Notes under the pieces: model-generated
Database searches by the model: none
What the model was told of the DNA's origin: nothing
What the model saw: only the letters and a program-made list of their open reading frames with translations
Translations under genes and position numbers: made by a program
Part shown: positions 1 to 64,000 of the stretch, piece by piece
How the letters are laid out: each line of letters opens with the position of its first letter
How positions within the stretch are numbered: position 1 is the stretch's first letter
DNA from: Octopus bimaculoides
Lineage: Eukaryota
NCBI RefSeq assembly: GCF_001194135.2
Contig: NC_068985.1
Span: forward strand, 44,207,697-44,271,696
Length of the DNA stretch: 64,000 bases
Reading direction: 5' to 3'

Positions 1-35
<35 letters not shown>
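1..35. repeat. (TA)n microsatellite
   Basis: Perfect AT dinucleotide run. Confidence 0.95.
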
Positions 36-38
<3 letters not shown>

Positions 39-62
39 GAATTTTATAAAAGCTAAGTGTGT

Positions 63-504
63 AGACATGGCTGTGTGGTTAAGAAGCTTGCCTTACATTG
101 CAACCATGTCGTGTCAAGTTCAGTTCCACTGTGCAGCATCTTGAGCAAATGTTTTCCACTACAGCCCTGGACTGTCTAATGCCTTGTGAGAGGTGAATTT
201 GGAAGAAGAAAACTACAAAGAAGCCCACTGTATATATATATATATGTGTGTGTGTGTGTGAGTGTCTTTGCACTTGTATGTGTCCCTCTCTCCCCACCCC
301 CTACACAAATCATTGCCTGATGACCAGTGTAGGTTTGTAGACATCTCTGTAACTTAACAGTTTGGCAAAAACGAGCAAAAAAATAAGTGTCAAGCTTTAA
401 AAAATAAGCATTGGGGTTGATTCATTTGAATAAAAATTCACCAAGGTGGTACTCTAGCTTTGGCTGCAGTCCAATGACTGAAACAAGTAAAAGATAAAAT
501 AAAA
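63..504 (+). mobile_element. Full-length OK-type tRNA-derived SINE (diverged)
   Basis: Head ggctgtgtggttaagaagcttgc..., central (TA)/(TG) tract, tail ...gcagtccaatgactgaaacaagtaaaag. The same architecture recurs at 25026, 28935 and 56696. Family name from memory of octopus SINEs. Confidence 0.8.
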
Positions 505-1184
505 GGTGTTTATAAGTTTGTTTCCTCCCTCTTACCCTTGTATGTGTGTTGAGAGTATAGTCCAGACTCTGAACAAACAGGTGATGGCAAGTGGTGACAG
601 TGGTGGAGCTTGGCAGTGTCAGCATCAATCAGTGTCACTCCAAAGAAGAGTTTATGTTATTTTGTTTAAGGTTGATATTGTAAGGAATGGCAAATCCAAT
701 TAATGTCTTGTAATTTCGGATTTCATTGTTTTTTTGTTTTTTTTTAAAGTAGAGAAACGTGGTGCTGTTGGCTGATCTGACTGTATGCTGTGTTTGGGGA
801 TGGTAAAATGCAGTGAAAGATACACATACACATGCACACACACACTCACAGATATGCACTGCTTTATGAAAGCACTGCGATGCTGTGATGCCTGAACATT
901 TTGATGTAATGAAAGCTTTTTTCCAATTATGTTCCATGAATTCACAGCTTCCCCATAGTTGTAGAAAATTATCATAATTTGAGAAGGCAAAGACATGGCT
1001 GTGTAGTTAAGAAGTTTGTTTCCCAACCACATGGTTTCAGGTTCGGTCCTGCTGTGTGACATCCTGGGCAAGTGTCTTCTACTATAGCCCTGGGCTGACC
1101 AAAGCCTTGTGCATGGATTTAGTAGATTGGAAACTGAAAAAATTCTATCAAATGTATATACATATGTGTGTGTGTATGTGTACA

Positions 1185-1406
1185 TATGATGGGGGTGCTG
1201 AAAAGTACTTGGCTTTAAGGGTGTCATGAAAGGCCTGGGTGGAAGTTCAACATTCTGAGTTCTTTTACAGGGCTTAGGGAAACTGAAGGACTGCTGCAAT
1301 AAGTGTGTGAATCTGAAAGGAGAATATGTTGGATAACATCATAATTGACTGATCCTCCTGTATTTTCTTTCACCCAAAGCCAGGAAATTTTCAGTACTCC
1401 CTCATA
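1185..1406 (+). mobile_element. Non-autonomous mariner-type element (MITE)
   Basis: Imperfect TIRs tatgatgggggtgctgaaaagtacttggcttt / aaagccaggaaattttcagtactccctcata with TA ends. The interior encodes a mariner C-terminal remnant (KLKDCCNKCVNLKGEYVG*). Confidence 0.8.
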
Positions 1407-1600
1407 TATATATATGTATACATACTGTGCATGGCCTAGTGATTAGGATGAGATTGTGGTTTCAATTCTTGGACTGGTGGTGTGTTGTGTCTTTGAGCAA
1501 AAAATTTAATCATGTGTTGCTCTGTGATCACTTCATCTGACGGGTGGCACATTCTGCACTTACACAGGCAAAATTAGAGCTTCCATAAAGCAGTACATAC

Positions 1601-1631
<31 letters not shown>

Positions 1632-2080
1632 CATGTGGGTATCCTTCACTGCATTTTCCATTGACAATCACTGTAGATCAGCCAACAGTAACTTGTTTCT
1701 CTACTCTTCTTTTAAAAATGAAACTCTAAATTACAAAATATTAACCTCTTAACATATTATCCCATTTTTTTCCATTCAGAGATGTCTGGCAAATACATAT
1801 TTGAATGAAAATATACATTCACTGTTCTCTGAGGTATCTGTCAATTATTTCTAACCCAAAATACATCGTTCATGATGTTATTCCCATTTTCTATCAGTAA
1901 CTATTAACAACTATCATTTCTGTCAGTAAGTTTATGATAAATCATAACTAATCCAAAATATTTTGTGTACTTATTCTTCCTTATATACAGATTCAAAAGA
2001 GATAATCAAAAAATACATTCTTTGCATGGAAATTGAAAAAAAAATGTGTTATGTTAAGAGATTAATTGGCTTTTGCCATT

Positions 2081-2331
2081 ACAGTTCTATATTTAAGAGA
2101 TGAGGAATTATGTACATTATTTACATTTGACGGATATTTGTCCTCATCTTGTTTGCTGTTAACACAACGTTTTGGCTGATACACCCTCCAGCCTTCATCA
2201 GGTGTCTTGAGATATTTTTCGTTGTTATTATTATTATTATTCAGGTCACTGCCTGGAATCAAACTCGGAATCTTGGGGTTAGTAGCCCGCGCTCTTAACC
2301 CCAAGATTACGAGTTCAATTCTAAGCAGTGA

Positions 2332-2362
<31 letters not shown>

Positions 2363-2486
2363 GACAGCGAAAAGTACCTTAGGAATGAGAACCCAGGTTC
2401 GAAATTTCCCCAAAACACCTGATGAAGGCTGCGTGGTGTTAACAGCAAACAAGATGAGAACAAATATCCGTCAAATGTAAATAATG
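2081..2486. mobile_element. Palindromic (head-to-head) tRNA-head/(AAT)n/hammerhead element, copy A1
   Basis: Left arm 2081-2300 is the reverse complement of right arm 2297-2486. Flanked by tggcttttgccatt (2067-2080) and tggctttgccatt (2485-2497), a probable TSD. Homologous to 26776-27296. Confidence 0.85.
2161..2206 (-). ncRNA. Minimal type I hammerhead ribozyme motif (G12A-decayed copy)
   Basis: Minus strand reads GACAC-CTGATGA-A-GGCTG-gagggtgtat-CAGCC-aAA-ACGT-T-GTGTT. Helix I is GACAC/GTGTT, helix II is 5 bp, helix III is the palindrome ACGT. G12 lost by a CpG-type transition at 2173. Confidence 0.7.
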
Positions 2487-2741
2487 GCTTTGCCATTGCT
2501 TACAATATCAATCAAAATAACATTACTGTGCAAGTGAACAGTGAGCCACCCACATACTACACAATAACTCACTCCCATTTGATGGAGAGAATGAGATAAT
2601 GTGAAGCACAGACATTTGATTACCACAAACAAATCATCTGTGCAGGTAGTTCAGCAAGAAATTGTGGAAATCCTCATCTGTTGTCTGTGACAGGAGGGTC
2701 CACCATGTATATATATATGTGTATGTGTGTGTGTGTGTTAA

Positions 2742-3060
2742 GGCGTGTGGCTTAGTGGTTAGGGCATTCAGCTGACGATTGTAAGGTCGTGAGTTCGATT
2801 CCCGGCGACGTGTTGTGTCCTTGAGCAAGACACTTTATTTCACATTGCTCCAGTCCACTCAGCTGGCAAAAATGAGTTGTACTTGTATTTCAAAGGGCCG
2901 ACCTTCACACACTATGTGTCATGCTGAGTCTCCCCGAGAACTGCGTTAGGGGTACAAGTGTCTGTGGATTGCTCAGTCACTTGCATGTTAATTTCATGAG
3001 CAAGCTGTTCCGTTGATCGTATCAGCTGGGACCCTTGTCGTCGTAATCGATGGAGTGCTC
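2742..3060 (+). mobile_element. tRNA-derived CORE-type SINE
   Basis: A box (tggcttagtgg), B box (gttcgattc), CORE-like gtgttgtgtccttgagcaagacacttt...ttgctccagtccactcagctg segment. Related heads at 1425, 11450 and 62875. Confidence 0.8.
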
Positions 3061-3179
3061 CTTATACATATATATATATGTATGTGTGTATGTTTGTATC
3101 TCCTTGTCTTAACATCACATGATTGTTGTAAATGAATGCCATTTGTTTCAAATATTCTTGTGAAAACATATCTAGCCAC

Positions 3180-3608
3180 NNNNNNNNNNNNNNNNNNNNN
3201 NNNNNNNNNNNNNNNNNNNNNNNNNNNNNNNNNNNNNNNNNNNNNNNNNNNNNNNNNNNNNNNNNNNNNNNNNNNNNNNNNNNNNNNNNNNNNNNNNNNN
3301 NNNNNNNNNNNNNNNNNNNNNNNNNNNNNNNNNNNNNNNNNNNNNNNNNNNNNNNNNNNNNNNNNNNNNNNNNNNNNNNNNNNNNNNNNNNNNNNNNNNN
3401 NNNNNNNNNNNNNNNNNNNNNNNNNNNNNNNNNNNNNNNNNNNNNNNNNNNNNNNNNNNNNNNNNNNNNNNNNNNNNNNNNNNNNNNNNNNNNNNNNNNN
3501 NNNNNNNNNNNNNNNNNNNNNNNNNNNNNNNNNNNNNNNNNNNNNNNNNNNNNNNNNNNNNNNNNNNNNNNNNNNNNNNNNNNNNNNNNNNNNNNNNNNN
3601 NNNNNNNC
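3180..3608. other. Assembly gap (N run); further gaps at ~11613-12162, 16428-16749, 21196-21523, 27873-27942, 30938-31050, 45986-46138, 50151-50290 and several 10-N gaps
   Basis: Runs of n, mostly flanked by microsatellites. Confidence 1.
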
Positions 3609-5089
3609 ATAACAGAGATTGTATGATTTTGTGGTATGGCACACATTTGTATGATGGTGATGATGCTGATGAAGATATGATGATGACAGTGATAGTATCA
3701 ATGATGATAACAATGGTGATAATGGTGATATATGGTGTGGTATACACCTGTATTTTATGTAACATGTGGTATATACATGTACTGTGTAGGCTATCATAAA
3801 AGAAACAAAGGATGGCTAAGATGATGATGATGATGATTACAATGATGATGGTGATGGTAGTGATAATAATGGAGGTAATGGTGATGATGATATTGATGAT
3901 GTCAGTGTAGCTGCTGCTGATATTTCATTCTCATTTTCTGTTTTTGTCTCTCTCTCTCTCTCTTTCCCCACCCTCCCCTCTCTTATTCCCTCTGTCCCTC
4001 ATTCTTTGCTACCATTGATGTTTATAAGCGATTTAATTGTGTGGTGGCATTCATGATTATGGGCGTTGCTTTAACTAATGCCATTAACAACCAACCCACT
4101 CATGCAGGGACACACAGACACATCCATCCATCCATCCAGCCAGCCAGCTATCCACCGACCCACCCACACAGACGGACACAACCCTCTCTCACCCTCCCCC
4201 AAACCACCCACACAATAAATCCATAGCAACTGTAATGTCTACTCCTTTACTAAATGCTCCTTTCATTAAACAAAGTGTAATAATATCCCAACAATAATTG
4301 CACACCGCTAATAAGCTAAGTACACAAATATTTCTGAAACTCCACAGAAAATGAAAAAAAAAAGACAAAGCAAAAAAATAAAATAAACAAACAAAAAACA
4401 CAATTAAACAAGAAAAACAAAACAAAAGTAACCCAAAGTAATAAATATAAAATAAGACCTAAAACGATTTCCTGTAGTGAAGAATCAAGCAATTGTTGCA
4501 ACATTTAGAGTTCTTTAGAATAATAATAGAAAATTGATGAGGAATGTGCTTCTTTACACTGTTATAGAAAAATAAAAGTATGGCCATGTGTTTAGTTTGC
4601 TTTGCAAATGTCTTCTGTTTCAGAACCAGGCAGACCAATGCCTTGTAAGTGAAATTGGTAGCCGTAACCTGTGTGGAAGCTAGTTGTACTCAAAAATCCA
4701 CTCACTCATCCATCCATCCATCCATCCATCCATCCATCCATCCATCCATCCATCCACACACACATACGCACATTATTTAATAAACGCAATATATGTATTT
4801 ATGTGCTACTAGTAGTTTCATGTGCTGAGAGCATACCAAACAGCGTTTTTAACACATCTGGTGTCCTAACACAAACGTCAGACACTGCCCACATGACATA
4901 ATGAACTAAAAGTGGGACGATAAGATGAGAGAAAAGGTGAGAAAGATGTAGATATAAAAGTTGAAAGGTTGAAAAACCAGAAAACGTAAAAGAAATCAGA
5001 AGTAAAAGGGGTTAATTAGAGTTATTTCCCCTTAGACTGTAAAATATAAAGCTGAAAAGATAGTGGCTTGGAATCTGTGGTACAGTTAT

Positions 5090-5506
5090 TCAATCAGGAG
5101 AGGGAGGCACTTTCCAATTCATCAACAGGAACTTAGCCATATCCATACAACTGCTGAAAATTTCAGATCTAGAATTCAGCAGTGAGTTAGAGTTCTTAGA
5201 TCTGAAAGAGATCTGAGTTCTTTCAGCTATGCATAAGGTACATTTTTTGAATCATTAACATATGGTGTGGATTTTTTTACTATTTCCCCACTTTATTGTA
5301 TGTGGTGTGGCGTTCGATTTCAAGACCCATATGTCGCTAGCCAACTTAGTAGCTTTACTTTTGTCTCTGTGTCAGAAGGAAGATATGTGATTAGCATAGC
5401 GATTTTTGAATTCTCTTTCACATAGTCCAATATAGCTCTCCTTATCAGGTGTGTCATCATCTAGCATTGCTGTAATGTCTACCTCATATATGACGAATTT
5501 AATCAT
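5090..5506 (-). pseudogene. Penelope-like element GIY-YIG endonuclease C-terminal relic
   Basis: Manual translation: MIKFVIYEVDITAMLDDDTPDKESYIGLCEREFKNRYANHISSF*HRDKSKATKLASDIWVLKSNATPHTIKW/EIVKKSTPYVNDS/KKCTLCIAERTQISFRSKNSNSLLNSRSEIFSSCMDMAKFLLMNWKVPPSPD*. Contains VIY...YIG, the R-x3-H motif, CxxC and LLNxRxE typical of PLE endonucleases. One TGA stop and two compensating frameshifts. Confidence 0.85.
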
Positions 5507-5554
5507 ACTTCATTGGCCAAGCAGAATGGTTCCTGGGTCTTGACAGTTACAACT

Positions 5555-6052
5555 GGGAGTGGGCCCAGTGCTCAACTGGTACTTATTTTATTGATGAAAG
5601 GCAAAGTCCACCTTGGTAGAATTTGAACTTAGAAAGTAAAGACAGACTAAATGTTGCTAAGTATTGTGCCCAACATACTAACAGTTCTTACTAAAGCTTG
5701 TCTCTTTAGTAAGAAAATATTGGTTTTAAATTTTGGCACAAGGCCAGCAATTTTGGGTGATGAGGTAAGTCGATTACCTTGACCCCCAGCATTCAAATGG
5801 TATCAATTTTATAAACCCCAAAAGGAATGAAAGACAAAGTCAACCACAGCAGAATGCGAAGACGGACAAAATGCCATTAAGGATTATGTCGATTACATCG
5901 ACCCCGGTGCGTAACTGGTACTTAATTTATCGACCCCGAAAGGATGAAAGGCAAAGTTGACCTCGGCGGAATTTGAACTCAGAATGTAAAGACAGACGAA
6001 AATTTGCTAAGCAATTTGCCTGGCATGCTAACGGTTCTGCCAGCTCACCGCC
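5555..6052 (-). mobile_element. Three adjacent OR-type SINE fragments
   Basis: Repeated reverse complement of the ggcgagctggcagaaacgttagc...aaattccgccgaggtcgactttgcctttcatcc consensus seen intact at 22310. Confidence 0.75.
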
Positions 6053-6059
6053 AATGTAT

Positions 6060-6462
6060 CATCATCATCATCATTTAACGTCCATTGTCCATGCTGGCAT
6101 GGGTTGGACGGTTTGACTGGGCTGGCACACTGGAAGGCTGCACCAGGCTCCAGTCTGATTTGGCATGTTTTTTACAGCTGGATGTCCTTCCTAATGCCAA
6201 CCACTCTGAGAGTGTAATAGGTGCTTTTACGTGTCATTTGCATGACACCGGTATCTGCTATGACCACGATTTTGTTCGGCTTGATGGCTCTTCTTCTTAA
6301 GCATGACATAATGCCAAAGGCCTTGGTAATTGCCTCTGTAAAACCCAACACTCGAAAGGAACTTGGCTACTTTGCCTCAATAAGGCCCAACGCTTGAAAG
6401 GAACTCAGCCACCTCGCCTCTATGAGGCCCAACACTCGAACACTCAAAAGGAACTCAGCCAC
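6060..6462 (-). mobile_element. RTE LINE 3' UTR with (GAT)n tail and ~41-bp internal tandem repeats
   Basis: (CAT)n followed by ttaacgtccattgtccatgctggcatgggttggacgg, the same tail as the RT-linked copy at 34681-35479. The motif ccaacactcgaaaggaactcagccac recurs ~3 times. Confidence 0.8.
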
Positions 6463-7309
6463 ATAAATATCAGGACAGATATTGTACATTCTGAGTTAAA
6501 ATTCCAACAAGCTTGACTTTGACTTTCATCCTTTCGAAGCCAATAAAATGAGTACCAGTTGATCACTGGGGTCAATCTAATCAACCTACCCCCCACCCCA
6601 CCCTCGAAGCTACTGGCCTTGTGCTAAAATTTGAAACCAATATTGAGACAGATACTTGGTTGAAGTCCCATCATTGGCTGTTTGTGCTTTTTTCCTTTCA
6701 CCTATATTTTAAAGGTTCTCTTTACCTTTCCTCCTACTCTACTCCTGGAATACTCACCACTCTCTCCCACAGAACACCAGACTATTATATCTGATAGAAA
6801 CCCCAAGATTGAATCTCCCCATCTCTCTTTCCTATTATTTTAACAATTAGGTACTCATGTAATCCCGCTTTTGACATACATTTTCATTTCAGTAAACAAA
6901 GTGTCACTGGCAAACAGTTGGGGGCTAAAAGGATATTAAGTGTATTTACAGAGAGTGTGTGTGCACATAAATGTGCGTATGTGTTTGTTCGTGTGCAAGA
7001 TATTTACCCATTTAGGTATGTAAGTGTTTATGTGTGCATCACTCTATCTATCTATCTATCTATCTCTCTCTCTCTATATATATATATGAAAAAGAGAGAG
7101 AGGGTAAAAACTGAAACACCACGATTGCATTGTATGTGTGTAATTCACACATATGTACACACACACACACAAAGGCATTCCTTGCATTACAGAAACCCCA
7201 CATTATGACAAAATTTTCAGAAGTACAATACTGTGTGAGGGGGATAGATGAGGGTTTGATTGCAGTGTAGTGTTTTTAATATATATGATATTTGGGTATT
7301 GTCATTGTT

Positions 7310-7505
7310 AGTGTTTAGTCTCATGTCACGCCAAAACAAGTAAGCCTATGACCAAAGGTATCCCAGCCTATAACTGTTCCATTTTATATTCATAGCATAC
7401 CTAAGCTTATATATTATAGAATGCACTTTCTTCTTCAAGGAGGCAAAGTGTGATTTGAGGTAGATTTGGCTGCTATTTCTAGCAGATTGAGAGACCACAT
7501 AAAGA
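7310..7505. mobile_element. Unclassified high-copy interspersed repeat (also ~23640-23790, 23970-24045, 30560-30650, 51320-51520, 53500-53720, 59670-59740, 63500-63750)
   Basis: Shared motifs cctatgatcaaaggcattccagccatgac and gtgtgatttgagggagatttggctgctatttctagcag recur across the window in both orientations. Confidence 0.7.
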
Positions 7506-7526
7506 CTGATTGGCTTATGTTATTTT

Positions 7527-8372
7527 TTGGTTCAGGGTATAATTGTGGGTATGAAAGGATATAGACATGCAAGAAATCAGCTCATTACTCAGAAACTAGA
7601 GAATCTATGGAAAAAATTTGATTTTCCGTGTATAATGTTAAAGTATTGTCAGAAAAGTAAATACTCTGTTGACAAGGTACGATACCCATTTGACACCAAG
7701 TTAAAATGTTGAAGATTTGTTTGACATGACTAATCAACACAGCAGCTGGTTATCTAAGGAAGACAAAGACTTTTACAGTACACAAATTCAAAGTGGTGGT
7801 ATAACTGGCTACACCACATCTCGGTTAGCTATGGTTCATCCTTCAAAGTGAACACGTTCCTCGTCAAGAGTGTCAGCTTCAACTTCACAAGCGTTTCTCC
7901 CATATGCTGAAGCAGGTAAAAGTAACATGCCTAAAAAAATTCTCAATTATTACACACATTTTTTGTATGCATTGATGTCACTAATATGTATCCAACTTCT
8001 TGCAGATACATCATCATCATCATCAGAAACCCCTACTTCTGATTCTGCAGATGAAATCACATTACCAATAAATGAACAAGTTGGCACCTCTAAAGAACAG
8101 CATCATTCAACTCAGAAAGCAATGAACTTGCAGAAAAAAAAAATTAAGCAGTCATAAAGCAGCCAATGTCTGCAAACAACTGAGAGAGGAAGGAGTACTT
8201 CTCCCCACTCCGTCACAGTCAGGTGTGTGCAAAGATGAAGCAGGAACTAAAAGAAACTTTAATAAATGATCAGTAGGTGCTCCATTTTGATGGAAAGGTT
8301 ATGAAGAGTAAAGAAGAACAAGTTGTAGTGAAAAACAACAAAAGAGAAATTAGATTAGCAGCACTAGATTAG
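7527..8372 (+). pseudogene. Decayed DDE transposase, hAT-like (HFDGK motif)
   Basis: Three frames join into: ...QKLENLWKKFDFP / LFDMTNQHSSWLSKEDKDFYSTQIQSGGITGYTTSRLAMVHPSK* / LSSHKAANVCKQLREEGVLLPTPSQSGVCK / QELKETLINDQ*VLHFDGKVMKSKEEQVVVKNNKREIRLAAL. Resembles from memory invertebrate hAT-like (hATm-type) transposases; superfamily assignment is unverified. Confidence 0.65.
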
Positions 8373-8638
8373 CAGTATTAAGTATCCATCATGGCTGGTC
8401 TTACCAATTGGTTTTGCGCAAAAAATACAATGGAGTGTTAGGCAACAAGCCAATTATATAAATACGCTCATCAGAGGTAGCCAGCATGGAAGGGAATATG
8501 ACGACTGGTCTCCACAACTGGAGGTGGATTAGCATGACGGTTGGTGTCTGCTGTAAAAAGGCGGTGAAATGAGAAAACTTCACTGAGAACACTAAAAGAG
8601 GTTACAGAGTGAGAGCACTGAGAAGTAATATATATAAA

Positions 8639-9082
8639 TGCAACGTTATTACCAGTTCAAATATACTTGTGGCACGTTTCGAACTTTCCAGACTGTGAGA
8701 TGTAGCATTGTTGAGCATATTTGAAGTGGTAACAACATTGCATTTATACATATCACTGCTTAGTGCTCCTACTTCATAATTTACTTACGGTGAGCTGTTG
8801 CATAGCATTATCAGTCATCGTACATTGACTGAAATAGCAGAAGAGAATCACGTTCTTTCATCAGTTGACAGTGCCCTCTGCTCAGTGTCTGTGACAAAAG
8901 AGGAGACAATTACTCTGAAATGCTGCATCTCACAGTCTGGAAAGAGGGTGCTGTGAACTAATCTGGGTGTATTTACACCATTGCCAACAGCAAAAAGTTT
9001 TCTCCATGACAAAATGCATTGTATGGTTTGTTTATTAGTCCAAACATGCCACAACTATATTTAAACTGGTAATAACATTGCA
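8639..9082. mobile_element. TIR element (MITE-like)
   Basis: 41-bp inverted repeats at 8639-8679 and 9042-9082, plus a 25-bp inverted pair at 8685-8709 and 8919-8943 (1 mismatch). Confidence 0.75.
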
Positions 9083-9644
9083 CTAAAAGTAGGATCAACT
9101 GGACAATCGTTTCAAGTCACGTTACACTCTCACTAGCAATCACTCCATTCTTTACTGACCACTGTGAAATCTCTTAATATAATAATGAGCATAGTGTTTT
9201 TATATATTTGTCCAGAATCACGCCAGACGCGGAGGAGGAGAGAAAATAGTAATTCAGTGAAGAAGTAGTGAGATTAATAGCCCTGACTGAGAGAAAGTAA
9301 TAGCAATGAGAGAAAGGAAGGGGTGATAGGTGAATAAGGAAGGAAGGGCTGAAAAAAAAACAGCATTTCAACTCTGTGTGAGTATATGTGTGTATGTGTG
9401 TGCATGTACAAGGGAAGTGTGTGAATGTTTGTACGTGTGATTATTATGTACCGTTATTTATATATAAAATACTATAATTAGCTGTCATTATTGACAGCAT
9501 GTGATCAGCTAGTTGTATATAAAGTCACTGTTATTAAACATATAACTAAATCAGGTAGACTGATGTGAATATCTGACACTTCTTCAGCTGTTAGCACTAC
9601 AAAATGAATTATAGATATACCAGCAGTGTTTGTTTTTCTTACCA

Positions 9645-9801
9645 AGGTGCAAGCATGAATGCATGCCTAAGAAGTTCGTTTCTCAATCATGTGGTTTTGG
9701 GTTCAATCCCACAGTATGGTACCTTGAGCAAGTGTCTTCTACTACAATCTTGAGACATCCAAATTCACTAGGATTTGGTTGTCAGAAATTGAAAGTAGCC
9801 A

Positions 9802-9885
<84 letters not shown>

Positions 9886-10365
9886 TGCGTGCATGTGTGT
9901 ATACACACACACACACACACCAAATAATGACAATATACAGAAAACAAAGTATGGTAGTCAATGCTTTAAATAACATACACAGGTTTCAGTGTGTATGTTC
10001 TATAAATTACACACACAATGGTTGTAAAAACATTATGCAATCTTGCACATCACCTCATTAGTGTCCTGCAACAAATATATGTGTGTGTGTGTGTGTGCAC
10101 ACGCGTGCATGAGTGTTTGAGTCTTCTCATTTTGACATGATGTGACGGTTGTAAAGGAGTGTCACCATCACACAGTTGGTGTCATTCATTTCAAATCTTC
10201 CATGAAAACATGTCTGGCCACAGGGAAATATTACCTTGCCTTGGGTACCAGTGAGGGCAGGCAATAGGAAAGGCATCCAGCCATAGAAAATTAGCCTCAG
10301 CGAATTCTGTCTAGCCAATAAAAGCATGGAAAATCTAGGTATTAAAGTGATGACGATGACTAAGC
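9645..10365 (+). mobile_element. SINE with OK-type head and RTE-like 3' tail, interrupted by (GT)n expansions
   Basis: OK head 9645-9790, body ctcattttgacatgatgtgacggttgtaaa..., tail aggaaaggcatccagccatagaaa...gcatggaaaa...gatgac. Related copies on the minus strand at ~27300-27595, 32600-33070 and 44050-44520. Confidence 0.7.
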
Positions 10366-11039
10366 TATACTGGGGAGGTAGAGGTAAATCCATACATTTT
10401 ACTCATCACAGCAATTTGTAAATTAATCAATAACACACTTGATATGTGTGTGTGTGTGTAAATCCCAGTAGAATGATGCTTCAAGATGCCTTGTCTAATC
10501 TACTACCAACATGGAGAAAAGTAAATAAAAGTCAATGAAGATGATGATGATGATGATTATGATGATGATGATGATAATGATGATGATGATGGTGATGCTG
10601 CAACAGTAGCTTCCACACTGGATTTTGTATATGTGTGAGATTTACCTTTGTGTGTAGGTTGTGGCAAATGAATTTATGATGAGTGTGTATATGTGTGTGG
10701 TATATGTAAGTATACACAAATGTACCAACACACATACATGTCTGTGCATGCGTGTGTGTGTGTGTGTATATAGAGCTGCGAAGAAGAGAAGAAGAAAGAT
10801 ACCGTGTCATGTATCACATGAGTTTATACAGAAGAGACTGACAGTGTAGATAGGGGCAGGTTAAGTAGATTAATTACTGATGAAGCCAGAATGTGTGTGT
10901 GTGTGTGGTGGGGTGGTGGAGAGGAAGGGGATAATCTTCATCTAGCCTTCTTGTCTTACCATTTAGATAACAGCAAACTGGGAAAACATCCATCCGTCAC
11001 CAAGGGAATACTCCAGATTCTCACTGAATACAGTACAGT

Positions 11040-11071
<32 letters not shown>

Positions 11072-11148
11072 TTATATATGTTTATACTCTACTTATATAT
11101 CGCTATACACACAAAAACATAGACAAATATACAAGGTATATGATAATT

Positions 11149-11184
<36 letters not shown>

Positions 11185-11189
11185 GTCTA

Positions 11190-11443
11190 GGTTATATATA
11201 TATTGGGATGTAAAATACACCATTTTGTGCGTGGCTGTTGCCAGTACCGCTTGACTGGCCTTCGTGCCGGTGGCATGTAAAAGCACCCACAACACTCTTG
11301 GAGTGGTTGGCGTTAGGAAGGGCATCCAGCTGTAGAAACTCTGCCAAATCAGACTGGAGCCTGGTGTAGCCATCTGGTTCACCAGTCCTCAGTCAAATCG
11401 TCTAACCTATGCTAGCATGGAAAGCAGACATTAAACAATGATG
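11190..11443 (+). mobile_element. RTE LINE 3' end
   Basis: gagtggttggcgttaggaagggcatccagctgtagaaactctgccaaatc...gcatggaaagcagacattaaacaatgatg. Confidence 0.85.
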
Positions 11444-12162
11444 TTAGTCTAGGTTAGGGTGTTGCACTCACAATCTAGTGATTCTAATTTCAATTCCTAG
11501 ACTGGGTGGTGCGTTGTGTTCTTGAGCAAAGTGCCTCATCTCTTATTGCTCAGTGATTACTCTGACACCTGATGAGTGGTACACTGTGCACCTGTTCAGA
11601 TAATGTTGATTTNNNNNNNNNNNNNNNNNNNNNNNNNNNNNNNNNNNNNNNNNNNNNNNNNNNNNNNNNNNNNNNNNNNNNNNNNNNNNNNNNNNNNNNN
11701 NNNNNNNNNNNNNNNNNNNNNNNNNNNNNNNNNNNNNNNNNNNNNNNNNNNNNNNNNNNNNNNNNNNNNNNNNNNNNNNNNNNNNNNNNNNNNNNNNNNN
11801 NNNNNNNNNNNNNNNNNNNNNNNNNNNNNNNNNNNNNNNNNNNNNNNNNNNNNNNNNNNNNNNNNNNNNNNNNNNNNNNNNNNNNNNNNNNNNNNNNNNN
11901 NNNNNNNNNNNNNNNNNNNNNNNNNNNNNNNNNNNNNNNNNNNNNNNNNNNNNNNNNNNNNNNNNNNNNNNNNNNNNNNNNNNNNNNNNNNNNNNNNNNN
12001 NNNNNNNNNNNNNNNNNNNNNNNNNNNNNNNNNNNNNNNNNNNNNNNNNNNNNNNNNNNNNNNNNNNNNNNNNNNNNNNNNNNNNNNNNNNNNNNNNNNN
12101 NNNNNNNNNNNNNNNNNNNNNNNNNNNNNNNNNNNNNNNNNNNNNNNNNNNNNNNNNNNNNN

Positions 12163-12288
12163 CAGGCGGTACTGGCAACGGCCACGCTCAAAATGGTGCA
12201 TCTCATGTGCCACCCGCACAAGAACCAGTCCAGGGGCACTGGCAACGATCTTACTTGGCTTGCCGGGTCTTCTCACGCACAGCCCATT

Positions 12289-12324
<36 letters not shown>

Positions 12325-12490
12325 TCATCATCATCATCGTTTAATGTCCGTTTTCCATGCTAGCATCAGTTGGACGATTTAACTGAAGACTGGTGAACCA
12401 GATGCCCACACCAGGCTCCAATCTGATTTGGCAGAGTTTCTACAGCTGGATGCCCTTCCTAACGTCAACCACTCCGAGAGTGTAGTGGGT
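12163..12490 (-). mobile_element. RTE LINE 3' end fragments
   Basis: Reverse complement of the same 3' UTR with (CAT)n at 12322-12338. Confidence 0.8.
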
Positions 12491-13449
12491 ACTGGCAATT
12501 TTAGGAGAGGGTGGTAAGTCTATTACATCGACCTCAGTGCTCAATGACTGGTTTTTGCCTTTGCATTTCTGCCTCTCACAGAGATTACTATCAAACAGTA
12601 GTAACTTGGAACTTAGACGAAGGAGTTCCAACTGCTGCAGCTGCTCCTGCTATACATGCGTGTATAAAGGCACAGGGGTGGCTGTGTGGTTAAGAAGTTT
12701 CCTGGTTTGGGTTCAGTCCCACTGCGTGACACTTTGGGTAAGTGATTTGCATCAAAGCTTTCGGCTGATCAAAGCCTTGTGAGTGGATTTGGTAGAATAA
12801 AACTGATGAGCCGGCAGAATAGTTTGCATGCTGGGCAAAATGCTTAGCAATATTTTGTTCATCTTCAAATTCCACCAAGGTTGATGTTGCCCTTTGTCCT
12901 TTTGGGGCTGCTAAAATAAGAACCAGTTGAGCACTGGGGTTGATGTCATTGACAAACACCGCTCCCCTGAACTGCGGATCTTGTGCTAAAATTTCAAACC
13001 ATTATTGTTAGCTGTGTGTGTGTGTGTGTGTGTGTATGTATGGCATGTTAAAAACAACCACCATGCACTGTAAAGTGGTTGGTGTTAGAAAGGGTATCCA
13101 ACTGTAGAAACCAAGTCAAATTTGAACCTGGTACAGCTTCCCAGCTCTGATCAAACCGTCCAACCCATGCCAGCATGGAAAACAGAATTAAAGGATGATG
13201 ATGATACATATACACAAATATATACAAACTCAATACATCTACATCACTCCCCTAATATATACATGTGTGTATATATAATCGACTGTTAGCCTCTGTTTGT
13301 ATTCTGTTTCTTTTCACTTTATCTCTGGCATGTCTCCCTGATTTGGAGAAAATTCTAGCTTTGGGTTCCGAAAAGTTCTCAGATATTTTTTCTTTAAACA
13401 ATCTCCTGGGAACTAAAAGCCCTCTCTGATGTCAAACACCCCTTTATTT

Positions 13450-13500
<51 letters not shown>

Positions 13501-14693
13501 CCATCCTGAAACTGATAGTTCAAGGTACTATTTAGACAAGAGACTCTTCTCTCTCTCTGCCCTCTTCCACCCATGTGTCTGTCTGTCTGATAGGCATGTC
13601 CTCACCTTATAATCTAAATAAATAAATGGAAGTGGATTGATAGCTTTTACAACAAATATGAATGAGAAACTTTGTGGAAAATCTATGGAATTAGCTGGTA
13701 GCGAGGGTTTGGTGTGGGAAGTGTAAGTGTTGTATGGGTGTGCGAAAAAAGCAATGTATATGCGCACACACGCGTGTGTGTGAAGTGTGTAGAGTACAAA
13801 TGTTTATAATGTTTTGCTTGTGCAGTATGAGTTGTGTAAGGTTTAAGAGTGCGGTGTGTATTATGTGTGTGGGTGTGTATATTTATGTCTGTGTAGTATG
13901 AAATGCATAAAAATGTGTGTTGTGTGTATGATGTATAACATGTGTGTATGTGTTTGTGACTTCTTTGAGTGGTGAGATGATTTAGAGTCTATTTCTCAGC
14001 ATATAGGCTAGAAAATTTCTTTCTAAGCCCTTATTATAATTATAAATACATACATATATAAAATATATGGACACAGAGGCTTCCACAGTTTCTATTGACC
14101 AAATTCACTCACAACTCATTGGTCAGCCCAGGACTACAACAAACTACATTTGCTCAAGATGCAGCACAGTTGGGACTGAACCTGAAACCTGCATCTGTTC
14201 ATAGTTTTCTCTAAATTAAGTATGAACATCATATAAGTTTAGTTTTTTTTTCTTTTTTTACCCTTTTTCTTATAAATTTAAATAAAATATGGAAAACAAA
14301 TGATAAAAAAAGATACAATAATAACAAACATAAACCAAACTGTACAAACACCATTTTCTAGAGACAGATGTCTACTGATAGAAACCTCAATCCCAAAATC
14401 TGAACACCTCTGTGTGTGCATATGTGTGTATGCAAACACAAACATACACACACACACACACATACATATATACACACATACATATATACACACATACATA
14501 TATACACACATACATACAGCTCCAAATGCAATTGAAGACGTTAGGTACAAATATTTATAAGTAGAGATTACAAGAATGTGAAAACTGAAAGAAAATACAA
14601 ACCAGACTGGACTGGTAGTAGTTGGAGTGGTAGTAGTTTAGGTAATAGTGTTGATAGTTATGGTTGAATTGATGGTAATAGTAATGATGGTTT

Positions 14694-14728
<35 letters not shown>

Positions 14729-14836
14729 TGGTGATAGTTTTAAATGATAAAAGCATACAAGAAGTAAACAAAGGCAGATACAAGAATAATAAATTCTAGC
14801 ACCAGACATATGTGTGTGTGTGTCAAATGCTAGAAT

Positions 14837-14895
<59 letters not shown>

Positions 14896-15244
14896 TAGTA
14901 GGTGTGTGTGTGCACATACATACATATAAAGGATTTGAGGGGTTTAGTTCACTGGTGATCTTAATGAATAGGTATGCTGAGTAAGTGCTACAATTGATCA
15001 TCTGTTAGGTTCCAAGTTCACAGCTGAAACAGGAACTAGGGATCCATATTAGGCTTCCATGTTAGCCAAGAGTGGATCTCAGATTGGAAGTTGAAAGCTC
15101 AAAGAAAAATAAATTAAGATAAAAACAGAAAAAAGATCTTACATATATGTTTCAGTTGTACCATCTAGTTGATGGGAATCTCCAAGCATATTGTTTAATG
15201 TCAGGAAGTTGCCATATTCAAGTTATATTGTAGTAGGACTTTGT

Positions 15245-16064
15245 CAGGTTTCTTACGTCAAAATTATGCAAAAATGAAAATAACATGGACATCTCATTTT
15301 AACAGATATATTTACCAAAATTACATAAAAATATCTTGAAATACTAAAGAGTAAATTCATTCAATAAAATCGCCACAGCCTCCAGACAACTTCGGAATCT
15401 CCTGCAACTCTTCTGGACAGTCTCCTTGTTTAAGTTGGTGAATGCTGTCATGATCCTTGCCTTCAGTTCATCTTTGGAGTTTTGTTGGTCTCTCACTCAA
15501 CTATGCCCCACACATAATAATCAAGGGGGTTGCAGTCTGGGGAGTTAGGTAGCCAAATGTAAGGGGTGATGTGCTTGCAGAAATTGTCTAACAGCCATGA
15601 CTGGGTTTTCCTGCTTGTGTGGCATGGTGCAGAGTCCTGTTGTCAGACATAGGGTCTTCCAGCAGCCACTCTCTTGACCCAGGGCAGCACTACCTCCTCC
15701 AGGCACTTGTTGAGTGTAAGGCCACGTGGGAAGATGAATGGAGGTATAACGTCACCATCACTAGTGATCACATCAAACACCATGATGTTGACAAAATGTT
15801 TTATCTTAATTACTCACAGTAAATGTTCTCAGATTGACACCCAAACACTCTGAAATGTTCATATTGGAGCTTCTGGCATGAATGCCAAGCAGTACAGCAT
15901 GTCATCTCCAAATTTCTGGCAGAGTGAATTGTGCCATGGTGCTGTTTTTCTCACAGACAGTGCCCAACTGCCCCTACTATACTGTGTAGTTGACAAAATC
16001 AAAAATAATGCACAAGCAATAAATTAAAAATAGAAAATGGCAATGATTTACCCATCGCACCCTG
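15245..16064 (-). mobile_element. Tc1/mariner DD37D (maT-type) transposon relic
   Basis: 15792 downward reads VNIMVFDVITSDGDVIPPFIFPRGL..KCLEEVVLPWVKRVAAGRPYV*QQDSAPCHTSRKTQSWLLDNFCKHITPYIWLPNSPDCNPLDYYVWG. Exactly 37 residues lie between QQD and PLD. Both ends begin cagg; the two ends match only weakly, so boundaries are approximate. Confidence 0.85.
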
Positions 16065-16164
16065 CATGTATATATATGTACACACACACACACACATATA
16101 TTAGTAGATGTGTGAGTGTATCTGTGCATGTGTATATGTATACATAAATTTAAATATATATATA

Positions 16165-16321
16165 TTGTTGTGTCTGGGAAGAGTGATTCTATTTTAATGC
16201 TTTATTAATTAACACACTACCGGTTCAATTCCCATTCATTTACTTATTTATTTTATATCAAACTGGTGAGTGTGTTAATTAATAAGGCATAAAACAGAAT
16301 GACTCTCCCCAGACACGACAA
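16165..16321. mobile_element. Short MITE / hairpin element
   Basis: ~57-bp inverted arms (16165-16221 and 16265-16321) around an AT-rich spacer. Confidence 0.8.
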
Positions 16322-16377
16322 AATATGCTTCAACACACGAATTCACACGGATCTTGCAAACCAAATACAAAAATGAA

Positions 16378-16427
<50 letters not shown>

Positions 16428-16762
16428 NNNNNNNNNNNNNNNNNNNNNNNNNNNNNNNNNNNNNNNNNNNNNNNNNNNNNNNNNNNNNNNNNNNNNNNNN
16501 NNNNNNNNNNNNNNNNNNNNNNNNNNNNNNNNNNNNNNNNNNNNNNNNNNNNNNNNNNNNNNNNNNNNNNNNNNNNNNNNNNNNNNNNNNNNNNNNNNNN
16601 NNNNNNNNNNNNNNNNNNNNNNNNNNNNNNNNNNNNNNNNNNNNNNNNNNNNNNNNNNNNNNNNNNNNNNNNNNNNNNNNNNNNNNNNNNNNNNNNNNNN
16701 NNNNNNNNNNNNNNNNNNNNNNNNNNNNNNNNNNNNNNNNNNNNNNNNNATACAAAAATGAA

Positions 16763-16818
<56 letters not shown>

Positions 16819-17264
16819 AATTCTAGCACCTGACACGCACACACACAACATATAGCTATGGTATATAATAAATATTACCTAGATTCTACATACATTTGTG
16901 ATACTATAATAAAAGGCACACGCGTGTATTGTCATCATCATCATTTAATGTCCATTTTCCATGTTGGCATGGGTTGGGTGGTTTGACCAGAACTGACAAG
17001 CTGGAGAGCTGTACCAAGTTCTGACACAGATGCTTTATATGTGGCACCAACATGAGTGCTCCGTATGTGGAACTGGCACGGGTGCTATGTACATGGCACA
17101 GGCATGAATGAACTTTATATGTGGATCAGCATGGGTGCTCTTTAAGTGGCCTGGTACAGGTGCTTTTTACTGAGAATGATGCCCCTAATGTGGCATCAGC
17201 ACAGGTGCTTCTCATGTAACATTGTCGTGGAGGTTCCTCATGCGATACCGGCTCTAGCATTCCT

Positions 17265-17488
17265 CACACAGCACCGGCACTGGTGTTTCTCACACAGCAC
17301 CGGCACTGGTGTTTCTCACACAGCACCGGCACTGGTGTTTCTCACACAGCACCGGCANNNNNNNNNNTGTTTCTCACACAGCACCGGCACTGGTGTTTCT
17401 CACACAGCACCGGCACTGGTGTTTCTCACACAGCACCGGCACTGGTGTTTCTCACACAGCACTGGCACTGGTGTTTCTCACACAGCAT
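17265..17488. repeat. 26-bp minisatellite (cacacagcaccggcactggtgtttct)n
   Basis: Seven full units plus partial units around a 10-N gap. Degenerate related units lie at 17035-17210. Confidence 0.95.
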
Positions 17489-17790
17489 TGATATGGGCAA
17501 CTTCTACATGGCACCAGCACATACATATAGCAAACATATTACTGATTCCATCAGTGTCTCTAAACAGTTTCATTTATGAAATAGCATTAGCAAATACTTG
17601 ACTGGACATCGGTACAAATGCAAGTGTGCAGCCTTGTGCCTGTGTCTTGTTTTCCTCAGCTATTTACTTTCTGTGTTCAAACTTCACTGAAGTTAACCTT
17701 GCTTTTTTCATCCTTTCAGGATTAATAAAAATAAAGTATAACTACTGGAGGCAATGGAACTGACTACACACCTACCCTTCGAATTGCAGG

Positions 17791-17836
<46 letters not shown>

Positions 17837-17976
17837 GTGTGTGNNNNNNNNNNTGTGTGTGTGTGTGTGTGCGTGTGTGTGTGCGTGTGAGTGTGTGTGT
17901 GTTCATGTGTATGTGTGTGCACACACATATATGTATCATTAACAGAAATGAATAGTTCTGAAAAGAATTACTACAT

Positions 17977-18155
17977 TAAAGATGAGTAACCACCTATTGT
18001 TGAACTAATTAAATAAAGGTAGGCTAGCTATCTATTGTTAGGCTACTTAAATATATAAAGGTGGGGTAGCTACCTATTATTTGGTTAGTTAAATTAAAAG
18101 TGGGCAGTTACCTATTGTTGAATCAGTTAAATAAAGGTAGAGTGGACAACTATTA
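17977..18155. repeat. Degenerate ~38-bp tandem repeat (4-5 units)
   Basis: taaaggt(g/a)gg...ctacctattgtt...ttaaa recurs every 37-42 bp. Confidence 0.6.
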
Positions 18156-18439
18156 CAGTAGTAGATAGATTAATAAAAATAGGTTGTCATTATTTGGAAG
18201 ATATGGTAAAAAAATTACAGGTAGAATGTTGAAGGGAAAAATATTTTATCATGTGACACAGATCTCATGTATAAACATTGTATGTAAATAAACATTGCAT
18301 ATGTATGTAAAGTGAGTGTATACATACTCATGTGTATGAGTTTATATATATATGTACATATGAATGTATGTATATATATATATATATGTATGTTTGTTTT
18401 TGTATGCATGTATGTATATGTATGTATATATATGAATAT

Positions 18440-18722
18440 ATGCCACCCGCCCTGGACTGGCTCTTGTGCGGGTGGCACATGGGATGCACCATTTTGAGCG
18501 TGGCCGTTGCCAGTACCGCCTGACTGGCACTCGTGCAGGTGACACATAAAAGCACCCACTACACTCTTGGAGTGGTTGGCGTTAGGAAGGGCATCCAGCT
18601 GTAGAAACTCTGCCAAATTAGATTGGAGCCTGGTGTTGCCATCCGGTTTCACCAGTCCTCAGTCAAATCGTCCAACCCATTCTAGCATGGAAAGCGGACG
18701 TTAAACGATGATGATGATGATG
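18440..18722 (+). mobile_element. RTE LINE 3' end, young copy
   Basis: Near-consensus 3' UTR ending ttaaacgatgatgatgatgat. Confidence 0.85.
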
Positions 18723-20774
18723 ATATGTACATATGTATGTATACGTATGCAAATAAACAAGTATTTTACTATTTTCAGAGATACTTCTCTCTTTATTTTC
18801 TGTCACATCTTTCATCCACCAACAACACCTGCTGCTTCCATACTCCTCCTCACACTCCCCATCACCCAGATAACACATAAATTGTTTAAGGCTACCAACA
18901 CTCAACTTCACAATGACCAACAATGAAACAAGTTCAAGAGACCACCTTTATGAAATATTCACATTGCATTAAGACAAAAGAGCAGCAAAAACACTGATCC
19001 ACCTGCTTCTTGTTTCCACTACAGTTCACGTCTCACTTTAATAATAATGCAATTTATTAAAGATTACAGACTAGCAGACTCCTTAGAGCACCAGAAAAAA
19101 TGACTTGTGGTCTTTACATTCTCAGTTCAAATCTCATGAAGGTCAAATTTACCTTTTATCTACCCAGGACAAATGAAATTAAATAACCATCAGCAACAAG
19201 GGTCTTCTTAATTAATGGATACTTGTGTCTCCTATACTTCTTCAGGCAAGATTACAGCTGTGAATCTTCAATAGATCTTATTAGTGCTCTTTGTACCTAA
19301 AACGTAATGTCCATAGAATTCTTGAGAGGAGTAATAACTCCAGCTATTATTATTATATACACCCCCTCCCCAAAAGAAACAGGTATAGTAACTACCGCAC
19401 ATGAAATTCTTGATTTATTAAAATTATCTTTGCCTCTGGAGGATGTATCATAATTACCAAATGGAAATTGAAACTAATTCCACTTGAGAAGGAAAGATAT
19501 TCTCAAGATTCAAGAATTCTCTATGGTTTACAGGCTATTAAAGAAAAGGACAAGCTTATTGTCTAGAGATAAGAAGTTGTGGACATATGTTTCTGTCTCA
19601 ATAGCTGTCATCAGGTAGCTAAGGGACTTAGAATGATATACTGTGGCAGTATCATAACAGAGTGAGGCGAAGGAGTGGGGGCAGACTTCCCCAGGCGATG
19701 TTTTTATTGAGGTGGCAGTTTTGAGTCTACTGTATAAGCCTGGATAGGCTTTTGGGAGCATAGGGAGGGAAAGAGGGCCAAACATCAGGGCTGCCCACAG
19801 TGACACATACTTTAGCTGCGTGGTTTAGAATTTTGCCTCACCACTGCATGGTTTTGGGATAGGTCCCATTGCACAGAACTTTGAGTGTTTTCTACTGTAT
19901 CTTTGAAATTCCAGATGTTTTGTGAGGTTAATTTGATAGATAGAAACAATATGGAAAAGTATCTGGCCACAATATCTTGCCTCAATAACCCTCACTTCAT
20001 CTAACCCAAGCTAGCATGAAAAAAATGCAAGTTAAACAAATGAATGAAGAAACACACTGATAGAACAATGCAACACAAATTGCACAATTTATGGGATATG
20101 TTGTATGTTAGTCACCATGCCTGATGTAAGGCAAGAGAAAAAGATGAAGAAAACTAAATAAACGAATAAAGACAGATAAATAAGTCAACTTGGAGTAGGT
20201 TAATTAAAGTTTTTGTTTCTTCAAAATACAAGAAAATATACAGCAGCCCAGGTACAAAGGTACAATATGAAGCATTAAGAGATTGTGATATAAAAAAAAA
20301 AATGTAATAAATTGGCCAGGTTGATATCAAGATGTAAGAAACAAATAGTTGTATATGTGTGAGCTAAAAAGCTGACATTAATTAGATCAGTAACACAATG
20401 TCTTCACCAGTTCAATATTGATTTGGGAATGATGTTTAACATTAATGGCATGCATACACATCGATCTATCTACACACACACACACACACACATATAAACA
20501 TACATGCACCACACATTTAAACACAGAAATCTCTCTCTCTTTCTATATATGTGTGTGTGTGTGTGTGTGTGTAATGATATGAGAGGTAATGGTATCCAGA
20601 AGATGGCCGGTAAAGCTATGTAAGTGTTATGGGAGGCTATGTAAGTGCTACTATTTCCCTCTAGTTAACTCTTTCATATTGTCTCTAATTTCCCAGAAAC
20701 AGCTGTACCTTTCTCTTTATAAATGTCCTATAAATTCCACACAGCCTTGGTTTTGTTGTCTCATTTTATTTAAC

Positions 20775-20811
<37 letters not shown>

Positions 20812-20827
20812 CATATATATACATACA

Positions 20828-20860
<33 letters not shown>

Positions 20861-20913
20861 GCATACATGTGTGTATATATATATGCATACATATGTATGT
20901 GTGTGTGTGTGTA

Positions 20914-20955
<42 letters not shown>

Positions 20956-21524
20956 TACATACATATATATGTGTGTATGTGTGTATATATAAATATATAT
21001 ATATATCTTTCACTCTTTTACTTGTTTCAGTCTTTTGACTGTGGCCATGCTGGAGCACCACCTTTAGTCGAGCAAATTGACCCCAGGACTTATTCTTTGG
21101 AAGCCTAGTACTTATTCTATCGGTCTTTTTTGCCGAACTGCTAAGGTACGGGGACATAAACACACTAGCATCAGTTGTCAAGCGATGTTGGGAGGNNNNN
21201 NNNNNNNNNNNNNNNNNNNNNNNNNNNNNNNNNNNNNNNNNNNNNNNNNNNNNNNNNNNNNNNNNNNNNNNNNNNNNNNNNNNNNNNNNNNNNNNNNNNN
21301 NNNNNNNNNNNNNNNNNNNNNNNNNNNNNNNNNNNNNNNNNNNNNNNNNNNNNNNNNNNNNNNNNNNNNNNNNNNNNNNNNNNNNNNNNNNNNNNNNNNN
21401 NNNNNNNNNNNNNNNNNNNNNNNNNNNNNNNNNNNNNNNNNNNNNNNNNNNNNNNNNNNNNNNNNNNNNNNNNNNNNNNNNNNNNNNNNNNNNNNNNNNN
21501 NNNNNNNNNNNNNNNNNNNNNNNT

Positions 21525-21710
21525 CATCATCATCATCATCGTTTAACGTCCGCTTTCCATGCTAGCATGGGTTGGACGATTTGACTGAGGACTGGTGAAA
21601 CCGGATGGCAACACCAGCCTCCAATCTAATTTGGCAGAGTTTCTACAGCTGGATGCCCTTCCTAACGCCAACCACTCCGAGAGTGTAGTGGGTGCTTTTA
21701 CGTGTCACAC
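21525..21710 (-). mobile_element. RTE LINE 3' end
   Basis: (CAT)n-gtttaacgtccgctttccatgctagcatggg. Confidence 0.85.
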
Positions 21711-21837
21711 ACACAAACCAGCGTCAACAGATGTTGGCCTATATGTGTATATGTATGATGTCTTTCTATCACTGATGCTGGAATGTCAAAGTACTTCTCA
21801 TTCTGAGATTTCTGCTTCCCTGCATCTAAGATTGTCC

Positions 21838-21870
<33 letters not shown>

Positions 21871-22309
21871 ACGTTGTTTGTTCATTCTTCTGTTTTACAC
21901 CTGTTCTTTCTTCACTGCCATAGAATGAACAGGTAGTTATTTGGGGCAGAATTTTTACAACCAGATGCTCTTTTTGTTGCCAACTCTTTCTTGTTTTCCA
22001 AATACAGTAGCTTTTATTCCACTACTTTGAAAATTCAAAGCTACAGAATGGAATGTTCACTGAAAATGGAACTGTTTTGTTTTTATTTATTCATTTTTTT
22101 GTTTGATTTCACTCAGATGATCTTGTAAAGTGAGAAACGACAACATTTGTGCAGATGTGCATCTGTACTTTTCTTCTTTCTCTCTCATAAAACTGGCCTC
22201 CATACATTTACTATTTACCAACTTCTCTCATAAGGCACTGGTCAACTAGAGCCTATAGCAGTAAACAGTTTCACCTACAACAAGTGTCTTCCAAGAATGT
22301 ATGTACATG

Positions 22310-22540
22310 GCGGCGAGCTGGCAGAAACGTTAGCACGCCAGGCGAAATGCTTAGCGGTATTTCGTCTGCCGCTACATTCTGAGTTCAAATTCCGCCGAGG
22401 TCGACTTTGCCTTTCATCCTTTCGGGGTCGATTAAATAAGTACCAGTTACGCACTGGGGGGTCGATATAATCTACTTAATCCGTTTGCCTGTCCTTGTTT
22501 GTCCCCTCCGTGTGTAGCCCCTTGTGGACAGTAAAGAAAT
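22310..22540 (+). mobile_element. Young full-length OR-type tRNA SINE with 17-bp TSD
   Basis: CpG-rich intact copy. aagaatgtatgtacatg is duplicated exactly at 22293-22309 and 22541-22557. Confidence 0.92.
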
Positions 22541-22707
22541 AAGAATGTATGTACATGTGTGTGTGTTGGAAACAGGAGAGCTATCCAACTGGACAAAGAA
22601 AAAACTACTTCAGAAGCTTGTCCAACCTGTATCAGTACATAAAAATGAATGTAAAACAATGGTATACATACACATTCCTTATGTTTCGCAACTTGAAGGA
22701 AAACTTA

Positions 22708-22751
<44 letters not shown>

Positions 22752-22859
22752 CACATGTGTGTGTGGGTGTGTTCTGGTACATTTATGAGGTACCTCAGTA
22801 TTCTCCCTCCCTGCAATCTATCATACAACTAAAACACAAGACACTCTTTTTGTTTAATG

Positions 22860-23496
22860 TTCAACCCTTTAACATTTCAACCAACCATATGTGGCCAAAA
22901 TATTCTACCTGCTTTATCTTCAAACAGACCAGATCTGGCCTCTCACACCTATCCTACAAAGTCATTCTAAAAATTAACAATCACATCATCAAAATTTTGA
23001 AGCTGTAAGGTAATTTATGATTGATTCAAATCAATGTAAACAAATAAGCATTACATGAACACTGACAAAGAAATTATCACACAGGCTAAATGGCTGCTAC
23101 GCAAAGATGCTATGAATGACCTAAAATGTGAAATGGCAGCAACATGTGGCAAACGACTACCTTTACAGAAACCTGCCGAAAGTCAGTGAGAAGATCAGGC
23201 AAAGATGGCTGCAACTATCTGGTCACTGCATGCACCACTCGGAACTGGGAAGTGTTCAAATTAGTCTTGTGGAAGCCACTTCATGGTGATGTAAGAAAAG
23301 GAAAATGTTGTCACACATCAACAGCTTGATGGCAGATACTGGCCCGGAATGTATTCAGGACCTTGGGACAGTGGTGTTAGACTGAGAAGTATGGCAGGTG
23401 GACTTTGTTGCTGTGGTCTGGGTTGGAACCTGGCCATAATAATAATAAAAAAAAAGCATTACATTTGACAAAGTAATCTGAATGCTGAAGAGTTAA
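22860..23496. mobile_element. TTAA-ended (piggyBac-like) MITE interrupted by an RTE insertion
   Basis: Ends ttcaaccctttaacatt / gaatgctgaagagttaa are degenerate inverted repeats. Confidence 0.55.
23057..23453 (+). mobile_element. 5'-truncated RTE-clade LINE (second family, (TAA)n tail) with 11-bp TSD
   Basis: Translates NVKWQQHVANDYLYRNLPKVSEKIRQRWLQLSGHC (RTE RT C-terminus). aagcattacat occurs at 23046-23056 and 23454-23464. Confidence 0.8.
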
Positions 23497-24339
23497 AAAC
23501 CACTTGGCTCTTTCTGAACTGTTCTTGGCTTTCTACACAGGTTTCTGGGATAGATTGACACACACATTGAATGTCCTAGCTGATAACGTGGAATCTTAAT
23601 CATGGCCAATCATGGTTGGCCAGACAGTTATGGCCAAGACATCCCCTTCAAATCTGTTTACTATCTTAAGAAAACAGAAGGAAATATTTGATAATGCAAT
23701 CCTAGATGCACTATAATTAGAGGAAAGACTGGATACTCATGACTAGAACACCCTTTAATCATAGGTTAGCTTTATCAGGCGGTCAAATAACAAGAACATT
23801 CTTCAAAAAATCACAGGCCTCCATTGACCTACCACAACCTGGTATTCTCTTCGTCATCAATTACTGTAGTTAAATAAGCAAATGAAAGAGAATCTGTATG
23901 TAGTTGCTTAATTTCCCTCAAATCACTGCATCACCACTAAGAAAAAAAAAGACGATGCTATCCTCATTATACAAAAAGGCAGGACAGTCACGGCTGGAAT
24001 TCCATTGATCATAGATCTATTGGATTCAGGACTGACCTGGGTTAATGGCAATAGCTTGCAGTAAATTTCAATAACCATCACCATCTTTATCAATAATCAA
24101 TTCCTGCCAATTCATTCAATAGCCAATCACTTCCTCACATAATCAGTTGTTATCCTGTTTCGCAACTTCAAATTAAACTTCCACTAAATCATTCTCAGCC
24201 AGTTCCTGCAAAGTTATTACACAATTTCAGTATTCATTGCCTGCTTATATTTCATCTCTGTCTCCTGTTATATAACTGGCATGTGTATCAATACATCTAT
24301 TCTTCTCTGTAGTATAACACACACTTATTCTATACATAC

Positions 24340-24412
<73 letters not shown>

Positions 24413-25025
24413 AGACTTTATATATCAGTATATAAGTGGAGTTTATATGATACTGATGATGATGATGATGATGTATATAATTATACAAATACATGTATAC
24501 TATGTTGTTATGTATATATATCATGTATTTGATAAGTCCACTGGTTCAAACAATTTTTCATAATACACACATACACACACACATAAACACAATTATACAA
24601 TATACAATATATATAATTATATTAAGGTATGAAATATATATGCTCTCACTGGTTTCAACCAGTAGGCTATGGCTAAGCTACACTGTTTCATTATTATATA
24701 ACTGACATGTCCATCAATATAAATTATTTTTCATTGAGAGAGAGAGAGAGAGAAAATTAATTCCCTTATCCCCAACAAAGATATCAATTTCCAAAGTTCT
24801 TCCATAAGAATTTCTTTTCTTTCTGATTAGCAAGAATGGTGAGACAACCATATCTCTAGCTGGTATCTCTATTGCAGACACTATAATAAAGATACAACTA
24901 ATTCTTTGAAATATTCAACTTCTAGTTACCATCAGAGATATTCATTCATTGTGGTTGCCTTTAATGGCAACTATCTCATTAGTTTCCTGACTTGTAAGAC
25001 TCCTGGCCCGGAACATGAAGAAATG

Positions 25026-25187
25026 GCACAGGTGTGGCTGTGTGGTAAGGAGCTTGCTTTACAACTGCATGGTTCTGGGTTCAGTCCCTCTGCACGGCAC
25101 CTTGGGCAAGTGTCTTCTACTGTAGCCTTTGCCAGACCAAAGCTTTGTGAGTGGATCTACTAGACAGAAACTTAAAGNNNNNNNNNN

Positions 25188-25254
<67 letters not shown>

Positions 25255-25468
25255 TGTGTGTGTTTGTCACCCTTCACCACTTGACAACTGGTGTTGGTGT
25301 ATCTACATCTCAGTGACTTAACAGTTTGGCAAAATAGAGCGATAAAATAAGTACCAAACCTAACAAAAAAGAAAAAAAGCACTGGGCTATTGATTCACTT
25401 GACTACAGATTCAAGGTTGTGCCCCAGCATGGCTGCAATCTCATGAGTGAAACAAGTAAAAGTTAAAA
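25026..25468 (+). mobile_element. OK-type SINE
   Basis: Head ggcacaggtgtggctgtgtggtaaggagcttgc, central (GT)n, tail gcatggctgcaatc...gaaacaagtaaaag. Confidence 0.8.
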
Positions 25469-26537
25469 GGTACCTAAGAGCAATATTTGCCAAACTTCAA
25501 CTCAGTGCCTTGCAGCCTTTAGTTCAAGTCCTGCAAGAATACATTTTGCTTTAATTTATAAAATAATTTTACTTCATAAATTGTAAAATATGTTTACTTT
25601 AATGAAATAACAAGCAGTATCATACTAAGGATCACAGTTAAATCCTGTAAGAATCTTTAAGAATCTGTTTCACTAAAATTAATTAGAAATAAGAAACTGT
25701 AATATACCATGCTGCATTTCATATCTTTCTCCTTGAGGGTTTTGCTCAAGCAACCCATCACTACCGTCTTATTTTTCTCCCAGATACTCTCACCCTCTTT
25801 TATATCAAGCAGGATAGCCATGCATCATCCATAACAAGACAACTCTGCTTGTCCCTGGCATAAAGCTACCCTCTCCACTTTCAAATTCTCCCACTTAGTT
25901 GAGGTGACTTTTATCCTTCTCTTGTTTTTTTCCTATCTTGCAAGTTATGCGACAACCTCAATAGTGCTGGAAGCATGAAAAAAGCACCCAGTATTCTTTG
26001 TAAAGTGGTTGGCATTAGAATGGACATCCAGCTGTGTCAATGCTGACATGGAGCACAATGCAGCTTTGCAGCTCGCCAAATCCAATGAAACCATCCAATC
26101 CATGCCAAAGCTGATATGGAGCATGATGCAGCTCACCAGATTCAATCAAACCATCTAATCAATGCCAACACAGAAAACGGACATTAAATAATGATGATTT
26201 ATTTCCTGACTTAATTCTTTTCTGTGCATGAATAAACCATTGAAGTTATTATATAATGTGGTGAGCTGGCAACACCATTTGCATGCCAGACAAAATGGTG
26301 CTAAGCATTTTGTCTGTTCTGAATTCAATTGCAGTCAAGGTCGACTTAATCTTTTTAGTTTTTCAGAGTCAATAAAGGGTTCTTAGACACACAAGGTTGT
26401 TAACACAGAGTTTCATTCACAAAATTTTACTCACAAGGCATTCACAGCCAGATGTAATAGTAGAAGATACTCGTCCAAGGTGCAATGAAGTGAGACGAAG
26501 CCTGTAGCTATACAGTTGTGAAGTTGTGAAGTGTGTG

Positions 26538-26673
26538 TAATTCAGATATTGAGAAGTTCAACATATTGCAGTGACTGTCAATTTCATCATTAGATTCATC
26601 AGACTGTTGTCTGATAATTTCGAATATGAAACTGAGAGTCACTAGGGTCTATTCAAGTTCCAATACTGAATTA
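26538..26673. repeat. 136-bp imperfect palindrome made of two back-to-back hammerhead motifs
   Basis: Arms align along their length (taattcag...atcagac / gtctgat...ctgaatta) around the loop tgtt (26605-26608). Confidence 0.8.
26569..26606 (-). ncRNA. Minimal type I hammerhead ribozyme with intact core
   Basis: Minus strand reads CAGT-CTGATGA-ATC-taat-GAT-GAA-ATT-gac-AGT-C-ACTG. Helix I is 4 bp, helix II is 3 bp with a tetraloop, helix III is 3 bp (one G.U). GUC triplet; predicted cut between 26573 and 26572. Confidence 0.7.
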
Positions 26674-26775
26674 AGTTTTACTGCATCTATATTTTGAGTT
26701 CTCTCACTTTTAGCAGCCTGCAGACACAGAACACAAGCATAATTCATATACATATATTTGTATGTATATATAAGT

Positions 26776-27092
26776 ACTGTTCTATATTTTAAGATGAGGA
26801 ATTCTGTACATTATTTACATTGGACGGATAGGTGTCCTCATCTTGTTTGGTGTTACCACAATGTTTCGGCTAATTTACTCTCCAGCCTTCATCAGGTGTC
26901 CTGGTAGAATTTTCAACTCAACCCTGGGTTCTCATTCCTATGCTATATTTTGCTGATATTATTATTATTATTATTTATTCAAGGCACTGCCTGGAATTGA
27001 ACTATATGCCCGTGGGCATATAGTGTAATGGTTAAGAGTGCGGGCTACTAACCACAAAATCGTGAGTTCAATTCCAGGCAGTGCCTTGAATA

Positions 27093-27127
<35 letters not shown>

Positions 27128-27296
27128 TAATAATAACATCAGCAAAAAATACCTTAGGAACGAGAACCCAGGGTTGTGTTCAAAATTCTACCAGGACATC
27201 TGATGAAGGCTGGAGAGTAAATCAGTCAAAATGTTGTGGTAGCAACAAACAAGATGAGGTCACATATCCGTCCAATGTAAATAATGTAAATAATGT
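26776..27296. mobile_element. Palindromic tRNA-head/(AAT)n/hammerhead element, copy A2
   Basis: Axis at actatatgccc-gt-gggcatatagt (27001-27024). The right arm has a complete tRNA-like head (27014-27085: A box tagtgtaatgg, B box gttcaattc), (AAT)n and an HHR at 27195-27240. The left arm is the inverted copy with a deletion in the head. Confidence 0.85.
26855..26900 (-). ncRNA. Minimal type I hammerhead motif (core intact, helix III ACAT)
   Basis: GACAC-CTGATGA-A-GGCTG-gagagtaaat-TAGCC-GAA-ACAT-T-GTGGT. The ACGT palindrome has decayed to ACAT. Confidence 0.7.
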
Positions 27297-27373
27297 AAAG
27301 TACTTTCATGTTTTCTTCAATATTCATGTTTTAGCAATATTAACCAACATTTGTGCTCCACAATTGATAACCT

Positions 27374-27416
<43 letters not shown>

Positions 27417-28934
27417 ATGTTCCACTGTTATATAAGTATTGTCATTGGTTTCCAACTTATTGTGCAAACATGTTAGGTCATGGAGGAATATTCCCTTGCT
27501 TAGAAACAGGAAGGGCACCTGGCCATAGAAAATCTCTCTCAATGAATTCCATCTGAGCCATGCAAGCATGGAAAAATGGGCATTAAAACTATGATTTTAT
27601 ATACATATATATCGTCATCGTCATTGTTTAATATCTCTTTTCTATGTTGGAATATGTTGGAATGGGTTGGACAGTTTGGCAGGAGCTGGCTAGCTGGACA
27701 GTTGTACAGACTCCAATCATCTGTTTTGGCATGATTTCTTTGGTTGGATGCCCTTCCAAACATCAACCACTTTACAGAGTGTGCTGGATGCTTTTTACAT
27801 GCTACCAGCATAAGTGTAGTTTACATGGCACCAACATGAGTACATTTTATGTGGCACCTGCAACAACACACANNNNNNNNNNNNNNNNNNNNNNNNNNNN
27901 NNNNNNNNNNNNNNNNNNNNNNNNNNNNNNNNNNNNNNNNNNTATATATATATATATATATATAAATATATATATAAATATATATATAAAGGATATAAAG
28001 CATAAAATCTTTACCTAATCTTATATAACATAAACAAGTTTATTTCCTTCTACTAACAAAGAAAGAGAAAAATGCTTCCTTCCTAAAAGGGAAAATCAAT
28101 ATATATCGATCTGGTAATTATGGCTTGAAGCAAGAAGATTTGTATCCATCTAACTGTCACTCCTTGATAGGATGTCCAGTGTGAAACCACAGAGACACAA
28201 GAAAAAAAAAAAAAACAACAGAAAGAAAAGCGTCAACCAAAAGTACCAATGATAAACTAGGCTTAATATATTTAATATAAACAGTTTATAGAAAATTGAA
28301 AACCTCAGAAAAATTCCTCGCTCTTTATAACAAACAACTGTATTTTTTTTGTCTTGCAACCATATTCATTTATTTATTTTATTATGTTTTCGAAATTTCA
28401 ATTCTTCTTTCTATGTTGTTTCTGTTTCTAGTTTTTATCTGTCACTTTCTCTCACCAGCCCCTCTCAGAACGACCTACCATAGATTTATGACTTTGCTTT
28501 AGTGTATATGGCAGTGCTCAACTTTACCTTTACATTTAGTTCTTGTTCAATTTCTTTATTGCTTTTGCCCCCTACCCATCTGTTCTCACAGCCTCCCACT
28601 CAACAAAATGTTTCAAGAAAGCATAAAAATAAAAAAAGAATTATAACTAGAAACAACAACATGAGTTAAAAAAAGTCTCTGTGAGAATAGAGTTTATGGC
28701 GATACATTTAGAAGGCAAAAAAGAAAAAAAATATTACACCTGACCTCAAGAATCTTATCTGTCAAACAAGGAAGAATTATGCCAGTTAGGGAATATAAAA
28801 TAAACGTATTCTTGATATTGAAAATTTCTCTGGCAGAGCTGAACAACAACAATAAAAAAAGATACACAGTAAAAATATCAGATCAATGCTTAACTGATAC
28901 TTTTAAGTGTGTGTATGTGTGTGTGTGTGTAATG

Positions 28935-29245
28935 GCATAGGTGTGGCTGTATGGGTAAGTGTCTTCTACTATATAGCGTCTAGCTGGCCAAAACCTTCAG
29001 AGGGGAACTGGTGGATGAAAACTGAAAGTGTTTTGTGTCTGTCTTTGTTCTCCACTACCGCTTGACAACTGGTGTTGGTGTATTTATGGCTCTGTAACTA
29101 AGAGATTTGGCAAAAGGGACTGATAGAATAAGTACCAGGCTTAAAAAAAAAAAGGTGTCAGGCTCAATTTGTATGACTAAAAAAATCCTTCAAGGTGGAA
29201 CTCCAGCATGGCTGCAGTCTAATGACTGAAACAAGTAAAAGGATA
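28935..29245 (+). mobile_element. OK-type SINE with internal deletion
   Basis: Head ggcataggtgtggctg; tail ...ctccagcatggctgcagtctaatgactgaaacaagtaaaag. Confidence 0.75.
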
Positions 29246-29249
29246 TATG

Positions 29250-29284
<35 letters not shown>

Positions 29285-30250
29285 TGTATGTATTAGGAAG
29301 TATAGACACAATAATGAGTGTGTGATAATGAAGCTCTCTTCATAACCATGCAGGTCTTGGTTTGATTTCTCTGTGCAACACCTTGGACAAGGGGTTTGTA
29401 GCAGAACTTCAAGTTGGCTAAAGATTTGTAAATGAAATTTGGTGTGGTAAACATAAAATGTCTGAAAACCAGTTAACACAAGTGAGATTATGAAGCAAAA
29501 AGGAGACAAACAAACAGATAATATATGGAGCCAAACAGGCTAAAGCACATGCCTGAAAAACGTGTAGAAATTTAAAGTTGAGAAACAACAATCAAAGAAG
29601 TGTACAAAAAAATGTTAATTATGACAAAGGAAGAAACAACAGAAAATCTATTCTGGGACTTGGTGAGTGTTAGATAAGGCTTTTCATAATGAAATAATTC
29701 TTTTGGTTAACCCCAAAATCTATTCTATTAAGAGATGTTATGGAAGACACAGACACACTTTTAAAGATTAATTTCAGATACCTGAAAACAAAATTTTTCC
29801 CAAAGTTGGTTAACAGTAAGATGTAAAGAAATATGAAATGCAACTTTACCACAGGCGATAGGAAATGTGTCACTTACCTACAATAGAAGAAAAGAAAAAC
29901 TGTAATTAATAATTTGTTCAAAATAGATTATTCACTGTAAATCAAGTAAAAGAATATTAACATATTTGTAAAACTGAGTATTAAACATGTCAATTAAAAA
30001 TAATTATGTGCTGAGGAAAAGACTACATCAGCTCAATAACTAATAATATTTTAAACATTCTAGCAAGAATGGGAGACAACACAAGAGATAAAGATTGTTT
30101 GCCAACATAACATTGCAGTCCTGGTTTAGGATGAATGTTGCTGAAATTTAGCACCAAGAAACATTGTCTCCAGCTGGCTATACGACACGATCTGTGTCCT
30201 TATATTTTTTAACAAGGGAACCTAGCACCCCCACTCAGCTCAAAACAATA

Positions 30251-30295
30251 TCTGTGTATTGTGATTTCCAGGTTATTTCCCTTCATCAGCACAGA
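30251..30295 (-). ncRNA. Solitary minimal type I hammerhead-like motif
   Basis: TCTGTG-CTGATGA-AGG-gaaataa-CCT-g-GAA-AT-caca-AT-A-CACAGA. Helix I is a perfect 6 bp, helix II 3 bp plus an extra G, helix III 2 bp, AUA triplet. Confidence 0.55.
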
Positions 30296-31479
30296 ATAAC
30301 TGTTCGGCTAGAGGTAGCGCTGCCAAATTCCCATTTGAAATATATAGTTTGCAAAGTGACAACTAGTCACTGATCTATAAATTAGAAAATTAACTATTTT
30401 AAAAACTCATAATGAGAGATATTCAGCAACAGTACTTTGGAGTAAAGATTGCTACGGAAACCCTTACATGGTCACTTGAAATTTTAGACATAATAGTCAA
30501 ATGTCCCTCATATCACATACACTGCTGTATTAAAATAACAACAACAGTGGGCTTTGTTGTTCCTAACATAAAAAAACACTGTGATTGCCATGGTTGGAGT
30601 GCCTTTGATCATAGGTCTACTCAATCAAGGCTGATTTAAGGCTAAACAACAATAAAAGAGATAAATTTATCAATCAATATAAATATCCTACAGCTCTCAT
30701 ATACACATGTACTGCTCTCCTACCTATTCACTCTGCAGCCCCCAGTTTAAGATCAAAAATGAAAAGCAACTGAAATTATATGAATAACAGATGTTAACAT
30801 TAAATGTATGTATGGCTCAGACCAAAAATACTTAAAAATTTACCAAAGCATGTAAACTCACAGTGCCTGTATATATTTAAAGAGAAATATGTATTTATAC
30901 ATGTAAAAGAATGAGAGAGAGAGAGAGAGAGAGAGAGNNNNNNNNNNNNNNNNNNNNNNNNNNNNNNNNNNNNNNNNNNNNNNNNNNNNNNNNNNNNNNN
31001 NNNNNNNNNNNNNNNNNNNNNNNNNNNNNNNNNNNNNNNNNNNNNNNNNNATATATATTTATATATATATATGTGTGTGCATATACATATGGGGAGAGAG
31101 AGGCAGAAAGAAATATATGTGTGTCTAAATGAATTTGAAAGAGCATGAGTGTGTGTATATGTGCAGTGGGGAGAGAGGAGGTGCATGCATGTGTTTACAT
31201 ATAATGTGAGTGATGTTTGAATCTATGTACACGTATGTCTGCCTGTGCCTTTTGTATTCCATATTCCCAGATTACACTTTGAAGAAGAAGAGAAATTGCT
31301 TTGACAATGTCTTGCAAGTTAATATATACATTTCTTGCATTAGAGAACAACACCGAAAGAGTTGTGCAGCTGCTGCAGAGCAATAATACCTAGAATAAAA
31401 ACAACAACAAGAAGAGCAATATCTAAAGTAGTGACAATAGGAACATAACAACTAAAATACAGTTATGCAAATGACAGCC

Positions 31480-31892
31480 GACATCCTTCCACCTCTCCCA
31501 CCCTGGCCTCCATCACAACCACTGCCAACTTCAAAACCACCATGACCTCCACAACCATCACGACCACCATCACTGCCACCACTGAAACTACTACCGAAAC
31601 TCCTATCACAGCGCCACTAAAACCACCATCACCACCACCACCACCAAAACCATCATCACCATCACCACTATCACCCAAACCACCACCGCCATTGTTGCTG
31701 TTGTGACCATCACTTACACACCATTATCATCACCGAAACCACATGCAAAACCACTGTTGCTGCCACCACTACCACCATCAAAGCCCCGTTTGCTGCCACC
31801 ACCAAAACTCCCATTGCCACCACCATCCAAACCACCATCGCTGCCACCACCAAAACCACCATCATCACTATCACCAAAACCACCACCACCAC
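31480..31892. repeat. Degenerate (CAC/CAT)-rich low-complexity tract
   Basis: Trinucleotide-based C/A-rich sequence; its Pro/Thr/Val-rich ORFs are artefacts. Confidence 0.85.
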
Positions 31893-32341
31893 CCCAGATA
31901 AATGTATTTTATGATCTATAACATTAATTGATTAGAATGTCAGCCCTTTCTGTTGAAATGAGGAAGATATTCAATATGGCCCATGTGTGTGAGTGCATGT
32001 GTATTTCTGTCTTTCGCCTACCTAATCCCTAACAACTACAACCATATGTTTAATGTATCTTATTGATGGGCCGGTCCATTGTTTCCAGTTAAACAGTCTT
32101 AAGATGCTTGGTGTATCTGAAATATTATCCCCTGCCTGTCCGGCTTTCTCTCTCTCTTTCTTGTACTTTATGTGTTGAATATTGAACAGTTTGTATACTT
32201 TCTCCAAGACATTAATATATGAAGAGAAGGCAAAAGTAAGGCAGTGATTACTGTAGCTAGTGTTTCTGAGAAATAAATACAACCCGTCCATGAGCATCAT
32301 CACTAAATAAAAGGCTTTAACTACCAACAGCTGGATGGTTG

Positions 32342-32550
32342 TCATCATCATCATCATCATCATCGTTTAACGTCCGCTTTCCATGCTAGCATGGGCTGGA
32401 CGATTTGACTGAGGACTGGCGAACCAGATGGCTACACCAGGCTCCAATCTGATTTGGCAGAGTTTCTACAGCTGGATGCCCTTCCTAACGCTAACCACTC
32501 CGAGAGTGTAGTGGGTGCTTTTACGTGCCACCAGCACGAAAGCCAGTCAG
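32342..32550 (-). mobile_element. RTE LINE 3' end, young copy
   Basis: Near-identical to 18440-18722 in reverse orientation. Confidence 0.85.
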
Positions 32551-34680
32551 GTTGTGTGCTAAAAAATTAATATATTAGAGAGACAATAAATTAGATAGGT
32601 ATATCATCATCAATGTCATTGCTTTAGTGTCCACCTTTCCGTGCTGACATGGGTTAGATGGAATTTCTTGAAGCAGATTTTCTATGGCCAGATGCCCTGC
32701 TTTCTGTCAAACCTCACCTGTTTCCAAATAGAGTAGTATTTCCCCATGACTAGACATGTTTTTTACTGAAGACTGGAAACAAAGAACACTGCTTGCATGA
32801 CAGTGACCTTCGTATACTGCTATCACTTGATGTCAAAACAAGGAGACAGAAACACACACATGCATGTATGCACGTGCATGAACATACACACACACACACA
32901 CACACACATACATATGACAGGTTTCTTTTAAGTTTCCATCTACCAAATTCATTCACAAGGCTTTATCCTGGGGACACAGTACAAGATACTCATTCAAAGT
33001 GTCCCACAAGTTAAAGTGAACTTGAAACCATGTGTTTGGGAAGCAAGCTTCTACCACACAGCAACACCTTTTTAGTATATTCAATGAATAGATATAACCA
33101 TAAAGATATACAGACATTTGTGCATGTGTTTGGTTACATTTAGTTGAGATGTGTCATTTGCAAGGTTTCCTTAACATTCTGGCAGACACACACATGAATA
33201 TGGACTTATATTTGTATACAACAAGCTTCCACACAGTTTCTATCTACCACGTTCACTCACTCACAAGGTATAGTAGAAGACATTTGCCCAAAGTGCTATA
33301 CAGTGGGACTGAACCCAAAACCATGTAGTTGCAAAGCAAACTCTTTAACCATACAGCCATGCCTTCACTACCTACTTACTTCAGTTTGAACAATTTTCAT
33401 GATGTTTCATATATAGTCACTTCTATTAAATTCATTCAGTTGTTAAACATAAACAAATCTTGGAATTAAATGGTTTTGATTTACTGTCAGGTGACTTTTG
33501 GCCAACCCTATATAAAAATCCAATATTGGTAGAATCAACGAAAAAAGTACTCCATCTAGTGGGAGATAAATATTGGTTTAATACACAAATTATAGAAGAG
33601 CTACTAATAGTTTCAGGCTTTTACGATACTTGAAATAGGTAAATTTATAACATGAACTACACCATGTATCTTCAAATAATCTGCCAGGCTCTCTTTATGC
33701 ATTACATATATCTTAAAAATGTTTTCTCATTTTCTCACAGTTCAGCATCCCAGTTTTTAAAATACATATAATACATAAATATACATATAGCATATAAACA
33801 TATATATAAAACACATAAATGGGTAGTAAAATACCCAAGTAAATTCTAACATAGCCCAGTTACTGCAATCAATGAGCAACTATTATTTTAATTATTTTGT
33901 CATTCCCTTAAGACAGCAACTAAAACAAGGCTTGGAGACATTTCCAATATGGAAGAAGTCATTTCCGCTAATAAAACATGGAACAAAAGAAGAAATCACT
34001 GGCAAAATAAAAGTATAAAAATAAAAATAAAATGAAAATAAATAGCTGAAAATAATGTATTTTCTAATTAATTAGATCTCATTAACAATTTAAATAGAAA
34101 GCAAATTTATTTGTTCATTCAAAAAAAAAAAAAAAAAGCAAAACAAAAAAAGTCTGGTTAAAATGGTTTATTAGTCTGATTAATACTAGAAAGAAGGTTA
34201 ATTTTTTTTGGTAGTGTTCAAGAGATACTAAGCAGATCTTATGATACTATTACTACTACCAGCACATGCACCATCACCACCTCTACTGAGTGAATGAATG
34301 GTTTAAGGTCATCAATTAGTGTCTTCCCCACTCTACATGCACTATTAAGCTTCTTGGCAACTCATTACACACCTGTATTTATGAACTGACAGAGAAGCAT
34401 TGACATGCAAGAAATAATGGTGAAGAAATGAAATCTCCCTCAACTACCTAAAATACAAAAAAGAACAAAACAAAAAAAAACAAAAACAAAACAAAACAAA
34501 AAAGAACATTGGATATATAAAGTACTCTACTCTTTTTACTCTTTTACATGTTTCAGTCATTTGACTGTAACCATGCTGGAGCACCGCCTTTAGTCGAGAA
34601 AATTAACCCCAGGACTTATTCTTTGTAAGCCTGGTACTTATTCTATCAGACTCTTTTGCTGAACCGCTAAGTTATGGGGA

Positions 34681-35479
34681 GATGACTGCGCTGGTATGGT
34701 CATGTGGCGAGAATGGATGAGGATAGCTGTGTGAAAAAGTGCTACACCCTAGTGGTTGAGGGAACCTGTGGAAGAGGTAGACCCAGGAAGACCTGGGATG
34801 AGGTGGTGAAGCACAACCTTCGAACATTAGGCCTCACCGAGGCAATGACTAGTGACCGAGACCTTTGGAAATTTGCAGTGCGTGAGAAGACCTGGCAAGC
34901 CAAGTGAGACCATAATCCGTGGCCTTTGCCAGGGGTGTAGCCAGCCCACTTATTCGTACCTTTACTTTACTGGACACTAAACTCTGTTTGCGAAAACCTG
35001 TTGTGGCAAGTGAAATTGAAATCAAATTCGATGACTGGCATCCATGCTAGTGGAGCGCTAAGAGACCATCCGAGCATGATTATTGCCAGAGCAGCTGACT
35101 GGCTTCCATGCCGGTGGCATGTGAAAAGCACCATTCGAGCATGATCGTTACCAGCGTTGCCTTACTGGCACTTGTGCCAGTGGCACATGATCAAAACATT
35201 TGAGCGAGGTCGTTGCCAGTGCTGCTGGACTGGCCCCTGTGCAGGTGGCACATAAAAAACACCATTTGAGTGTGGCCATTGCCAGTACTGTCTGACTGGC
35301 CCTCATGCACCCACTACTCTCGGATTGGTTGGTGTTAGGAAGGGCATCCAGCTGTAGAAACTCTGTCAGATCAGACTGGAGCCTGGTGCAGCCATCTGGT
35401 TTGCCAGTCCTCAGTCAAATCATCTAACCCATGCCAGCATGGAAAGCAGACATTAAATGATGATGATGATGATGGTGAT
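34681..35479 (+). mobile_element. 5'-truncated RTE LINE: RT-ORF C-terminus + 3' UTR + (GAT)n
   Basis: 34686-34907 encodes LRWYGHVARMDEDSCVKKCYTLVVEGTCGRGRPRKTWDEVVKHNLRTLGLTEAMTSDRDLWKFAV* (RTE WYGHV..GRPRKTW motif). It is followed by the 3' UTR shared with the many short tails in this window. Confidence 0.92.
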
Positions 35480-36194
35480 GAATGTACACAAAGAAACAAA
35501 TGAATGGTTTAGCCATGCAAAGTAGTGAATGGATCATCATCATGACGATGACGACAATGATGATGAAGATTAAGGAATATTCTGGGTGAATAGATGACAA
35601 GAGTTCTGAGTAGAAGATATTTTTAGCACTCAACTTGAACAAAATCCTTAGAAATTAGCTGCTTAAAATGTAAATATCCATTGGCGAAGTTAAAGAAATA
35701 GCTCAGCTGTTGTTACTATCATACAAAACAGATACACATACACATATCTGTGTAACAAATACAAGTTACACACACACACATTCATATAACACATGCACAT
35801 GCATTCATACATTAATACATGCACACACAGACACATCACCCTATCTGAATTTGCCATTGTTTTTTGCTTCTTCTTTTTTTTTCACCCCCACCATCTTACC
35901 AGAATAACAATCTAGAATAACATTTATGTTAGGAATTAATACCTGTCTTTGCTGTGTCTCACTTAACCGAATGACCCCGACCATGATGAAGTACAAAATA
36001 AGTCCCATGGACTTAAAGGGTTAATACTTTAATCTTCAGCACTTATTTCACACTTTTACTTTTCCACAGATATCCCAGAGCAATGGCATATAAAGGATAT
36101 TATCTAAGTTTATGTAAGAAGCTTACACTTCCCCCCCCACCCCCAACACTACAACTAATTAGTGCTTCCCGGTAATCAACTGGGATTGCCTTAC

Positions 36195-36307
36195 TGAACG
36201 TGCTTTGCCCAGTTAACTTGGAAGGGGTCAATATTAGTGACATCAATCTGACAGGGCTCTGATGTCCAGTGAAAGCCATGTATACTATCTCTTCCTTTCT
36301 CATCAAT
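36195..36307 (-). CDS. Weak candidate internal exon (unidentified)
   Basis: First AG after an ~85-nt AG-free, pyrimidine-rich stretch; donor CA|GTAAGG. Frame 0 gives IDEKGRDSIHGFHWTSEPCQIDVTNIDPFQVNWAKHV. A second frame is also open and no homologue is recognised. Confidence 0.22.
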
Positions 36308-36607
36308 CTGGTCAGATCCACGTAACAGATATTATAGAAGAGATAAGGAAGAATTTGTGGATTATAAGAGACATGTTCAAACCACACCCATGACACTAGT
36401 AGGGGGTGGGAGACAGATATAAAGCTATTGTTGTTGATGATGATGATTGTGGTGGTAATGTTGATGATAATGCCAATGATTGGGGTTGTGATTGTGGTGG
36501 TGATAGTAGTGATGATGATGAGGAGGATGATGATGATGGTGGTGGTGGTGATGGCAGAAATGATGGTGATGCTTGTAGTGATAATGCAGTAATGATAGTT
36601 GTGATGA

Positions 36608-36640
<33 letters not shown>

Positions 36641-36740
36641 GAATAGTAATGCTGATGAAGGTGGTAGAAATAATGATAACACCATCACCACCATCACGAT
36701 GGTGATAGTGGAGATGGTGTTGACAGGGGTGGGAGACAGA

Positions 36741-36835
36741 GAGAGAAGATAAAGTGAGAAGGAGAGAGAGAGAGAAGATAAAGTGAGAAGGAGAGAGAGA
36801 GAGAAGATAAAGTGAGAAGGAGAGAGAGAGAGAGA
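36741..36835. repeat. 29-bp purine-rich tandem repeat x3
   Basis: aagataaagtgagaagg starts at 36746, 36775 and 36804. Confidence 0.9.
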
Positions 36836-51199: not shown

Positions 51200-51954
51200 A
51201 AAGAAAGAAATTGAGAAAGTTTTCTGAAAAAGAAGAGATCTTGTGACTGAAGTAATTCCACTGGAACAGGAAGTAGTTTAATGGGTTGCAGATTGTTTCC
51301 AATAAATTGACATGATACTAATTACAACCTGCAACGTTTGTTGCTGCTTAGTCCCGGGTTAACCTTAGTCAAGCAGACCTTTGATTAAAAACGACCCAAT
51401 CATGACCTCATACATTATATACCTAAAACTACATTATCCACTGTGTTGTTCTATTTTTAAGACAATACGCTGTGATTTGAAGGAAAGTTGACTATTACTT
51501 TTAGCAAGTTGAGTGGCCATGAAAAGGTTGTTTTGACTCAAAGTAGATTGTTGTTGTTGAGATGGTGTGGTTAAGTAGAATCTGAGTAAACTATACAGTG
51601 GTCTGGAATTGGTAAGCTAAAGGCAAATACATGAACTTATTATGGGGCTCTGTGCATGGCAGGGCCCTGCTATTAGAATGATAAGATGGAAAAGGAATAA
51701 GATGAGAATGAAGGGACAAAAGAATTAGGACGTGTGTATATCAACTGTTATATATAGTTTCATACTCTTAAAAGAAAAAAGTATTTTATATACTCAGATA
51801 ATATGTGTATTCTGCTACTAGTTCCAAGGAGATTAAAGTAATCAAAGCATATATTTTATAACTCTTATATATTCATAATAAAATCAAGATATTTATTTGC
51901 CAATGTGTTATTTTCAACACTTAAACAGTTTCAGTTAAATCTTGTAGAGTTTGT

Positions 51955-52420
51955 GTAACATCTATCATGTCTATGCACCTTGAAGTTGATCTTGAAGCTC
52001 CTCCATCATTGTCCAGGATCTGGTTCCATAGAAAAGAATGTTCTCTACACTTGCCCTAAAGAAGGCAAACCTTGTTGACTTACAAATACATGACTGCCAG
52101 CTGTTTTAAAGCTTGTTACATGTACTGTAATTCTTTGCCTGTAAGGAAGTTTCTCTTACTATCAGCAATGTAGGACCCAAGCTATTTGAAGTCATTAACC
52201 TCCTTAAGTCATTTACCACTGTTGGAACTAATTAGTAAGCAGTTTCCATTCTCATTGATAGTCATGTATTCAGTCTTCTTTGCATCGAGAAACAGATTGA
52301 ATATAGACTGATATTAGCTGCAGCATTCTCCAGTCTTGTGCATCACTTGAGGTAGGCTTTGCTGGCCAGTTCTATTGTGCTGAACAACAGCCCAAATTGG
52401 ATGCTGTGCTTTGGAGACTT
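51955..52420 (-). pseudogene. RTE reverse-transcriptase fragment
   Basis: Frameshifted translation: FLDAKKTEYMTINENG..LKEVNDFK*LGSYIADSKRNF..FFRASVENILFYGTRSWT. Confidence 0.8.
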
Positions 52421-53884
52421 ACAAAGTCTAATAGAAGATGATGATGACTCATTTACATTGATATTATTGTCAGAAATGCACAACAAAGAATCTACAAAAG
52501 CTAATAGTGGACAGAGAATCATGGTGAAAGCATTGTGAGGTGTACCTTGGTTGTGACTACTTGAAGATGATGGTTGTTTCTTTGAGGAATTTATATGCTT
52601 AACCTTTTGAAGTATTGAGTACTATACTTTTAGTTTGTGGATACTCTTGTTCTTATGAATAATATTGTGTATGTATGTATGTGTGTGCTTATGTGTGTGT
52701 AGATATATATATATATATATATAGATGCAAATATATGCACACACCACTTACACAGATACATGCAGTCTTCACATGTGCATGCACAAAAGCACTCATGCAT
52801 GCACATATGCTCAAATACACACATGCACGCGTGCATGCACACACATATACACACACAGTGGTTTAAACAGCAGCATATTTATTTTTATATTATTTTGTGT
52901 GTGAATGGGCATGCATACATACTTTCACACACACACACATGTGCATTTGTTTGTGCATATATATATATATATATATATATAAGATATCATATACACATTC
53001 AAAAGTTAACTGGTTTTTTTTATATTGTTTATATTTTATGATAGATAACACACAAACACATGCATGCACACAACATAGAGTGACAAGACCTGTTATTCTG
53101 ACTGAATGCTCCATGTACTTTTGCCATGTTCACACCTGATGATCAAAAAGTGTTTCAAACATAGAACACTTCCTTTAATGTTCTTCAACAAACTATTTTA
53201 TATTCTTTTCAAGTGTTTTTTTTTTCTATTCCTTCTCCATCCACCCCTCCTCCTTTTAAAATAAATTTTATTTTAAGCCATATTTGAAATATAAATCAGA
53301 TGTGATTGTATTCTTATATGAACACAGTAACAATAATAAAAACAAAAATGAAATGAAAATATCAATAATTCAATACCATTGAACTTTGGAATTAATTTCA
53401 ATTCTTTTGGCTCTTCCACCAAATTTTTGTTTTGGTGTGTTTATTTTTGACAGTGTAAGTGGCAGGCCTAACTCATCATCTGCTAAAACACAACCTAACT
53501 GGTCCTTGTTGTTGTTGTTGTTTAGGCTGTCAGTTTTGATTCAGCAGACCTGTGATCAAAAGCATTCCATTATATGACCATCACAGCTTTTTCCTATGTA
53601 CAGGAAGTCCAAAACTACTACTACTACATTATTCAATGCCTTTTTCTAAGACAGTGAGTGGTATGTGATTTGAGGGAGATTTGGTTGTTACTTTAAGCAA
53701 GTCAAGCAATCATGTAAGGTATCTCTCGTTAGCTTCTTACTTGGTCTTAGCAGACCTCGGTGGAGTTCATTCTGTTGTAAGTATTCAGACAAAAACATCT
53801 TTGTCCATCCATTTCACTCATATTTATAGAGGTCATCCTTGTGGTCAGCAAGGAAGTTGAATCTGTAGAAATGTTTACCAAGTT

Positions 53885-54351
53885 CAAATGGTTTCAAATT
53901 TTGCCAATAAGGGCAGCACTTTTGGAGGAGGGGTTAAGTTGATTATGATGATCTCAGTGTTCAACTGGTGCTTATTTTATCGATCCCCCCCCCCCCAAAA
54001 AAAAAGGATGATAGGTAAAATCGATCTCAATGGAATTTGAACTCAGAACATAGCGGCAGATGAAATACCACTAAGTATTTCACCCGGCGTGTTAACGATT
54101 CTGTCAGCTCGCTGCCTTTATTATTATTATTATTATTATTATTATAAAGGCAGTGAGCTGGCAGAATTATTATCATGCTGGTTGAAATGCTTAGTGGCAT
54201 TTCATCCATCTTCATGTTCTAAGTTCAAATTCCGCTGAGGTTGACTTTGCCTTTCATCCTTTCAGGGTCGATAAAATAAGTACCAGCTGAGCACTGGGGG
54301 TTGATGTAATCGACTTATCCCCTCCCCCAAATTTCAGACCTTGTAGAAAGG

Positions 54352-54398
<47 letters not shown>

Positions 54399-54625
54399 GG
54401 CAGCAAGCTGGCAGAACTGTTAGCACACCAGGCAAAAATGCTTAGCAGCATTTCGTCAGTCCATAATTTCTGAGTTCAAATTCTGTCAATGTTGACTTTG
54501 CCTTTCATCCTTTTGAGGTCGATAAATTAAATACCAGAAATACCAGTTGTGTACTGGGGATCAATCTAATCACTGGCCCCCTCCCCCAAGATTTCAGGCT
54601 TTGTGCCGATAGTAGAAAGGATTAT
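53885..54625. mobile_element. Three OR-type SINEs with (TTA)n spacers (first on -, next two on +)
   Basis: Heads ctcgctgccttta / aaggcagtgagctggcag face each other across (TTA)n at ~54118-54145. The third copy follows (ATT)n at ~54353-54396. Confidence 0.8.
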
Positions 54626-54679
54626 TATTATTATTATTACATTATTATTATTATTATTATTACATTAATCATCATCATC

Positions 54680-55381
54680 ATCTACAGCAATAAAGGCCAC
54701 ACCAGTAATAATGAATAAGAATTTGAAAGAGAAAAAGAATTACAAGGAAAAGAAAAAGAAAAAGAAGTGAAGAGTGAGGGGGAAGTAATAGAGAAGAGGT
54801 TGGAGAAGGACAGAAAGAAAGAAGAAAATAGAAGGATGGGAAAGCAGAACATGAGGAAGAAGAAAAGAAATAGCTGAGGAAATGGAAGAGTAAGAGTAAC
54901 AAAGAAAGGAAAAATAGGGAAAAGCAGAAGAGGAGGAGGTAGATGAAGAGAGAAGGAGAAATGGAGGTAGAAATTATGAATCTTAGAAGAAATAGAAGAG
55001 GAAGGTAACAATATGGATGACAATGAAGAACACTGGTGGTGGTGGCAGTGATGGTGGTGGTGGTGATGGTGATAGTAGTAATAAAAGTGGTGGTGGTGAT
55101 AGTGACAATGGTGGCAGTAGTAGTGGTGGTAGTTTTAATAATAGTTGTAGTAATGGTGGTGAGGGCAATGGTAGTGGTAGTAGTAGTGGCGGGGAAATGA
55201 TGGTAGTAGTAGTAGTAGTAGTGGTGGTGGTGGTAGTTTTAGTGATAGTAGTGGTAGTAGTTTTAGTAGTAGTAGTCGAGTAGTGGTGGTTGCAATAGTA
55301 TGGTGGTAGATTTTGTAGCAGCAGTAGTGGTGTTAGCGATAGTAGTGGTTGTAGATTTTCTAGTAAAGGTGGGGGTAGTAA

Positions 55382-55428
<47 letters not shown>

Positions 55429-55480
55429 TTGATAATAGTAACTGTGTTATTGATGGTGGTAGCAATGATGACGATGATTC
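54680..55480. repeat. Purine-rich, (GGT)n and (TAG)n low-complexity tract
   Basis: Simple-sequence composition; its ORFs are homopolymeric peptides. Confidence 0.9.
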
Positions 55481-56494
55481 TGATGGAGAGCAAGAAATAA
55501 GGAAGTCAATAAACTAGGTAAATCCAGCAAAAGTAAAATAGAAAACAAAAACTCAAAAAAAAAAAAAATCAAAGGAACAACAACAACAACAGCAACAACA
55601 AAAAAGAAGTAAAAATTGAAACAAAACAATTTCAATGAATCATGAGTCATTGTTGGTTTCTCAGGAACCTTTTACTTCCGTATCAATCAGCATCCCCATC
55701 TCTGCCCGCCTCCCCACGACTATATATGGCATCTGACTCATCCAGAGAAAGCAATGAAATGGAAAACAACAAAAATAAACAGAAATCCATTAGTCAAGCC
55801 TGAAAATGTGTAAGGATCTCTCTCTGCTGTTTCTTTTACGATCATCAAGTGGTGTTCAACAGAATGGACACGACAGCATTTGTCTGATGCTTCGTTCCAA
55901 ATCCATTTTTCTGTCCCGTCACTTTCACTTTCGTTATCATTGTGGTGCTTTTTAAGCTTTCAAAATTGACTCACTTTCTTCTAAAGTCTTAATGGTTGGT
56001 CACTGGTTTTTATGTTATTTACACACAGGCTCACTGATTGATAAAAGCTAGTAATTTACTGCCATGCGAAATGTGGTGTGTTCTAATGTATATTATTTAT
56101 TTACCAAGCAGCTGATTGCCCATCAATCATTTGTTCTATCTTGGAACTGATGAAGACAAATTTTTATGTCCTCAGGTGTACGACATTGATTTGTGTTTTT
56201 TTGGTGGATTAACTCCTGCAGTTGTTAATCGAGCGAAGGAGCCGTTACGAACACAGACTGTCTTACTTTTAAGGGGCATCCAGTTTTAAAATACACTAAG
56301 AACCCAAGGAAGCATCAAGTATAAAATGAGAAAAAAAACCCAAAAAAAACATACATAAAAACAAAACAAAAGTGTAAAGAATAAGCAAACAAACAAGTAG
56401 TGAAGATTCACTTTGATTTTGTACTTATGGCTTTCTGGTCAGTAAGGCAAATGACCACTTGGGCGTGAATTTGAACCTTTCTATAATTTTCTTT

Positions 56495-57230
56495 CTACGT
56501 GGTAAGAAGCTTGATTCTCAACCACATGGCTCTGAGTTCAGTCCCGCTGCATAGCACCTTGGGCAAGTGTCTTCTACTATAGCCTTGGGCCAATCAAAGC
56601 CTTGTGAGTGGATTTGGTAGATGTGTGTGTGTGTTAGTGTCTGTCCAAACATCACCACTTGAGAACCGGTGTTGTCCCTGTAAATTAGTGGTTCTCTCTT
56701 TTACTCTTTTACTTACTTCAGTCATTTGACTGTGGCCATGCTGGAGTACCGCCTTTAGTCGAGCAAGTCGACCCCAGGACTTACTCTTTGTAAGCCTAGT
56801 ACTTATTCTATTTGTCTCTTTTGCCGAACTGCTAAGTTACAGGGATGTAAACACACCAGCATCGGTTGTCAAGCAATGTTTGGGGGACAAACACAGACAC
56901 ACAAACATATACACACACATACATATATATATACATATATACAACAGGCTTCTTTCAGTTTCCATCTGCCAAATCCACTCACAAGGCTTTGGTCGGCCCG
57001 AGGCTATAGTAGAAGACACTTGCCCAAGGTGCCACGCAGTGGGACTGAACCGGGAACCATGTGGTTGGTAAGCAAGCTACTTACCACACAGCCATTCCTA
57101 CACCAAAAGATATCGATAGAATAAGTACTAGGCATAAAAAAATAAGTCCTGGTGTAGATTTGTTCAACTAAAACCCTTCAAGGTAGTGCTCCAGCATGGC
57201 TGGAGTAAAATGACTTTAACAAGCATGAAG
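56495..57230. mobile_element. OK-type SINE (+) with a younger full-length OK SINE (-, 56696-57095) inserted inside it
   Basis: The outer head and body stop at gtggttc and resume at aaaagatatcgatagaataagtac. The insert is a complete reverse-oriented copy. Confidence 0.8.
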
Positions 57231-57295
57231 GTACAAGGCCTGAAATTTTGGGAAGGGAGCTAGTTTATTACATCAACCCCAATACTTGAATGGTA

Positions 57296-58414
57296 CAGTA
57301 GTAATACCCCACTTTATGAGGACCCACTTTACGAGACCCCAGGTTTACGACTTATTTTGCAAGCACAAGGTCCAAATTTTGAATGAAGTGCAAAAGTTTC
57401 TATCATAACAAATGCTTCTGCATGTTACCGAAAAATTTATAGAGAGTGAAAAAAAGCTTCTTCTAAGCAAACAATTCTAGACTTCATCATCATCTTCATC
57501 ATTTAGTGTCCGTTGTCCATGTTGGCATGGGTTGGACGGTTTGATTGGGCTGGTATGCTGGAGGGCTGTACCAGGATCCAGTCTGATTGGGCATGGTTTT
57601 CTACAGCTGGATGCCCTTCCTAATATCAAACACTCCAAGAATGTAATGGTGCTTTTATGTGCCACCAGCACAAGCGCCATTTGTGTGACACCGGTATCTG
57701 CAATGACTGCGATTTTGCTCAGTTTGATGGGTCTTCTCAAGCACAAAATAATGCCAAAAGTCTTGGTCATTGCCTCTGTGAGGTTCAAAGTTTGAAGGTC
57801 ATGCTTCACTACCTCATCCCATGTCTTCCTCTACCACAGGTCCCCTCCACAGTCAGAGATTGGCACTTCTTTGCACAACTGTCCTCGTCCATATGCATCA
57901 CATGACCATACCAGCACAGTTGTCTCTCTTTCATACCACATTTGAATCCTCTTATGCCTAACTTTGCTCTTAAGATACTTACACTCTGTTGAACATGCAC
58001 ACTGACATTGAACATCCAGCAAAGCAAATGTCAGTGTCTAGACTTGTTTTTCAAAAAGATCTACAAGTCTGTCTCTGAGTGCTTGTGAATCAGCGATCGA
58101 AACTACTACCGAGATGGTGTGCATGAGTCTAGTGCGAGTGAAAGTGATTCAGAAAACGATTATAATAATAATATCTTTTATTATAAACGATCTTGACAAT
58201 CTTTTTACTTTACATAAAATATGCTTTACATTCTACTGTTGTTTTATTGCCATTTGTTTATGAGTATTATAAATTTCACAGGTAAAATATTTTTCTAGGA
58301 TTGAATTATGATTTATAACATTGCTACTATGGGAAATCATTGCTCTGCTTTATGAGTTTTCACTTTATGAGCGGTCTCCACAAACAAATTAACCTGTATA
58401 TCGAGACATTACTG
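57296..58414 (+). mobile_element. pogo/Tigger-like DNA transposon relic inside an OR-type SINE
   Basis: TA-CAGTA...TACTG-TA ends, subterminal (a/g)ctttatgag/actttacgag repeats, and the C-terminal relic YRKIYRE*KKASSKQTILDF. Confidence 0.65.
57481..58021 (-). mobile_element. RTE LINE fragment nested in the Tigger-like element
   Basis: Encodes KLGIRGFKCGMKERQLCWYGHVMHMDEDSCAKKCQSLTVEGTCGRGR, followed by the 3' UTR and (GAT)n. Confidence 0.88.
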
Positions 58415-59749
58415 TATTTGTTCTTATTGACCCCAAAAGAATGACAGGCAAAGTCAACCTCAGAATGGAAGAAATGCCACTAAGCATTTGATCTGGCATG
58501 ACATAAAACAAACATTGTGCTGTCCCTTTAGGCCAGACATATTAATCCGATTGACACAGTTTGTTTAGTTAATAAAATTTTGATCATATTTCAGAAGAAA
58601 ACATGCTGTAGAGCGAGACTGAACCCAGAACTACAGAGTTTCAAATAGAACTTCTTACCCACACAGCCCCACCTGCACCACTTAGGAGCATATTGTAAGC
58701 TGTTAAGTGGTGCAGGTAGGACTGCTCTGGTACTGTCAAAGTGTAGGGCAATAATTTAAGGCTTTCTTTTTATTGCTCATTGTGGGGTTCTTGTACGCTA
58801 GGTGAATTGAATATGATAAATGTTGTTTTGAAGTAAAAAAACAACATATGAACGGAAAAGATTAAAGTCAGCTGTAAATTTAGAAATGAAATATTGTGTC
58901 TGTATTGTTTGATGCAGTGTCCTAGAAGAGCAATATAGCAGAAATGATAATATATGGAGGAGAATGGATGAATGCATTGAAGTGTTCTGAATTTAATCAA
59001 AGAAAATCTGGAGAAATAGAGTTTCAGAATTTCTAAAGTACAAAAGAAATCAGAGAACTAAGTAGTTTCCAAATTCTAGATACAAGGAAAGAAAAATAAC
59101 TCTTTTCACTGCTATAGTTATAGTATGGCTTCTGCTGTATTGTTGATATATAATTTAAACTGTTTGAGGTATATTTATTCTTTCATGGAGTGCGTTTTTG
59201 TGGTGCAGTGTGGCTGAGTGGGAAGAAGCTTGCTTTCCAACCATATAGTTGCAGGTTAAGTGCCACTGCATGGCACCATGGGCAAATGTTGTCTATTATG
59301 GCCCTGGATTGAACTAAATCCTAGTGAGTGGATTTGGTAAACAGAAACTGAAAGCAGCTCATTGAATATATACATATTACCATCATCAGTTAATGTCTGT
59401 TTTCTAAGCTGGCATGGGTTGGACATATATCTATATGTATGTGAGTGTGGGTGCATGTTTTTGTGTTTATGTTTCTCCCCCCCACCAATGCTTAACCACT
59501 AGTTTGTTGATATTCTCACTTTGGCTTTGACAAAAGGGACTAATAAAATAAGTAGCAGGCTTAAAAAATGCACTAAAACCCTTCAGGGAGGTGCCTCGGC
59601 ATTGCGACAGTCCCATGATGAAAACAAGTTGAACATAAAAGATATGCTTCAAATACTAGTAACTGAGTGGAAGCCTCTATGAGGTCAATTGGTATGCAAG
59701 AAACAGGAGCCAAATCTCCCTCAAATAGAACCCTGTTGTCTTAATAATA

Positions 59750-60240
59750 ATAATAATGGTGGTTTCAAATTATGGCACAAGGTCAGTAATTTCAGGAGAG
59801 GAGATTAGTCGATTACATTGACCCTAGTGCACAGCTGGTACTTATTTTCTGACCCCAAAAGAATGAAAGGCAAAGTCAACCTTGACAGAATTTGAACTCA
59901 GAATGTAACGACGGATGAAGCTGCTAAGCATTTTGCCCGACATGCAAACAATTCACCCAGCTTGTCCCCTTAATAATAGTACTAATACTAATACTAATAA
60001 TAATAATAATAACGGTTTCAAATTTTGGCAAAAGACCACCAATCTTGGTGGGGTGGGGGGAAAGAAAGGTCAATTACATCGATTCCTGTACTCAACTGGT
60101 ACTTATTTTATTGACCTTGAGAGGATGAAAAGCAAAATCAACCTCAGCAGAAATTGAATTCAGAACGCAAAAATGGATGAAATGCCACTAAGCATTTTGC
60201 CCGGCCTGCTAACGATTCTGCCAGATCACTGCCCTAAATA
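59750..60240 (-). mobile_element. Two OR-type SINEs separated by (AAT)n
   Basis: Reverse-complement consensus occurs twice. Confidence 0.75.
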
Positions 60241-61425
60241 AAAATAATAATTATTCTTAAAAATCATGTTTACCTGTAAAAGTAAGCTTAATATCTCGAT
60301 ATGGTATTCGATCCTAACTACTTTGAATGGCTTGATATGAACATTTTTCATGGAAGCTTTCAATTTAGATTAGTTTAAAACATGAATTTGTATCATAGAA
60401 CCGGAGCCAGTTTTAAGCAGATTGGTATCTAAAAGATTAAAACACCAGTCCATGACAGTAGACTGGTGGAATTATTAGAGGATTGGACAAAATGTGTTAC
60501 AGTATTTGTCCAAGTTCTTTACATTCTGGTACCCAGGTAGAAGTGAAGGATGTTGGAAGCTTCTTACCTTTCACTTGCTTCAGTCTTTGGACTACAGCCA
60601 TGCTGGGGCACTGCCTTAAAGAATTTAATTGAATAAATCATCCCCTAAACTTACTCTTTAAAGTCTGGTACTTATTCTGTTGGACTCTTTTGCTGTGTAC
60701 TGCCAAATTTGATCCCAGGACATGGCATCTTGGGCAAGTATCTCCTACCAATATTTTGTGAGTAGAATTTTGGAGACAACATCTATGTGGCAGAGTGTTG
60801 CATATATACTTTTTTTGTGTTTGTGTCCTCATTTTTATATCTATGTTTTTGTTTAGTCTCCCCAAAAAGTCTTATTATATCCTTTTATGTCCTGCAATTT
60901 AGCACCTTCCCAAATAGAGACCAATAAAATAAGTACCAGACTGAGATAAGTAGTGGGGTTGATATGGTCAACTAATACGCCTGCATGGCCACAGTCCAAT
61001 GACTGCAACCAGTAAAAGAATAATCAGAATTGAGACACCATCCATTTAGCATGCCGAAAATTGGTGTTATTACATTGTAATGATCACTGTGAGAAATTCT
61101 GATGTAATCATGAAGAGCAGAGATGATCTACATTTTCAAACTAGAGATCATTACAACAATAAAATTGTAATTGGGGAAGAGGAATGAAAAGTATGGTAAA
61201 TGTTCTTGAAGTGGAGACAGTATCTGAATAGAGAAACAGCATGTCTTTTGGTGGAGTCAATAGAAGTTTTGGAACAAAAGAAACGAAGACTGATAAAAGA
61301 AGAAAATTAACAGCATCAAGAAGATAAGTATAAGGAGAAGAGGAAATGTAATTAACATTATTGCACTCCAGACAGTTATCAATAATTTTAATAGCATTTT
61401 AGGTAATGTGTATATGTGAGTACGG

Positions 61426-61908
61426 TATAGTGCTTTGAAGATGTATATATGTGCATGAATGTGGAATAGTGTTCTAGACATTGTTTTTGTGTGTGTGTAA
61501 TAGTCTTGGATATATGTGTGTGAGTGTGTGGAATAGTGCTCTGGACATATCTGTGTGAGTGTGATGTGGTGTGGTGTGTGTGTGTGTATGTGTGTATGTG
61601 CATGCGGTGTGTGTGTGTGTAACAGTGCTCTGGATATATCTATATCTGTGTGTGTGTAGAATAGTGCTCTGGACATATGTGTGTGAGTGTGGTAATGTGT
61701 ATGTGGGTGTGGTGTGTGTGTGTGGTGTGTGTGGTGTGTGTGGTTGTGAGTGTGTGAGTGTGTGTGGTGTGTGTGTGTGTGTGTGGTGTGTAATAGTGCA
61801 TTAGACATATCTATATGTGTGTGAGTGTGTAGAATAGTGTTCTGGACAAATCTATATGTGTGTGGGTGTGTGTGTGTATGTGCATAGAACAGTGCTCTGG
61901 ACATATCT
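61426..61908. repeat. Minisatellite with a conserved ~20-bp core and variable GT-rich spacers
   Basis: gaatagtgctctggacatat-like core occurs ~9 times (e.g. 61531, 61659, 61832, 61887). Confidence 0.85.
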
Positions 61909-62649
61909 ACGTACATATATGATGATGATGATGATGATGGCATGTGTGTGTGTATGTGTGTGTGCATAGGTGAAAATCGAATTGAAGTTTATCACTTGAA
62001 TAAAGCTGAATGCTACAAAATGCGTTACATTAATAATAGATGTAAGTTCCTTGAAAAGCTTATTGTCCAATATAGCGAAATATGTTATATTGTTACATTT
62101 TCTAGTAAATATCAATAAAGAGAGCACTTAACTGATTAAACTAATCACCATAGCAACAGACTCAAACATACTCACACTCTTTCTCACGCACACACACGTT
62201 CAAATTATTAGACAGTCATTGATTTGTGCTTACAATTACATACACATACAAAGTGATATATGAGTGCAATATTGCATATACTATTGTGAGCACAAGAATG
62301 GTTTCAGTTGTTATACACATGCATCCATGCAGTATCACACATATACACACAAGGGTGATGTGTAAATAGTTAATCATAGATGTATACACAACATGTAGTC
62401 ATATGCATATACACACTGATATTTCAAAATAAATAACAATACAGACCAATAGGACCCATGAAAATTCTACATTTTATAAATTCTGATATTTCTGTTTTCA
62501 ATGCCAAAATTAATAGATTTTCATAACATTGATTCATTATGATAAGAATCATGATTATATCTTTAATTCTGTTCTGTAGTTGTTTAAAGTGTTGTTTAAA
62601 GTGTAACATGCAAATGTACAAACATAGAAATAAATACAATAACTCATGG

Positions 62650-62860
62650 TCAATGCCAGTGCTGCCTGACTGGCTCCCATGCCAGTGTCACGTAAAAAGC
62701 ACCCACTACACCCTTGGAGTGGTTGGCATTAGGAAAGGCATCCAGCTGTAGAAACCTTGCCAAATCAGATTGGAGCCTGGTGCAGCCTACTGGCTTGCCA
62801 GTCCTCAGTCAAATCATCCAACTCATGCCAGCATGGAAAACAGGCATATGATGATGATGT
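62650..62860 (+). mobile_element. RTE LINE 3' end
   Basis: Consensus tail plus (GAT)n. Confidence 0.85.
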
Positions 62861-62874
62861 GTATACATATTTGA

Positions 62875-63160
62875 AAGCACATTGGACTAGTGGTGAGGGT
62901 GTTGCACTGACAACCATAAAGTTGTGGTCTTAATTTTTAGACTAGGCGATGTGTTGTGTTCTTGAGCAAAACGCTTCATTTGATGTTGCTCCAGTTCACT
63001 CAGCTGTAAATGATTTCCAACAATAGTTGGGATGTTAACCCTATGATGGACTGGCATCCTGTTCAAAGAACAATCTTGTAAACTTGGTCACTTACATGCA
63101 ATGGGAACTGGATTAAGCTTCAGCCTGACGAATACGAGGGATCAGGACAGATTGAAGCCT
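62875..63160 (+). mobile_element. Diverged tRNA-head CORE-type SINE with an aaccctatgatggactggcatcc domain
   Basis: Head and CORE as at 2742; the central motif is related to 51080-51110. Confidence 0.65.
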
Positions 63161-64000
63161 AAATCTAAGTATGTATATATTCTTTTATTTGTTTCAGTCA
63201 TTTGACTGCAGCCATGCAGTCTGTTTTGTTATATATATATACATACATATATGCACCTTTAAGTTTATCTCTCTAGATTTTCTACAGAGTTGAGAACGAG
63301 CACTGGAAATTATTTTTCATAAATGAATATGGCTGTATAAACAATGCAATCGAAGATAGAAAAAAGAGCTAACTATCCACAAATACATAACTTCAGTTGT
63401 TTAAATACTCACTAAGCTTAGTGGTTTAACACAATTGTATAGACCAATTTATATATTAATCACATGCACAAGTGTGTGCAAAGACCTATGTTGTGTGTCA
63501 CCTCAGGTCAACACTGATCAAAGACAAATGATTAGAGCCAAAGCCTCAAGTAAGCCTAATTAAAGAGAACTATGGTCAGAGGCATTCCAGCCATGACCAT
63601 TCTAAATTTTACCTATGAGCAGAGCAGAGAACTCAGAACCATATTATCCAATCCGATGTGTTCTTTTACCTTTTAAGAAGGTAGGGTGTAATTTTGAAGG
63701 TGATTTAGCTGCTGTTTCTAGCAGATTGAGTGACCATGCAGAGGTTCCCTCATTTACTCATCCTTTTTGCACAGCCATTTTGGTACCCCTATTTGGCTTC
63801 ACTGATTCAATGACTTATTTGAAATCAGATGATTTAATGCTTCTCTTCTCTTCCCTCCATCCCTCTCTCTCTCTGTATGTATGCATGTATGTGAGAATAT
63901 TTTTTAATGTTTTTGAGAAGGAAAATGTTTATGTTGTGTTCAATTAATAAGTTGTAATTTCTCCCTCTCTCTCCCACAATTCCTATCTGTATGCATATAT

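What the first reader, a model, noticed from the sequence alone, without database searches (positions are those of the whole stretch)
26776..27296. tRNA-headed, ribozyme-carrying element (SINE/retrozyme hybrid)
Seen: 27014-27085 is tRNA-like (A and B boxes, gggcat/gtgcct acceptor-like stem, poor T-stem, so not a functional tRNA). It is followed by (AAT)n, ~60 nt of body, an HHR ~220 nt from the 5' end, and a short 3' segment. No TTTT Pol III terminator occurs on the sense strand of any of the four arms. The same head-(AAT)n-body junction appears in all four arms at two loci 24.7 kb apart. Inference: a Pol III transcript whose end is set by self-cleavage and which is retrotransposed by a Penelope-type RT/EN, analogous to Schistosoma SM-alpha; possibly undescribed in cephalopods.
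Basis: partly seen in the sequence, partly recalled or inferred. Interest (0 to 1): 0.85.

Follow-up and report, generated by a model that had tools for sequence, protein, structure and literature searches.

The report
Octopus SINE carrying a Penelope-type hammerhead
The region is a head-to-head double copy of a roughly 270-base octopus SINE that joins a tRNA-like promoter head to a decayed Penelope-type minimal hammerhead ribozyme, and its insertion pattern points to Penelope-type copying enzymes, but the ribozyme does not set the element's end.

Summary
26778-27297 is one insertion flanked by AAGTAC. It consists of two inverted copies of a ~270-nt unit: tRNA-like head, (AAT)n, body, hammerhead motif, 3' hairpin. 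A second foldback lies at 2081-2485.

I found four more copies, in O. bimaculoides and O. vulgaris. All keep part of the head. Their consensus fits every published hallmark of the Penelope-like-element (PLE) minimal hammerhead: GACAC|CUGAUGA|A|GGCUG..CAGCC|GAA|ACGU|U^GUGUU. None of 4000 shuffled windows matched as well. Rfam misses it.

All four arms in the window are mutated, mostly at CpGs.

Insertions show 6-14-bp target duplications, 5' truncation, and head-to-head inverted copies. A 31-34-nt tail sits on one arm only. These are the structural signatures described for PLE insertions.

Every tail-bearing copy continues about 85-95 nt past the predicted cleavage site to a fixed 3' terminus. 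Self-cleavage therefore does not set the end. One subfamily with a broken ribozyme still spread. There are no tandem arrays, so it is not a retrozyme.

No PLE partner sequence could be obtained. Pol III transcription and cleavage are untested.

Verdict: a real element, a new variant of a known kind, of moderate interest.

The parts
26772..26777 (.). Left target-site duplication AAGTAC of locus 1
   Evidence: An identical hexamer lies at 27298-27303, directly outside both element ends.
26778..27012 (-). Arm B: a complete unit on the minus strand with the 3' tail; its head has a 43-nt internal deletion
   Evidence: Alignment of arms and outside copies; nhmmer 2.1e-68.
26778..26808 (-). 3' tail (TACAGAATTCCTCATCTTAAAATATAGAACA), present on this arm only
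   Evidence: Absent from arm A. Present in D, E, F, G and H-minus. Coordinates.
26792..26843 (-). 3' terminal hairpin: AGAUGAGGA (26835-26843) pairs with UCCUCAUCU (26792-26800)
   Evidence: The 9-bp stem appears in the MFE fold of the consensus unit. Coordinates.
26855..26900 (-). Minimal hammerhead remnant of arm B. All catalytic core bases are intact. G16.2>A and 1.4 U>G weaken helices III and I
26958..26975 (-). (AAT)6 internal microsatellite of arm B
26980..27012 (-). Head remnant of arm B (CGGGCATATAGT/TCAATTCCAGGCAGTGCCTTG)
27013..27297 (+). Arm A: an inverted partner unit with a full head. It stops in ...AATAATGTAAAG, at the start of the tail
27013..27088 (+). tRNA-like head with A-box-like and B-box-like motifs
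   Evidence: Direct reading and coordinates. No ARAGORN or Rfam tRNA call.
27093..27137 (+). (AAT)n internal microsatellite of arm A
   Evidence: TRF: 14.7 copies.
27195..27240 (+). Minimal hammerhead remnant of arm A, inactivated by G12>A, C15.2>U and 1.4 U>G. Predicted cleavage site 27235|27236
27298..27303 (.). Right target-site duplication AAGTAC of locus 1
2068..2080 (.). Left TSD of locus 2 (GGCTTTTGCCATT)
   Evidence: Matches GGCTTTGCCATT at 2486-2497.
2081..2288 (-). Arm D: a tail-bearing unit (tail 2081-2114). It is 5'-truncated inside the head and has an internal body deletion
2161..2206 (-). Minimal hammerhead remnant of arm D; the only defect is G12>A, at a CpG
2289..2485 (+). Arm C: an inverted partner unit without the tail, truncated at the mirror-image point of the head (4-nt loop 2287-2290)
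2414..2440 (+). Hammerhead remnant of arm C, with a 19-nt deletion that removes the 3' strand of helix II and GAAA
2486..2497 (.). Right TSD of locus 2 (GGCTTTGCCATT)

Best explanation
This is a family of roughly 270-nt non-autonomous retroposons (SINEs) of Octopus.

Each unit has these parts:
- a degenerate tRNA-derived head carrying Pol III A and B boxes;
- an internal (AAT)n;
- a ~55-nt body;
- a 46-nt type I minimal hammerhead of the Penelope-like-element (PLE) kind;
- a 3' hairpin (AGAUGAGGA/UCCUCAUCU);
- a fixed terminus ...UAUAGAAC(U)(GU).

Proposed life cycle:
1. Inferred: master copies are transcribed from the head by Pol III.
2. Shown by genomic copies: the uncleaved RNA is reverse-transcribed from its 3' terminus at a staggered chromosomal nick.
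3. Inferred: the enzyme is a PLE RT/GIY-YIG endonuclease acting in trans, which recognises the PLE-like 3' module.
4. Shown as structure, mechanism inferred: when the cDNA reaches the RNA 5' end or a stop inside the head, a second, inverted copy is often made. It is made either by snap-back on the cDNA or from a second template. This copy always ends about 30 nt short of the 3' terminus. The result is a foldback with a one-sided tail inside a single TSD.

The hammerhead is a module inherited from a PLE pseudo-LTR. It does not define the ends of the element and is not required in catalytically intact form for transposition.

The two loci in the window are old foldback insertions whose ribozymes have decayed, mainly by CpG transitions.
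For: Unit structure and termini:
- Nine arms or copies at six loci in two species share the unit and its termini.
- TSDs are 14 bp perfect (H), 12 bp (locus 2 and E) and 6 bp (locus 1).
- G is a 5'-truncated copy.

Foldbacks:
- The palindrome centre is at the exact unit 5' end with a 0-nt spacer in locus 1, F and H.
- In locus 2 it is at a symmetric internal point.
- The tail of 31-34 nt is on one arm only in locus 1, locus 2 and H.
- Craig et al. 2021 (PMC8557442) describe PLE insertions as 5'-truncated, often with an inverted copy at the 5' end and a 30-40-bp tail at one end only.

Hammerhead:
- The family consensus and copy F satisfy a min-HHR descriptor.
- The consensus shows every non-descriptor hallmark listed by Cervera & de la Pena 2014 (PMC4209133): an unpaired nucleotide after A9, G10.1-C11.1, palindromic 15.2-16.2 (ACGU), a 5-bp helix I and a 5-6-bp helix II.
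- That paper also reports pairs of min-HHRs on opposite strands 100-700 bp apart.
- Chance expectation is 0.007 per shuffled window, and 0 of 4000 shuffles were as good as the consensus.

Context: PLEs are abundant and recently active in Octopus (PMC13282606; PMC8967140).

Head: copy F has the perfect A box TGGCGTAGTGG, and the B box AGTTCGATTCC lies 44 nt downstream.
Against: - No PLE RT/EN or pseudo-LTR sequence from Octopus could be retrieved, so the 3' module has not been matched to any autonomous partner.
- A heuristic motif scan found no PLE ORF in about 250 kb of octopus DNA.
- Rfam hammerhead and tRNA models and ARAGORN give no hits.
- The helices show no compensatory changes in 8 copies.
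- No tandem or pseudo-LTR arrangement was seen.
- The sample is small: six loci, of which E and F may not be independent because they share 44 nt of 3' flank.
This would fit a LINE-dependent CORE-type SINE.
Confidence: 0.55

Rival explanations
1. This is an ordinary LINE-dependent tRNA-derived SINE, possibly one of the 'tRNA-Core' SINEs that dominate octopus genomes. Its hammerhead-like stretch is a captured PLE fragment or a relic with no role. The foldbacks arise from hairpin or template-switch accidents of a LINE reverse transcriptase.
For: - It has a tRNA-like head, variable TSDs and 5' truncation.
- LINEs (RTE, CR1, Dong-R4) are abundant in Octopus, and LINE ORF2 fragments lie in the window.
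Against: - The motif meets all min-HHR hallmarks, which so far are described in PLEs.
- Three to four of five to six insertions are inverted duplications with a one-sided tail of about 30 nt, which is the described PLE signature. LINE twin priming gives inversions, not duplications.
- There is no A-rich or microsatellite 3' end.
Confidence: 0.25
2. One reading: a Pol III transcript whose 3' end is made by hammerhead self-cleavage, and that cleaved RNA is the retrotransposition template.
For: - There is no T4 terminator inside any arm.
- The hammerhead motif is on the same strand as the head.
Against: - All tail-bearing copies (B, D, E, F, G, H-minus) extend about 85-95 nt 3' of the predicted GUU^G site to a common terminus next to the TSD.
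- PLE min-HHRs show no monomer cleavage in vitro (PMC4209133).
- A subfamily with a 3-nt deletion at the cleavage site spread to two species.
- Lack of internal terminators is normal for SINEs.
Confidence: 0.04
3. A non-LTR retrozyme: tandem hammerhead-bearing repeats that are expressed as self-cleaved circular RNAs and reinserted.
For: - It has a type I hammerhead, a size of about 270 nt and low GC.
- Animal retrozymes have been linked to PLE pseudo-LTRs (bioRxiv 10.64898/2026.07.22.740005; PMC7229834).
Against: - There are no head-to-tail repeats with a unit-length period at either locus or in the outside copies.
- Copies have fixed 5' and 3' termini that are not permuted around the cleavage site.
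- The hammerhead is the minimal type, not the canonical type.
Confidence: 0.04
4. A MITE or foldback DNA transposon with ~230-bp terminal inverted repeats.
For: - The whole element folds into a near-perfect hairpin (-305 kcal/mol, z = -34.5).
- Rfam's only matches are MITE-like miRNA hairpin families.
Against: - The termini are asymmetric, with the tail on one side only.
- TSD length varies (6, 12, 12 and 14 bp).
- Monomeric (E) and 5'-truncated (G) copies share the same 3' end.
- The two arms of H belong to different subfamilies.
Confidence: 0.03

Closest known systems
Minimal hammerheads (min-HHR) of Penelope-like elements (Cervera & de la Pena 2014, PMC4209133)
   Same: - Type I order, CUGAUGA and GAAA boxes, and an unpaired nucleotide between A9 and 10.1.
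- G10.1-C11.1, no loop 3, and a palindromic ACGU in place of helix III.
- A short helix I (5 bp) and a helix II of 5-6 bp.
- Occurrence as pairs on opposite strands a few hundred bp apart.
- High copy-to-copy variability.
   Different: - Here the motif sits in a short element with a tRNA-like Pol III head, not in a recognisable pseudo-LTR next to an RT/EN ORF.
- H17 is U (GUU).
- Activity is untested.
- No cephalopod example was found in the literature searched.
Schistosoma SM-alpha SINE-like retroposon (Ferbeyre et al. 1998; cited in PMC8490949 and PMC6155905)
   Same: A short, dispersed, non-autonomous, SINE-like element that carries a type I hammerhead on its sense strand. From my own knowledge, it also has Pol III-type promoter boxes.
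   Different: - SM-alpha has a canonical, very fast hammerhead with loop-loop tertiary contacts and a real (short) helix III, which Rfam-type models detect.
- The octopus motif is the minimal PLE type.
- SM-alpha is largely tandem or satellite-like, whereas this family is dispersed as monomers and head-to-head foldbacks.
PLE insertion architecture and non-autonomous PLE derivatives (Craig et al. 2021, PMC8557442)
   Same: - 5' truncation.
- An inverted copy abutting the 5' end.
- A 30-40-bp tail at only one end.
- Non-autonomous elements that share 3' ends with autonomous PLEs (for example MRC1 of Chlamydomonas).
   Different: - No partial tandem or pseudo-LTR was seen.
- The inverted copy is not shorter at its 5' end than the direct copy; the junction is symmetric.
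- The element has its own Pol III-type head.
Metazoan non-LTR retrozymes (PMC7229834; bioRxiv 10.64898/2026.07.22.740005)
   Same: Small non-coding elements with a type I hammerhead, thought to depend on PLEs.
   Different: Retrozymes are tandem repeats processed to circular RNAs. This family is not tandem and has fixed linear ends.
Octopus tRNA-derived SINEs (OK, OR1, OR2; 'tRNA-Core'/'tRNA-Deu' classes; Ohshima & Okada 1994, PMC8967140)
   Same: A tRNA-type head in the same host genus, and a short stretch resembling the CORE domain (memory-based lead).
   Different: I could not compare sequences because no Repbase, Dfam or SINEBase copy was at hand. None of those SINEs is described, in the papers read, as carrying a hammerhead or as inserting as foldbacks.

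Membership tests
PLE-type minimal hammerhead (min-HHR) | Catalytic boxes CUGANGA ... GAAA ... UH in type I order | tested here: met
   Met by the family consensus and by copy F (L002 18790-18835, minus strand). In the window only arm B keeps all core bases. A and D have G12>A, and C has a deletion.
PLE-type minimal hammerhead (min-HHR) | Unpaired nucleotide between A9 and 10.1 | tested here: met
   An A follows CUGAUGA in all 8 aligned copies.
PLE-type minimal hammerhead (min-HHR) | G10.1-C11.1 closing pair of helix II | tested here: met
   G-C in 6 of 8 copies and G-U in 2 of 8 (pair 18-37).
PLE-type minimal hammerhead (min-HHR) | Helix III absent or tiny, with palindromic 15.2-16.2 | tested here: met
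   The consensus is GAA-ACGU-U. The CpG decays to AUGU or ACAU in individual copies.
PLE-type minimal hammerhead (min-HHR) | Short helix I (4-5 bp) and longer helix II | tested here: met
   Helix I is GACAC/GUGUU (5 bp). Helix II is GGCUG/CAGCC (5 bp, 6 with G-U). Both appear in the MFE of the isolated 56-mer.
PLE-type minimal hammerhead (min-HHR) | Helices supported by compensatory changes within a family | tested here: inconclusive
   0 double changes; 87.5% of cells are paired, no better than shuffles. There are only 8 related, decaying copies.
PLE-type minimal hammerhead (min-HHR) | Location in a PLE pseudo-LTR next to an RT/GIY-YIG ORF | not testable with these tools
   No octopus PLE sequence could be fetched. 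None was seen in about 250 kb.
PLE-type minimal hammerhead (min-HHR) | Self-cleavage (as a dimer) | not testable with these tools
   Requires an in vitro assay.
tRNA-derived SINE | 5' head with Pol III A and B boxes at tRNA spacing, at the 5' terminus of full-length copies | tested here: met
   TGGCGTAGTGG matches TRGCNNAGTGG in F and H-plus. AGTTCGATTCC matches 10 of 11. The spacing is 44 nt. The TSD or palindrome centre abuts (T)GGGCATATGG.
tRNA-derived SINE | Head recognisable as a tRNA cloverleaf | tested here: not met
   ARAGORN finds nothing down to -ps80. The Rfam tRNA model has no hit at E<=10 on 101 nt or on the best-preserved heads. ARAGORN (default threshold) also called no tRNA at another tRNA-like SINE head in the window (~2741).
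tRNA-derived SINE | Short dispersed non-coding copies with TSDs and 5' truncation | tested here: met
tRNA-derived SINE | 3' end shared with an autonomous partner | not testable with these tools
   No TE library or partner sequence was available.
PLE-type insertion architecture | Inverted copy adjacent to the 5' end, forming inverted repeats | tested here: met
   Seen in locus 1, locus 2, F and H.
PLE-type insertion architecture | 30-40-bp tail at only one end of the insertion | tested here: met
   The tail is 31-34 nt and lies on the tail-bearing arm only in locus 1, locus 2 and H.
PLE-type insertion architecture | Partial tandem copies (pseudo-LTRs) | tested here: not met
   No head-to-tail copies.
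Non-LTR retrozyme | Tandem repeats of the hammerhead-bearing unit | tested here: not met
   TRF finds only microsatellites and a 9-nt repeat.
MITE / foldback DNA transposon | Symmetric terminal inverted repeats reaching both ends, and a fixed TSD length | tested here: not met
   The tail is one-sided and TSDs are 6, 12, 12 and 14 bp.
Canonical type I hammerhead (Rfam Hammerhead_1, SM-alpha type) | Match to the covariance model with helix III and loop contacts | tested here: not met
   No hammerhead family hit at E<=10 at either locus.

The most novel reading that the evidence does not exclude
The minimal hammerhead may act not as an end-maker but as an RNA dimerisation device. Its palindromic ACGU/helix III interface would pair two SINE RNAs in one PLE RT/EN particle. 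Both nicks of the target would then prime cDNA synthesis, one at the 3' terminus and one about 30 nt inside it. The two cDNAs would be joined head-to-head.

This would explain three things:
- the frequent foldbacks;
- the constant one-sided tail;
- the finding that the two arms of the O. vulgaris copy come from different subfamilies.

If so, a 270-nt SINE would be a tractable model for the still unexplained tandem/inverted insertion products of Penelope-like elements.
Probability: 0.12. Interest if true: 0.75.

Novelty: new variant of a known kind. Interest (0 to 1): 0.5.

Why it matters
- SINEs are the largest repeat class in octopus genomes and are usually assumed to be LINE-driven. A SINE family built on a PLE 3' module would show that Penelope-like elements also drive SINE amplification there.
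- It would add cephalopods to the animals with hammerhead-bearing retroposons.
- The element reproduces the enigmatic PLE insertion products (inverted duplication, one-sided tail) in only about 0.5 kb. Junctions, TSDs and template choice can therefore be read directly from many genomic copies, which gives a practical handle on the unresolved PLE integration mechanism.
- The genomic copies give evidence on an open question, namely what PLE hammerheads are for. Here the ribozyme does not define element ends, and a broken version still spread.
- Each foldback insertion is a ready-made dsRNA hairpin of about 230 bp if transcribed. This could matter in an animal with very active RNA editing, but that is speculation.

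Tried and rejected
- Rfam at gathering threshold on the window and at E<=10 on both loci, the head alone, the whole window and the O. vulgaris heads. There were no hammerhead, tRNA or other ribozyme hits. The only matches were hairpin and microsatellite look-alikes of miRNA families.
- My first reading by eye, which looked for long helices I and III, wrongly suggested there was no hammerhead. I corrected this after reading the min-HHR definition.
- ARAGORN on the window, on all loci and on isolated heads: nothing above a 60% threshold.
- DNA pattern scans of the metagenome and viral collections: no copies.
- Searching the spurious 144-aa ORF across locus 2: no hits.
- Three O. bimaculoides UniRef proteins were not on record for contig look-up.
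- The 842-aa ORF in L004 has no Pfam match.
- A heuristic six-frame scan for PLE RT/GIY-YIG motifs in about 250 kb: nothing.
- The weak nhmmer hit in L004 is only an (AAT)n tract. L006 13076-13131 has a 29-nt partial match to the 3' region of unclear meaning.
- Covariation test: uninformative.
- Full-text search for element sequence strings: none found.
- Lunse et al. 2017 and Ferbeyre et al. 1998 are not held.
- Two independent nested insertions as the origin of the foldbacks: rejected, because a single TSD flanks both arms at three loci.
- Segmental duplication of locus 1 to locus 2: rejected, because the flanks are unrelated and the TSDs differ.
Full report
**What is at the coordinates**

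The stretch 26778-27297 is one long inverted repeat. Its arms are 26801-26975 / 27120-27294 at 89% complementarity, and the inner 47 nt are 100% complementary. The symmetry centre lies between 27012 and 27013 (...ATATGCCCG|TGGGCATAT...). The hexamer AAGTAC flanks it on both sides, at 26772-26777 and 27298-27303.

A second, similar foldback lies at 2081-2485. It is about 66% identical, with arms separated by 4 nt. It is flanked by GGCTTT(T)GCCATT at 2068-2080 and 2486-2497. The sequences beyond these repeats are unrelated, so the two loci are separate insertions and not a segmental duplication.

Aligning the four arms gives a common unit:
- a tRNA-like head;
- (AAT)n;
- a body of about 55 nt;
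- a CUGAUGA...GAAA stretch;
- a 3' region ending ...AATGTAAATAATG.

Both minus-strand arms carry an extra 31-34 nt, TACA.AATTCCTCATCT(C)TTAAATATAGAAC(..). Both plus-strand arms lack it.

- the head at 27013-27088;
- (AAT)n at 27093-27137;
- the motif at 27195-27240, with the predicted cleavage site 222 nt from the head start;
- no T4 run in any arm;
- the same junctions in four arms, 24,697 bp apart.

**Getting more copies**

No tool here holds cephalopod DNA directly. DNA pattern scans of the metagenome and viral collections found nothing. A search with the spurious ORF across locus 2 also found nothing.

I therefore searched with ORFs of other repeats in the window. These hit Octopus vulgaris and O. 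bimaculoides proteins, which places the window in Octopus. I then fetched the DNA around those genes:
- about 160 kb of O. vulgaris;
- 27 kb (excluding N) of O. bimaculoides.

An HMM of the unit found four more copies:

| Copy | Location | Structure |
|---|---|---|
| E | L002 ~23752-24022 | Monomer with a full head, flanked by the 12-bp repeat GAGCTT(G/C)CTCAC |
| G | L002 ~5462-5687 | 5'-truncated monomer |
| F | L002 18703-18938 | Tail-bearing unit with a head-to-head junction ...CCATATGCCCA\|TGGGCATATGG... and a 32-nt inverted piece |
| H | L009 11980-12496, O. vulgaris | Complete foldback with two full heads, a 0-nt spacer and a perfect 14-bp TSD CATTACTAGTTTTA |

All nine arms or copies retain part of the head. 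All six arms that reach the 3' end carry the tail, so the tail is the true 3' end of the unit.

**The hammerhead**

Rfam finds no hammerhead at any threshold. My own first look for conventional helices I and III also failed.

Cervera & de la Pena 2014 define the minimal hammerhead of Penelope-like elements (PLEs) as follows:
- type I;
- no loop 3;
- palindromic 15.2-16.2;
- a helix I of 4-5 bp;
- a longer helix II;
- an unpaired nucleotide after A9;
- a G10.1-C11.1 pair.

They add that such motifs can occur as pairs on opposite strands 100-700 bp apart. The family consensus reads GACAC|CUGAUGA|A|GGCUG-GAGGGUAUAU-CAGCC|GAA|ACGU|U^GUGUU. It meets every one of these points.

A descriptor I wrote accepts the consensus and copy F. 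In 4000 dinucleotide shuffles of the window it fired 29 times in total, and never with helices as good as the consensus plus G10.1-C11.1. That is roughly 3e-5 expected for a 267-nt unit on both strands. Helices I and II also appear in the MFE fold of the isolated 56-mer.

There is no covariation support. Eight copies show no double changes, and pairing is no better than in shuffles. With so few related, decaying copies, this result is uninformative.

None of the four arms in the window has an intact motif:
- A has G12>A, C15.2>U and a helix I mismatch.
- B keeps the whole core but has G16.2>A and a helix I mismatch.
- C has a 19-nt deletion.
- D has only G12>A.

Most hits fall on the two CpGs of the motif (C11.1-G12 and C15.2-G16.2). 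That pattern is what neutral decay after insertion predicts.

**The head**

It looks like a tRNA, but no tool calls it one.

The better-preserved heads (F, H) have TGGCGTAGTGG, a perfect match to the A-box consensus TRGCNNAGTGG. AGTTCGATTCC, matching the B box at 10 of 11 positions, lies 44 nt downstream. Both consensus sequences are from my own knowledge. The head starts exactly where full-length copies start: the TSD of E, and the palindrome centres of locus 1, F and H.

That is the anatomy of a tRNA-derived SINE head. Pol III transcription itself is inferred.

**How it inserts**

These features are shown directly by the sequence:
- a fixed 3' terminus (within 2 nt);
- TSDs of 6, 12, 12 and 14 bp;
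- one 5'-truncated copy;
- in four of six loci, an inverted second copy joined at the 5' end inside the same TSD.

The junction is symmetric in every case. It lies at the exact unit 5' end in locus 1, F and H. In locus 2 it lies at a mirror-image point inside the head, where the head has a natural inverted repeat (GGTTAAGAG/CTACTAACC).

In locus 1, locus 2 and H the inverted arm stops within a few nucleotides of the same point, just before the tail. That point lies in the loop of a 3' hairpin formed by AGAUGAGGA and the tail's UCCUCAUCU.

Craig et al. 2021 describe PLE insertions in just these terms. They are strongly 5'-truncated, often have an inverted copy adjacent to the 5' end, and have a 30-40-bp tail often present at only one end. 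Those authors attribute these features to the unusual PLE endonuclease and RT.

Together with the PLE-type ribozyme and the abundance of PLEs in Octopus, this makes mobilisation by a PLE RT/EN the best-supported inference. No partner sequence could be obtained, so I put this at about 0.55.

**How the foldback forms**

Two sub-models remain.

*Snap-back of the cDNA on itself.* This fits the symmetric internal junction of locus 2. It also fits arms A and B being each other's closest relatives (89.2% against 81-85% to all others).

*A second template.* This fits H. Its tail-bearing arm shares GGGTG, CAGCT and a 3-nt deletion with copy G of the other species (92.8%), yet it is only 87.5% identical to its own partner arm.

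**What the ribozyme does not do**

The predicted cleavage site lies about 85-95 nt upstream of the 3' terminus in every tail-bearing copy. The templates that were reverse-transcribed were therefore uncleaved.

Cleavage would also separate the promoter head from the 3' recognition end. The published min-HHRs show no monomer cleavage.

G and H-minus are independent insertions in two species. They share a deletion that removes the cleavage-site register and a transversion in helix II. Their source copy must therefore have transposed with a dead ribozyme.

I conclude that the motif came along with a PLE-derived 3' module. If it has a role, that role is structural (recognition or dimerisation) and not end formation.

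**Rivals**

- *A LINE-dependent (possibly CORE-type) SINE.* This is the main alternative.
- *A retrozyme.* Excluded for these loci by the absence of tandem units.
- *A MITE.* Excluded by the one-sided tail, the variable TSDs and the monomeric copies, even though the element folds into a hairpin of -305 kcal/mol.

**Novelty**

The literature I searched describes several related things:
- PLE min-HHRs in many animals;
- the SM-alpha hammerhead SINE of schistosomes;
- non-LTR retrozymes;
- non-autonomous PLE derivatives.

It does not describe a cephalopod hammerhead, or a tRNA-headed SINE with a PLE min-HHR that inserts as foldbacks. I could not check Repbase, Dfam or SINEBase, so the family may already be deposited under a SINE name.

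I rate it a new variant of a known kind, of moderate interest.

Noticed in passing
L001 19488-19530 (minus strand; O. vulgaris OX597824.1): A second, unrelated candidate minimal hammerhead: ACCU|CUGAUGA|GAACC..GGUUU|GAAA|AUCGAU|UA^AGGU. It has an 8-nt palindrome (AAUCGAUU) in place of helix III. It has no other copy in about 250 kb. This suggests that other PLE-type ribozyme families exist in Octopus.
   Followed up: partly
L002 24025-24068 (+) and L002 18659-18702 (-): Copies E and F are each followed by the same 44 nt, GAGCTTC(C/T)TCACAGTTTCTATCTA(T/C)CAAATTCACTCACAAACTCT. This pattern occurs nowhere else in the sample. E and F lie 5 kb apart in opposite orientation and are each other's closest relatives (92.7%). 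Local inverted duplication, 3' transduction or a shared target are all possible, so they may not be independent insertions.
   Followed up: partly
window 26767-26780 and 27429-27442: A 14-nt direct repeat TATATAAGTA(C/T)TGT could be an alternative, longer TSD. That would bring 27304-27428, including a (TG)16 tract, into the insertion. It could also be a chance match in TA-rich DNA.
   Followed up: no
window 34686-34904 (+) and 57480-58030 (-): ORF fragments resembling the C-terminal end of a LINE ORF2 (LRWYGHVARMDEDS...GRPRKTWDEVV). They are 86% identical to an O. vulgaris hypothetical protein. They look like LINE remnants that could belong to a SINE partner.
   Followed up: partly
window, e.g. 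6079-6297, 18218-18658, 21589-21933, 35151-35414, 39079-39363, 44549-44989, 57481-57792: A very abundant octopus repeat gives ORF-like translations (...SSSSSFNVRFPCW...LQSDLAEFLQLDALPN...). It is annotated as hypothetical proteins in O. vulgaris and O. bimaculoides.
   Followed up: partly
window ~2741-2815 (+): Another tRNA-like SINE head lies 250 bp from locus 2: GGCGTGTGGCTTAGTGGTTAGGGCATTCAGCTGACGATTGTAAGGTCGTGAGTTCGATTCCCGG. It shares TAGTGGTTA and CGTGAGTTCGATTCC with the head studied here, and ARAGORN does not call it either.
   Followed up: no
L006 13076-13131 (minus strand; O. vulgaris): A 29-nt near-exact match to the unit's 3' region (ACAAATATCCATCAAATGTAAATCATGTA) is followed by a diverged end ...CAGAACTGG. 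It may be a fragment of a relative or of the partner's 3' end.
   Followed up: partly
window 27195-27240, 26855-26900, 2161-2206 and the outside copies: Recurrent parallel mutations fall at the two CpGs of the ribozyme (CCGAAA>CCAAAA or CTGAAA; ACGU>AUGU or ACAU). This indicates strong CpG decay in these repeats.
   Followed up: partly
species comparison: window + L002 versus L001, L003-L009: There are five loci of the family in about 89 kb of the window plus O. bimaculoides DNA, but only one in about 160 kb of O. vulgaris. The family seems much denser in the former, and the window is probably O. bimaculoides. The sample is small and this is unverified.
   Followed up: partly
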